NCBI RefSeq assembly: GCF_036365525.1
Contig: NC_090400.1
Location: forward strand, 53,697,663 to 53,761,662
Direction: 5' to 3'
DNA from: Heterodontus francisci
Lineage: Eukaryota
DNA: 64,000 nt
In this document: positions 1-64,000 of the stretch, in pieces
Layout: the number at the start of each line of letters is the position of its first letter
Numbering within the stretch: the first letter of the stretch is position 1
Position numbers and translations under genes: made by a program
The notes under the pieces: generated by a model
Told to the model about the DNA's origin: nothing
The model's input: only the letters and a program-made list of their open reading frames with translations
Database searches by the model: none

Positions 1-1125
1 TCACACCCACTATAATCCACACCCTCCCTCACACCCACTATAACCCACACCCTCCCTCACACCCACTATAACACACACCCTCCCTCACTCCCACTATGTC
101 CCACACCCTCCCTCACCCCTACTATAACTCACACCCACTATAACCCACACCCTCCCTCACACCCACTATATCCCACACCCTCCCTCACACCCACTATATC
201 CCACACCCTCCCTCACACCCACTATATCCCACACCCTCCCTCACACCCACTCTAACCCACACTCTCCCTCACCTGCTATATCCCACAGCCTCCCTCACAC
301 CCAGTATAACCCACACCCACTATATCCCACACCCTCCCTCACACCCACTATAACCCACACCCTCCCTCACACCCACTATATCCCACAGCCTCCCTCACAC
401 CTACTATAACTCACACCCTCCCTCACACCCACTATATCCCACACCCTCCCTCACACCCACTATAACCCACACCCTCCCTCACACCCACTATATCTCAGAG
501 CCTCCCTCACACCCACTATAACTCACACTCACTATAACCCACACCCTCCCTCACACCCACTATATCCCACACCCTCCCTCACACCCACTATAACACACAC
601 CCTCCCTCACTCCCACTATATCCCACACCCTCCCTCACACCCACTATAACACACACCCTCCCTCACTCCCACTATATCCCACACCCTCCCTCACCCCTAC
701 TATAACTCACACCCACTATAACCCACACCCTCCCTCACACCCACTATATCCCACACCCTCCCTCACTCCCACTATATCCCACACCCTCCCTCACACCCAC
801 TATAACACACACCCTCCCTCACTCCCACTATATCCCACACCCTCCCTCACCCCTACTATAACTCACACCCACTATAACCCACACCCTCCCTCACACCCAC
901 TATATCCCACACCCTCCCTCACACCCACTATATCCCACACCCTCCCTCACACCCACTATAACCCACATCCTCCCTCACACCCACTATAACCCACACCCTC
1001 CCTCACACCCACTATATCCCACAGCCTCCCTCACACCTACTATAACTCACACCCACAATAACCCACACTCTCCCTCACACCTGCTATATCCACACCCTCC
1101 CTCACACCCACTATTACCCATACCA
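1..1125. repeat. Minisatellite, ~28-bp unit TCACACCCACTATA(A/T)CCCACACCCTCCC, truncated by the window start
   Basis: Tandem units read directly, with shorter variants interspersed; the minus strand has four GGG runs per unit. Confidence 0.97.
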
Positions 1126-1131
1126 TCCAAC

Positions 1132-1620
1132 ACTGATTCCTGGGATGAAAGATTACCCTATGAGCAGAGATTGAATAGACTAGGTCTGTATTCTCCAGAA
1201 TTTAAAAGAATGAGAGGTGATCTCATTGAGACATAAAATTCTTAAAGGGTTTACAGGGGCGATGCTGAAAAAATGTTTCCCTGGCTGGGGTGTCTAGAAT
1301 GCGGGTGGGGGGTGGGGGGGGGGGGGGGGGCGGGGGGTCGCAGTCTCAGAAAAGGGGGTCGGCCATTTAGGAATGAGATGAGGAGAAATTTCTTCACTCA
1401 ATGGATTGTGAATCTTTGGAATTGTCTACCCCAGAGAGCTGTGGATGTTCAGTTGTTGAAAATATTCAAGATTGACATTGATAGATTTTTGGAGACTAAG
1501 GTAATTAAGGGATGGAGATAGGGCAGGAAAGTGCAGTTGAGGTGGAAGATCAGCCATGGTCTTATTGAATGGTGGGGCAGTCTTGAGGGGCCAAATGGCC
1601 TATGCCTGCTCCTTTTTACT
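1132..1620 (+). mobile_element. CR1 LINE 3' fragment (degraded)
   Basis: MRGDLIET and MRRNFFTQWIVNLWNCLPQRAV (CR1 ORF2 C-terminus), then 3' UTR GGGCCAAATGGCCTA. Confidence 0.9.
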
Positions 1621-2551
1621 GTGTTAGCACCCTCCACTATTACTGTGCATCCAATTGGGTCCACCATTATCACATCATCCATTGTATAATGAATTAGATT
1701 TCCCTGTCTGTTGCTGTCATGTAATTCTCAGTATTGTTGTAGTGACAGTCCCATAACACTTTCCACTTTCATCTGACTGCTGTGTGCAATGCCCAGCTAA
1801 CTCATTCAGGATTTTTACTCCCCAGAGGGAACAAGAATGACACGAAAAGAAATCCATCCATTAACCTGGAACCAACGGAAACACTCTTTAATAAACAGCC
1901 CGATCAGTATTATTGATACACGAGGAACAAAAAGCCGATAATGTGGTACAGGCTTATGATTCAAACTGAATTTTCTGATAGCATTGAACAGTGTCTAAAC
2001 TTCACATCAGAACTCCATTGGTTTAACCACCGCCCTTCATTCTGTATAGGCTTATATTCTATTTTAAATTGCTGCACCTTTCTTGGCAGATTTTGCTAAA
2101 TAACAGGTAGTATGAAGATGCGAGTGATGATCTTCTCCGGGTCTAACACTTTGAACTTTGTGATATTTATACTCATTGTCCATTCGCACTGTCCCCTGCG
2201 CCGTTTTAGATTCAATTCATGATAATCTACTGCTTTATCTACTGGTTTTTTTTTTCCAATTCAGACTCGGATGCTGTGAGAGGAAGGAAGCAGTAAGGTT
2301 TGGTCTGTTAGATGAGCAATGATGGGCCTCGCCCATATCTATGTTAGGATCTGAAAGGTCTGTCTGCAGTGTTGGATTTATACTTGGCAATATTTACGCC
2401 GCTGTCACTATCAAAGATTTACTTTTGACAAGAGCACTGTATTCTCTCTAGCTTGACATTATCAAAGGTTTAAGGCTACAACCACCTTATAGATATATAT
2501 ATATATATAAAAGTCGCATTATTACAAATTACAGTATAAAATCCTTCCTTT

Positions 2552-2700
2552 TTACAAACTTGGCCAAGGTGCGAGGAGAAACGGCAACTGCAGGTCCCCA
2601 TGGAGCTTAAACCACTTGGAGAGGAACCGGTGGCTAAGCAGGTGGGTTAGTGGAGCCGCCTTAGGGTTTGGAATGGTGAAGCCGGAGTCCTCCAGACCAT
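2552..2700 (-). CDS. Candidate exon of an unidentified minus-strand gene
   Basis: Acceptor TTTCTTTGTAG at 2701-2711 (minus); open frame DGLEDSGF...PWPSL*; phase-compatible with the 4374 donor; no homology recognised. Confidence 0.25.
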
Positions 2701-4373
2701 CTACAAAGAAATCCGTAAGGTTTATATCTGGGTAACTAATGTTAAACACGTGTGATACTGACCCGACACCTGGGTTATTTTAGTATTGAGACTCCGGGGC
2801 TGTGATTAACCAGCAGAGGCCAAGTCTATTGTCAATCCTTCAATTTGAACCCGAGCTCTCTGCATAAAGGCAGGCATCGGCGATCACAAATCGATACTCA
2901 AAGCATTTCCATAACCGATTATTCGAAGGAACCTCTTTTTTTGGGGGGGCGGGGGGGGGGGGGGGTGCAGTGTTAGATGCTACTCTTAAACTTAACATTG
3001 CGTTTTATATATAAACATACAGACTCATATATAAAAACCAAAAGTAAAACTGAATCATCCCCACCAAGTGGGCTGAGAGATACTGGAGAAACAGCGATAG
3101 CCGTGCACTGGCGACAAAACCTGTCTTTACAGGGATGCTGCTAATATTTAACAGTTTAACTTTTTATAGTTAACTGACTTAAAACGAGGGGAGTTTCCTG
3201 AAGGTTTTATTTTGGACCCTCCCAGATCCCGCTGGAAAGGGAGGGGTTGTCTGGCTTGTAAAGAGTTCAACGCGGCAGTTCTTCATTTGGGTGATTCGTG
3301 CATTTATTTATTTAATAAGTGTATTGTTGCTGTCTGCAGACTGGCCCGAGAACCGCGGATCCTTGCATTCGGAGGGTGCCAATCTGTTTTGGTTTGCAGG
3401 AGGAGATCACGGGCTGTTGACATAGAGATCGCCCCGGACAGACCAACTTTCATCCACCTCCTCCTTTTCTTTAAGCATTACAGCCACTGAAGGCGCCCCA
3501 TAGCACAGAATGGCAACCCCGAGCCTGAAACTCCCAGGCGACAGGCAACAACAACAAAGCTGCAACATTACAGTAACATTTTTTTAAAAACACACACACA
3601 CACACACAGACACTGGGATAGTTGCTGATGGGCAGGTGATACTTTGATTCAGAAAAAAAAAACTCAGGAGTTAGGAATTGAATCGTTTTTAAACCCCCCC
3701 CCCCACCACCACCCCTCCCTCCTTTCTCCGTTAAAAAGTGAACCAGATGTCACATAACGATGAGCTATATTTAAACACACACATATAAATATTAAAACAA
3801 TAGCTTCAGCAGCGACTCTCTTGTCAGCTGCTGTCTAAACCTTGAGCTGAAACCTCGCCATCTATTTCAGGGTGAAAGGAAGAGAGAATGAAAAAAATAA
3901 GAGCAGGTGCCAATTTAAATAAAAAAAATCCAGTTACATTATTGATTTGTCCCTTGAAATGCAACCAGAACAGATAACGGTAGATGGACAAGCAAAGCTA
4001 AGCTCAACAATAATCTTTTAATAAGACCCTGTCTATATTCCAGACATTAGATGCCGTTTCAAGAAGCTTTCAATTAACAGTTTTGCAAACAGAATCTCAA
4101 ACAGCCCGAAAACTTGTATTAAAAGTCCACAATCGGTCACGAGATTTAAATATAAATTCGGTGCAATCTTAAAAACTCGCACTGCGGCGATTCTTGCTCT
4201 ATTTAATAAATGTTACGTATTATATATGAATATTTTATGCATTGAATCCTATGTCGATGTAGAAAAGAAGATAAGATTACAGTGAAGCAGCATAAATAAA
4301 ACACCCCTTCTAAGATTTTATTCCAGAGAATTCAAATTAAAATTTCAACAACGAACCCAATAATGGAACTCAC

Positions 4374-4640
4374 CTTTTCTACTCATTTTCGCCCCTGTCC
4401 AGCCCGGAGAAAAGTTGCCTCTTAGCGGAATAAATCACCTCGAATTTACCAACGATCCCGGAGAGGGAAGCGAGTCCTGGGTTGTTGCACAGATATCCTG
4501 AACGAGCTCTTCCGCATCCTGAGAGCATTAAATAAAAAAAAGGAGGGCGAGAGAGAGAGAGAGAGAGTGGGAGAGAGAGAGAGAGAGAGAGAGCGCCTGG
4601 AGGCGGCAGCTACAGCCGATAGGAGACGCACCCAGCCCGG
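4374..4640 (-). other. Candidate first exon ending ATG AGT AGA AAA G|GTGAGT
   Basis: Consensus donor AAG|GTGAGT at 4368-4376 (minus); aaaATGa at 4386-4384; CpG-containing, repeat-free; 5' boundary is a guess. Confidence 0.45.
4548..4593. repeat. (GA)n microsatellite
   Basis: Read directly. Confidence 0.95.
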
Positions 4641-5400
4641 CTTACAGAGGGGCTCCGACCCGGGGGTTTGTCTGACTCAGAGAAGGAGGGACTAGGGGGG
4701 TGGGGGGGTTACTGAAAACCAGTCCAATTACCTTTTGTTTTTGCAAAAAAAAGATGTTTAAAAAATATATATAAATATGATTTAAAGCGGTTGGTAACAG
4801 GCGTTCTCCCGGAGTGGAAAGCGGTGTTCAGTGTTGAAATGTTTAATTCAGACTGGACAAGTGGTGGGGGGGGGGGGGGGAAGGGGCTGACGTGAAACTG
4901 GCGCCTGGTATAGGGGGAAATTTGTCCTTATAAGGAGAGATGGGCACGTCTGTTTTATATAAAAAGACACACACATCTCTCCCCAGCCACTAGATTTCAC
5001 CCCCAGTCCCGGCCAGCTCAGAGACACACTCCACCACACCCTCATTCAGCAACCAAGAATCATTTCAAATGAAAAAGAGAGATTGCTGCAACCCCCGCCA
5101 GATAAATAAATGAGAAGAGAGACAGAGAGAAAAACAGAGGCCGTCCCATTGCCCTACCTGCAGCACTTTAAACATTCCGCGCGATCTTTCCAGCATCTAC
5201 AATCTCTGGGAATAAATTATCAACGAATTCCCTCAGAAAGCTGCGCACAGGCATGTGACTGTGGGAGAGATAACATTCTCTGTGTGTGTGATTCAAGGAT
5301 TGCGGATTTAGGAGCAGTCAGAGGCAAATTCTGATATTAAAAAATAAAGCAAAAAGTTGAGAAAGTTATCTGAACTTGGCCAATCGATTATCACAGTCCT
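4600..5400 (-). promoter_or_regulatory. Putative promoter / alternative first-exon region
   Basis: TE-free and relatively CpG-rich; TTTTATATAAAA near 4953-4964; CCAAT near 5380; second minus-strand donor CAG|GTAGGG near 5152-5160. Confidence 0.35.
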
Positions 5401-5899
5401 ATTCCATGTCCTGCAGATTTGTGTCTCTGTTTGCCTGTGTCCATTCGCGTGACCATCTTAGCTGGACAGAGCCCACTACTCTATTTGCACTTTTGCTCTT
5501 TTTTAACTTCTTTTCTCTTTACCCCTCCGAGACTCTCTTCTATCGCCCTGCCTCCTTTCACTTCTCCCCTCTCAGGTGTTCTGCTCTCCCAATTCCCGAC
5601 CCCAAGCCTTCGGTGCTCCTCAACCTTCCTGCTCTTTTGCTGCCGTGCCAGGCTTGATTCCCCATTAGATAAGCCTACAGCTTCCCTCTGTGCTTCTCTT
5701 GGCATCCTCTTACTGGGCGTTGGCTCATTATGAGCAGCTGCCCCAATTGCTCCATACCACTATCGCGTCACCCTTTCCACCCATTGTGCCTGCTGGGGGC
5801 TAATCTTGCCAATCCTCTTCCTGTCCAACTCGCCCCCCCCCCACTGCTGCCCCTGTGGACTCTGCCGGTGGATCAGCTCTCACTGGCCCTCTATGCATC

Positions 5900-8031
5900 T
5901 CCCTCCAGAATATCCTTTCACTTGTGAACAAGGCCCTTGCCATCCATGAACTTGTTGTGGATGATTGTATCGACATCATGGCCTTAATGGAAACCTGACT
6001 CAGGTGATGCCTTTCCCCTTAATGAAGTCTCTCTGGCTACATCTTCCAACACTTGTCCTGCCGAGACCGTCACGGTGGCAGTGTGGCGCTTATCACTGGA
6101 TCACATCCTGACCTGACCCCCTCCTCTGGCACTTTCTCCTCCTTCAAGATCTCACCTTCTTACGCCCCCACCCCTGTCACCTCTCTTACAAAATCATTGT
6201 TCTCTTTACCCCCCCCCCCCCCAAATACAATAAAAATGTTATCACTAAGATATCTTCACTCCTTTCCTCCCTCAGTCTGTGCACCGAACAACTTCTCATC
6301 TTCAGCAATTTCAATCTCCATCTCAACTCATCATGTTCTCTCTCCTCTGAGCTCGCTGCCCTCTTATCCTCCCTAAATGTCTCCCTGCATGTAAACTCCC
6401 CAACCCATATTCACAGCCACCCCCATGATCTTGCCATCTCACATAGTCTTGTTAGTCCCATCATATCAATTACAGATAAGGCCATCTCTGATCACCTTGT
6501 ATCGCTGTCCGCCCCAACCCTACCTCATTCTGTATCGGTCCCTGGAAAACAAAACTGCCCCCCTATTCACTTGCAACTGCACTTTTGAAATCTCAACTAT
6601 CTAGCCTTTGGTCCTCCTTTCGCTACAACATTTCTGCAGCTACTGATTCGCTCAATCCCACGCTCACCTGCACCTTTGATACCCTAGTCCCCACTAAAAA
6701 GATCAGTGTCTCACCCTGGCCGTTTCCCCGGTATGGCCCCCATCTCTGCTCTCTTAAGTAAAGAGACACAGACTTGAAAGGATATGGCAGACAGTTGGTC
6801 CAGCCATCCACCGCCACATCTGGCTGGACCATTTAAAATGCTATCTGGTCTGCTGTCATCTGTTAAAATTGTTCACTATTCCAGGATCATCTTGGAATGC
6901 AAAGGTAACCCCTGGCTTCTTTTCTCTGCTGCAAACTGTCTTCTTACACCCCTCCACCCTTCACCCTCCACCCTTCACCCTTCACCCTCCACCCTCACCT
7001 CCAACAATAAGTAAGAGGAGCTCATGGACTTCTTTGTCACTAAGATCGAGACCATCCAATCAGCCGCCTCTGCCTTGTCTCTCCCTTCCACTAGCCCACC
7101 GGGCCATACTTCCTCCAAGGTGCCCTCCTGCCCCTAGCCCTGAACTCGCATCATTCTCTAGTTTCTCTCCTATTTCCCCCCATTCCCTCTCTGAGCACAT
7201 GTTGGCCATGACTCCCACCTCCTGTTCCCTCGAACCTATTCCCACTAACCTGCTGACCCGTCCTGGTCCCCATGTTAACTGATATTCTTCACAGTTCTCT
7301 CTCTTCAGGTGTTGTCCCTCTCTCCTTTAAATCTGCTGTTATCACCCCTCTCCTCAAAAAAACCCCTTGACTTCACCATCCTTGAAAATTACTTCTCCAT
7401 CTCCAAACCTCCCTTTCCTCTCCAAAGTTCCTGAACGCCTCCCAAATCTGTGCCCGTCTTTCCCGTAGCTCCATGTTTCAATCTCTCCAATTAGGTTTCT
7501 AGCCCTGGCGTGGTGCCGAAGAGCTCTTATCAAAGTCACAATTGACATCCTGTGTGACTGTGGCAAAGGTAAACTTGCCCTCCTCATCCTTATTGACTTA
7601 TCTGCAGTCATTGACATGATTGACCACACTATCCTTCTCCAATGCCCCTCCACTGTCGTCCAGCTGGGTGGGACTGCTCTCACTGATAACTTAACTCATA
7701 CCAAGTCCAGTTCACCTATCCCCCTCTGTGCTTGGAGACATGCATTGACTCCCGATCGAGCAACGTCTTGATTTTAAAATTCTCATCCTTGTTTTCAAAT
7801 CCCTCCATGGCCTCACCCCTCCCTATCTCTGTAATCTCCTCCAGCCCCAGCACCCTCCAAGATATGTGCCCTCATCTAATTCTGGCCTCTTGAGCATCCA
7901 CCATTGGCGGCAGCACCTTCAGTTGCCTAGGCCCTAAGCTCTGGAATTCCCTCCCTACAACTCTCCGCCTCTCTACCTCGCTTTCCGTAAAACCTACTTC
8001 GTTGGCCAAGCTTTTGGTCACCTGACCCAAT
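5900..8031 (+). mobile_element. L2-clade LINE, degraded, with internal deletion; its tail resumes at ~9469-9560 after two TIR insertions
   Basis: APE-like ALMET*L near 5980; RT motif LLILIDLSAVIDMIDHTILLQ at ~7580-7640; 3' segment FKILILVFKSLHGL.PPYL. Confidence 0.88.
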
Positions 8032-8745
8032 GGGTGGAAACTCTTAGGCTATAAGCGTGAGTCAGGACCATTTCCGGTGTCAACACTGCTCTTGCTGTCA
8101 GGGCACAAGCCTGAGAGATCTTCCCAGAGGCCGCCAATTAAGAGGCGGGAGGACGGGTCCCTGAGGCCGCTGGCCCAATCAGAGGGCATGTAGCCTTGGA
8201 AGGACAGCAGCCCCACCTGCAGAGGTGGGGGCTGCCGCAACAGGATGGGGACTGCAAGGACACCTCCATCTTGAGGGGCCCTCTGAAGAGATATTAACTT
8301 TAATAAGCTAAACACTGGCCACAGCTATATGGACACCCCTGTGCAGCAGCTGCGGCTCTCTGATGGCTGGGTTCCGGTGGGGGGTGTTAATTGAGGAGGC
8401 TTCACGTGCCCCCCAGTCCACTGCCAGCAAGCTACCTCCAGCTACCTACTGGGCCTGGACCTCAGTGTGGGGGGGGGCCTGTCCGCTGCTGGGAAGATCC
8501 CAGTGGCGTGCGCAATCAGCCCATAAATGGCCATTTAATTATGCAGGTTGGCCCCCTGCTGCTGCCAAGTGGTAGATTCTGAAGGCACTGACCTGCCTCT
8601 GGGATGATTGCCCAGAGGTAGCAACGCAACAGACTGCTGACCTGCTGCATATTGCTTGGAAATTCCCCGCCACCACCGCCCCCCCCCCCCCCCCACTCCG
8701 GTCCTGCCTTGAAGCCTGCCCTGTAGGACCGGGAAGATTCCACTC
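8032..8745. mobile_element. GC-rich non-autonomous TIR DNA transposon (Harbinger-like)
   Basis: Termini GGGTGGAAACT...AAGATTCCACTC; flanked by AAT at 8029-8031 and 8746-8748. Confidence 0.7.
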
Positions 8746-8748
8746 AAT

Positions 8749-9468
8749 GGGCTGAATTTTATGTGCCCACCGCCCACACAGGCTGCACGTCACTTAAATA
8801 GCCAGGGTGGGCTACCCTGATCCCCCGATCACGTGGAGGGGGTGGGCTGTCCGTCCCCGGCAATGGCGTCAGCTGCCGGGAAATTTAAATATTTAACGGA
8901 GAAGTGAATAAAAATAAATAAATACATTTATTTTGCCCCTCCCCCACTCCCCAATAACAATTAAATTAATTATTTGCCCTTCCCCCCTCAAAACTCATAC
9001 CTTTACCCACTGACCTTCCCCCCCACCCCCCCGCAAACTGCACAAACTTTCAACTCCAACCCTTCCCACTATCCCCTACACCCATGACGTTAACTTGACT
9101 CTGTTCCCCCCCCCCCACTCCCCCACACATAGAAACTTACCACCTCCCCCCTCCCCACCAGTGTGGCACCTCATTTCCCCGGAAGGGAATCCAAAGGGGT
9201 GGGAGTGCCGGCCACCAGGCCAAAGATCGCAGCGGGACATCGAGTGGCGACGTGAGTTTCATGAATTCATTCATTTTAATTAATTTAAATATTCAAATTG
9301 GGGTCCTGTCGCTGAGTGGCGGTGGAGGGGGGGGGTCGCCATGAGGCCTCGCCGCCGCTGGCAATATTGGGCCAAGCCCTCCTGGCGTCGGGGTGCATGG
9401 CGGCCCTCTCCCAGGAGGCATCTTCAGGCCCCACCCCCTACGCCGGGGGGGAGAACAAAATCCAGCCC
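8749..9468. mobile_element. GC-rich non-autonomous TIR DNA transposon (Harbinger-like)
   Basis: TIRs GGGCTGAATTTT / AAAATCCAGCCC; flanks AAT/AAC; homologous to 15802-16562 in opposite orientation. Confidence 0.82.
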
Positions 9469-9874
9469 AACATTTCCTAACGCGGCTCAGTGTCATATTT
9501 TGTTTTATATTGCTCCTGCGAAGTGCCTTGGGACATTTTATCATGTTAAATATATTGTTGTGTTCACAGCTCACAGGGTTAACAGTCATTGTTTTAAATA
9601 TAGAATTACTATTACCTGGGAAGAGTGATTGGATCGATGGTGGGCTGTGTTGTGAGCTCGCATCTCTTCTGGTTCCAAAAGCCAAGATTCTTAACTGCTG
9701 CATGCCTAATAGCAGATTAAATAAATTCAGAAATAACGCTCAATATTAATGAGCTTAGATGTTCAGACCTTAGAAATACACGAGGGCAGCTGTTGTAAGA
9801 CAATAGCTAGGGACACCTAGTGGAGGAATATCAATGATTTGCCACAAGCCACGTCATGTAACAATAACCTGAAT

Positions 9875-11510
9875 TTTTTTTTTCTTTGGCCTCCTTATCT
9901 CGAGAGACAATGGGTAAGCGCCTGGAGGTGGTCAGTGGTGTGTGGAGCAGCGCCTGGAGTGGCTATAAAGGCCAATTCTAGAGTCACAGGCTCTTCCACA
10001 GGTGTTGCAGAAAAATTTGTTTGTCGGGGCTGTTACACAGTTGACTCTCCCCTTGCGCTTTTGTCTTTTTTCCTGCCAACTGCTAAGTCTCTTCGACTCG
10101 CCACACTTTAGCCCCGCCTTTATGGCTGCCCACCAGCTCTGGCGAACGCTGGCAACTGACTCCCACGACTTGTGATCAATGCCACACGACTTCATGTCGC
10201 GTTTGCAGACGTCTTTAAAGCGGAGACATGGACGGCCGATAGGTCTGATACCAATGGCGAGCTCGCTGTACAATGTGTCTTTGGGGATCCTGCCATCTTC
10301 CATGCGGCTCACATGGCCAAGCCATCTCAAGTGCCGCTGACTCAGTAGGGTGTATATGCTGGGGATGTTGGCCGCCTCGAGGACTTCTGTGTTGGAGATA
10401 CGGTCCTGCCACCTGATGCCAAGTATTCTCCGGAGGCAGCGAAGATGGAATGAATTGAGACGTCGCTCTTGGCTGACATACGTTTATTTATTTAGAGATA
10501 CAGCACTGAAACAGGCCCTTCGGCCCATCGAGTCTGTGCCGACCAACAACCACCCATTTATACTAACCCTACAGTAATCCCATATTCCCTATCACCTCCC
10601 TACACTAGGGGCAATTTACAACGGCCAATTTACCTATCACCTGCAAGTCTTTTGGATGTGGGAGGAAACCGGAGCACCCGGCAAAAACCCACGCAGACAC
10701 AGGGAGAACTTGCAAACTCCGCACAGGCAGTACCCAGAATCGAACCCGGGTCCCTGGAGCTGTGAGGCTGCGGTGCTAACCACTGCGCCACTGTGCCGCC
10801 CACGTTGTCCAGGCCTCGCTGCCATAGAGCAAGGTACTGGGGACACACTCGGACTTTTGTGTTCCGTGTCAGTGCGCCATTTTCCCACACTCTCTTGGCC
10901 AGTCTGGACATAGCAGTGGAAGCCTTTCCCATGCACTTGTTGATTTCTGCATCTAGAGACAGGTTACTGGTGATAGTTGAGCCTAGGTAGGTGAACTCTT
11001 GAACCACTTCCAGAGCGTGGTCGCCCATATTGATGGATGGAGCACTTCTGATGTCCTGCCCCATTGTGTTCGTTTTCTTGAGGCTGATGGTTAGGCCAAA
11101 TTCATTGCAGGCAGCCGCAAACCTGTCGATGAGACTCTGCAGACACTCTTCAGTGTGAGATGTTAAAGCAGTATCGTCAGCAAAGAGGAGTTCCCTGATG
11201 AGGACTTTCCGTACTTTGGACTTCGCTCTTAGACGGGCAAGGTTGAACAACCTGCCCCCTGATCTTGTGTGGAGGAAAATTCCTTCTTCAGAAGACTTGA
11301 ACGCATGTGAAAGCAGCAGGGAGAAGAAAATCCCAAAAAGTGTGGGTGCAAGAACACAGCCCTGTTTCACGCTACTCAGGATAGGAAAGGGGTCTGATGA
11401 GGTGCCGCCATGTTGAATTGTGCCTTTCATATTGTCATGGAATGAGGTGATGATACTTAGTCGCTTTGGTGGGCATCCAATTTTTTCTAGTAGTCTGAAG
11501 AGACCACGTC
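9875..11510 (-). mobile_element. RTE-clade LINE (RT plus C-terminal C2H2-like finger), 5'-truncated and interrupted by a SINE
   Basis: ORF 10630-11430: VKQGCVLAPTLFGIFF, LLFADD, EFTYLGS; ORF 9932-10330: RWLGHVSRMEDGRIPK...CNTCGRAC.SRIGLYSHSRRC. Confidence 0.95.
10483..10801 (-). mobile_element. tRNA-derived V-SINE (HE1-like), full length, nested in the RTE
   Basis: Box A TGGCGCAGTGG, box B GGTTCGATTC, V domain GGAGTTTGCAAGTTCTCCC...GGTGCTCCGGTTTCCTCCCAC, (TAAA)n tail; AACGT duplicated at the flanks. Confidence 0.93.
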
Positions 11511-11707
11511 AGATTGGTTTGCCCTGAGACAGCCATCACCACTTCACTCAGGGAAAACCAAGTCAACAGAGGGTTCTTAAAGGGACCACTGCTGATCGCA
11601 ATCAACAAGGGAAGTTTGTAAAAAAGCATTTAGCTGAATTTGGAGCAGCACCAGGCAGAGAACCCCAGCCCAGGATTGGCTTGCCCTTTAGCCTGATCTT
11701 CAGTCAT

Positions 11708-12040
11708 TTTATTTTATTTAGAGATACAGCACTGAAACAGGCCCTTCGGTCCACCGAGTCTGTGCCGACCAACAACCACCCATTTATACTAATCCTACAT
11801 TAACCCCATATTCCTACCATATCCCCACAATTCCCCTACCATCTACCTACGCTAGGGGCAATTTATAATGGCCAATTTACCTATCAACCTGCAAACCTTT
11901 GGCTGTGGGAGGAAACCAGAGCACCCGGTGAAAACCCACGCGGTCACAGGGAGAACTTGCAAACTCCGCACAGGCAGTACCCAGAATTGAACCCGGGTCA
12001 CTGGAGCTGTGAGGCTGCGGTGCTAACCACTGTGCTGCCA
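11708..12040 (-). mobile_element. V-SINE (HE1-like)
   Basis: Same head, V domain and tail as 10483-10801. Confidence 0.92.
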
Positions 12041-12616
12041 TTCTTTGCCCATGAGCTGCCTGTTACTCACCGCAGCTCACTGGCCCCTTGCAAATGTGGT
12101 CTGAGGTTCAGTATTGAGGGCACCTAGGGCCACACCGTTCAGTCGCAGAGATTGTTCCTTACCCACTACTCCCTGCACCCTGTGTGCACCCAGTCATTTC
12201 TAGGCCATTGAAATTTTCTCCTTTTTTGTCATCAAGAGCCAGATGCAGGCAAGACGAGGCAGACATGAAAAAGGGAGACAATGGCAGACACTCAACAGAA
12301 TGGTCGGCCAGTAGAAATTGGCCCACACCATCATCCAGGTACAGTCAGTCAGGTAGTGGATATGAACCTACAGACAATGACGGGCAGGTAAAGACTATCC
12401 AGCCTGTTCTATGTAATTGCAATACCTTATGTATCACAATAAATACACTCCCCACCACCCCCCCCCCCCACCCCCGGAAACCATGTGATCTCCTGGGAGA
12501 GGCGAAAAAACCCAGAAATAAAAGCAAAATAATGCAAATGCTGGAAATCTGAAATAAAGACAGAAAATACTGGAAATACTCAGCAGGACAGGCCGTATCT
12601 GTGAAGAGAGAAGCAG

Positions 12617-12653
12617 AGTTAATGTTTCGGGTCTGTGGCCTTTCATCAGAACT
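12617..12653 (-). ncRNA. Minimal hammerhead ribozyme-like motif in Penelope-like element
   Basis: AGTT-CTGATGA-AAGGCCACAGACCC-GAAA-CATT-AACT. Confidence 0.55.
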
Positions 12654-14289
12654 GGCAAAGGTTAGAAAAGAATAAGGTTTTAAGCAAGTGAAGGAGGGGG
12701 TGGTGGTTTGGTGGGGAAGAGAACAAAAGGGAAAGTGTATGATCGGGCAGAGGGCAGGAGAGTTTAAATAACAAAGCTGTCCTGGGTCAAAGGCAAAGAA
12801 TGTGTTAATGCTAGCGTGAAAAACAAAGCATTAGTCCAGAGAGAGTGTTAATGGCAGAATAATAAGCAGCTCTGTCCAAAAGTACATGGAAAACAGGCAC
12901 ATGGTTATAAAAATAAAATAAAATGATAAAAAATAGAAAAATATAAAAAAGGCCTGTCATGCTCTGAAATTGCTGAACTCAATGTTCAGTCCACAAGGCT
13001 GTAGAGTGCCTAATCGGAAGATGAGCTGCTGCTCCTTGAGCTTGAGTTGATGTTCACTGGAACACTGCAGCCCGAAGACAGAAATGTGGGAATGAGAGCA
13101 GGGGAGTGTGTTGAAATGGCAAGCAACCGGAATTTCAGAGTCAAACTTTCAGACTGAGCAGAGGTGCTCTGCAAAGCAGTCACCTAATCTACGTTTGGTC
13201 TCCCCAATGTAGAGGCAACTACATTGTGAGCTCCGAATACAGTATACTAAATTGAAGGAAGTACAAGTAAATCGCTGCTTCACCAGGAAGGAGTGTATGG
13301 GGCCTTGGATGGTGAAGAGAGAGGAGGTAAAAGGCAGGTATTACACCTCCTGCAAACTTGTTGCACTCCGTTCTCTCAGGTCTAACCCTAACATTGTGAT
13401 CAAACCTGTTGACAAGGGTTGTTGTTGACAAACCTGTTGTTGTCTGGCGTACTGACCTCTACCTTGCAGAGGCTGAGCGCCAACTCTCAGACACTTTTTC
13501 CTACCTCCCCATGGACCATGACCCCCACTACCGAACATCAAGCCACTGTCTCAAGGACTGTCACTGATCTCATCTCCTCTGGAGATCTTCCCTCTACAGC
13601 TTCCAACCTCCTAGCCCCACAACACTCGACAACCCGCTTCAACCTCCTTCCTAAAATCCATAAACAGGACTGTCCTGGTTGACCCATCATTTCAGCCTGT
13701 TCCTGCCCCACTGAACTTATTTCTTCCTATCTTGACTCTATCTTTTCTGCGCTGGTCTAATCTCTTCCCAGCTACATCCGTGACTCTTCTGACACCCTAC
13801 GTCATTTCGACCCTTTCCAGTTCCTGGCCCTAACTGCCTCCTCTTCAATATGGATGTCCAATCTCTCTACATCTCCATCCCCCACCAGGACAGTCTGACG
13901 GCTCTCTGCTTCTGCCTTGAACAGTGGCCCAACCAGTCCCCATCCACCACCACCCTCCTTGCCATTTCAACAATTTCAGAGCATGACAGTCCTTTTTTTA
14001 TATTTTTCTTTTTTTTTATCATTTTATTTTTTTTTAACCTTGTGCCTGTTTTCATGTGCTTTTGGACAGAGCTGCTCATTACTCTGCCATTAACACTCTT
14101 TCTGGACTAATTTTTTGTCTTTCCCCACTAGCATTAACATTCTCGTTGCCTTTGTCCCATGGCAGCTTTATTATTTAATCTCTCCTGCTCTCTGCCCTAT
14201 CACACACCTTCCCTTTTGTTCTCTTCCCCACCAAACCAACCCCCTCCCCCTTCACTTGCTTCAAACCTAATTCTTTTCAAACCTTTGCC

Positions 14290-14326
14290 AGTTCTAATGA
14301 AAGGTCACAGACCTGAAACGTTAACT
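14290..14326 (+). ncRNA. Hammerhead-like motif with mutated core (CTAATGA)
   Basis: AGTT-CTAATGA-A-AGGTC-ACA-GACCT-GAAA-CGTT-AACT. Confidence 0.45.
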
Positions 14327-14814
14327 TTGCTTCTCTCGCCGCAGATGCTGCCTGACCTGCTGAGTATTTCCAGCACTTCCTGTTTTTATTTCAGATAAAA
14401 ACACAGGCCAATTTGGGGGGAGAAAATTCTGAGAAATTCTTCTCTGACCCGTCTAGGCGGTAGAGATGGTCCAGATGAGGAGTGGACACTGAGTGAAGAA
14501 CAATACACAAGGAAGACAGAGGAAGAGGTATTGTAAGTGGAGAAGAATGTTCCTAAGCAGAGGCTAAGGAACTATCAGCCCTTGGCTTCAATAGTGTGTG
14601 GATGATGATCTCAGCAGTCTTGCTGTGAAAGGAAACATGCTGCCAGAGCATTGAATTCATGAAGACACTGCATAGACTCTCTGAAAATGTGTAACAGATG
14701 GCAGAGCTGGCGTCAGAGGCCATTGCCCTCCTTTGGGGTAGCGTCAGAGAGGGCTCTGCAGCAACGCAGAGGAGCTTGGAAGGACTGGCAGCTGCACAAG
14801 TCTCTGTTGGCATG

Positions 14815-15245
14815 ACATAGGAATGTAGGAACAGGTGAAGGCCATTCAGTCCTTCAAGCCTGTTCCGCCATTCAGTGAGATCATGGTTGATCTGTATTTT
14901 AACTCCATCCACACGCCTTGGCTCCATTTCCTTTTCTATCCTTGTCTAGCAAAAGTCTATTGATCTCAGACTTAAAATGATCAATTGAGCTAGTTTCCAT
15001 AGCTTTTTGTGGGAGAGAGTTCCCACTTCTACCACCCTTTGCAAGAAGAAGTGTTTCCTAATTTCTCTCCTGAATGGCCTGGCACTGGTTTTAATGTTAT
15101 GTCCCCTTGTTCTAGATGCCCTCACCAATGGAAGAAGTCTCTCTTTCTCTATCTACCCTATCAATTCCTTTCAAAATGCTAAAAGCCGCAGTCAAATCTC
15201 TGTAACGTTCAACGTTGCAGGGAATGCAAGCCTGGTTTGTATGAC
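14815..15245 (-). mobile_element. CR1 LINE 3' fragment
   Basis: RTRGHNIK..RPFRREIRKHFFLQRVVE plus CR1 3' UTR. Confidence 0.88.
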
Positions 15246-15469
15246 GGATCACAGAGGCCTGGAGAAGAGTCAGCACCTCCAACACAAAAGCTTTGATTAG
15301 TGGCATTCAGGCCTTGGGTGACAGAATGGAGAAAGCAATATCCACTGGGATCCCAAGACATCAAGGGCATCGGTTCAGAGGGGATTGCTCACTGAACACT
15401 CGAATTGAGTTCTCAGTTTTAAAGTTCCAGATTATTGCATGATTGTTGAAAAAATAATGGTATGATGTT

Positions 15470-17010
15470 CACAGAATTACATAGAATATACAGCACAGAA
15501 ACAGGCCATTCGGCCCAACTATTCTATGCTGGTGTTTATACTCCACATGAGTCTCCTTCCATTTATCTCCTTTGTCTCAGCCTTTCAGCATATCTTTTTA
15601 TCCCTTTTTCTCTCATGTACTTGTCTAGTTTCCTTTTGAAAGCATTTAAGCTATTTGCCTCAACCACTTCTTGTAGTAGTGAGTTCCACATTCTAACCAC
15701 TCTCTAAGAGAAATAATTCTCCTTATTTCCCTATTGGATTTATTAGTAACTGTGTTGTTTTTGTGGCCCCTAGTTTTGGATTCTACACAAGTGGAAACAT
15801 TGGGCTGAATTTTACTGACCCCTCACGTCGGGATCCGTGGCATGAAGATTGCCCCGGATGAGGCCCGCCACGGACCTTGACGCCGGGAGGGCCCAGCCTA
15901 ATATTGCCAGCGGCGGCAAGGCCTCATGGCGGCCGCCCGCCACCCCCAAACGCCGGTCGGCGACGGGACCCCCATTTAAATATTTAGATGAATTAAAATA
16001 AACAAATTACACTACCGCCATCTGTCCCGGTACGATCTTCATGCCGGTGGCCGGCAGTCCCACGCCTTCAGATCCCCGTCTGGGGAACTGAGGGGCAACA
16101 TTGGTGGGGAGAGGTTGGCAGGCAAGTGTTCTCAGTGTTTTGTGGCGGGGGGGGGGGGGAGGGGGGAGTGGGGCCAAAGTCATATCATTGGTAGAGGGGA
16201 TGGTGGGAAGGGCTATAGTGTAAAGTTTATGCATTTGGGGTGGGAAGGTCAGGTGGACAAGGCAAGTGTTTTGGGGGAGGAGAGGGCGAGTAATTAATTC
16301 AATGGTTATTGGGGGGGGGGTGGGAAAGGGGCAAAATAAATTGATTTAATTTTTTTAAATCAATGCATCTTTAAATATTTAAATTGAATGGCAGGGCTTG
16401 AAGCCCTTCAAAAATGGCGTCAGCGCCTGTACATTGATCATCGGGAGGGCGGTCCACCCCGGCTATTTAAATGAGCCGCTGCGCTTAATATCGCAGCGGC
16501 TCCGTCATGTGCGTCGCGTCCTCTACGGCTGACTTCAGCAACTGGACTATAAGTTTCAGGCAATTCTCTCCACATCTGCCCACTCCAACCCATTCATAAT
16601 TTTAAAGACCCCTATCAGATCTCCTCTAAGTCTTCCTTTTTCTAAAGAAAAAAACCCAACCTGTTCAATCTTTCCCTATAGCTGTAAGCTCTCAGTTCTG
16701 GTATCATCCTTGTAAATCTTGTTTTCACTCTTTCCAGTTCTTTTATGTCCTTTTAATAGTATGGAGACCAGAACTGTGCATAGTTACTCTAAGTGGGGCC
16801 TGTCCAGGGACTTATACAAGCTTAACGTAATTACAATGCTTCTGAATTCTATACCCCTAGAAATAAATCCCACTACTTTGTTAGCATTTTTAATTGTTTT
16901 GCTCACCTGTGATGATGTTCTTGATAATTTTTTCACCTGTATCCCACGATCCTTTTACTCTTCTACGCCATTCAGTTTGTTATTTACTAAAGTATTGGTG
17001 GCGATGTTTT
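15470..17010 (-). mobile_element. CR1 LINE fragment split by a TIR element at 15802-16562
   Basis: Tail CACAGAAACAGGCCATTCGGCCC; CR1 ORF2 remnants continue on both sides of the insertion. Confidence 0.85.
15802..16562. mobile_element. GC-rich non-autonomous TIR DNA transposon
   Basis: Starts GGGCTGAATTTTAC; ATT duplicated at 15799-15801 and 16563-16565; same family as 8749-9468. Confidence 0.8.
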
Positions 17011-17639
17011 TCTGTAGAATACATAAAGTTGCAATGGAAATTGAAAATATTTTTGTCCCTCATGGGACTTCTTTTAATGATGAATAGAGTGTTCTGAAGG
17101 GTTATGAATATAAATTATGTGGATCATCCTAGTTGTTACAGACATTCTACAGTTATAACCTAATTAGATGTTACTGAAAGTCTCTGTGCTATATTTACCT
17201 TGTACCTCTCCCTCAGCAGTTGTCTGTAACTCTGTGCTTACCCACCTTATGTCCAAACTCCAGTCTTAGGGTGTTCAGCTCTGTCTCCTCTTCAGGAATT
17301 GCAATTTCCAGGCCCTTTTCTGAACTGCAAAGCTGTGGAGGGCACAGCAAGTCACTACAACATTGAAAGCACATTGGACGGAGCTCCAGACCAATCTAGG
17401 CAGCTTAAGCTTCCCTTTTAGCATGGCAGTGATCTGTTCAATTTTAATTTTGGTTTGTTTGTGAATCATAGCATTAACTTTAGTTCACAGGCGGTCACCT
17501 GCAAAGCTGTTAGCAACCGGGGTAGTATTGGATACCTCTTGACTTCAAGAAGGCAGCCAATGCATTGTCATTGATTCCGAAAGAATGCACAAACAGTTGT
17601 CTGCCAAAGGATGAATGATTCATGACATTGACCTGTATA

Positions 17640-19030
17640 CAACAACAGTAATATTGCATCTTTCATGTAGTAAAACATCCCAAGACGCCTCACAGGAACG
17701 TCATCAAACAAAATTTGACACCGAGCCACATAATGAGACATTAGGAGAGGTGACCAAAAGCTTACTCAAAGAGATAGGTTTTAAGGAGTGTCTTAAAGGA
17801 GGAGAGAAAGGTTAGGATGGAATTCAAGAGTTTGGGGCCTAGACAGCTGAAGGCACGGCCACCAATGGTGGAGTGATGAGAATTGGGGATGCACAAGAGG
17901 CCAGAATTGGATAAGCACAGAGATCTCGGAGGGTTGCAGGGCTGGAGGAGATCACAGAGATTGAGAGGGGCGAGGACATGGAGGGATTTGAAAATAAGGA
18001 TACAAATTTTAAAATTGAGGCAAACACGGAAATATTCAATGAATGGCCTGACACTGGGAAGTTCCGAAGAACAAAGGGACCTTGGCGTGTTTGTCCATAG
18101 ATCTCTGAAGGCAGAAGGGCAGGTTAATAGGGTGGTGAAAAAGGCATATGGGACAGTTGCCTTTATCAATCGAAGCATAGATTACAAAAGCAGGGAAATC
18201 ATGGTGATGTTGGAGTTGTACAGAACTTTGGTAAGGCCACAGCTGGAGTACTGTGTGCAATTCTGGTCGCCACATTATAGGAAGGATGTGATTGCATTGG
18301 AGGGGGTGCAGAGGCGATTCACCAGGATGTTGCCTGGGATGGAACATTTAAGCTATGAAGAGAGGTTGGATAGGCTTGGGTTGTTTTCACTGGAGCAGAG
18401 AAGACTGAGGGGTGACCTGATCGAGGTGTACAAGATTATGAGGGGCATGGACAGGGTGGATAGGGAGCAGCTGTTCCCCTTAGTTGAAGGGTCAGTTACG
18501 AGGGGTCACAAGTTTAAGGTGAGGGGCGGGAGGTTTAAGGGGGACTTGAAGAAGAACTTTTTTACCCAGAGGGTGGTGACGGTCTGGAATGCCCTGCCTG
18601 GGAGGGTGATAGATGCAGGTTGCCTCACATCCTTTAAGAAGTACCTGGATGAGCACTTGGCATGTCATAACATTCAAGGCTATGGGCCAAGTGCTGGCAA
18701 ATGGGATTAGGTAGACAGGTCAGGTGTTTTAATGCATCGGTGCAGACTCAATGGGCCGAAGGGCCTCTTCTGCACTGTATTATTCTGTGATTCTGTGTGA
18801 TTCTGTGATTCATTGCCGGATCGGGAGCCAATGTAGGTCAGCGAGCACAGGAGTGATGGCTGTGAGTTAGGAATATGGGCAGCAGAGTTTTGGATGAGCT
18901 CAAGTTTAGGAAGGGTGTAAGGTGGGAGGCCAGTCAGGAGAACATTGGATTAGTCAAGTCAAAAGGCAAGGATGAGGGTTTCAGCAGTAGATGAGCTGAG
19001 GCAGGGGAGGAGATGGGCAATGACACACAG
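17640..19030 (-). mobile_element. L2 LINE 3' portion interrupted by a CR1
   Basis: LNFKICILIFKSLHVLAP and IGGRAFSCLGPKL on minus; resumes after ~18810. Confidence 0.82.
18015..18810 (+). mobile_element. Young 5'-truncated CR1 LINE
   Basis: Uninterrupted frame QRDLGVFVH...LVRPQLEYCVQFWSPHYRKD...FFTQRVVTVWNALP; (GATTCTGT)n tail. Confidence 0.96.
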
Positions 19031-19640
19031 AAACCTTTACATATAATCACACACTAATTGGATATTAAGGGAGTGAACACTCCTTTTGTTGGTGTAATGT
19101 TGTGGGTTGTCAGTAGGGACTTGTATGGCCACATCGGTACAATCTGTAGCTCCAAGCACTGATGGTGACTCTGCGATCTGATGAAAATTAATGGTCCACT
19201 TGCTCAACTGACGTGTAATAACTTGGGCAGCCCCAGCAAACAAAGTGATAATGGATTGCCATATGCAAGAATGGACAGCAAACTGACTAACCAGCTTGAA
19301 GTTGCCTATTGCCTCTTGGAATGAGCCAGTGGCTAAGAAATTAAATCTGAGCCACAGTAATCATTATCGTGTTCCTGGAGGAAGTTTGTTGAACTTACTT
19401 TAAGATGGAACAAAGCCTTTCTGGGGCTTCTGGAGTGAACTGCAGCCTCTTTAAACATAACTCTAGAGAGATATTCAATGAAGATCTGGTGGGACTCTAC
19501 ACACTGGCGGCTCAGTATCTGTGGAAAAGAGAGGATCTCCTGTGCTCCATGGTCGCATGAGTCAGACTTCCTGGGTTGTCCACTGTTCCTCCTCCTCTTC
19601 CTCCTCCAACAAATAATGGGACTATCAATGGAGAAAACCA
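19030..19640 (-). pseudogene. PIF/Harbinger (HARBI1-like, DDE_Tnp_4) transposase fossil
   Basis: FHQIAESPSVLGATDCTDVAIQVP...YTNKRSVHSLNIQLVCD resembles G(A)IDCTHV...NRKG.HS.N.QLVCD; upstream FLATGSFQEAIG at ~19305-19340; frameshifted. Confidence 0.85.
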
Positions 19641-19744
19641 TTTTACAGTCCTCCCCTATATTTTAGGGAAATTCCCCAAACAAGACACAGGCACAAGGGT
19701 GACTTCCAAATGAAGCTAGGGGCTTCTAAAATAAAGTGTAAAAC

Positions 19745-19958
19745 TCACCAAAATTTAGACAAAAGACCAATCCGGGGAGGGATGAGGAGAAGCTTTTTAT
19801 GCTGCGGTTTGCTGTTATCTGGGATGCGCTGTCTGAAAGGGTGGTGGAAGCAGATTCAAGTTTCAAAAGGGAATTCCAAGGGGAAATTTTGCAGAGCTAT
19901 GGGGAAAGAGCAGGGAAAGTGGGACTAATTGGATAGCTCTTTCAAAGAGTCAGCACAG
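19745..19958 (+). mobile_element. CR1 3' fragment; tail resumes at 20889-20930
   Basis: GGGACTAATTGGATAGCTCTTTCAAAGAG tail motif. Confidence 0.75.
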
Positions 19959-20888
19959 TGTTACGACCAGGTGAGAAAGGGGTCTCGGGTTCCCTCTCAG
20001 CCTTCACCTGGTTTTAAAGTAACAGGGTTTTATTTTTAACACACCATTTTTTTTAGTTTCCCCTTACTGAATCCTTGTTCACTGCTTTCCAATTGTAAGG
20101 CAAAGAAACCAGCCAAACAAGTTTTCTTAGGTTTAAAGAGGAAAGGTTGAACTTTATTAAACTTAAACTCTAATTAAGTTAACACCTACGGATACACGAT
20201 GCACCCACGGTAGCATGCATAGGCGATAAACATACATGCAGATAGAGACAGAAAAGAGCAGAAGAAATAAAGTGGAAAAGTTTGAGGCAATATCTGAAGA
20301 TAGGTTTGGTTACTGTTCTTCGAGCTCACTGTGAAGTCCTTGATTGTAGGTAGATCTTACTTTTTGTTGGGGCCCAGTATTCTTCTTAAACCTTGTTCGA
20401 TGTAGGAGACTTTTCTCTCATGTGGTTCACGTCTTCAGTGGATTTGGAGCTCCGTGAGAAAGAGATGGGAGCGGACAGGAGAGGCTGTGGCGAGCCAGCC
20501 AGGAGAGGTCTTTTCAGTCCAGGAGCAAAGAGTCTCCCTCTCTCAAACTGTCTGTAAAATTCAAAAAAACTTAGGTTGCCCAGCAGTTTAGTCATGTGAC
20601 TAGCTGGTTTGATCATGTCTGTGTGGGTTTGGCCATCTTAGCAGTCATCCTGGAATGTGAGCTTCCTCGCCTTCAATGTCTGGTGATCAAAGTCTATTGT
20701 GAGTTGAATGTGTCAGGGAATGGTCCTTTGTCTCCACAAGCACTGTCTGTTAGTATGTAAATGTTTTTTTCCAGCCGCGGCTGATCTATTTAACAAGTCA
20801 TTTCCTCGCTCCAGCAACAGTTTAAAATCAATCGTCATATGGTAAAATTAATATGCCTCATTCTTGGCAGGTGGGCACCTGCATGACA
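19959..20888. mobile_element. Solo LTR, 930 bp
   Basis: TGTTACG...CATGACA termini; 4-bp TSD ACAG at 19955-19958 and 20889-20892; cleanly splits a CR1 tail. Confidence 0.85.
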
Positions 20889-20932
20889 ACAGACATAATT
20901 GGCTGAATGGCCTCCAGTACTGTATGATTCCA

Positions 20933-21620
20933 TGTGCAGGATTTTACTGCAGGCTTCAGAACCCTGAAATTGGGATCAAATGGGGGGTCCCGAGCTCGCA
21001 CTTGCCACGAGCCAGACCGAGGGAGCTATTTTCCCAGAGACAGCCTCCATGTTCATCACCCTGTTAAAGATGGCGGCTGGGTTCCCAATGTTGCTGGCCC
21101 AGTCAGTGAATTGGCAGCTCTAGAACCTCGGCAGTCGCACCAGGGGAGGTGACCACCGCTGAGACAGGTAGGAGACCTCGAGAGCACTTCAGAATGGAGG
21201 CACCCATGGAGGAGTAAAATTAAATATATTAATCAGTGGAGGAATGCCGATAGGGGCCTCTGATTGAAGGGGAAACCCCCTCCGAATGGCTCATGGGAGC
21301 CATGAGGATGCCTTTCCTGCCTGCGGCCCTGTCATTGGGGCATGGATCCCCCGGCTCAGATGACCACCCCCCACCCCCACTCCCACTCTGGTCTGCAGCA
21401 GGAAGGACGCCTCCATGGAGCTGGTGCCGTCCATACATGGTGGGGGTGGGGCACTCCACCACCAGCAAAATACTGGTGAGCCCCCTAAATCACCCCTCAT
21501 TGGGGCCTTCATTATTTAAATTGCCTGCCTGCCTCCATGGTGCGGGCAGCCAATCCACATTCCTGCCTGCTGCTAGGTAACTTCCCCGGAGGCGGGAATG
21601 CATTGAGCAGCTGTCCTGAC
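20933..21620. mobile_element. Degraded GC-rich TIR-type element
   Basis: Begins GTGCAGGATTTTAC, like the other TIR elements; right end unclear. Confidence 0.5.
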
Positions 21621-21699
21621 ATGGCTTTCCTCCTATATATGTAACCATTCTATGATTCTATGAGTCTATAATTTCCAGGAGCTCACCCCCAGCCACAGC

Positions 21700-21945
21700 T
21701 TGGATTGTATCAATATTTACATGTGCTCCTCAGCAGTGTATCAATATTTGCAGGTGGGCCTAGCGATGTATCAATTTTTACACGAGTCTCCGGGAAATGT
21801 ATCAATATGTACAGGTGACTCTCAAGAGTGTATCATTATTGGTCCTGAGGAGTCTATCATTATTTACAGGAGTCTGCAGGAGTGTTATGAATTATTTAAA
21901 GGTAGCCAATAGCAGTGTATCAATACTTGCAGGAGTCCCTCAGAT
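21700..21945. repeat. Degenerate ~30-bp tandem repeat (GGTCYCAGGAGTGTATCAATATTTRCA-like)
   Basis: Recurring GTGTATCAATA core; resembles 41200-41810. Confidence 0.75.
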
Positions 21946-23079
21946 TGAAAGGGTAGACCCATCAGACATGCGGGCATGGTGGAATATAGTCACGTGGGCA
22001 TTACTCTGGGGGTCCTCAATATGGACTCTACCTGCAAGACAAGGCGTGAGTAACATTCCCTTCTTCTCCTGCACTAAATCCTCATGTCCCTGCTTCACCC
22101 TTAACTCCTTATCCTGGTTGTTTCTCACTTCATATCCACTTTGCTTAGGAATAACATGCAGTGCGTGAGGGACTTAGCCGAGGGGAGAGAATGGGGGGGG
22201 GGGTGGGGGGAAATGAAGCCTGAAAAATAATGTATTGATTGTAATAAAAATTGTAGCGTGGCATTTTGAAAGATTTCACTATACCTAACTGAATTGCGAT
22301 TACACCAGTCAGTTTAAGCATATATATCCACCCTGAAGGAATAGCGGGTAATACTTCCCTCTTCAGACATCACCCTCTTTTTATTATGGGGGGGAGAATG
22401 AAATTCAGGTTAATATCTGATACTCCTTTTATTCCAAGATATTGCAGAACAACCGAAGGCCATTTGAAAGAGAAGGAAATAAACTGGGAGAGAAAGCACT
22501 TTTTTCATATTGGATGAATTATTTGATTAAGATTAATAGCAGATCCCTATATTGAGCAAATGGGAATTCAATGGAGATAGAATTTTTACCTTTTCTTTAG
22601 GGAGGTAAGGATTTGACCTTAAAGAGAACCAATATTACAAATTCTTACGGCTGAAAATTACTTTTAAAAAAGTGATTAATAAGGGATTTTGACAATGCAA
22701 TTTGTGTAAGCAACATTTTTTTCTTTAATAATATGTTTGAAACCCAAGATTGGTGCATCTCCTTCTCATATTTGTAATCTTTTTTAAGTTGCTCCCTTCT
22801 CCTGATGAAAGCAGTGGTTCATGCTGAGGTGTGATTGCATGCCGTCAATAACTCTCCATTAGCTTGCAAAGTCATCATGCTTCATGTGCTCTTAAAACTT
22901 GAACATCTCAAGACTACATTTAAGAGGGAACTAAATTGTTTCTCTATTAAAGGACACTGGGGAGCAAAGAGAGGGAGATCAGACCAAGTGACTCATGGAG
23001 GAAGTTAATGGCACTGACATAGTGAGGTCATTAGCCTGAATCTGTGCCTTGGCCTTCCCATGATCTTGTGTGAGAACTT

Positions 23080-23400
23080 ACAACAACTTACGTAGTGCCT
23101 TTAATGTAGCAAAATCTGCAAATCCATCTTGGAGGCTGTGGTGGGAGAGAGAGGAGGGAGAATCGAGACCAGAGGGGGATTTTGGAGAAGAGCTCGAGAA
23201 AAACTTTGAAAAAGAGGTGGGTTTTGAGAAGGCTTTTGACGGAGGGAGAGGTGCAGTCAGATAAAAGGGTTTAGGAGGAGAATTCCAGAATATTGGAATA
23301 AGATGGCTGAAAGATCTGCCATTGATTGTGGTGCGGGGTAGAGGAAGGGATGGAGTACAAAGAGTGTGTTGGGATGGTGAGGTTTGCCAAGATAGGGTGG
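23080..23400 (-). mobile_element. Old L2 3' fragment
   Basis: INGRSFSHL.P.FWNS.P motif and L2 tail. Confidence 0.65.
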
Positions 23401-23599
23401 GGCCCGGTTTTGGCAGAATGCCAACTAGGACGGACATTATGAAATCAACAGCCCATACAATTTGTGACAACGGGCTATTCCACTATGAGAAGCATTGCAG
23501 GCAAGCTGATCTTCTGAATTAACGTCTGCACTCACATACTTTACAGCAAATGCCATTGAGTAGCAGTCAGATGTAGCCCTTCCTCAGGGTGTAGACACT

Positions 23600-24325
23600 G
23601 GCTGGAATTTTACACACCCCCCCCTCCCCAAAAGAGCCGGATGTGGCAGGGGGTGGAGCGGGGGGGTGGGGGGGGGGGGGCGTAAAATGGAGTGGGAGGA
23701 CCGTGAGGCCTTTCCCAACCCGCTCCCGCCTCCGCCGGCAGTTTACCTGGGGCAGCGGGAAACGCCCCGCCCGCCCCAGGCCAATCAAGGCCTGTTAATG
23801 GTCACTTAAGGAGCTCTGCCCGCCGCCACGGGGATTTTACCGTTGGCAGGTGGGCGGCCCAGGCTCAAGAAAAGCCGCCTGTAAAAAGTAGGCGGCCTTC
23901 TGCCAGCCTGGGTTGGGGGGGGCCCTCCTGATCAGGCACCCTGTGCCCAATGGAGGGCCGTCCCCTATGCCCCAACCACCCCAACTCCGAACACGCCCCC
24001 AATCGACCACGCTTGCCTCGCTGGGGCCGACTGATCACCCCCAGCGAGGCCCCAAAAACTTACCTCTTTTCCGTCCTCTCTGTCATCTTGATCACGAAGC
24101 TGGGTTGCAGTCCCAGCAGTGGCCACCGCTTTCGGTGGCGCTGCTGGGACTAAGAGCTGCCGGCCCGCTGATTGGCCGGCAGCTCCATTAGGCGGGACTT
24201 CCTGCCACAATGAGGCCTGGGGACCGTAAAATCCGGACTGGATCCCTAGGCCCAGCGGAGGCGGGATAGCCACCGACTTTTCGGTCAGTGGACAGCTCCC
24301 GTCCAACTAGCGCAAAATTCCGGCC
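23600..24325. mobile_element. GC-rich non-autonomous TIR DNA transposon
   Basis: TIRs GGCTGGAATTTT / AAAATTCCGGCC; ACT on both flanks. Confidence 0.82.
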
Positions 24326-24431
24326 ACTGAGTCTAATTGTAATGTCCACACTGCCACTTTGCATGAGCCGAAGTACCTCAGAACAGATCAATTGAGTAGC
24401 CAATCGCGAAGCATTTTAACAGCACAAATAC

Positions 24432-24615
24432 ACTGCCTGAAAGGGTGGCGGAAGCTGATTCAAAAGTAACTTTCAAAACGTACCTGGATAAATACTTGAA
24501 AAGGAAAGATTTGCAGGGCTCTGGGGAAAGAGCAGAGGAGTGGGACTAATTGGATAGCTCTCTCGAAGAGGCATGACGAGCCAAATGACCTCATTCTATG
24601 CTGTACAATTCTATG
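24432..24615 (+). mobile_element. CR1 3' end
   Basis: CTGCCTGAAAGGGTGG...GGGACTAATTGGATAGCTC...ATTCTATGA tail. Confidence 0.8.
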
Positions 24616-24919
24616 ATCAGGGATCGAGCAGCGGGGATTTCCTGGGCTGAATGGTTTTAGCACCGCAACACGAGATACACTTAGCATTAGTCATTAGCGG
24701 AGCCCCGTTTGACATTTTGTTCACTTTTTAAAGCTGCATCACATCTTTTTCCAGCTGAGCAGACAGGACGGTAACCTCTGCCCCCATTGCCACTCCATTA
24801 TCATCCACTGGGGGTGCATAGATGCCAGCCAGGTTGACTCAATCTCTTAATTGCCACCCCATTGCCAGACAAAAGAGCATCATGTGGAGACAGGAGACAT
24901 CACTGCGTGATAAAAAAAG

Positions 24920-25645
24920 ATTTGGATTCACATAATGTCTCTCAAAAGCTCCTCACAAGTGCTTCACATAATGAATTACTTTGAAAAACAGTGGCTGCTG
25001 TTAATTGGGCAAAGGCAACTTGTGGACAGCAGGATTCCACAAACACCAAGGAGACAAATGATTAATCAATATTCTTGAGCTGGTTTCGGGTGAGAGAGGA
25101 ATGTTACCCAGGAGACTGGGACAACTTTCTGCTCTCCAAAATACTCCCCTGACTCTTAAGCATCATGGGGAGGCAGTGGCGTAGTGGCATTGTCACTGGA
25201 CTAGTAACCCAGAGACCCCAGGTATTGCTCTGGGGACATGGGTTCGAATCCCACCACAGTAGAAGGTGGAATTTGAATTCAATTAATAAATCTGGAATGA
25301 TGGCCATGAAACCATTGTCGATTGTTGTAAAAACCCATCTGGTTCACTAATGTCCTTAAGGGAAGGAAATCTGCTGTCCTTACCTGGTCTGGCCTACAGG
25401 TGACTCCAGATCCACACGCCCTCAAAATGGCCTAGCAAGCCACTCAGTTCAAGGGCAATTAGGGATGGGCAATAAATGCTGGCCTGGTCTGTGACGCCCA
25501 CATCCCTTGAATGAATGAAAAAAAAAATCTATGAGACAGGGCCTCTGTACTGCAATGGAGCATCAGTCTCGATCATGTCTTGGACTGGGGCTCAAACTCA
25601 CAAGGCACTGATTCAGAAATGAGTATGCTACCAGTGGAGCCAAGC
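24920..25645 (-). mobile_element. Degraded DeuSINE (SacSINE1-like) interrupted by another SINE
   Basis: Reverse complement of the family at 57706-58150. Confidence 0.55.
25167..25527 (+). mobile_element. tRNA-derived SINE with MetaSINE-like core and LINE-derived tail
   Basis: Box A TGGCGTAGTGG, box B GGTTCGAATCCC; core CTGGTTCACTAATGTCCTT.AGGGAAGGAAATCTGC...GGCCTAC.GGTGACTCCAG; tail shared with the LINE at 52890-52958; A-rich end. Confidence 0.85.
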
Positions 25646-26124
25646 TCTCATTATATGACCCCTTAGCCAGTTCGGCATCCGGTTGTAGAGGGAAAAGTGT
25701 GCGTTTGTAGGGGTTAGAAAGATTTATAGATTACTTCAGTCGACTGGAGCTTTAATTGATTGTCTTCGGGATTTGGAAACAAATTTCCAAAGCTTACATT
25801 GCACTCAGTTTATTTTTAACCTCTCCCAGGAGATTGCTTGACAGTTGGGGTGGGGCTAGTCAATGTTGTACAAAGCTATACCAACTCTGGTTGCTCCAAG
25901 TTCAATAGGCTATACAGTCTTTTCCCAACTTCATGTTGCTCTGTCTCGGATTTTCACGATTGTAGTTTTTATGAGTGAACCAGATGCTGACACTCGGGCC
26001 TTTTTAATGCCCTGGTTTAACTTGTATTCACCTGAAGTTCCACCAATCTACTGGCTACTTGTGATTTTGGTATTACAGGTCCTTTAAGGTGATGGAGTGG
26101 GAGTCATAATAGATAACAATCGAC

Positions 26125-26460
26125 TAGAATTATAGAATGATTACAGGACAGAAGGAGGCCATTCAGCCCATCGAGTCCACACCCCCTCTCTGCAAGAGCA
26201 ATTAAGCTAGTCCCACTCCCCTGCCCTTTCCCTGTAACCCTGCATATTATTTCCCTTCAGGTGCTTGTCCGGTTCTTTTTTGAAAGACACGATTGTATCT
26301 GCCTCCACCACCCCCTCAGGCAGTGCACTCCAGATCCTAACCACACGCTGCATAAGAAAATGTTTTCCTCATGTCACCTTTGGTTCTTTTGCTAATCACC
26401 TTATATCCGTGTGCTCTGGCTCACTACCCTTCCTCCAATGGGAACAGTTTCTCTTCACAT
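26125..26460 (-). mobile_element. CR1 3' fragment
   Basis: ACAGAAGGAGGCCATTCAGCCCATCGAG tail and following CR1 sequence. Confidence 0.82.
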
Positions 26461-27049
26461 ACAGTAAGAAGGTGTAACCAGAAAGTGGCTGACAACCCCT
26501 ACGAGAATCAAACAGCTTTATTCTTGTCAATAGGGATCATTAAGCAGTATTGAACCCTCAGGGTTTAAGGAACACCTAGGAAATGGTCGATCAAAGCCAA
26601 TGCAGTTCTATTAGTTACTTAATGTTGATTCCGTTATCAGAAAAGTGACTACAGCATGGGATTAAAAGAGAAAAACGCATTAAGAATCTGAAAACGCGCA
26701 GCAAAAGCCGACACTGTCTGAAAGGGGGTAAAACTCAGGTTATGCTTTGGGCAGAGAAGCTCTTCAGAATTGTTTGGCACTCTTCAGTTCCCATGAAGCT
26801 ACAGGCGATCTTAATGATGAGGTAGTTAGTTACTGAGTGGCAAATAACTCAATCCATTTCTCTCCAGAGCAAATGACTTGTTCACAATTGAAATGTTGTC
26901 TTGCCTGACAAACAAGCCGATTATGGTCCTCCCCACTGGATGTATATATTGACTGATCTGTAACAGACCTGTCTCACCTCTGGGTTGTTTCATTTTTACG
27001 TGGCTGGATCATTCGCCTGACTCACAATGCTAGTTCTGGAGGATCCGTG

Positions 27050-27180
27050 AGCTGGCCTTTAGTCTGGCTTCTACCTTTTGACCTGTCTGCCTTGGGTGGT
27101 CCTACCAGGAGCTATACTCCCGCCAGCATAGCTCTCAGAGCTGTAGGAGCATACAAGCTGACCCACCACCTCAGGATGCA
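27050..27180 (-). mobile_element. Probable RTE-type 5' UTR relic
   Basis: Minus strand GAGCTATGCTGGCGG...GGTAGGACCACCCAAGGCAGACAGGTCAAA resembles RTE/Expander leaders as recalled. Confidence 0.45.
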
Positions 27181-27324
27181 GTCCCTAGGGATGGTTAATG
27201 ATGGGGACATTCTGGAGACCTGCATTCTGGACTCTGTCTTACAAGAGGCAGCTGACAGTGAGCTGTGGCTAATGGTCATCCAAATTTTGTGCCAACACAC
27301 TGTATCATGTTGCTGTCCAGTCCA

Positions 27325-27700
27325 CAGTCACAGAATAATTTACAGCACAGAAAGAGGCCATTCGGCCCATCAAGTCCATACCGGCTCCCCACGGAGCTAT
27401 GCTATCTGTCCCACTCCCCAGCTCAATCCCCATAGCCCTGCAAGTCTATTTCTCTCAAGTGGCCATCCAACTTCCTCTTGAAGTTAACGATTCCCAGCTT
27501 CCACCACCCTGGTGGGAAGTGAGTTCCAGGTCATTACCACCCGTTGTGTAAAAAAGTGCTTCCTCATATTCCCCCTACATCGTTTGCTCCAAACTTTCAA
27601 TCTGAGTCCCCTAGACCTTGTACCATTTGCTAATGTGAACAGTTTTTCCTTGTCTAACTTATCTAAGCCTGTCATAACCTTGTACATTTCTATGAAATCT
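27325..27700 (-). mobile_element. CR1 3' fragment
   Basis: MYKVMTGLDKLDKEKLF...RKHFFTQRVVMTWNSLP. Confidence 0.9.
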
Positions 27701-28069
27701 CTTGTGAGTTTCTCTGTGTCCCTTTGTTTTCTAGTAAAAGAACAGAATGACAGAGGGCTGTGATGACACAGTGCATTGACACTCTAAGGGTGAGTGTCAC
27801 AGAAAACTCACAGTTGTTTTCCACACATGATGAGCTCAGAAGTGCTGTTGAGGGAGAAGCCAATGAAGTGCTTGATTACTAGGAGGTTCATAGGGTCTGA
27901 ATTCACTCACCGATGTGAATCCCAAATCCCAACAGCCTGGCTGAGATAGGGAACTTTTCTCATTCTCAGCTGGAAGGAAGGGAAGGTTGGAAAGTGAGCC
28001 ACACCAGTGCACTTCCAAGCTGCTGCCTCAAGAGTGCAGTTGGCAGAACCATGAGGCCCTGATATTTAC

Positions 28070-28916
28070 TGGGACAGAATTCCCAATTGGTGGGGGAAGG
28101 AGATCAGGTCAGGTAACCCGGAAGTCTGGGTTCTCCCAAACAGTGTGACGTGCTTATTTTTCTTTTCAACAGGTTCCCCCACCTGGAAGTAAGCCTGATT
28201 GACAGCTTGGCTCCCTGTCAGGCAGGGAACATAGCAGAAGAGGCTGCAGCCCAAGACCGTAGGTTTCCTGCTGTTGGGGTAAAGATCACAAGGGGTGTGG
28301 GGAGTGGGTACAGGGAGTCTTGGAAGATCACGGGGGGGCGAGGGGGGGCGGTGATCATGGAGGTTCAAAGAGAGCGCGGGGCAGAGATGGAGGTTTGGAG
28401 GTCAGAGATTATGGGAGGAGGTCAGCGATCACAAGGCGGGTGGTCGGTGATAGCAGAAGGTGGGTCCGATCCTGGGGTTGGGGTCCCAATCATGGGATGG
28501 GGTTCCGATCGAAGGGGTGGTGGCTGATCATGGGATTGGGGGTAATTGCATGGGTTCCTATCATGGGGAAGGAAGCAGGTTAGCTGGGGAAGGCGGGTGC
28601 GGAAGCACTTCTGCTGCCCCTGGCCCACAAGCAGTGCTGGAAAGGCATTTACGTCTTCCATGCAGCAGTCTTCACCTCCCTTTAGCTGCTGGGTTAAGCC
28701 TGAAACACATAAAATCGGAGGCACGAAACCTTGTTAAAATATTTCATTGAGCAACCCACCTCCTGGGAACAGGTTTGTTGCCACTCACCCCCATTGCCGC
28801 CATCATTAAAAGGGAAGTGGGCATATTCAAGGCAGGTCAGGTTCAGGTTTGAGAGTTTTAAAATTTTAACATCCCACCGACCCAAATCCACCAATTTTGG
28901 AGGGTTAAAATTACCC
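28070..28916. mobile_element. GC-rich TIR-type element (degraded)
   Basis: GGGACAGAATT...TTAAAATTACCC termini; composition like the other TIR elements. Confidence 0.5.
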
Positions 28917-29021
28917 ACTTGGTATCAAAAACCTTACACTCCTCTTGGCCAAGGTGAAACCTGGCAAAAAGCAAAATAATTCAGGTATATTCACCTCTAT
29001 TTTTTCCCCTTCTTTGCCCCT

Positions 29022-29460
29022 GTGAACATAGGAGGAGGAGGCCATTCAGCCCTTCAAGGCTGTTCCACCATTCAGTTAAGTTGTGAGTGATCTGTATTGT
29101 AACTCCCTCTGCCCAACCTGGTTCTGTAGCCCTTAAAACTCTTGCCTAACAAAAAGCCATCAATCTCAGTTATGACATTTTCAATGCGACCCCAGACTCA
29201 ACAGCCTTTTGGGAGAGAGAGTTCCAGATTTCCACTAACTTCTGCGTGAAGGAGTGCTTTGTGACATCGTCCCTCTAATTTTAACACTGTTCCCCTTTGT
29301 TCTGGACTTCCTCGCCATTTACCTATCAACTCATGTATTCAACTTAAATACCTCAATTAGATCACTCGTTAATCTTCGATATTCAAAAGAATACAAAGCG
29401 AGTCTATGCAACCTGTCCTTGTAATTTAATCGTTTTAACCCCAGTATCATTCCAGTGAAG
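29022..29460 (-). mobile_element. CR1 3' fragment
   Basis: MILGLKRLNYKDRLHRLALYSFEYRRLTSDLIEVFK on minus. Confidence 0.85.
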
Positions 29461-30159
29461 CCACTGATACAGTTGAAATGAAAAGGCAAGTATACCGTGC
29501 CCCCCCACCCAGTAACCGCACCCCCCCCCCCCCAACCCCGCACACTCCAAGGTTGCTCCACTACCCATTGGCCAATGTAGTTGGCCACCAGGAGATGACA
29601 TGGGGAACCCTGGTTGCAACATTTCTCCCCCCCACCACATCCCACTTCCGTACCCCTCCCCCCCAACCAGCACACCCCCCCCACAACCCGAACGTGTTCC
29701 ATTTTGTCTGCAGGGAGATGGTGCGATGTTCACCTGTCATGGTTCAGAGCGCAAGCTGAGAGAAGCAGAACTCAAATTGGCATCTACCCCCACCATTGCC
29801 CATGGCCCCATGAACTGGTGCTGCACTACTCATCACTACCAGTCCATCTTAAGACTTATCTTCAAAATGGTATAGTTACAAAAACTAGAATGCTAATTAA
29901 AAACACATTAAGCGGGTTAATATCCAACAGGAGATGCCAATTAAGAGGATTGAACTGTTCGTAGATCCTTGGTGTCTTTCAGTCTTATAGCAAACCTGAA
30001 GAAAGCACTCATAAGGGCATTACTAACGCCAAATATATAGTCCTGCTGTGCTGTTACAGCCGATTACTGTACGTCACACAGGCTTTCCAGAAGGTGGAGG
30101 ATATTGGGAAGAAATTTACTCTGAACATTGTGTCTGGAAAAAAATTGGAGCTGAGATTA

Positions 30160-31240
30160 TGCAGGCTCAGTGGGTAGCGCTTTCGTCACTGGGTCAGAAG
30201 GTTGTGGGTTCAAGACCCACTCCAGAGATTAGAGTACAAAAGTCTGGGCTGACACTCCAATGCAGTACAGCACTGTTGGAGGAATCATCTTTCAGATGAG
30301 ATGAGAGCAGGGGAGCTCTCCCTAGTGTCCTTTCCAACATTTATCCCTCAACCAACATCACTAAAACAGATTACCTAACAGATAGTCTAGTTGCTTGTCC
30401 AGACTGACCAAGAGAGTGTGGGAAAATGGCGCACTGACACAGAACACAAAAGTCCGAGTGTATCAAGCCTGTGTCCACAGTATCTTGCTCTACGGCAGCG
30501 AGGCCTGGACAACATATGTCAGCCAAGAGCAACGTCTCAATTCATTCCATCTTTGCTGCCTCCGGAGAATCCTTGGCATCAGGTGGCAGGACCGTATCTC
30601 CAACACAGAAGTTCTCTAGGTGGCCAACATCCCCAGCATATACACCCTACTGAGCCAGCGGCGATTGAGATGGCTTGGCCATGTGAGCCGCATGGGAGAT
30701 GGCAGGATCCCCAAGGACACATTGTACAGCAAGCTCGTCACTGGCATCAGACCCACCGGCCGTCCATGTCTCCGCTTTAAAGACGTCTGCAAATGCGACA
30801 TGAAGTCCTGTGACATTGATCACAAGTCGTGGGAGTCAGTTGCCAGTGATCGCCAGAGCTGGCGGGCAGCCATAAAGGCGGGGCTAAAGTGTGGCGAGTC
30901 AAAGAGACTTAGCAGTTGGCAGGAAAAAAGACAGAAGCGCAAGGGGAGAGTCAACTGTGTAACAGCCCCGACAACCAATTTTATCTGTAGCACCTGTGTA
31001 AGAGTGTGTCACTCTTGAATTGGCTTTTATAGCCACTCTAGGCGCTGCTTCACAAACCACTGACCACCTCCAGGCGCTTACCCATTGTCTCTCGAGACAA
31101 GGAGGCCAAGAAGTCCAGTTGCTGTTTGTGGGAGCTTGCTGTGCACAAATTAGCTGTAGGGTTTCCTACATTACGACAGACAACATTTAAAAAAAAACAT
31201 AGATTGGAATGCATTATATAAATGCAAGCCTTTCTTTTCT
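30160..31240 (+). mobile_element. DeuSINE (SacSINE1-like) interrupted by an RTE
   Basis: GGCTCAGTGGGTAGC...GGTTCAAG head; ATTTATCCCTCAACCAACATCACTAAAACAGATTA core; TATATAAATGCAAG tail. Confidence 0.85.
30396..31111 (+). mobile_element. RTE LINE 3' fragment
   Basis: ORFs 30395-30619 and 30620-31018; TSD AGTC(T/C)AGTTGCT at 30384-30395 and 31112-31123. Confidence 0.95.
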
Positions 31241-32327
31241 TTGAAATATGCCGTACAAAAAAAAACATTTTCCCCGCTTGAGTGTTAAACTGGCAGAGTG
31301 GATCGGGCACTGGTCGCGGAATTTGCTCAATGCTCATTCCCATTGGATTTTGGGCAGAGGTGAAAACAGGGTGGGTTCTATAATGGGCGGGTGATCCAAT
31401 CCATCAGTTCAGTCCCTGAGTGGTCACAGTTCAACTTGCTGGCAGATGATGCAGGAGATGCACAGAGGACCATGAGTATCTAAAGAGGCAATAGATTAAC
31501 ATTGAATCTGTCAATCTGCCCATTTCTGTTACGGATGCTGATGGACCTCTTTTAAGTCGAGATTTTCTCTGTGGGTGGGGTGGGATGGTGGGATAGTGGG
31601 GTAGGATGGAGGGATGGTGGGATGGGATGGTGGGAGGGTGGGGTGAGTGGAGAGTGATTTGTTGTGTGATTGGCCGCAAGCCTATCTGCAGTCTGGGGGT
31701 TCTCAGGCAGAAGGTATCTGCAGTTGATGATTGAGTACTTACTGAGTTACTGTTCGTGAAAAAAAGAACAGAAAATAGAACGTTAACTTGTGTGAGGAGG
31801 TTCACCATGAGAATGTATGAGATAATTTAAAAGAAATTGAAGGCTAACCCGCGGAACTGTGTGTAAAGTACATAGAGAATAATAAACTTATGGGAGTGAT
31901 TACAAGGCAATATTTTTCATCAAGGTTTTTAACTGGTCACAGAGCAAGGTTTGGGTTCCACCTGACCCACATTTGATGAGAATTTGGCCTTAAGATCATT
32001 TCCTGACTTTTTAAAATCTTTTTTTTGATTAATTACAGTGAAATTCATCAGGGTGCCTGTGTTCCATTCTCAGTTCTTTCTTTTTTGGCTGATGGATGAT
32101 TACAGATTCTGACTTGACCAGGGGACAGTTAGCGAGTAATAACCAGGAAATAACATGTTCTATTTAAACAGAACACTCCAAACTTCTCTCCTTTCCTGAA
32201 GAGAGCTGGGAGGTACATTTCCAAAGGCCCCAAGCTGTAAATTCCCTGGCATTTGTCAATGATTGCATATCTGGTTTGTCCGGAATTTGTTACTGTACTG
32301 TCTGCGATAGCACTGAGCTTTGCAGGC

Positions 32328-32614
32328 TAGATTAGATTAGATTAGAGATACAGCACTGAAACAGGCCCTTCGGCCCACCAAGTCTGTGCCGAACATCAAC
32401 CACCCATTTATACTAATCCTACACTCATCCCATATTCCTACCAAACATCCCCACCTGTTCCTATATTGCCCTACCACCTACCTATACTAGTGACAATTTA
32501 TAATGGCCAATTTACCTATCAACCTGCAAGTCTTTTGGCTTGTGGGAGGAAACCGGAGCACCCGGAGAAAACCCACGCAGACACAGGGAGAACTTGCAAA
32601 CTCCACACAGGCAG
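32328..32614 (-). mobile_element. V-SINE (HE1-like), lacking the tRNA head, with (TAATC)n tail
   Basis: Near-identical to 55668-56021. Confidence 0.92.
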
Positions 32615-32794
32615 AACCAGGAAAGTTCCAGGTTCAATTCTCTACTCCATGCTGAGTTAGCTGATTTCAGCTGGGGTAGGAGTAAGGGGTCTACAACTGG
32701 CCTTGGAATCCCTCCGCAATTGGATAAAGTGTTGACACTCAAAGGCCCCTCTGGTATCTTACCCAAAGTGGACACCCTTTGTAGCATGATCAAG

Positions 32795-33225
32795 AATGAT
32801 ACAGCACAGAAGGAAGCTGTTCAACCCATCGTGCTTGTGCTAGCTCTTCGAGGGAGCTATCCAATAGTCCCATTCCCCAGCCCTTCCCCCATAACCCCGC
32901 AAATCTTTCCCCTTCAAATATTTTTCTAATTCCCTTTTGAAAGTTACAATTGATTCTGCTTTTGCCAGCCTTTCAGGCAGTGCATTCAAAATCATAACAT
33001 CTCACCATGTAAAAAAATGTTTCCTCATGTCGCCTCTGGTGTTCTTGCCAATTGCCTTCAATCTGTGTCCTCTGGTTACCGACCCTGCTACCGTTGGAAA
33101 TAGTTACTCCTTATTTACTCTATCAAAACCCTTCAAGATTTTGAACATCTCCATTAAATCTCCCCTTAACCTTCTCTTCTCTAAGGAGAACAACCCAGCT
33201 TCACCAGTCTCTCCATGTAACTGGT
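32795..33225 (-). mobile_element. CR1 3' fragment
   Basis: GATACAGCACAGAAGGAAGC tail; TCTCCCCTTAACCTTCTCTTCTCTAAGGAGAACAACCC. Confidence 0.85.
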
Positions 33226-33923
33226 TCCGTGTGGTGCTCAGTGTTGAGTGTCAACACTTTATCCAACTGTGGAGGGATTCCAAGGCCAGCTGTAGCCACC
33301 TTACTCCTACCCCAGCTGAGACCAGCTAACTCAATATGGAGTAGAGAATTGAACTTGGAACTTTAGTAGCCTGCAAAGCTCAGTGCTATCGCAGACAGTA
33401 CAGTAACCAATTCCAGGCAAACCAGATACTCAACCATTGACAAATGTGATGTAAACAGTGCCCATTTATTGAGTGATAGTTGAGAGTGACTATCAGGGAA
33501 TTACAGTGTCCAATAAAACCCATAACTTAGACCAATTGGGTACATGTAGCATCCATTCATATAATCGTGGGAATTCGAGAAAGACGCTGTTACACTTGTA
33601 GGAACAAGAATAAGCCATTGAGCCCCTCAAGCCTGCTCGACCATTCAATCAGATCATGGCTGCTCTTTACCTCAACTTCCGTTTAATATCTTTAACATCC
33701 TGGTAATAATATCTCATCTGAAGGAAAGACCCCCAACATCACAGCAATCCTTCAGTCCTGAAGTTCAGCCCAGATGAGATACCAAAGTGCTGGAGTGGAA
33801 CTTGAATTCATAGCCTTAATGACTCAAAGGTAAGAGGGCCATCAGCTGATACTTTTATTCAAACAGACATTGATTGCCTTGGAGCATCAATGGTGCACTA
33901 TCATTGGGTCATGAGCTTCACAT

Positions 33924-34612
33924 GTCAGCTGTGGTTCAGTGGATAACTCTTTGGGTCAGAAGGTTTTGGGTTCAAGACCTACTCCAGGGACTTGAGTATA
34001 AAATCTAGGCCGGCACTCCTAGGGCAGTACTGAGGGAGTGCTGCACTGTCAGAAGTGCCATTGTTTGGATAATGTAATGAGAAGCATTTTATGTTGTCCG
34101 ATGTGTGGAGTTCAGTTGATTGAAGATCTCAAACAGGTTTATTAAACAGCTAACAAGTATATTCAGTGCAGAGCTAACCATTTACAGGGTTTGCCTCTTG
34201 GTGTTACAGTTACAGAGTGAGACTGGCATGTAGTCACAAGACTGCATCCTGGTACACAGCTCATTAGCATGCGAAGATCTTCAAGGGATATCACTCTTCA
34301 AGGCAATCACACAACCGATAAAATGTTAAACCGAGGTCCTGTCAGCCCTCTCAGGTACACATAAAAGACTATTATTTCAAAGAAGAGCAGTAGCGTATTC
34401 TCTGATGCTTTGGTGAATATTTATCCCTCAACCAACTCCTAAATCAGATTACCTGGTCATTATCACATTGCTGTTTGTGGGATCTTGCTGTGTCCAAATT
34501 GGCTGCAGCCTTTTCCTACGTTGCAACGGTGACTACACTTCCAAAAAGTAATTAATTGGCTGTAAAGTGCTTTGAGATATCATGAGGTCATGAAAGGCAC
34601 TATATAAATGCA
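33924..34612 (+). mobile_element. DeuSINE (SacSINE1-like) interrupted by a solo LTR
   Basis: Head, GAGGGAGTGCTGCACTGTC, Deu core, TATATAAATGCAA tail. Confidence 0.88.
34073..34316 (-). mobile_element. Solo LTR of the same family as the myc-carrying element
   Basis: Reverse complement matches 52339-52596 (GATTGCCTT.AAGAG, GTACCAGGATGCAGTC, AACTGTAACACC, AATAAACCTGTTTGA, CTCATTACA); 5-bp TSD GATAA at 34068-34072 and 34317-34321. Confidence 0.92.
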
Positions 34613-35929
34613 ATCGTGCAGGAGAAGGAGCAACTGTCGACCCCAGAACTGGTTTTGGTTACTATCTCCTGGCCTGTTCAAACTGGCATCAGACAATGTC
34701 TTCAAGTGGGCACGCTAACAGATTCTAACACAAAGAGAAAAAAAATCCTGTTTGTGTTTTTTTAAAAAAATGCAAAATTAAATAAATGCCCCCTCTCAGA
34801 TGACAACTTAATTTAGCTTCATCCGTCTCTGTTTAGTCGTATTTGTGCATAAAGACTTAACCAACCTAATGGTTTCATTCATATCATTTAGGTACAGCAT
34901 TCATTTATCATAAATTACCAATTATTAAAGGACACTTAGAGTCATTGCACACATACCGATGTAGAGTGTATTTTATTCCGTCTGAACTTTCAGTTGCGTG
35001 ACCCCAACATTTTTATTTAAATGCAGGAGTACTCATTAGAATGACGTGCCTGTGAGGGAAAGAAACTGTGAATACATCTTTTATTTATGGGTAGACTCAT
35101 CGCATTGCATACGGCAAAGGTTAAACTATGTTTTAATTTTTATTCCCTCATTCTATCTTGAAGACGTTTTATTTTCTCTCCCCTTTCCTTGTGCTATGTC
35201 TCCTGGCTTGACAGTCTGTATAGGAGTCAGGCTTCCCAGATTGCAACCAGTACCTTGGAGGTGCATGGAAGAGGTCCAAGTGTTGGGGAAGATGTTTTTG
35301 GGCTGTCAGTATTTGCTCCCATCTTGTGTGTGGATGATGTCAAGCCTCTGCTAAGTGCCTGCATGGTGGCACGGCAGAGATCACACAAGCAAGGGAGCAG
35401 ACCTACATTCCAATGCTGTTTGGATCCACCTGTCACAACCCAACCTAATTTTAGACTCCCAGTTTGACAGTTGATTTTCTATAAGCTGCCTTCTCTCAGA
35501 TGTAAAGTTCAGTAAAAGTCCAGTGAAAGTAAATGTTTTATATATTTTATTCCACTGACCGAACCTTCCCTTTTTCCACTGCTTCAATAATCTGCCAAGA
35601 GTTAGAATCATAGAATGCAAGAGGCCACTCAGCCTATCCCACTCATTCTAACTCTTTGAAAGCGATGTCCAATTCATCCCATTCCACCCCACTAAGACTA
35701 TTTTGTCTCTTTTTGTCTCTAAGACTTTTTGTCTCATCCTAGTACACAGAGCAGGTTACTCACAGGGTGGCTGGTTCAGAACTATCTTGTACCCTGGCTC
35801 ACTGCACAATGAAACTAATGTTCAGGTAACCCCTCCGCAAGGCCATGCAGGATTGCATGTAATGCACCACTGTGACCGTTAGTGACCGGAGAATGGCATA
35901 ACATGACTGCCTCTCGGAGCAGCCCTCCC

Positions 35930-36400
35930 TGGGGCTGAAAGGGTTAAATAACAAGGACAGATTGTGTAGACGAGGCTTATAGGCCCTTGAGTATAGGAGA
36001 TTAAGGGATGATCTAATTGAGGTGTTTAAGATGATTAAAGGAATTGATCAGGTAGATAGAGAGAAACTATTTCCTCTGGTGGAGGGGTGAGGGAGTCCAG
36101 AACAAGGAGGCATAACCTTACAATTTGAGCTAGACCGTTCAGGGGTGTTGTCAGGAAGCACTTCTTCACAGAAAGGGTAGTGGAAATTTGGAACTCTCTT
36201 CCCCAAAAAACTGTTCAGGCTAGGTATGGCAATTGAAAATGGCAAAACTGAGATGGATAACTTTTTTGTTAGGTAAAGGTATTGAGGGCTACAAAACTAA
36301 GGCGGGTAAATGGAGTTTTAAATACAGATGAACAGTGATCTAATTGAATGGTGGAACAGATTTGAGAGGCTGAATGGTCTTCTCCTGTTCCTATATTCAC
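35930..36400 (+). mobile_element. CR1 3' fragment
   Basis: RRLRDDLIEVFKMIKGID and RKHFFTERVVEIWNSLP on plus. Confidence 0.88.
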
Positions 36401-36939
36401 CCTGTCAAGGGTAACATCTCACCTGTACTTTGCACTTTCCCAGAAAGAATCAGACAGGGATAAAGAATTGACCAACTGCAGCTGGTTCCCGCCAATGTAC
36501 CTTCTAAGGTTTTTTTGTAGTGTGCGGGTGATTTAAGTGTGTGGGCCCTTTTAGGTTTTTTGCACAGCCACACATCTTAGAGGGAACACTGCTGCCCATT
36601 ATATTATTTTTACAGCATGAGAATTGACACTACTGAGTTGGAAGAGGGTGGGGCTGACCTTTCACACAACAAACACTGGGTGCATTCTACCTGTTTACAC
36701 CCTCCATTGACCTGTTTCTGCAACCTCTTCCTCACTTACTTTTCTCATAAGTGTTTTTATGCACTAACACGTTAAAGGAAGTCAGTGCGGGGTGGGAGGG
36801 TGGGGCCAGAAAACACACCCAAAGGGACAGTTAGGGACATCTAACTGTCTCAACTGACGACCATTAATGTGCACTTTTGCGGCATGTGCAACTGTAGGCT
36901 GGGGACCAGGAGTGGAAACCCTGAGCTGTTAAATGCTCA

Positions 36940-37715
36940 CTTGTAAATCCCTACATGGCCCTACCCCTCCATGACTCTATAACCACCCCCAACCCCACAG
37001 CCCTCTGAGATCTCTCCTTCTCCAATTCTGGCCTCTTGCGCATTCCCAATTTCCTTAGCTCCGCTATTGGCAGCGTGCCTTCAGCTGACTAGGCCCCAAG
37101 TTCTTGAATTCCCTCCCTTAACCTCTTCGTCTCTCGAGCTCTCGTCTCCTTTAACAGCAACAACAACTGTTATTTATATAGCGCCTTTAACATAATAAAA
37201 CTTGGCAAAGTGCTTCATGGGAGCATTCTAAAACAAAATATGACACAAGTCACAAAAGGAGCTATTAGGGCAGGTGACCCAAAGCTTAATCAAAAAGGTC
37301 GGTTTTAAGGAGCGTCTCAAAAGGAAGAAATTGAGGTGGAGCGGCGGAGATATTTAGGGAGGGAATTCCAGGCAGCTGAAGGCACGGCCAACAATGGTGG
37401 AGCAAATAAAATCAGGGATGCTCAAGAGGCCAGAATTAGAGGAGCGCAGATATCTGGGAGGGTTGTGGAGCTGGAGGGGGTCACAGAGACAGGGTGGGGC
37501 AAGGCAATGGAGGGATTTGAAAACCTGGAAGAATATTTTAAAATTGAGGCTCAGCTTAACTGGGAGCCAACGTAGATCAACATGCACTCCTTAAAACCTA
37601 CCTCCCTGACCAAGCTTTCGGTCACTTGTCCTACTGAGGCTCGGCGTCAAATTCAATAATGTTCCTGTAAACACTTTACTATGTTAAGGGTGCAATATAA
37701 ATGAAAGTTGTTGTT
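36940..37715. mobile_element. L2 3' end (+) with a second L2 3' end inserted antisense at ~37155-37580
   Basis: Both carry LRSSNSGLL.IP...GRAFSCL; the outer copy resumes CTCCTTAAAACCTACCTC at ~37587. Confidence 0.8.
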
Positions 37716-38230
37716 GAAACCCTGACTGGCAGTTCCTCCCCTCAGCCTGGGAATAGACACTATAGCCAATTGTAGCATGCACCACTCCCAACTCCACCCT
37801 GCTCCAAACTAAATTCAGGTAATAGTAGAGACCAGAGACGGAATCTTTCTAATCTATTCAGACACGGTTCAAGATATTATTCAACTTGACTTTTATTCTA
37901 TTTTTTTCCCCAGGAGCTCATTATTTCAACAAACTAGAAACAGAAAGGAAAGTGCAGTATTATGCAGGCAGAAAGCTTTGACACTTCAACAAAGGATTAC
38001 TAAGATGGTTTATTTGGGGATAAAAGTAATTTATTAGACATTAGTGGTTCATCGCTCACTATTACACAATGTATTATTCAAGGCAGTGCATTATGTAATG
38101 TGTGTGAAACATATATACCCTCATTCATTACAATAAAAGTCTGCACTGCCCTGAAAGTTGGGAAGCCATAAAGTGAGTTGAGTTTTGTCCGTCTCAGCTT
38201 TGGTTGACAAGGGACATCAATTGCAGAGCA

Positions 38231-39318
38231 TAGAATTAGAATTAGAACATTACAGCGCAGTACAGGCCCTTCGGCCCTCGATGTTGCGCCGACCTGTGAA
38301 ACCATCTGACCTACACTATTCCATTTTCATCCATATGTCTATCCAATGACCACTTAAATGCCCTTAAAGTTGGCGAATCTACTACTGCTGCAGGCAGGGC
38401 GTTCCACGCCCCTACTACTCTCTGAGTAAAGAAACTACCTCTCACATCTGTCCTATATCTATCACCCCTCAACTTGAAGCTATGTCCCCTCGTGTTTGCC
38501 ATCACCATCCGAGGAAAAAGACGCTCACTATCCACCCTATCTAACCCTCTGATTATCTTATATGTCTCTATTAAGTCACCTCTCCTCCTCCTTCTCTCCA
38601 ACGAAAACAACCTCAAGTCCCTCAGCCTTTCCTCGTAAGACCTTCCCTCCATACCAGGCAACATCCTAGTAAATCTCCTCTGCACCCTTTCCATAGCTTC
38701 CACATCCTTCCTATAATGCGGTGACCAGAACTGCACGCAATACTCCAGGTGCGGTCTCACCAGAGTTTTGTACAGCTGCAGCATGGCCTCGTGGCTCCGA
38801 AACTCGATCCCCCTACTAATAAAAGCTAACACACCATATGCCTTCTTAACAGCCCTATTAACCTGGGTAGCAACCTTCAGGGATTTATGCACCTGGACAC
38901 CAAGATCTCTCTGTTCATCTACACTACCAAGAATCTTCCCATTAGCCCAGTACTCTGCATTCCTGTTACTCCTTCCAAAGTGAATCACTTCACACTTTTC
39001 CGCATTAAACTCCATTTGCCATCTCTCAGCCCAGCTCTGCAGCCTATCTATGTCCCTCTGTACCCTACAACATCCTTCGGCACTATCCACAACTCCACTG
39101 ACCTTAGTGTCATCTGCAAATTTACTAACCCACCCTTCTACACCCTCTTCCAGGTCATTTATAAAAATGACAAACAGCAGTGGCCCCAAAACAGATCCTT
39201 GCGGTACACCACTAGTAACTAAACTCCAGGATGAACATTTGCCATCAACCACCACCCTCTGTCTTCTTTCAGCTAGCCAATTTCTGATCCAAAGCTCTAA
39301 ATCACCTTCAACCCCATA
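38231..39318 (-). mobile_element. Young 5'-truncated CR1 LINE with uninterrupted RT C-terminal frame
   Basis: ORF 38311-39255: SGVPQGSVLGPLLFVIFINDL, KFADDTK, RPHLEYCVQFWSP; (TTCTAA)n tail. Confidence 0.97.
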
Positions 39319-39422
39319 ATAGCATGAAATATATGGGGGTTAATATAAGGGACATTAGGATGAATGTGTTACAGTGAAAATGTTGCTTTGACCAATCTTC
39401 AGTGCATGCCTGGCATTTTTAG

Positions 39423-39845
39423 GTGTCAGCTATGGCCCAGTGGGTAGCACCCCCTTTTAAGGTTGTGTGTCCAATTCCCACTCCAGACACTTGAGCACAA
39501 AATCCAAGCTGACACTCCTAGTGCAGTACCAGGGGAGTGCTGCAGTGCTGGAGGTGCTATCTCATAGGTAAGATGCTAAACCGAGCTCCTGTCTTCCCTC
39601 TCCGGTGGCTGAGCACTATTTTGAAGAAGAACAGGGGAGTTCATCCCAGTGCCTTGGCCAATATTTATCCCTCAACCAACATCACTAAAGAACTGATTAT
39701 CTGATCACTTATTTATTGCTTGTGTGATCTTGCTGGGTGAAAATTGGCTGCTGTGTTTCCTACATCACAACAGCAACTACACTTCAATTTGGGACTTCCT
39801 GAGGATGCGAGAGGCGCTATATAAATTCCAATCTTTTTTTTCTTT
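39423..39845 (+). mobile_element. DeuSINE (SacSINE1-like)
   Basis: Family head, core and tail. Confidence 0.85.
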
Positions 39846-39896
39846 ATGCTCACCCAAAGTCCTGCGCACCTCCCACCTGGTGCCCCTGTGAAGCTT

Positions 39897-40000
39897 TAGA
39901 GATAGAGATACAGCACTGAAACAGGCCCTTCAGCCCACCGAGTCTGTGCCGACCATCAACCACCCATATATACTAATCCTACACTAATCCCATATTCCTA
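39897..40000 (-). mobile_element. V-SINE 3' fragment
   Basis: AGAGATACAGCACTGAAACAGGCCC tail. Confidence 0.85.
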
Positions 40001-40574
40001 TCAGGACCAGGTGTTAGGCTGAAAGGCGCTATATAATTGCAAATCTTTCTTTTTTCCTATCCAAGGTCAGCATCTCTCATTCTGTATTTCGAGGGTCAAT
40101 TCTGTGACTTGGACAGGGACTGACAGCGTGGGAGCTGATTGTCTTGATTGACGCTCCTGGTACTTTTTATGGACCATCTCATTCTCTGCTGTGGCCCCAA
40201 GCCAGCAGCTTCAGCATTTAATCAGCCCGCCAGTCGCTTACTACTTCATACGTGCCTGACAGATAGAAGTTATGGCTAATTCTACTGAGACTGTTTTCAC
40301 TTTCAGAAGTTTTATTTTTAGGTTCAAGTTGACAGTTTAAGCTGACATGCTCTTTTGAACTCCTAAATTCAACAAAAATAAAATCATTAGGCAGCCAACG
40401 TTTAATTTTACTGAGATCGTAGATGCAAGTAAAATTATTAATCTCATTCTAATTTGATCCATAATTCCTCCCTGCTGTCACTGGGCACTTAATCTGATTC
40501 TCGAGTCAGTAGTCTAACTGAGACCAAATACCACTTTTGAATCACAAATACTTATTGTGAGGGACAGCATGTGA

Positions 40575-40810
40575 GTTCTCCTAGGTGGCCTGACCAATAT
40601 TTCTCCTTCAACCACCATGACTGACAAAAAACAGATTATCTGGTCACTATGGCATTGCTGTGTGTGGGATCTTGCTGTGTGCAAATTGGCTGCCATGTTT
40701 CCTACATTACAACAGTGACTGCACTTCAAAAAGTATTTCATTGTCTGTAAAGCACTTTGGGACATCCTGAGGTTGTGAAAGGTGCTATATAAATGCAAGG
40801 CTTTTCTTTA
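40575..40810 (+). mobile_element. DeuSINE 3' half
   Basis: CAGATTATCTGGTCA...TTACAACAGTGACT...TATATAAATGCAAG. Confidence 0.85.
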
Positions 40811-41199
40811 CTAAAATTAAAGGAGACAGAGTTTCAGTTCCGCGGAATAAAAACTGCTGAATGTAGTTTTTTAAAAAAATAAAATATTTATTACGTCTAA
40901 ATCAGTGCTTGTCGTCTAGTTCTGTCACTGTAGCTGGTTCAAGTGGATACATTATTCATCACTTTTTTTTTACGTGCATAATTTAGGCATTAAAAACTTT
41001 GTATGCATCAGTCTGGTTGTTGCGGGCCAATCGATTTACAAGCTGGGAGGATTGGATTCTATCTGGACTCCAGGGGATTACTGGAAGCCTTCAGGGTCAT
41101 CAGACTTCAGTCACAGATTTTCTGCAGCTGATTTCAGAAATTTGCTACGTTAGTTTAATTAAACTTCTTTTCGCAATGTTAACGCTTCCTTTGGGTATC

Positions 41200-41810
41200 T
41201 GCCCAGGATGGGCATCAATATTTTTAGGAGTGTTAATATTTGTAAAGGGTCCTAGGGGTCTGTTAACACATGTAGAGTGGGGGTGTGGGTTGGGTTCCCA
41301 GGAGTGCGTTAACACATGTAGGGGAGCCCAGGAGCATATTAACAGTTGTCAGTGGTCTCAGGAGTACGTTAACAGTTGTAGCTGGACCCAGGAGTGTATT
41401 AACACATGCAGGGGGTCCCAGGAGTGTATAAACACTTGTAGAGGTCTCCTGAGGTCTGATAATATTTTTCAGGGATCCCAGGAGTGCGTTAACATTGCAG
41501 CAGCTTTCCAGCAGTATGTTAACACTTGTAGGGGCGGTCCCAGGAGTGTGTTAATATTTGCAGTGAGTTTCCAGGCATGTTATAATGTTTGCAGGGTGTC
41601 CTAGGTGTGCTTTAATATTTGCAAGGGGTTTACAGGTTGTGTTAATATTTTCAGGGCCCCCCAGAGGTGTATGAATATTTTCAGGGGGCTCCAGGTGCAT
41701 ATTAATACTTGCAGGGTTATCCCAGGAGTGTTTTAATATTCATCAGGGGTTCCAGGAGTGTGTTATCACTGGCAGGAGTCCCGGCAATGTATTAATTTGC
41801 AGGAGGCCCC
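41200..41810. repeat. Degenerate ~30-bp minisatellite (GGGGTCCCAGGAGTGTGTTAAYATTTGCA-like)
   Basis: Recurring CCCAGGAGTG..TTAAC/TA unit; gives the QECVNTCRG repeats in the ORF track. Confidence 0.88.
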
Positions 41811-42421
41811 TAAAAGGTAGGGAGATCAAGAGATGGGGAGCTGGACGACTGGAAGTGGAGAGCGATCGCTTCAGGTGTGGGTCTTGGATACCTCTTTGTG
41901 ATGCCTCTACCAATATGGTGGATGCTACAATTCCAGCATAAAGTGTGCACATTGCTGCATTGGATGCAATGCATCCGATTTTACTCTGCAACATCATCCG
42001 ATTTCTAGCTCAGAATCACCCAAGACTGCTCTCCAACTTTCAATCTTTCCCATAATCTGGATATCACAGCAGCTCTCTACTCAACTTGCTAAAGGTCCAG
42101 GCCAGTCACCAAGATACAGTATGTCAAAGCATTTTATTAGCTTGCTATAATTCTTGCTGCCATGATGTTTATGAGTCCACCCCAAGAGTCAAACTATTCA
42201 TCTTGTCATTATGACCTCCTTCTTGTTTTCTGCTAAAAGTTCAGAAGTGTAAATTTGAGCACAGTTTTATTATTTTTGTAAGGCAATTTTCTGCAATCTG
42301 CTCTTTTTATTCAGCTCTCCGCTGTCACGCACTCACCATTCCTTGGTCTATTGAACAGGGCAGCCACCAGCCTCGGAACACGCTACACTGCAAACTTATT
42401 AGCTCGGAGTTAAGTGGCAAA

Positions 42422-43572
42422 TGTCAACTGTAGCTTGATGGGTTGCTCTCTTACCTCTGAGCTTGAAAGGTCATGGGTTCAAGCCCCATTCCAGGGACTT
42501 GAAGTGTGTGGGCAGACATTCTCATGCAGTATTAAGGGAGTGCTGTCTTTTGGATGTGATATTAAACTAAGACCTTATTTTCCCTCTCAGATGGATGCAA
42601 GAGATTCCATGGCACTATTCTGAAGAAAAGTAGGGGAGTTGTGTGGTGGCCAATATTTACCCCTCAACCAACATTGTTAAAAGCACATGATTTTGTAATT
42701 TATCTTGTTGTATACAATCTGGCTGCTGTGTTACAACAGTGACAACAGTTACAACAGGCCCAGAGAGTGTGGGAAAATGGTGCACTGACACAGAACACAA
42801 AAGTCCGAGTGTATCAAGCCTGTGTCCTCAGTACCTTGCTCTATGGCAGCGAGGCCTGGACAACGTATGTCAGCCAAGAGCGACGTCTCAATTCATTCCA
42901 TCTTCGCTGCCTCCGGAGAATACTTGGCATCAGGTGGCAGGACCGTATCTCCAACACAGAAGTCCTTGAGGCGGCCAACATCCCCAGCTTATACACACTA
43001 CTGAGTCAGCGGCACTTGAGATGGCTTGGCCATGTGAGCCGCATGGAAGATGGCAGGATCTCCAAAGACACATTGTACAGCGAGCTCGTCACTGGTATCA
43101 GACCCACCGGCCGTCCATGTCTCCGCTTTAAAGACGTCTGCAAACACGACATGAAATCCTGTGACATTGATCACAAGTCGTGGGAGTCAGTTGCCAGCGT
43201 TCGCCAGAGCTGGTGGGCAGCCATAAAGGCGGGGCTAAAGTGTGGCGAGTCGAAGAGACTCAGCAGTTGGCAGGAAAAAAGACAGAGGCGCAAGGGGAGA
43301 GCCAACTGTGTAACAGCCCCGACAATCAAATTTTTCTGCAGCACCTGTGGAAGAGCCTGTCACTCTAGTATTGGCCTTTATAGCCACTCCAGGCGCTGCT
43401 TCACAAACCACTGACCACCTCCAGGCGCTTACCCATTGTCTCTCGAGATAAGGAGGCCAAAGACAGACAGTTACAACAGTGACTACACTTCAAAAGTACT
43501 TCATTGGCTGTAAAGCACTTTGGGACATCCTGAGGACATGAAAGGTGCTATATAAATGCAAGTCCTTCCTTT
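42422..43572 (+). mobile_element. DeuSINE (SacSINE1-like) interrupted by an RTE
   Basis: Head at ~42422-42500; tail resumes TTACAACAGTGACTACACTTCAAAAG at 43471. Confidence 0.82.
42758..43466 (+). mobile_element. RTE LINE 3' fragment with uninterrupted frame
   Basis: ORF 42767-43414; 13-bp TSD ACAGTTACAACAG at 42745-42757 and 43467-43479. Confidence 0.96.
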
Positions 43573-45154
43573 TCAAGAAGAGCAGGGATTATTCACCTTC
43601 TAATTTTCCCTCCCTATCTGCACCCCCTTTTTCCTGATGGTGTGACATTGGAATGTGACCCTGTGGGGACTGAGGAGCATCAGTCTGTTCCTAAACACCC
43701 GGAGGCACAGCTGACTAGAGCTTCACTGCATCACACAGCACAATGTCACATTTTCTTGCGATCCTGCAGAGTTGTCTCTTTGAAGCTCCCCCTCCTCCCC
43801 CCACCACCCAGCCTTGTCTTTGCTTCTTCTGAATCAGGCCGTTCAGCATCAGCCATGCACTCAAACTATCCAAATAAAAGTGCCCTTGGATCCATTTATG
43901 TAACATCAACTATCTTTGAATTTGCTGAGAGAGATGTACATGTTCAAAGAATGTGCTGTACATCAAACTGTGTGCCATACATCACAGCCAAGCAGGATTT
44001 CACTTGTCAATCTGTCTTTTGAGTCCTAGAAAAGTCTAATCTACAAATTACTCATGACTACTGTCTGAAGCTACACGAGAAAAGAATGTGGTCTAAATCT
44101 GGATATTTTGACTCACCCCTCTGCACCTTACATCTGATACCCCCATGGGTAACTACTACACTGTAATCTTGGCTGCACCTCGTACACTGTTCTATCCTGT
44201 TTCTGTTGTGAGACCGTGTCGTTTACACAAGGCATCTCTATGTAATAAAAATCTTCATTCTAAACCCCTACATTTGTAACAAAAAACACCTATATAAACC
44301 TGTCGCGCTGTAGTTATACCTTCCCGCCAGTGGTGCTACTGTACCACCTCAGTTTTGGACCTCACAGTTCCTCAGGTTACACAGCAGGGAAACTCTCATG
44401 TTCCAACCAACTCTACTTTCCAAATTGCTGTATATCTTGCTATTTAACTATAAATAATGATATCAAATCAAAGTATTTTGTAAAAGTAAGGACAGAATGT
44501 ACATTTCTAAAAATGGCGACTGAATTACATCTGTGCACTGATTCAATTATCCTCACACACCCGCTAACCCACCTGAACACTATACTTGTTCTTGACTCTT
44601 TGTGTAGAAGGCCATGGAAGATCATCCAGTCTGGAAGAATATCAGGAAGAATTAACTAATTAGGAGGATGCCTTGGTACTGGATCCAGCAATTGCTGCAG
44701 TGATGCTGCCTTCCCTTAAGAATAGCCCTGCTGGCACTTATGTGCTAAACATTTGATGGTCATTTGAGTGAGAGGAGGGGTACTGGAGGATGGCCAGTGC
44801 TCATGGAATGGTAGCTGAGCATGGAGCTAACTCCGATGGGGGGAGGAGGAGGGAAGGGATAAGGCAAACAGAAGAAAGAAAGATAAAACCTGTTAGTACG
44901 TCCCACATGTTTCATCAGGTTGTGGCATTATTTAGTTCACGCACCTATAGTGCCTTCAGATTTTGGAACCAGGAGGCAGCCATTTTGTGTGCATCCCCTT
45001 GACGTCAGGGTTTTTCTGTTTGCTTGTAAAATGTCCTTGGAGAACTGGAAGGGTTGGGTCACTCCATCACAGGAGTAATCAGACCCAGCGCCAAGGCTTT
45101 CAACTGCATCCAAAATCCCAATCATCACTAAGCATATTGAAAGCTGCCCATTTG

Positions 45155-45603
45155 GTGTCAGCTGTGGCTCAGTAGCTAGCGGTCTTATCTCCAAGTGTGA
45201 AAGCTGTGGGTTCCAGTCCTGATCCAGAGAATCAAGCACACAATCTTGGCTGACATTTCTGAGGGAGTGCTGCACTGTTGGAGGTGCTGCTTTTCAGATG
45301 ATACATCAAGCCAAAGCCCTCTCAAGTGGCCAAAAAAAAAATCACATGGCATTATTTCAACAACAAGTAGGGGAATTCTCCTTGGTGTCCTGGCCAAAGT
45401 TTATTCCTCAACCAACATCACTAAAACTAAAACCCTATCATTTATCTCATTGCTGTGCATGGGAGCTTGCTGCGCGCACCTGAGCTGCTGTATTTGCTGC
45501 ATTACAACAGTGACTACACTTTAAAAGTACTTCATTGGCTGTAAATTGCTTGGGATGTCCTGAGGTTGATAAAGGCGTCATATAAATGCAAGTCTTTCTT
45601 TCT
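45155..45603 (+). mobile_element. DeuSINE (SacSINE1-like)
   Basis: Complete head, core and tail. Confidence 0.87.
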
Positions 45604-45782
45604 TATTTGTCCTGTTCTTGCAATTCACACCACATTGGTTAAGGCAATGTTGTGAATTTCCTAATAGTGGCTTAACAAAGGCCTGGGGGGGAGAAGACCT
45701 ACCCAACATCTCAGTCCAGGATCATGCTTGATAGAATGAAGCCCAACTGAGGAATGGAGAGCCATATCGTCACAAGAAATGG

Positions 45783-46185
45783 CTTGAGTATGGAAGATTA
45801 AGGGGTGATCCAATTGAGATGTTTAAGATGAACGAAGGAGTTGATAGAGTAGATAGACCCTCTGGTTGGGGGGGGTGGGGGGTAAGTCCAAAACAAGGGG
45901 GGCATAATCTTAAAATTAGAGCCTGGTCATTCGGGGGTGATGTCAGGAAGCACTTCTTCGCACAAAGGCTAGTGGAAATCTGGAACTCTCTCTCCCAAAA
46001 AGCTGTTGAAGCTGGGGGTCAACTCAAAAACTTACAACCAAGATTGCTAGATTTTTGTTGGGTGAGGGGGTTACAGAAGCAAGGTAGATTGATGGGAGTT
46101 AAGATACAGATCAGCCATGATCTAATTGAATGGCAGAACAAGCTCGAGGGGCTGAATGGCCTCCTCCCGTTGCTATGTTTCCTAA
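45783..46185 (+). mobile_element. CR1 3' fragment
   Basis: MFKMNEGVDRVD...RKHFFAQRLVEIWNSL. Confidence 0.88.
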
Positions 46186-47339
46186 GAAATGAGCCTGCGA
46201 GCTAAGTTAGCTAGACTGTAGCTCTGATGCTACGATTGGCTTTCATGGTGAAATAGCACAATGGCATTCACTGACTGACACTCCGGAGGGCCGGTTGCTC
46301 CTCTGTCCACAAACAGACAGACTCACTCCTGTTAATACCTGGAAGTGGTCATAGAGTCATTACAGCACTGAAGGAGGCCATTTGGCCCATCGAGTCCATG
46401 CCAGTAAATTAGACCTCGTTGCTTACCCGCAATACCATGACTCAGGTTTGAGCTGAAGTTGCTGCAGCCACAGTGCAGAGCACGAACCACTGTACAATCA
46501 CAGCATGCAACGTGGGCCATGGGGCAGCTTTGAATTTGTTTTTTAAAATTAACTTCTCACCCACATCCAACCCCCACCCCCTACATTCCTGCCCCTATGT
46601 GGCTGCCTCAGAAGTGACCAAGCAAGGAATAAAACAATGATAATGGAAAGGCCACCACCACCTTCTCAGGACAACAAGCGATGGGTAATAGGTTTGACTT
46701 TTCCAGGTTTGCTGGGAACAAATGATCACAAAAGCGCACTCTGACATGGCTTAAAGCTTTGGTTAAAATAGCAAACAAAGAAACTTCTGGAGAATGCACT
46801 AACAAGTTTTGCATGCTAATATTCCACAGTATGATTGATACATCTATATCATTTAATGTATTTTTCCTTTCATTCTCTTGGATTGAAAATCTCAGCGCAG
46901 GCATGATGTGATGAGAGAATATTGCCAATATCAATAACATTCTGTTATAAAATTGGAAAAATTACAGTATAAAGTCCATTCAGCCCATCTTGCCTGTGCT
47001 TGTGCCAGCTGTTCAACTGGAGTTGTCTACTCTAATCCTATGCACTCATATCCTTTCATATTTTATAACGTGTGCTCTGCAATTTGACTTTCCCCCCTCC
47101 CCCCAACCCAGTCTTCTGAAACTTGGCCCCTGCCCTCTGGTTCCCGACCTTCCCCATTTTCATACTTATCCAATATGCTTTTAATTGATGTCTACCTCAC
47201 TATCCACTTATGGTAAAGCATTCTGTGTTCTAATGACTCTCTGTGTGAAATCATTTCTTCTATGTTTTCCCTTAATTCTTCTAGTGTCAATGCACTTTTC
47301 CACCATCCCTCCCCTTGTTACCAATTTGCAAACAACCAT

Positions 47340-47507
47340 ACCTCCGAAACCCTTTACAGCTCCCTAAAAGCACTGTGAAAACACCTTCGCCATACAGACT
47401 GCTGCAGTTCAATTAGAAGATTCACCACCACCGTCTCAAGGGCAAGTAGGAATGGGCATTAAATGCTGTCCATGCCAGTGAGGCTCACATCCCAAGGATG
47501 AAAAAAG
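47340..47507 (+). mobile_element. 3' end of the LINE family at 48170-52958 (old copy)
   Basis: CTCCCTAA.AGCACTGTG...TCAAGGGCAA.TAGG.ATGGGCA.TAAATGC...CACATCCC. Confidence 0.7.
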
Positions 47508-48356
47508 GGTGAAACCCTTTATTGCATTTTCAGCGTCCCATTTTTTGAGCTTTTCTTTATAAATGTAACCTCTTGTTCATGGTATCAGTCACTGTCTCAT
47601 TTTCATGGCTCTAATATCCAGACTCGCAAAAAATGCTCCTGCTAGGGTACAGGTCAGTACCATGAAACGCACGCAGCTCTAAAAGAGGAGGTAAATGGAT
47701 CAATAGTCCATTGGGTAGCAGTTGTACTTCCTGCTAAATCAAATTTCCCTCAGGTTTCCTAAATTTCTCGTGGATATTTTATCTCTCCGGATAGATTGGC
47801 CCATTCTCTTCAAATAGTGAAAGCATGCAATCGCTGTTCCTCTAAAACTTTTAGCTCCTAGGGTCTGTGCCACTCTAAGTTATCTATTGCCACATATTCC
47901 TGACAGGCTAACTATCCATTATTTTATTACCAGCCATGTTCTGTGTCTATCTTCCTTCATCAATGTGCTCGCAAGCTTTTTATTTTGCATGCAGTTATGT
48001 TTTTTTGAAATTCTCTCCCATTGTCCCTTTCCCAAGCTTGGTAAGGTCTGTCCAAAGGTCTATCCACTGGGGCCTCCAACAATGCTCATGTCACCTGCAA
48101 TTTTAACACAGGGGGCTGAGTGGGGCCAACCTAGTGGGGAAGAGGGTTGGTTCCTGCATACACAAGATCTAGACACCATTCAGTCTGATTAGTGGCAAGT
48201 AACATTTGGGGCACACAAATGCCAGGCAATGACCATTTCCAATGAGAGAGAGTCTAACTACATCCTGTTGAGCTCCAACGGCATTACCATTGCTGCATCC
48301 CTCACAATTAACATCCTGGGGTGCACCATTGACCAGAAAACTAACTGGCTCAGCCA

Positions 48357-48690
48357 GGGGCGACACAGTGGTTAGTGCTGCAGCATCACAGCTCCAGCGA
48401 CCCAGGTTCGGTTCTGGGTACTACCTGTGTGGAGTTTGCAAGTTCTCCCTGTGACTGCGTGGGTTTCCGCCGGGTGCTCCGGTTTCCTCCCACAGCCAAA
48501 GACTTGCAGGTTGGTAGGTAAATTGGCCATTATAAATTGCCCCTAGTATAGGTAGGTGGTAAGAGAATGGTAGGGATGTAGTAGGGAATATGGGATTAAT
48601 GTAGGACTAGTATAAGTGGGTGGTTGTTGGTCAGCACAGACTCAGTGGGCCAAAGGGCCTGTTTCAGTGCTGTATCTCTCTATGACTCTA
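48357..48690 (+). mobile_element. V-SINE (HE1-like)
   Basis: Head, V domain and GGGCCTGTTTCAGTGCTGTATCTC tail. Confidence 0.92.
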
Positions 48691-49251
48691 TATAAATACT
48701 CTGACTACAGGAGCAGGTCAGAGGCTGGGAATTCTGCAGTGAGTATCTCACCTCTTGACTCCCCAAAGCCTTTCCAGCATCTACAAGGCACAAGTCAGGA
48801 GTATGATGGAATAATCCCCACTTGCCTGGATCAGTGCAGCTCCAACAGCACTCAAGAAGCTCAACACCATCTAGGACAAAGCATCCCATTTGATTGGCAC
48901 CCCATCCAGCACCTTAAACATTCACTCCCTCCACCACCAGCACACAGAGGCTGGAGTGTATACTTTGTATGATTGCCTTTAAGAGTAATGTCCCTTTAAG
49001 ATTTTAGTAAGTTAATGAGCTGAGTACCAGAATGAGTGACTCGGAGCCAGAGTCACTCTGCAACTGTAACACCCAGAGTAAGGTTCTGTAAATAGTTAGC
49101 TCTGTATTGTATATAATAGTCTAGCTGTAAGTAAACCTGTTTGAGATCTTCAAACAACTGGACTGCACACATCTCATTTATGTTGCATCAGAACACATAA
49201 AAGAACTCATTATATGGTAGCAGCTGTGGTGAGAAGAATAAAGTCTAGATT

Positions 49252-49967
49252 TTGCCGAAAATAGAAACATGTTGTCGAAGCTTTTCGTCTTGCACTCATC
49301 AGGACAATCACAGGAATAACCAATGTAAGGGAAAACAGCAACTTATACTGCATGAGAAGAGTGTGCTGATTGGTTGGCAAGTGAACTCTGATTGGTAGAG
49401 ACGTTGCCATGGAGAATGCACCAATTTACAGTGACTTACAGTTAACTGCCAAGCTTTGTTTAAAAGTTAAACCAGGCAGCTTGACTCTGATTAGTCAAGG
49501 CATTACCCTGAGGAATGAACCAGTGAATGGCTGTCACTTATTTTGTTCAGCTGAAACAGGTGCAATGTTTGCACATATTCTTTCTGTCTGCAAAGAACAG
49601 GGCCCTGTGTATTAATATATGGAGCTTCCAGTACGCGCAAATGCACCACACTGCAAGCCCTACTGACAATCTTAAATTGGTTGCCAGCGTAATTCTTAAC
49701 ACACTGTGGATTATTTAGCAAATGTCCAATTGCGGAATCACATCGAATGTTGGACACTGTGTTTTGAGTTTTGCAAGCATGAGCTGGTTGGGTACAGCCC
49801 GTACCTTGCCCGTTGCAAATAGCAGAAAGGACATGTTGTTTGATATGTTCCGCCAGTCATTGGGACGTCCGGCCTATATACCTAGCATCACACTGGCATT
49901 GAAATTCATTATTACTTTACTCTTTTGTGTGATAGGCAGGACATCATTTTTGCTGCCGTCAACAGGG
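49252..49967 (-). mobile_element. Second Penelope-like family (GIY-YIG plus 3' end) nested in the LTR element
   Basis: Minus strand FQCQCDARYIGRTSQ*LAEHIKQH...SAIGHLLNNPQC...LRVLEAPYINTQGPVLCRQKE; terminal hammerhead. Confidence 0.85.
49272..49307 (-). ncRNA. Minimal type I hammerhead ribozyme
   Basis: TTGTC-CTGATGA-GT(GCAAG)AC-GAAA-AGCT-TC-GACAA: intact core, 5-bp stem I, palindromic AAGCTT stem III. Confidence 0.82.
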
Positions 49968-50377
49968 AAGATACGACTCCTTTCCCAAACTGATAGAGGT
50001 CGGCGCTATTACAGGAAGCATCTGTTTGAAAAATCACAGGAAAACACCAATCTCTGCAGAACATCATCCATGCAGCCTAAGTTTAAAAAAACATTAAACC
50101 ACTCGAGCATGAATAAGAGTTTCCATTCACAAAGCAACAGTAAAAGAAACCCATTAAAACCACTTGAGCGTGAAGAACATAAACAAACACTGAAAAAAGG
50201 TTATTGAACAGCTGTGTAAACAGAGAGGCTTAAGTACTGAAAGCAAGATAAAGCACAGAACTAGCAAACACCTGCTCCTGCCAATCAAAGTAGCTAGTCT
50301 AAATAACAGACAGTTTCTTAAAGAGGAAACAGTGCAGAGTCATAGAACAAGCTTTAAAGCAAAAGAACAGCAGAAAT

Positions 50378-51615
50378 ATGGATACCAAATTTCCCAGCAT
50401 GAACTGGAAGGCCTTGAATTTCCTATCCGAGTTCCAACTGTTCAAACAAAGAATACCATTATTCTTCACAGACTAAATAATTGTAGAACCAGAAAAACAG
50501 GCTGTAAAAATACTAATAGCAGTTGGAAATGAGGGATCACACAGAATCAACACATCTGGACTATCTGACGAGGACCAGAAAGATCCCACAAAGATAAGGA
50601 AAGTGCTAGAAGATCAGCTCCAATTACAAGTGAATTTTATAATTCACTGCCTGGAATTGATGTCTTGACAGGCAACAGCCACAGGAATCAATAGACCAGT
50701 TTGTCAGTGGATGCCATGGTAAAGGCAAAGAAACTGAACTGTCGGACCGAATAATGGAGCTAGTGATGGTATCGACACACCCATTGAAGCGTTTCAGAAA
50801 GACCTCTTGGGGAAAATGAAAGGTCACAGCATTGATGCGCTGCTGGAAGATGGCAGGAAATATGAACCCATTGTAGCTGGACAACAGCACCTGCAAGCAC
50901 TAGGTGCAGCCAACAGTATCGGCACCATAACCAGGTTGAAAAGAGCAAGCAAGCTGTGTGGTAAGTGCGGTCTGTCCCGCTCACAGCGAAAGTGCCCTGC
51001 ATTTCGTGACCAGTGCAAGGCGTGCGGTGCAAAAGGACACTGGGCCCACCTATGCAAGACATCTGACTCCAAAGATACAGCAGAAGCCACAGCAGGACAC
51101 AAACAAACAGAAGACAGGTGCAGCAACAGGGCAACAACAGCAAGAAGAGTGCCAGGGACCTGCGTAAATACAAGCCGATACATGAAATCCACAGCGAAAC
51201 AGACCTGAGACAATCAACCAGAAGACCAACAGGCATTCCACATTGTGAACCTGACACATCACATTGATGAAGTCAAATAACTGGAAGCTTTTGCCACTAT
51301 TAAAATCACGTGCCCAAATAAAGCTGGCAAACATACACTCAAGGTCAAGATTGACACCGGCGCTAGTGCAAATATCCTACCAGTCCGAATACTCAAAGAT
51401 ATGTACCGGAGTCGCTGGAAATCAATGATAAAACCGACAACTGCCAAGTTATCTGCATACAACGGGTCACCCATCCCTTACAGTGGCACACTAACAATGC
51501 AATGCAATTATGGCAAGTTGGCATGGAAACCACAAACATTCTACCCCGTAGACATGAGCGGACCAGCAATGGCAGAACTACCAGAGCGGAAGTACCTCAA
51601 CATCATAACTGTCAA
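50378..51615 (+). pseudogene. Retrotransposon gag-protease (disrupted)
   Basis: Zinc knuckles CGKCG...CPAFRDQCKACGAKGHWAHLC; aspartic protease KVKIDTGASANIL (GAC at 51353); LSAYNGSPIP..GTL; stops and frameshifts. Confidence 0.9.
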
Positions 51616-51676
51616 CAAGAGCATTGCCAAGGGGAAATCTCCAAGAACCAAAACCCGCTTGCAGACTCTGACCAGC

Positions 51677-52204
51677 ATCAAACGGTGCAGGCTGGAAACC
51701 CAGCAACAGCACAACCCAGCGCCTTCACTTCTGCTCTCTAGAGAACAGCACCACAACGAGCCAGAACGGACAGGTATCTCCATGAGATCAAGTACTCTTC
51801 CCCCAACAAGTCCTCAAGCTGGAGCCCCAAGATGTGGAGGATGAGGAGAGGCGAAGGACACCATAGACTTATGGCACAGAAAAAGGCCATTCAGCCCATC
51901 ATGTCTGCGCTGGCTGAAAAAACTAGCTGCACATTCTAATCCCACCTTCCAGCATCTGGTCCATAGCCTTGCAGGTTACAACACTTCAGGTGCATGTCCG
52001 GAAGAGGCAGAGGAGGAATGTCTGTTGGATCTTCGAGATGAGAATGGCAAGGCCTCAAAAGTGGTCATTTTGAGAAAAGCAACAGAGTATGTTAGCAGGC
52101 TGAAGGTAGAGCAACAGAAACTGAATGCAGAGAGGGAGAAACTTCACAAAGAACAGCAGTAGATGCGACACAATCTCCCCGAGCAAGAGTTGTCAAACCA
52201 CTGA
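51677..52204 (+). pseudogene. Captured MYC-family C-terminal fragment (Myc box IV-like, basic region, HLH, leucine zipper); most like the fish mych/N-myc type
   Basis: IKRCRLETQQQHNPA ~ LKRCH...HQHNYAAP; DVEDEERRRT; KRQRRN; CLLDLRDE; NGKASKVVILRKATEYVSRLKVEQQKLNAEREKL ~ NEKA(P/A/S)KVVILKKATEY; contains deletions, a stop and a CR1 insertion. Confidence 0.88.
51862..51995 (-). mobile_element. Short CR1-type 3' tail inserted in the myc basic region
   Basis: GCACAGAAAAAGGCCATTCAGCCCATC motif separates RRRT from (H)VRKRQRRN. Confidence 0.8.
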
Positions 52205-53715
52205 GATGATATACGGACTTTTGAGCCTCTATACTTGTAAATTTTAGAATCTATATTCCGTGTAACTAATTCTGATGTTATCTAATGTTATTTTTTTTAC
52301 TTTTAGCATACGAGACTTATCTTTGGAAAGAAAGGGGATGTTGTACGATTGCCTTTAAGAGCTATATCCCTTTAAGATCTTAATATGCAAATGACCCAAG
52401 TACCAGGATGCAGTCATGTGACTCAGAGCCAGAGTCACTCTGCAACTGTAACACCCAGTGTAAGATTTTGTAAAAAGTTAGCTCTGTACTGTATATAATA
52501 GTTTAGTTGTAAATAAACCTGTTTGAAATCTTTAACCAACTGGACTACACACATCTCATTTATGTTGCATCAAACAACATAAAATAACTCATTAGATATA
52601 CCATCTACAAGATGCACTACAGCAAGTCTCCAAGGCTCCTTCAACAGCACCTTCCAAACCCACGATGTCTACCACCCAGAAGAACAAGGGCAGCAGATGC
52701 ATGGGGAACACCACCACCAGCAAGTTCCCCTCCAAGCCACACACCATCCTGACTTGAACTATATCACCGTTCCTTCACTGTCCCTGGATCAAAATCCTGA
52801 AACTCCTTTCCTAACAGCACTGTGGGTGTACCTACCCCACATGGACTGCAGTGGTTCAAGAAGGCGGCTCACCATCACCTTCTCAAGGACAATTAGGGAT
52901 GGGCAATAAATATTGATCTTGCCAGTGATGCCCACATCCCACAAATGAATTAAAAAAGGCCCAAATTATAAGTTTTTATTTTGTTTAACTTCCTTTTTGG
53001 GACCAGAAAGAGCAGGAGTATTCATCCGTGCTCCACAGGGAAAACTTTGGCCTCCCCTACCCAAACATAAGAGCATGGCGGATGGCACCAACAGCCGACC
53101 TGCCACCTTCCGGCTCTTGGAGACCGCACAACTTTCCTGCCTCTTCCTGCCAACTTGGGGAAGAGATCAGTTGGCAGGATTTAAATGAGGTCAGGGAGTT
53201 CAAGTACCCCCGGCCTCTTTTGTGGAGCTGCGAGTGAGTTTCTAACTCACCTTACAGGAATTGGCCCAGAGTTAAAATGGGGATGATGAATTACTATGAA
53301 TTGGCCCTCTAATTTTTCCACACTTTCCTGTGGGAGTCAATCTCCACCTAAACCGTTCCACTGAGGGTGTGGCTGTGATCACATCACAGCCCTGTGAAGA
53401 ATGAGGGCTGTTAGTTTTCATTCTACCAGAATTTAAAATGGTACATTTCCTTCCTGCTCCTCATTTGCTTTTTCTCTCATAAGAATGGGAAATGAGAGTC
53501 AGATCAATCAGATCTCGGTCATCCAGTTCTTCTTTTAAGAATCTTTTTTCATCTACTCCCTGCTGAATCAGAAATTATCCCAGTTTAAGAACATGAGAAC
53601 ATTGGAACTAGGCACAGTAGTTGACAAGACAGCCCCTTGAGCCTGTGCTGCCAATCAATAAGATCATAGCTGACCTTTAACTTCAACTCCACTTTCCCAC
53701 CTGATCCCCATATCC

Positions 53716-54613
53716 CTTCTCCATTACCCCCACCACCTCGTCCCCATCCCAGGGCACCTTCCCCTGCAATCGCAGGAGGTGTAATACCTGCCCATTTACC
53801 TCCTCTCTCCTCACTATCCCAGGCCCCAAACACTCCTTTCAGGTGAAACAGCGATTTACTTGTACTTCTTTCAATGTAGTATACTGTATTCGCTGCTCAC
53901 AATGTGGTCTCCTCTACATTGGGGCGACCAAACGCAGACTGGGTGACCGCTTTGTGGAACACCTCTGCTCAGTCCGCAAGCAGGACCCTGAGCTTCAGGT
54001 TGCTTTCCATTTCAACACTCCCCCCTGCTCTCATGCTCACTTCTCTGTCCTAGGATTGCTGCAGTGTTCCAATGAACATCAACTCAAGCTCGAAGAACAG
54101 CATCTCATTTTCCGATTAGGCACACTACAGCCTGCCGGACTGAACATTGAGTTCAATAATTTCAGAGCATGACGGGCCCGCATTTTACTTTTATTTTTAG
54201 TTATTTTTTCTTTTTTACATTTTTTACAATTTTTTTTCTTTTGTTCATTTCATTTCATTGTAGTTTGTTCAGTTTGCCTACCCACTTTTTTTTTCATGTT
54301 TGTACTTGTTGCTGTTCAATATTCAGTCGGTTAACACCCTATCTCTACTAATGCTTTATCTTTCAACACACCATAAACATATTGTTTGCCTTTGCTCCAT
54401 GACCTCTTGGTCAGCTATGTGGCCTTGTCCAATCTACACCTTCTCCTTTGTTATCTCTTTCCCCACCCCCGGCTCACTTGTTTATAACCTTTGACATTTC
54501 TTATATTTGTCAGTTCCGAAGAAGGGTCACTGACCCGAAACGTTAACGCTGTTCTCTTTCCACAGATACTGCCAGACCTGCTGAGTGGTTCCAGCATTTC
54601 TTGTTTTTATTTA
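53716..54613 (+). mobile_element. Penelope-like element 3' part with GIY-YIG endonuclease
   Basis: FTCTSFNVVYCIRCSQCGLLYIGATKRRLGDRFVEH...EEQHLIFRLGTLQPAGLN; CCCCATATCC duplicated at 53706-53715 and 54614-54623; hammerhead-like motif at 54512-54548. Confidence 0.92.
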
Positions 54614-54636
54614 CCCCATATCCGTTGTTTGACTTA

Positions 54637-55117
54637 GGGCTGGATTTTACGGTGGTTGGGGGGTAGGGGGAAGCCGTCCACCAACCGAAAAGTCGGGGGT
54701 GATCCTGCCTCCGCTTGGCCTGGGGATCCAGACCAGGGCGTGTTGGGAGCAATTGGGGTTGCGGGGACAGCCCTCTGTCGGGCATAGGGCGTCTGATTAG
54801 GAGGACCCCTCCCCCGGGCCATCAGAAGGCCACCTATTTTTATCAGGCGGCTTTTCTGAGGCCTCAGCTGCCTGCCAGCCAACCGTAAAGTCCCCATGGC
54901 GGCGGGTGGAGGCCCTTAAGTGGCTGTTAGTTGGCTGCTTTAGGGCTTTGATTGGCCTGGGGCAGGCGGGCCAATTTTTCGCCGCCACTGCCCCATGAAA
55001 ATTGGCAGGGGAGGCGAGAATGGGTCAGGAAGGGCCCCCCCCACCCCCAGCCTTCCACTCCATTTTACATCCCACCCTGCCACCAGCCGCTCTTTTGGGG
55101 GCATAAAATTTCAGCCT
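54637..55117. mobile_element. GC-rich non-autonomous TIR DNA transposon
   Basis: GGGCTGGATTTTA / TAAAATTTCAGCC; preceded by TTA. Confidence 0.8.
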
Positions 55118-55667
55118 TGTTGTCCAAAAATCTATCAATCTCAGCGTTGAATGTACACAACAACTGAGCAACTACAGCCTTCTGGGGTAAAAGAATTCAA
55201 CAGATTCACAACCCTGTGAATGAAGAGATTTCTCATCTCAGTCTTAAATGCCCAACTCTTATCCTGAGACTAATCTCTAGTTAATCTCCCAGCCAGGGCA
55301 AACAGCCTCTCAGCATATTCCCTGACAAGCCCTCTCAGAATCTCATTCTTGTATATTCTAGACAGTATAGGCCCATTCTATGCAATTTTTCCTTGTAGGC
55401 CAACCCCCTCATCCCAGGAATCAATCTAGTGAACCTTTGTTGCACCCCCTCTAAGGCATGTCTAGCTGTCCTTAGATACAGGGACTAAAACCATCCACAG
55501 TACTCCAGGTGTGGTCTTACCAAAGCCCTGTGCAATTGCAGCAACACTTCCTTACTCTTGTACTCCAACCCCCTTGAGCTACAGGCCATAAAGTTTTCTC
55601 CTCAATTCTTCAATTGGTACTGCATTTGCTACTCTTGGAAGGGCTCATGTTCCCCGCATTGAGAACT

Positions 55668-56021
55668 TAGATTAGATTAGATTAGAGATACAGCACTGAA
55701 ACAGGCCCTTCGGCCCACCGAGTCTGTGCCGAACATCAACCACCCATTTTATACTAATCCTACACTAATCCCATATTCCCAAACATCCCCACCTGTCCCT
55801 ATATTTCCCTACCACCTACCTATACTAGTGACAATTTATAATGGCCAATTTACCTATCAACCTGCAAGTCTTTTGGCTTGTGGGAGGAAACCGGAGCACC
55901 CGGAGAAAACCCACGCAGACACAGGGAGAACTTGCAAACTCCACACAGGCAGTACCCGGAATCGAACCCGGGTCCCTGGAGCTGTGAGGCTGCGGTGCTA
56001 ACCACTGCGCCACTGTGCCGC
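55668..56021 (-). mobile_element. V-SINE (HE1-like), full length, (TAATC)n tail
   Basis: Intact A and B boxes and V domain. Confidence 0.94.
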
Positions 56022-56149
56022 CCTTGCTTGAGGAAGTAATTTCTTTTCCCAGGTTTAAAGTTCAGCTTTGTCAATGATCATGTCCTTGAGACCCTGTCAT
56101 TGCAATGGTAGATGAGCTTCACTTTTTCCTTCCAGAGAATTCAGCGGAC

Positions 56150-56510
56150 ATTCCAGGCAGACTCTCCCAGTCTCCGGACCGAGGGAGTGTTGCATTGTCT
56201 TTTTAATGAGACCTTAAACCGAGGCCCTATCTGCCCTCTCAGGTGGGCGTCAAAGTTCCCATGACACTATTTAGAAGAAGAACTGGGGAGCTCTCCCTGG
56301 AGTCCTGGTCACTATTTATCCCTCAACCAACAGATTATCAGGTCATTTATGACATTGCTGTTTGTGGGAGCTTGCTGTGCTCAAATTGGCTGCCTCATTT
56401 TCTGCATTTCAACAATGACTACACTTCAAAAAGTACTTGATTGGCTGAAAAGCGCTTTGGGACATTCCTGGGTCATGAGAGCTGCTTTATAAATGCAAAT
56501 TCATTCTTTT
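56150..56510 (+). mobile_element. DeuSINE (SacSINE1-like), partial
   Basis: TTAAACCGAGGCCC...TTTATCCCTCAACCAAC...TATAAATGCAA. Confidence 0.83.
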
Positions 56511-57339
56511 TGTATCACTAGTTTTCTTACTGTTTCTTGTCCGATACTTAATTGTACCCAGAAGACATTACTGAATGTCAATAGCCAGTCGAGCTGCGTT
56601 CAGTCAAGCTCAGCGTAAATTTCCAAGCGATGGTCAATATATATATTTTTTATGGTAAACTGTGTGGAAATTAACTCTAACTGAGGTGTAGGTTGCACAA
56701 GACAATAAAATGAAAATGCTCACCAATATGATTCATATCCCATAAGTGGACTCATCCACTAGCCCAGGTAATGGTCATTGCCATGAGGAGCAATCAATGT
56801 GATATCCCACAGGTCTTCATTATCTATTCTGTTTGTATTATACATTAAAAATTAATTAGGTTAAAAATTAGGTAACATTAATTAGGTAAAAAGGTAAAAG
56901 AAAGACAAGCCTCCTGGTGCTCCGTATTCCTGTGTGGTCACGGTTCCAGTGAACCTACAGGGAGGCCAAGACCTCATTAAGCAGTTGTGCACTGAGAATG
57001 TTTACGCTTTGAGCATTCACTTCAAATTAATTCTTGGATGGTTAAAAGAATATATATAATTGGAGTAATTAAATAGAGTGAGTGTCAAGGTTAGTTTTGG
57101 CCATGATTAACCTGGACACATGAGAGATCACATGGTTCAGAGGTTCACATGTTAAGATATTTATGAGACCTCTTTTTGGTGAACTTTGTCCTTGCCGATC
57201 CAGGACCTCACCCCTCTCTATCTCGGTAACCACAGGCAACCCTACAACCCTGGGTTCCTCCAATTCTGGACTCTTGCACATCCTCAATTTTCATCATTCC
57301 ATTATTGGCAGCCATACCTACAGCTGCCTAGGCCCTAAA

Positions 57340-57640
57340 AATGATACAGCACGGAAGGAGGCCATTCAACCCATCATGCTTGTGCCTGCTATTTGGTAGA
57401 GCTATCTAACGTTCCACTCCCCTGCCCTTTCCCCATAGCCCTGAGCATTTTTACCCTTCAAACATTTATTCAATTCCCTTTAAATTACTATTGAATCTGC
57501 TTCCACCACCCGTTCAGGCAGCGCATACCAGATCATAACAACTCACTGCATAAAATTGTTCTTCATCAAGTTGCCTCTGGAGTTGCCAATTACCTCAAAG
57601 CTGTGCCCTCTGTTTAACAACCCCTCTGCCACTGGAAACA
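57340..57640 (-). mobile_element. CR1 3' fragment nested in an L2 remnant (~57200-57700)
   Basis: GATACAGCACGGAAGGAGGCCATTCAACCC tail; L2 motif CTGCCTAGGCCCTAA on the left. Confidence 0.8.
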
Positions 57641-57705
57641 AAACATGTTCCCAAAGCTCTTGAATACCCTTCCTAAACCTTGCCGCCTCTCTATCTCTCT
57701 TGCCT

Positions 57706-58150
57706 GTGTCAGTCATAGCTCAGTTGGTAACACTCTTGCCTCTGGGTTCAACTTCACTGTAGGACTTGAGCACGAAAATCAAGGCTGACACTCCAGTGCA
57801 GTACTGAGGGAGTGCTGCACTGTCAGAGGCACTGTCTTTTGGATGAGACATTAAGCAGTGGCCCCATTTGCTTGCTCAGGTAGATGTAAAAGATCCAATG
57901 GCACTATTTTGAAGAAGAGCAGGGGAGTTATCCCTGATACCCTGACTAATATTTATACTTCAATCAATATCATAAAAACAGCTTATCTGGTCATTATCAC
58001 ATTGCTGTCTGTGCGATCTTGCTGTGCATGAATTGGTTGCCATGTTTCTTACATTACAACAGTGACTATACTTCAAAAGCACTTCATTGGCTGTAAAGGA
58101 CTTTGAGATGTCGTGAAAGAAGCTATAGAAATGGAGTCTTTCTTTCTTTC
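57706..58150 (+). mobile_element. DeuSINE (SacSINE1-like), near full length
   Basis: TAGCTCAGTTGG/GGTTCAA head, GTACTGAGGGAGTGCTGCACTGTC, Deu core, (TTTC)n tail. Confidence 0.9.
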
Positions 58151-58151
58151 C

Positions 58152-58270
58152 TCTGACAGAAGGTCATTGACCTGAAACGTTAACTCTGTTTTTCGCTTCA
58201 CAGATGCTTCCACACCTGCCTTTTCTGTTTCCACTTGAATTTCCAGCATCTGCAGTATTTTGTTTATATA
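58152..58270 (+). mobile_element. Penelope-like terminal fragment with degenerate hammerhead
   Basis: AGGTCATTGACCTGAAACGTTAACTCTG...TTTCCAGCATCTGCAGTATTTTG. Confidence 0.75.
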
Positions 58271-58580
58271 GGTGGCACAGTGGTGCAGTGGTTAGCACCG
58301 CAGCCTCACAGCTCCAGGGACCCAGGTTCAATTCCGGGTACTGCCTGTGTGGAGTTTGCAAGTTCTCCCTGTGTCTGTGTGGGTTTTCGCCGGGTGCTCC
58401 GGTTTCCTCCCACTGCCAAAGACTTGCAGGTGATAGGTAAATTGGCCATTATAAATTGCCCTTAGTGTAGGTAGGGAATATGGGATTACTGTAAGGTTAG
58501 TATAAATGGGTGGTTCTTGGTCGGCACAGACTCGGTGGGCCGAAGGACCTGTTTCAGTGCTGTATCTATAAATAAATAAA
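58271..58580 (+). mobile_element. V-SINE (HE1-like)
   Basis: Head, V domain and (TAAA)n tail. Confidence 0.93.
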
Positions 58581-58757
58581 GTGCAAGTTGTTGTTGTCAA
58601 AGTGTCAGATGTCTAAACTAAAACAATGCACCTATAATAATAACCCTTTAACGCATTCTGAGCAGCTAACGGGTCACTTAACATTTCAGGACGTTCTGGA
58701 AAATTGTTCAATAACAATAATTTGCAAAAATTTTGACTTACCAACATCCATTAGGGA

Positions 58758-60140
58758 AGAACACAGGAATAGGAGGAGGCCGTTTAGCCCCTCGAGCCTA
58801 TTCCACAATTTAATGAGATCATAGCTGATCTGTGGCCTAACTACATATACCTGCCTTTGCCCCATATCCTTTCATACCTTTCGCTAACTACAATCTACTA
58901 AGCTCAGATTTAAAATCAACAATTGATCTAGCATCAATTGCCTTTTGGGGAAGAGGGTTCCAAATTACTACCACTTTATGCGTGAAGAAGTGTTTCCTGG
59001 GGCCGGATTTTATTCCAGTGATGGGCTAGAAGGTGAAGGGAGAACCCACTTCAGCCCTCCGTCAGACCCCTGTAGTTATTTAACGGTGGGCAGCCATTAA
59101 CTGCATGCCGTCGGGGACACTGTCCCTTTAAGGGAAAAGCTCCCGCCTCCAGAGCTGCTGGCCAATCGGAAGGCTATCAGCTCTGCAGTACCAGCAGTGC
59201 CACTGAGAGCAGTGGCCACGGCCAGTACTGCAGTACTAAGGGAGGAGAAGACCCCAGGAGAGGTAGGTGGGGTCGGGGTCACAAGGGTCATTCAGGCAGG
59301 CCCCGGCAACATGGTGGGGGTGGTGGGGGAGGGGGGGGTGGTTGGTGAGGGAGGGGTCTTCCCGGGGAGCAGCGATTGCTGCCAGGGTGTCTGTCCGGTG
59401 GCCCTGGATTGCTCCCAAAGAAGGGACCCACCCGAGCCCCGCTTGGAGGTAGCCAGGCTTTACCTGGCAGTGTCTCACCACAGCGGATGGCCCCTCTGCC
59501 TTCAGCAAAATTGAAGTGGAGACGGGAAGAGGCCCTTGTGGCCATTAATTGGCCACTTAAGGTCCTCAATTATCCTGGGGTGGGAAGGCTGTCCTCGGCC
59601 TTCCCCACCCTGGACAAAATGGCAGGAGGTTTGGGCAATGGTGGGAATGGTGCCCAGTGCCATTTTGTTTAACTCCCCACCTCCGTGCCTGCCTCCAGGG
59701 GCAGAACAAAATTCAGTCCCTAATTTCACCCCTGAAAGGTCTGACCCTAACTTTTGACTATGCCCCCTAGTCAGAAATGCCCCAGCTATCGGAAATAATT
59801 TCTCCCAATCTACCCTATCTGTTCCTTATCATAACTTAAAAAGATCTATCAAATCACCCCTTAACCTTCTAAGTTCCAGGAAATACAACTCCAGTTTGTG
59901 TAATGTCTCCTCGTAATTTAATCCTTGGAGTCCATGCATTATTCTGTTAAATCTACGCTGCACTCCCTCCAAGGCCAATATATCCTTCCTAATGCACAGA
60001 GCTGGTCATAGTACTCCAGGTGTGATCTAACCAGGGCTTTGTGCAGCTGTAGCATAACTTCTACCCCCCCCCCCCCCCCTTGTAATCTATTCCTCTAGCT
60101 ATAAAGGCCATTATTCCATTAGCCTTTTTGATTGTTTTCT
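58758..60140 (-). mobile_element. CR1 fragment split by a TIR element
   Basis: Tail at 58758-58830; AAGTGTTTCC|TAATTTCACC junction; TACTCCAGGTGTGATCT. Confidence 0.85.
59000..59719. mobile_element. GC-rich non-autonomous TIR DNA transposon
   Basis: GGGCCGGATTTT / AAAATTCAGTCC; flanks CTG/CTA. Confidence 0.8.
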
Positions 60141-61479
60141 TTAAGATATACAGGCAGATCTTTGATGCACCGGGACTGTCCTCCAGGAGGTAGTGGAACT
60201 TCTAAGAATGGCAGTATATCTCTAGAAGAATTAGCACGCGCTCTACATGTATGGCACCCAGGTAGGAGTGGGTGTGCAGGGTAAGGCTGTGGGTTGGCTG
60301 TGGGCGTACAGAAGGCAAGAGAATAGTTTCATGGTCTGTGGAAAGCATGAGTTGGAGTAAGAGATGATGCAAAGAGTCTTGATTTCAAAACGGTGAGGAG
60401 GAAAAGTGAGTAGGACATTTTTACACATTCAAAAACTGTGATGAAGAGGCACCATGCCTGTGTTAATTCATTATTAAACTATTTTCAGTTACACCGAGAT
60501 CAAATCCAGAAAAACTAAATATTCCATCCACAGGTTTTTTGTGAAGATATAATGAGTGCAGAATACTTCCCAGGGGAATCTCAATGTGTTTTTTGCAACA
60601 AAATAATGAGTATATAATCCTTTTCTCCTGACAACGCCTCTTCTTCATTAGTTTCCTGACTGCCAGTATATGGTTCAGTGGATGTTGGTCTCCACTAGAG
60701 TCTCACCCAAAAGTGGCCATTCTTTACATGTGAACCTTAACAGCAAGGGTGTCAACATAGCCAACAGTGAAGTTTCAAGAGATCTAGCTGTGTTATTAAA
60801 ATCGTCATATAATACATCCATGTCCCTGTAGCACAGTGGTTCAAAAAGCAACAAGAAGGTTGAACTGTATGGCAGATCAGATCAGTAGAGAACAAGTTAA
60901 AAGATGTTGTGCTGAAACTGGTCAGATTGCAATTTGAGGACCGCATGGGCTTTGGTCAGTGCAACATTGAAGGATGAGCAAGGATGGATGAAGTGACTTT
61001 CTTCAGTCACGTTCCATTTTGTGATCTTACAGCAGTGGGCAACTTCAGCCTGTTTCTATCCCTGCTGAATATCTACAAGCTTGCTCATTGCATCAGAGGT
61101 TTTGGTGCCTCCAGATTTGAGTTGTCCAGTTATCTGCTGCATTCCACCCTACTGAAATACCAACTCATCCAAAACCGAGCCACCTACATTCTCTAGAACT
61201 CCAAGTTCCACTATCCCAGTACCCACCTCCTTAATGACCTTCAGGGACTTCTCATCTTTCAATATATTGAATTCTCAGTCTTGTCCTCACTTACATATTG
61301 TTCCACAGCCTATTTCTTCAACGTCCTCCAGCCTTACATCACAACCCCTGTCCTTTGGCCTTCTGATTCTAACCTCTTATGCATCCTCTCTTCCGTCTGC
61401 TCCATTATTGGTGTAGCCTTCTCAGTCCTGCTGCCTTGAATTCCCTCTCTAAGCCCTTCCATCCTGTTACTTTAATTAG

Positions 61480-61815
61480 ATCATTGATGATCTGCACATC
61501 AACTCCAGTTACCCACATTCACACCATATCCCTTAACACCCTTAAGCAACAAAAATCTTTCAATCTAAGTTTTTAATTTTTCAATTGACCCACATCCTCA
61601 ATAGCTTTCTAGGGGAGAGAGTTCCAGATTTCCCCTAACATTTGTCTGAAGAAGTGTTTCCTGACATCATCCCTGAATGGCTTGGCTCTAACTTTAAGGT
61701 AATGCTATCTTGTTCTGGACTCCCACAGCGGAGGAAATAGTTTCGATCCATCTACCCTGTCAAATCTTCTCATCATCTTAAATGTCTCAATGAGATCACC
61801 CCTTAATCTTCTATG
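61480..61815 (-). mobile_element. CR1 3' fragment
   Basis: TCTCAATGAGATCACCCCTTAATCTTCT = RRLRGDLIE on minus. Confidence 0.82.
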
Positions 61816-62819
61816 TTAGGGCTCTCTGGAGTTCTGTACATGGGAGAAAATTCAACATAGTCAGCAAGTGCAGAGTTATATGCAGAGATTGGGACTCTAA
61901 GCAGTTGGATGCATGGTGTTGTACCAGTTATGTTATATAATATTTTACCCAGATTTCCAATCCTTCAAATCATTTTGATCGTGAATAATTTGTTCAATAG
62001 TTGTCCAAGGTGGTTCTGGTTGTTGTGAATTCTCTGTCTTTCTGATTGACAGGAACTGTAGTAGGCATTCTACACACACTTTAGTAAGCAGTTCACTGTG
62101 ACTGTGGTTAATCACTAGCCCAGGCTACTATACGTCAATAGGACAGAGAGTAAAAGGTGCACGTTTCCATTGGTAATGAGATCCCTGGCAGGAAATACGG
62201 TCATACTGTCATGGTATTTCTATGATAAAAGAAATAGCCGTTGGAAATAGCCCAAACTGTGTCACATAGCTTGATGTTACATTCTAAGGTGATGATGCAT
62301 TAACCCCCAAATCACCTCTGACAGATGTTTGATAACTAAACAAAATAGGAAGGGGAGTCAATGGAGATCTCTGGGAGCTACTATGGAATACAATTATCAG
62401 AAAACACTCTATTGGTGCAGACACATCCATCCGGAAGTTAGCAAGCTCCTCCGTAGAACTCCTGCCTGCATTAAACGATTCTATTACAGCAAAGAGAAAC
62501 TCCATTCCACTCTTGTCAAATTGTATCTGCAGTGTCGAGGGAGCCAATCTAAGGCCCTGGTCTTGTTAGCACTGGTGATATTACGAAACTTTCATACAAG
62601 ATCTGTCAGATAGCAATCCCAAAATAAACCAGTTTAATCTGAATGAATGAAATTAAGTAAGAGCTTCTCTGTTCCATGTCCCAGGGTGTTTATTACAAAG
62701 TCTTAAAATCAGTGTCTAGTGATGAGATGGATTTTTGAATTTGGTGGTGCTGTGGGTTAGACTTTGACTTTTCACCTCTCCATTCAAATGGAGCTCACAG
62801 TGCTGACAATCTCCCATGC

Positions 62820-63090
62820 CAACAACAATAACTTCCATTTATATAGTGCCTTTAATGCAATAAAATGTCCCATGGTGCTTCACAGGAGCATAATCAGACA
62901 AAATTTGACACCAAGCCACATATCTTAGGACAGCTGAATAAATGTTTGGTCAAAGTGATAGGTTTTAAGGAGCCTCTTAAAGGAGATGATGAGGTAGATA
63001 GGCGGAGAGGTTTAGGAAGGGAATTTCAGAGCTTAGGTCCCAGGCAGATGAAGGCACAGCCGCCAACGGTGGAACGAAGGAAGTCAGTCT
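62820..63090 (-). mobile_element. L2 3' end
   Basis: AACAACAA...ATTTATATAGTGCCTTT tail; GAAGGCACAGCCGCCAA. Confidence 0.82.
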
Positions 63091-63904
63091 GACAAAGTCC
63101 GCTGACAATCTCCTCCCTATTCAATAGTAAAACTCTTACGTGCAATGGGGTAGAAATTGGATTGTGCCAGCACAAACTGAGGGCAGGGAATGAGCCCAAA
63201 GCCAGAATAGGTAGGCCCGAGGCCCACTCGATACTAGGCCGAGGCCTTCATTCAAAAGAGACCGCCGACACCTGGCGACCCCAGGCAGTCTGCGAATGAA
63301 ATAGATTTAACTTTCAGGCCACTGCATCACTGGCAGTGAACCTCAGTTAGGTTCTGGGAGGTGGGTGGGGGGGGAATGGGGGAGGAATACTCCTGCTCCC
63401 TACTCCTCCTGACTTCACATACGGTAAATTGTTTTTGCAAAACTTAGCGTTTTGGTGGCAGCCTCCAGTGGTCCCTTTATAGATTTCCGACTGTCTTCAG
63501 GGCAGCGCAGTTTTGAGGAGAGTTCCTGAAACAGGCATGATGACCCTTACTTACATACACAAAGGTCTAGAGCTTATTTCAGGCTTGGATCCTGGACACA
63601 CATACTTCAACCATTACCAATAGGGCAGGTGGTACACTCCTGGCACAGAATGTGGGTACGCATACTGCACACCATATTAGATGTTTAAGGACCCATTTTA
63701 TGCCAGTAAAATGAGTTAAGTACCAAGTCTCTAGCCAACTATTTGTGGAGCCTCAAAACAGTTTTAAATACATATCCACCCAAAGCACAAAACTAACTGC
63801 AAGTTAACATTGAGCAGGAGGCTATGAGGGTGAAATTGCTATTCAGCACTAATGCATAACAGGTGACACAAAACCGAGAGTCCCTTTTAAACCCCGGCTA
63901 ATTG

Positions 63905-64000
63905 TCAGTTGCCAGCGTTCGCCAGAGCTGGCGGGCAGCCATAAAGACGGGGCTAAAATTTGGCGAGTCAAAGAGACTTAGTAGTTGGCAGGAAAAAAGA
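63905..64000 (+). mobile_element. RTE LINE fragment, truncated by the window end
   Basis: GTCAGTTGCCAGCGTTCGCCAGAGCTGG matches the copies near 43190 and 30835. Confidence 0.92.

Follow-up and report, generated by a model that had tools for sequence, protein, structure and literature searches.

Structure of the Element in the Window

The window analyzed in this study, a stretch of 64,000 nucleotides from the genome of the horn shark (Heterodontus francisci), contains one decayed copy of a family of LTR elements that lack pol and carry spliced mych mRNA. The copy lies on the forward strand and is bounded by two homologous LTRs (48964–49214 and 52339–52596) that are 85–87% identical; the termini of the 5′ LTR are decayed relative to the TGTTG...ATTACA ends of sister copies. 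Comparison of the flanks revealed a 5-bp target-site duplication (TSD), TATAC, at 48959–48963 and 52597–52601. A putative TGG-led primer-binding site (PBS, 49215–49224) lies immediately 3′ of the 5′ LTR, and a polypurine tract (PPT, 52325–52338) is recognizable in the sequence before the 3′ LTR. The gag region (50378–51200) is broken by stops and one frameshift, and its two zinc knuckles (50957–51055), the first lacking its His, have weak matches in Pfam (best E 0.002). It is followed, in the same frame, by an aspartic protease and the start of the PR-RT linker (51281–51618), with the DTG motif at 51353 (Pfam E 0.21). The LTRs, TSD, PBS, PPT, zinc knuckles, and DTG protease had all been proposed in the original prediction for this locus, and all were recovered.

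The captured mych sequence begins at 51619, and not at IKRC, where it had been thought to start. Its first part (51619–51861) is derived from exon 3 and corresponds to host amino acids 201–285, which include the NLS region, Myc box IV, and the start of the basic region; it is frameshifted in this copy. The second part (51994–52176) covers the basic region, HLH, and leucine zipper, and has a Lys at the position of the Glu that reads the E-box, a deletion in the HLH, and a stop in the zipper at 52160. These lesions, with those in gag, agree with the earlier description of the copy as decayed. A 132-nt repeat insertion within the basic region (51862–51993) separates the two mych parts, and a nested insertion of ~720 nt occupies the leader (49244–49960, ends approximate); both are specific to this copy, being absent from 20/20 sisters compared. 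The leader insertion may carry a minus-strand Penelope-like endonuclease tail; no Pfam family was found for it.

Downstream of the mych sequence, positions 52177–52324 contain an integrase-tail remnant and an AT-rich 3′ UTR. As predicted, the AT-rich stretch runs into the PPT with no poly(A) after the myc segment, the longest A run being 3. This stretch belongs to the 3′ region of the element itself and does not derive from the host 3′ UTR: it is 81–84% identical to 3/3 pol-bearing copies tested, and the host mych 3′ UTR gave no match to it. An Rfam search of the window gave no match.

Origin of the Captured Sequence

Searches with the myc segment upheld its assignment to Myc box IV and the bHLH-zipper of the MYC family, with matches to the Pfam HLH family (E 3e-4), to MYC in the PDB (E 2.3e-7), and to shark mych protein (71–80%). 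Shark mych proteins scored above MYCN as the nearest cellular relatives. At the DNA level, comparison of the window with exon 3 of host mych gave identities of 86% and 94% (E 1e-86 and 4e-49), and identity across the family is 89–90%. Judged from these comparisons, the source of the cargo is the host paralogue mych.

The longest captured stretch is the spliced coding sequence for host mych amino acids 121–356. The longer variants also hold part of the preceding exon (exon 2) with the intron removed, and exons 2 and 3 are joined without the ~1.7-kb intron in 28/28 non-host loci, and therefore the cargo originated from RNA. The capture begins downstream of a box-II-like motif at host mych amino acid 100, and the N-terminal transactivation boxes are absent even from the longest capture. 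Myc box IV, the NLS region, and the bHLH-zipper are retained through every deletion. The several gene models annotated as "N-myc-like" in H. francisci are copies of the element.

A Pol-Bearing Parent and a Dispersed Family

A pol-bearing parent was identified through 691 genome-wide matches to the start of its RT. The four pol-bearing loci that were fetched all share LTR and gag or protease sequence with the chimeric family, and none contains mych. Pieced together across these four decayed loci, the Pfam families RVT_1, RT_RNaseH, Integrase_H2C2, and rve occur in that order. The order PR-RT-RNase H-integrase is also found in BEL/Pao elements and retroviruses. The hallmarks of Ty3/gypsy elements are present (paired LTRs with TG...CA ends, PBS, PPT, and a short TSD), and we refer to the family as gypsy-type based on this anatomy and the Pfam families. 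In the two parents examined, the distance from the integrase tail to the 3′ LTR is ~600 nt, too short for env. Matches to the integrase tail did not lead to the parent, as 19 of the 20 checked had mych upstream and the other had a LINE; LINEs are abundant in the H. francisci genome. A protein search with the protease gave one partial match.

The chimera is about as numerous as its pol-bearing parent, or more so. The 3′ junction between myc and the integrase tail had 1,839 genome-wide pattern matches, and three 5′ junctions had 987, 295, and 206, with 0 matches for controls in each case. The count of 1,839 is a floor, because just 38/58 sampled copies pass the 3′ junction pattern; looser first-pass candidate counts (3,851, 17,478, and 3,782) were not used for copy number. 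In the search of the genome with the protease-myc junction that had been recommended, 40/40 scored matches were full length. The junction was also bridged in independent runs from a second organism; the contigs of a further organism did not extend 31 letters to either side of a junction and were left out. Among the callable elements, 6/10 have a 5-bp TSD with no more than one mismatch (chance 0.016 each), and a clear TSD is missing in 4/10. The family is old and decayed today. An absolute date was calculated and rejected: at the mutation rate given in PMC10587355, 7e-10 per generation, a value of 0.06 substitutions per site would correspond to ~9e7 generations, a figure not to be read literally.

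Among the outcomes that the original prediction had named as counting against it was a myc segment at a single locus with sister elements that have normal pol. That case is excluded, as the myc piece is present in 29/29 sister elements fetched. A related explanation, in which a LINE-made processed pseudogene of mych inserted into a defunct element and gained its many copies through duplication of DNA or errors of assembly, might be suggested by the LINE-rich genome and by two copies on one contig with a long branch in common. Such an insertion is scarcely credible here: there is no poly(A), no host UTR, and no internal TSD, pol is replaced and not interrupted, and the copies are spread over dozens of contigs at 84–87% identity and have flanks and TSDs of their own, in addition to the junction being bridged in another organism, in independent runs. 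We consider it refuted by the junction matches, the spliced loci, the comparison with the parent, and the TSDs.

Switch Points and Capture

Relative to the parent, the chimera keeps the LTRs, PBS, PPT, gag, and protease, and has mych in place of RT, RNase H, and most of integrase. Three classes, A, B, and C, were distinguished, with the window copy belonging to class C. At the 5′ switch, class A has 7 nt identical to the parent, class B shares 8/9 nt with it, and class C (51619 in the window) shares 3 nt, in frame. The 3′ switch, near 52176 in the window, combines a short match of AAAT with 8 nt that are identical in register. The four switch points are all in frame, which would be expected in 1 in 81 cases if they were independent and random; in a direct check, an equal frame was seen in only 10/20 copies.

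All classes have one 3′ switch in common, and nine differences from the host gene are found family-wide. The tree of copies has the shape of a ladder leading from Glu-keeping class A to class C, although it is weakly supported, with three nodes at 80 or more, and includes the Glu column itself. Two of the sampled copies lie on one contig and have a long branch in common, which points to some conversion or duplication. The shared 3′ switch, the family-wide differences, and the ladder together suggest a single capture. That the capture occurred by template switching and was followed by copying in trans, as had been proposed, is concluded from the missing intron, the short matches at the switches, and the in-frame joins; the existence of a pol-less family at 1,800 sites or more, and of a parent that pairs the same LTRs with pol, further supports mobilization in trans.

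A gypsy-type element of the horn shark traded its RT, RNase H, and most of its integrase for spliced mych (amino acids 121–356), and we propose that it did so in a single event, probably by two RT template switches on a co-packaged mRNA. Two later in-frame deletions at short repeats produced the shorter, commoner classes, with RT and integrase likely supplied in trans by pol-bearing relatives. The cargo presumably had no transactivation domain from the outset and probably served mainly as a passenger that kept the element short. Early on, the source lineage would have lost the E-box-reading Glu, either by drift or because germ cells pay a cost for a Myc that binds DNA but is dead for activation, and the great majority of copies would then have come from the disarmed Lys form. 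We assign this account as a whole, that is, a single template-switch capture, copying in trans, and a disarmed passenger cargo at at least 1,800 sites, a probability of about two in three.

Loss of a DNA-Reading Residue and the Role of the Cargo

Lys replaces the E-box-reading Glu in 488/521 exact-matching copies (~94%), and Glu was found in the other 33 and in the host gene. Glu is kept in 9/56 sampled copies and in 6/17 of the earliest-branching class A, and His in 22/57, and 53–56 of 56–57 copies still have the basic Arg residues. The amplified majority form thus probably cannot read DNA.

No signal of purifying selection on the myc segment was seen among the sampled copies, by omega or by codon position, although the test has low power, as changes on internal branches are few and masked by post-insertion decay. 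The dN/dS check that had been suggested for this segment gave omega values of 0.7–1.2 in five of six frequency bins; the most-shared bin had 0.29, but with the host branch mixed in. Class-diagnostic changes were six nonsynonymous to zero synonymous. Codon-position values were flat in myc (0.158/0.147/0.156), and the protease has a third-position excess (0.159/0.162/0.233). The myc part is free of stops and frameshifts in 8/57 copies, and a motif-based count found an open frame in 1/58.

The cargo is most likely a disarmed passenger. However, pure stuffer would need neither in-frame joins at every switch nor the sparing of box IV and the bHLH-zipper by each deletion. Furthermore, just 14 non-CpG changes are lineage-shared across 156 codons, and they include two of the three base-reading residues (post hoc p 0.02), whereas nearly all copies retain the basic Arg residues. 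In a tentative alternative, which we regard as rather unlikely, an in-frame Gag-PR-Myc would have yielded a bHLH-zipper devoid of activation and blind to DNA; by binding Max as a dominant-negative decoy, this product would have eased repression that depends on Max in germ cells or cells of the early embryo, such that Lys lineages out-copied others. Consistent with this, the joins are in frame, the NLS region outlasts all deletions along with box IV and the bHLH-zipper, some copies (the 8/57 above) remain intact across myc, and Lys is present not only in the 488 copies but also in 7/7 annotated chimeric proteins, compared with Glu in 8/8 cellular Myc proteins aligned. According to PMC11286708, E47 with the corresponding Glu-to-Lys substitution still dimerizes and acts as a potent dominant negative, and PMC4820925 describes an activation of germline and meiotic genes, through PRC1.6, when Max is lost. 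Against it, the dimerization surfaces have no purifying signal (retention of 0.865 in helix 2 and 0.885 in the zipper vs. 0.891 in the linker; omega ~1), any neutral change can rise to high frequency via a single source lineage, and a protein decoy would probably benefit helpers and competitors alike, weakening selection on its carrier. That a retrotransposon turned a captured proto-oncogene domain, in frame and in thousands of copies, into a DNA-blind Max-binding decoy acting on germ-line repression is rather improbable.

The original prediction had likened the element to MC29. This comparison holds for layout and does not hold for function; according to PMC13431497, the MC29 genome is defective, contains a single gag-myc fusion, and requires a helper. 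A functional analogue, in which the fusion promoted the proliferation or survival of carrier cells and hence spread, could draw on the Glu retained in class A and on a report that mych has a pro-survival role early in zebrafish embryogenesis (PMC3958507). It is very improbable and largely refuted: the N-terminal transactivation region with MB0, MBI, and MBII, as defined in PMC7780693, was never captured, ~94% of exact-matching copies are without Glu, and purifying selection is not seen. The domain content argues against transforming activity.

Implications and Comparison with Known Systems

LTR elements are known to capture host genes, but the known cases have few copies; here, a Myc-family bHLH-zipper has reached thousands of germ-line copies in a vertebrate genome. 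The parent element and the host gene are preserved alongside three stages of the chimera, such that oncogene transduction, known mainly from tumor viruses, becomes readable as a dated evolutionary series, and the question of whether a captured Myc must lose DNA binding before germ-line spread can be tested. The family also explains "N-myc-like" gene models in H. francisci, and mych read mapping in these sharks is open to confounding by element copies. If the decoy interpretation were true, the element would represent a transposon-borne anti-Myc/Max factor acting on host germ-line repression.

A literature search, mostly outside subscription journals, found no description of the mych-carrying family, in line with the original expectation for cartilaginous fish; a named consensus may exist in repeat libraries such as Repbase and Dfam. 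The family's Glu-to-Lys change is the same change, at the same ExxR position, as E47 p.E555K (PMC11286708). Like the predicted product of the cargo, that protein and Omomyc (PMC7780693) are dimerizing bHLH or bHLH-zipper proteins without normal activation; their action has been shown by experiment, whereas a corresponding action of the shark cargo would be a prediction from its sequence. The avian viruses MC29, CMII, OK10, and MH2 resemble the mych family, as far as PMC13431497 describes them, in having a defective, helper-dependent genome with cellular myc fused to gag. They are, however, infectious retroviruses selected in tumors, whereas the mych family is germ-line and gypsy-type, with no room for env in the two parents examined, and its cargo has no transactivation domain and mostly no DNA-reading Glu.

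The closest parallels are LTR elements that carry host genes. Maize Bs1, as presented in PMC5131818, has switch points common to its copies, but is a plant element of one to five copies with pieces of three genes. Template-switch capture of host mRNA was already published by Tan et al. (2016) for LTR-mediated retrocopies (PMC5131818), and as characterized there these share with the mych family a partial mRNA in place of internal ORFs, microsimilarity at both switches, no poly(A), retention of both LTRs, and continued multiplication as a non-autonomous element. In that account they occupy one or a few insertion sites, compared with at least 1,839 copies in the mych family, which differs from them further in having every junction in frame and in carrying a domain of a proto-oncogene family.

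Anatomy of the Window Element

The original prediction placed an LTR element at 48964-52596 with a TATAC target-site duplication (TSD), and analysis of the window upheld both, the LTR pair being 85-87% identical and the duplication present at both element ends. A TGG-led primer-binding site and a polypurine tract (PPT) were also located, as were gag zinc knuckles and a DTG protease, with weak Pfam scores (E 0.002 and 0.21). The Myc segment expected after the protease was recovered as an HLH domain (Pfam, E 3e-4) and by similarity to human MYC chains (E 2.3e-7). It is 71-80% identical to shark "myelocytomatosis oncogene homolog" (mych) proteins, and its DNA matches host mych exon 3 in two parts, 86% and 94% identical. 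The host gene was found in the 6.0-Gb genome as a two-exon match to the Heterodontus francisci mych protein P0005 (G000:C16:100016366-100019167), both exons translating with 100% identity. The captured part in the window includes what we take to be Myc box IV and the NLS region. The AT-rich stretch 5' of the PPT matched all three pol-bearing relatives tested and had no match in the host mych 3' UTR.

Two insertions (~49244-49960 and 51862-51993) are private to the window copy and were covered by none of 20 sister elements. The first, in the leader, presumably encodes a Penelope-type endonuclease tail on its minus strand; a Pfam search of it gave no match. The second, 132 nt within the basic region, we assume to be LINE-like; it was observed to be a high-copy repeat, with read depth ~10x its flanks in all four runs and a partial second copy at 18668-18710. 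Elsewhere, a second LTR of the family (34100-34315, minus strand, 79% identical to the 3' LTR) is probably a solo LTR, no internal element sequence accompanying it within the window. LINE-type reverse transcriptase fragments lie at 10633-11508, 38314-39339 and 42743-43411 (Pfam RVT_1 in two, DUF6451 in one), and positions 1-1000, with an extreme GC skew of -0.98, are probably a simple repeat.

Size of the Family

Searching the genome with the protease-myc junction gave 40 scored matches: the window itself plus 39 more at 84-87%. Each covers nearly the whole junction, and together they lie on many contigs. The myc piece was not confined to one locus, the case raised against the prediction, as it was present in all 29 fetched sisters, 24 of which had a 3' LTR inside the fetched flank. 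The host mych protein gave 112 scored matches, two host exons and 110 others; 28 of the latter were fetched, and element gag or protease lay upstream in all 28 and LTR sequence downstream in 27. Flanking sequences differ between copies, which measure ~3.1-3.3 kb without insertions, and a 5-bp TSD (<=1 mismatch) was found in 6 of 10 callable elements, 11 more being uncallable. Two loci, L020 and L055, have two or three tandem LTR copies at the element 3' end.

The elements fall into classes A, B and C by their 5' junction, A being the longest and C including the window copy. Whole-genome pattern counts for these junctions were 206 (<=3 mismatches), 295 (<=2 mismatches) and 987 (<=3 mismatches), respectively, and 1,839 (<=3 mismatches) for the 3' junction; control patterns for every count gave 0 matches. 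The 3' pattern recovers just 38 of the 58 copies sampled; 1,839 is therefore a minimum, the true number likely being a few thousand.

Capture of mych

Exon 2 is joined to exon 3, with the ~1.7-kb intron missing, in all 28 long copies, and the mych source was therefore spliced RNA. An uninterrupted RT-start pattern (1 mismatch) occurs at 691 places genome-wide. Four such loci were fetched; they share LTR and gag or protease sequence with the myc elements, combined they carry the series RT, RNase H, integrase in decayed form, and mych was absent from all four. The class A switch falls at GGATGCA, common to the parent and mych; 8 of 9 nucleotides are identical at the class B join and 3 at that of class C, and each of the three joins keeps the frame. 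On the 3' side, the switch leads in frame into the integrase tail, adjoining an in-register 8-nt identity. That this switch and nine differences from host mych are common to all classes argues for one capture and then two deletions. In a weakly supported tree built from 57 copies, the branching is ladder-like, with Glu-keeping class A first, then B, then C. Two loci on contig C8 of different 5' classes (L031 and L034) share one long branch in this tree, a hint that copies may have undergone gene conversion or recombined with one another. Several nested integrase-tail deletions downstream of the 3' switch (L032-L059) leave differing short C-terminal tails after the zipper.

The spliced source, the microsimilarity at the switches and the recovered parent bear out the predicted template-switch capture of a myc transcript, and the lack of pol leads us to infer the predicted mobilization in trans. 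We propose that a spliced mych mRNA was captured once, that two later deletions gave the shorter classes, and that the pol-less chimera was copied in trans. It is close to certain that mych was captured from mRNA and that the resulting element spread non-autonomously.

Possible Function of the Cargo

We put at about two in three the chance that the captured myc is a disarmed passenger. The longest capture begins at aa 121, past a box-II-like motif at aa 100, so the N-terminal transactivation region (PMC7780693) is absent; a growth driver of the MC29 kind appears highly improbable. No purifying selection on myc was seen in 57 copies, where power is low, since omega was 0.7-1.2 in five frequency bins (aa 202-357), with 0.29 for the most-shared bin, where the host branch is mixed in, the changes marking class C versus A were 6 non-synonymous and 0 synonymous, and the three codon positions diverge equally. 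In the protease, the third position diverges most between classes. The myc part is free of stops and frameshifts in 8 of 57 copies, and one of 58, over the stretch fetched, has an open frame running from protease to zipper.

Three basic-region Arg residues are each kept in 53-56 copies, the His in 22 of 57 and the Glu in just 9 of 56; we take the His and Arg to have E-box-reading roles. Exact patterns genome-wide at the Glu position gave Lys 488 times versus Glu 34, the host gene among the 34, and in aligned proteins Glu was found in 8/8 cellular Myc and Lys in 7/7 chimeric models. The same change in E47 disrupts contacts with the E-box and makes the protein a strong dominant negative (PMC11286708), the equivalence of the E47 and Myc residues resting on ExxR spacing. 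A decoy that binds Max is, in our judgment, unlikely; in its favor are the four in-frame junctions, the sweep to Lys (post hoc p 0.02) and the role of Max in germ-line repression (PMC4820925).

Distribution, Age and Comparison with Known Captures

In a second organism (B), contigs from two studies bridge the protease-myc junction without gaps (window 51427-51713), and the stretch from myc into the LTR (52087-52394) is spanned by one contig. Among the 120 matches listed for a chimeric-protein query, chimeric models came from H. francisci only and other sharks and rays had one mych each; on weak evidence, the family may be restricted to this lineage. Seven H. francisci "N-myc-like" or "myc-like" gene models (P0001, P0002, P0006, P0007, P0009, P0010 and P0011) look like element copies rather than paralogues.

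LTR-pair divergence had a median K2P of 0.12 (18 pairs, range 0.084-0.19; window copy 0.14), one alignment being just 50 nt and several overshooting the LTR ends, and myc tree tips were ~0.064 with CpG excluded, in a sample biased toward best-scoring matches. With the slow shark clock reported in PMC10587355, the family would be tens of millions of years old or more.

The cargo, its scale and the series of forms appear undescribed in the literature searched, which excludes repeat libraries and supplements. The capture mechanism itself is already known, and the myc elements agree with the template-switch model of PMC5131818.

Follow-up and report, generated by a model that had tools for sequence, protein, structure and literature searches.

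A Dead Ty3/Gypsy-Type LTR Element of a Horn Shark Carries Part of a myc-Family Gene, Probably as a Disarmed Passenger

Introduction

Why do a retroelement protease and a piece of Myc share one open reading frame in the genome of Heterodontus francisci? The question is raised by a 64,000-nucleotide stretch of DNA (NC_090400.1, positions 53,697,663 to 53,761,662 of the forward strand; hereafter the window), in which an earlier note had placed the protease motif DTGA (51353), the start of an open reading frame (MYRS, 51401), and the Myc motif IKRC (51677) in a single frame. Indeed, all three lie in the same frame (position mod 3 = 2), which is free of stops from 51281 to 51841. The standard example of Myc capture comes from exogenous avian retroviruses; in the present case, a Ty3/gypsy element seems to have made the capture before spreading through the germ line of a vertebrate.

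Results

The Shared Reading Frame

The length of the open run (187 codons) is by itself unremarkable, because 54 of the 6072 stop-to-stop runs in the six frames of the window reach at least 112 codons. Its content is more informative. Residues 2–113 resemble retrotransposon proteases, with 456 matching proteins at E ≤ 0.001 and a top identity of 53%, and 51620–51721 is 79% identical to shark mych, so that, judged by these matches, both the protease and the myc half of the frame are real. The similarity to Myc leaves the protease frame near 51745 and resumes in two others (51748–51831, then ∼51831–51858); the last ∼33 codons to 51844 in the protease frame are out-of-frame read-through, and this frame stops short of the bHLH-LZ in the window. 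The ATG at 51401 lies inside the protease, 3′ of the catalytic DTG, and is therefore not a gene start. Upstream, six in-frame stops, the closest at 51278, separate the protease-myc frame from gag. A search of solved structures with the 187-residue translation returned only chance matches to LRR proteins, and a Pfam scan of 51677–51841 alone gave no match.

Anatomy of the Element

The locus is a dead 3.6-kb LTR element of the Ty3/gypsy type (48964–52596), in which the 3′ part of a myc-family gene takes the place of reverse transcriptase (RT), RNaseH, and integrase. All of its features are on the plus strand. Two direct LTRs (5′, 48964–49214; 3′, 52339–52596), delimited by alignment to each other, are bounded by identical five-base target-site duplications, TATAC, at 48959–48963 and 52597–52601; a four-base duplication is also possible, the LTR start being decayed. 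The LTRs differ at 34 of 252 aligned positions (K2P 0.15). A TGG immediately 3′ of the first LTR opens a candidate primer-binding site (49215–49230), and a polypurine tract of 14 purines (52325–52338) immediately precedes the 3′ LTR. The family is also represented by a solo LTR on the minus strand at 34073–34316, 15 kb from the full element, which has a five-base duplication of its own (TTATC) and shares ∼80% identity with each LTR of the element.

The decayed gag (50378–51280) holds a double zinc knuckle (50957–51055) and, besides the six stops in the protease frame, several frame changes. Its first ∼90 codons are 49%–51% identical to Gag of the relatives P0125 and P0142, and it is 60%–83% identical to the H. 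francisci model P0002. The aspartic protease follows at 51281–51619 with its catalytic DTG at 51353, the top match being P0122 (53%, E = 1.5e-29). For both proteins, the sequence matches are strong and the Pfam scores lie under the cut-off (zf-CCHC_3 in gag, E = 0.0019; gag-asp_proteas on the protease region, E = 0.11–0.21). The leader of the element contains, on the minus strand at 49503–49920, a decayed fragment with a YIG motif, presumably resembling the GIY-YIG end of Penelope-like elements; it drew no Pfam match, and the window has no clear second copy of it.

The mych-derived part begins at 51620. A first segment (51620–51745), carrying the IKRC and QQHN motifs of the MBIV region, remains in the protease frame and is 79% identical to residues 201–234 of H. 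francisci mych (P0003). The linker and the start of the basic region (51748–51858) are read in two other frames, one of them 79% identical to P0003 residues 246–273 and the third frame of the series containing the stretch DEERRRT. The basic region is then interrupted by a dispersed repeat fragment (51859–51995, ends approximate; blastn matches span 51862–51978) that is one of the 15 copies of repeat family D2 in the window. The remainder of the basic region (51996–52019) has a Lys codon (52002–52004) at the position of the base-contacting Glu of cellular Myc. An HLH-matching segment follows at 52019–52189 (Pfam HLH, E = 0.0007; Myc chains in the PDB, E = 5e-5; 70% identity to P0003 residues 313–362).

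In another frame, 52162–52224 encodes an RVVKP motif and probably represents the last codons of the element's own pol. A motif of the RVVKP type arose in 22 of 5000 shuffles, and 6 of 19 relatives with at least 700 residues have one in their tails; because the pattern was picked after the data had been seen, the stretch is only suggestive of a return switch from mych into the element. RT, RNaseH, and integrase were sought in the element and not found, and no env-like sequence was seen between the pol tail and the polypurine tract. Further damage consists of two frame changes past QQHN, the ∼135-base repeat that splits the basic region, deletions within the HLH, and a zipper interrupted by a stop. 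With such stops and frameshifts and a repeat in its basic region, the window copy is a pseudogene, incapable of making protein.

The enzymes missing from the window element are present in its relatives, where P0169, P0219, P0221, P0228, and P0259 show the order PR-RT-RNaseH-integrase. Long protease relatives, judged by a domain scan of 14 of the 149 new matches, carry RT_RNaseH_2 and Integrase_H2C2 domains and read Gag-PR-RT-RNaseH-integrase as a single frame, which is the Ty3/gypsy layout. Of the 150 best protease relatives, those not already listed gave no match to Myc motif patterns, and the sole Myc-bearing relative was P0013; on this limited evidence, there is no sign of the chimera outside Heterodontus.

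No host-gene family was matched among the 30 long window ORFs scanned, so the element appears to be intergenic or intronic. Elsewhere in the window, an open 155-codon frame at 53705–54172 (plus strand; GIY-YIG match, E = 0.00066), with an inverted relative near 12915–13334, is probably another Penelope-like repeat, and RT fragments (RVT_1) at 10633–11508 and 38314–39339, both on the minus strand, are probably LINE remnants. Positions 1–∼1000 form a C-rich tandem array (D1) of alternating 12- and 16-base units with a GC skew of −0.53.

Other Copies and the Donor Gene

A search with the 51281–51841 frame gave two matches only, among 71 candidates, both of them H. francisci models. With P0001 as the query, 355 matches were obtained, of which the best 120 include six H. 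francisci "myc-like" models and, adjoining them, the H. francisci "myelocytomatosis oncogene homolog" (mych, P0003), a gene also described in zebrafish (PMC2323570). In a tree of 22 chosen rows, built from the Myc part only and leaving out the broken window copy, the six copies group with H. francisci mych (support 97/96), apart from mych of Carcharodon, Mustelus, Scyliorhinus, and Stegostoma; the capture is thus placed within the Heterodontus lineage. Monophyly of the six copies themselves has a support of just 80/72. The tree identifies mych as the donor and argues against both c-myc and N-myc. Over the captured part, the six copies are 77%–82% identical to H. francisci mych. The Scyliorhinus torazame mych model (P0010) has a ∼21-residue stretch duplicated immediately before its basic region.

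A seventh H. francisci model, P0271, carries another myc piece. It is a stitched model of 1346 residues made of LINE-like and element-derived pieces, the myc fragment among them; its Pfam accessions are of the RING, B-box, and SPRY type, and the model is probably an annotation artefact. The seven models lie on at least six contigs, none of them the mych contig, and the window copy is additional, so that further rounds of retroposition are evident. The other copies are known as predicted proteins, in which introns or frame corrections may hide. The bHLH-LZ homologous to Myc, found in pieces in the window copy, is retained in the models: six keep open frames of 213–325 residues with a Pfam HLH match, and P0013 is open across the entire bHLH-LZ. 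At least six annotated "myc-like" or "N-myc-like" genes of H. francisci are accordingly decaying copies of an element and do not represent an expansion of the myc family.

The Junctions

The earlier note had proposed that the ancestral element made a Gag-PR-Myc polyprotein. Overlapping models and single-ORF relatives support such a frame: gag runs into protease in one frame in P0002, the protease end runs into Myc in one frame in P0001, P0004, P0008, and P0013, and Gag-PR-RT is a single ORF in the relatives. A search for longer fused proteins gave one match among 634 candidates, the stitched P0271, and no protein spanning Gag-PR-Myc. Since aligning Pol relatives together with the copies was uninformative, the junctions were read by anchored comparison. 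In P0004, P0007, and P0008, the protease is followed by the LHL(K/R)E segment that precedes RT in relatives, and the reading then passes in frame into mych at residues ∼121–127, the switch falling at a D-A-x-P-like stretch that is common to both parents at the protein level. From these comparisons, the original capture point is the start of RT, joined in frame to mych ∼121–127. Host mych has an MBI-like motif (residue 40) and an MBII-like motif (QDCMW, residue 100). Both precede the switch, and the captured part lacks them, as the earlier note had supposed; human Myc box coordinates are given in PMC7226237. A partial host coding sequence is thus enclosed by two discontinuous parts of the element, clearly at the 5′ switch and suggestively at the 3′ switch.

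The join in the window (51619/51620, within 51617–51622), to which the earlier note had pointed, is not the point of capture. It is a secondary deletion of ∼120 codons, common to P0013, in which the protease end jumps to mych residue 201 at the same residue position. P0001, P0004, and P0008 carry 83, 121, and 97 extra residues here; the short form lacks these 83–121 residues, including an acidic EEIDVV motif that we take to be MBIIIb-like. The pattern argues for a later in-frame deletion that was itself copied onward and that, starting at the protease end, may have removed a cleavage site. The short join is genomic in the window, and a likely exon boundary falls within the part deleted from the window copy.

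Across the copies, the junction is in frame in P0001, P0004, P0007, P0008, P0013, and the window and out of frame in P0271, where an out-of-frame protease reading is joined to myc by a deletion or a modelled intron. The one-in-three chance of an accidental in-frame join, raised in the earlier note, is not sharpened by this comparison because the copies were seen as protein models, which favor in-frame joins, and because of P0271. If a myc pseudogene fragment had simply landed in or beside a dead element, the common frame would be a local coincidence, for which that chance and the many equally long runs of the window leave room. The recurrence of the same join in P0013, which is only ∼60%–80% identical to the window by segment, and the longer Pol-mych chimeras on other contigs largely refute this account and make it highly improbable.

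DNA-Contact Residues

E-box recognition by MYC depends on His359, Glu363, and Arg367 (PMC10437117). The corresponding triad was counted in 99 proteins, after 22 matches without an organism name had been dropped; P0002 has no bHLH. Every one of the 92 named cellular Myc proteins has all three residues intact. In the copies, the triad is not retained: Glu290 is Lys in all six and in the window, and His286 is replaced by Arg in four of the six. The statement in the earlier note that the truncated Myc could still bind E-boxes is therefore not supported, the base-contacting Glu being Lys in every copy seen. Among 67 conserved positions, 286 and 290, both base contacts, are the only ones with a shared non-host residue in at least four copies; none of the 25 conserved positions of the HLH-zipper has one. 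The element had probably lost canonical E-box binding by the time it spread, and the MAX interface would have been unchanged while the E-box contact was lost. What stands of the earlier interpretation overall is a one-frame Gag-PR-Myc lacking MBI and MBII; E-box binding is not supported, and the window junction is not the capture point.

The loss of these residues also bears on whether the locus could be the fossil of an oncogenic, v-myc-like transducing retrovirus, a counterpart of MC29. The outline is the same, a replication-defective gag-myc fusion (PMC13431497). The backbone, however, is of the Ty3/gypsy type and not retroviral, with no env seen, and the fragment lacks the base-contacting Glu as well as MBI and MBII, the latter of which recruits TRRAP (PMC7226237). 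A tumor-virus origin is thus exceedingly improbable.

Selection and Age

Among conserved positions, the copies differ from mych at 67 of 373, and among variable ones at 142 of 690 (18% versus 21%, p = 0.33). In five shark mych orthologues, a control that left out Pristis and Callorhinchus as distant or partial, the figures are 9 of 335 and 183 of 628. Each of the six copies differs at 15%–28% of conserved sites, compared with 0%–5% in the orthologues. When positions 286 and 290 are omitted, the counts become 57 of 361 conserved and 142 of 690 variable (p = 0.068), a figure with which slight constraint remains compatible; the variable class, however, includes several shared differences that other sharks suggest to be changes of the host lineage. 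Purifying selection was not seen in any copy by the comparison of conserved with variable sites. The stem of the copies is short (0.0097), the tips are long (0.13–0.24), and the host gene has 0.032; tree and site rates fit rapid amplification shortly after capture, with neutral decay thereafter.

The NCBI names suggest that one or more copies are working myc-like genes today, domesticated by the host. Six open frames with a Pfam HLH match would suit such genes, and there is precedent in the KIT-ligand ORFs captured by crocodilian ERVs, which are under purifying selection (PMC4299795). The excess of differences at conserved sites over the orthologues speaks against it, as do the several breaks in the window copy and the absence of extra copies named from other sharks among the best 120 of the 355 matches. 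Domestication is very unlikely.

A date in years was not adopted. At the rate given for the epaulette shark, 7e-10 per generation (PMC10587355), the K2P of 0.15 would, by hand arithmetic, correspond to ∼1e8 generations, which is implausible, and the element is here called just "old."

Discussion

The locus is best explained as one copy of an LTR-mediated retrocopy that was amplified while carrying Myc as a disarmed passenger, an account that we consider probable and for which tolerance suffices. In the lineage of Heterodontus (bullhead/horn sharks), a Ty3/gypsy element would have switched template at the start of RT onto host mych, entering just past Myc box II and returning near the end of the leucine zipper. 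The switch probably took place during reverse transcription on co-packaged mych RNA, as in the retrocopies of PMC5131818. Its product would be a non-autonomous element with a single Gag-protease-Mych frame, containing the C-terminal two thirds of Mych and devoid of RT and integrase, presumably copied by a helper element and translated as a fusion while active. The E-box-contacting Glu would have become Lys prior to the spread onto several chromosomes; one sub-lineage (window, P0013) would then have lost ∼120 further codons in frame, and each copy would have decayed neutrally after insertion. As gag and pol are in one frame, any Gag made brought the Myc moiety along, and the germ line would presumably tolerate an allele dead for DNA binding. 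Among cargoes of this kind, a fragment that lacks both MBI/MBII and the base-contact Glu does the least harm, and tolerance is thus a sufficient explanation.

Positions 286 and 290, as the only conserved positions with shared non-host residues, may nevertheless mean selection, beyond simple tolerance. The active element could have gained from a Myc fragment that dimerised with MAX and did not read E-boxes, damping Myc in germ cells, with the Lys and the in-frame joins being selected. This would account for the restriction of shared changes to the two base contacts, with none in the HLH-zipper, for both junctions being seen in frame, and for the copying of the deleted form in the window and P0013. 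The stem, however, is so short that a single chance change suffices, detection favors in-frame copies (P0271 showing an out-of-frame join or a modelled intron), and the tips lack purifying selection. Such a gain to the element is unlikely. The same doubt attaches to a selected, protease-released fragment binding MAX and not DNA, which would be a natural dominant-negative Myc encoded by the element, v-myc in reverse.

Under the preferred account of a disarmed passenger, the spread of a variant without transactivation boxes and without the base-contact residue is a natural test of how far the germ line tolerates a retroelement that carries a proto-oncogene. The open-access literature yielded no description of a shark Ty3/gypsy element that carries myc, which is weak evidence of absence.

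Comparison with Known Systems

The closest likeness is to LTR-mediated retrocopies (Tan et al., 2016; PMC5131818), in which part of a host coding sequence lies between two noncontiguous portions of an LTR element, with short similarity at the switch points, and which undergo more rounds of copying as non-autonomous elements, often in frame with the parent protein. The word "oncogene" is absent from PMC5131818. The shark element differs from these retrocopies in its cargo, a myc-family bHLH-LZ in frame behind Gag-protease, and in being old, present in at least eight copies, and marked by the common loss of a base-contact residue. Crocodilian ERVs with KIT-ligand or nectin3 (PMC4299795) are likewise a germ-line lineage that captured and amplified a growth-related host gene. 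In these retroviruses the ORFs are separate and evolve under purifying selection, whereas the shark element is a Ty3/gypsy element with a polyprotein fusion that replaces pol and decays neutrally.

Compared with host mych, the copies lack the first ∼125 residues, most have the last ∼8 zipper residues replaced, and the basic region is altered. The c-myc of MC29 keeps its N-terminal boxes and DNA binding. Avian MC29 resembles the shark element in being replication defective and helper dependent and in making a gag-myc fusion protein (PMC13431497); it is an exogenous transforming retrovirus with c-myc, whereas the shark element carries mych without MBI/MBII, has Lys for Glu, and has kept its protease. 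The process of capture is thus already known, and the shark case resembles, in disarmed form, the tumor retroviruses that carry myc.
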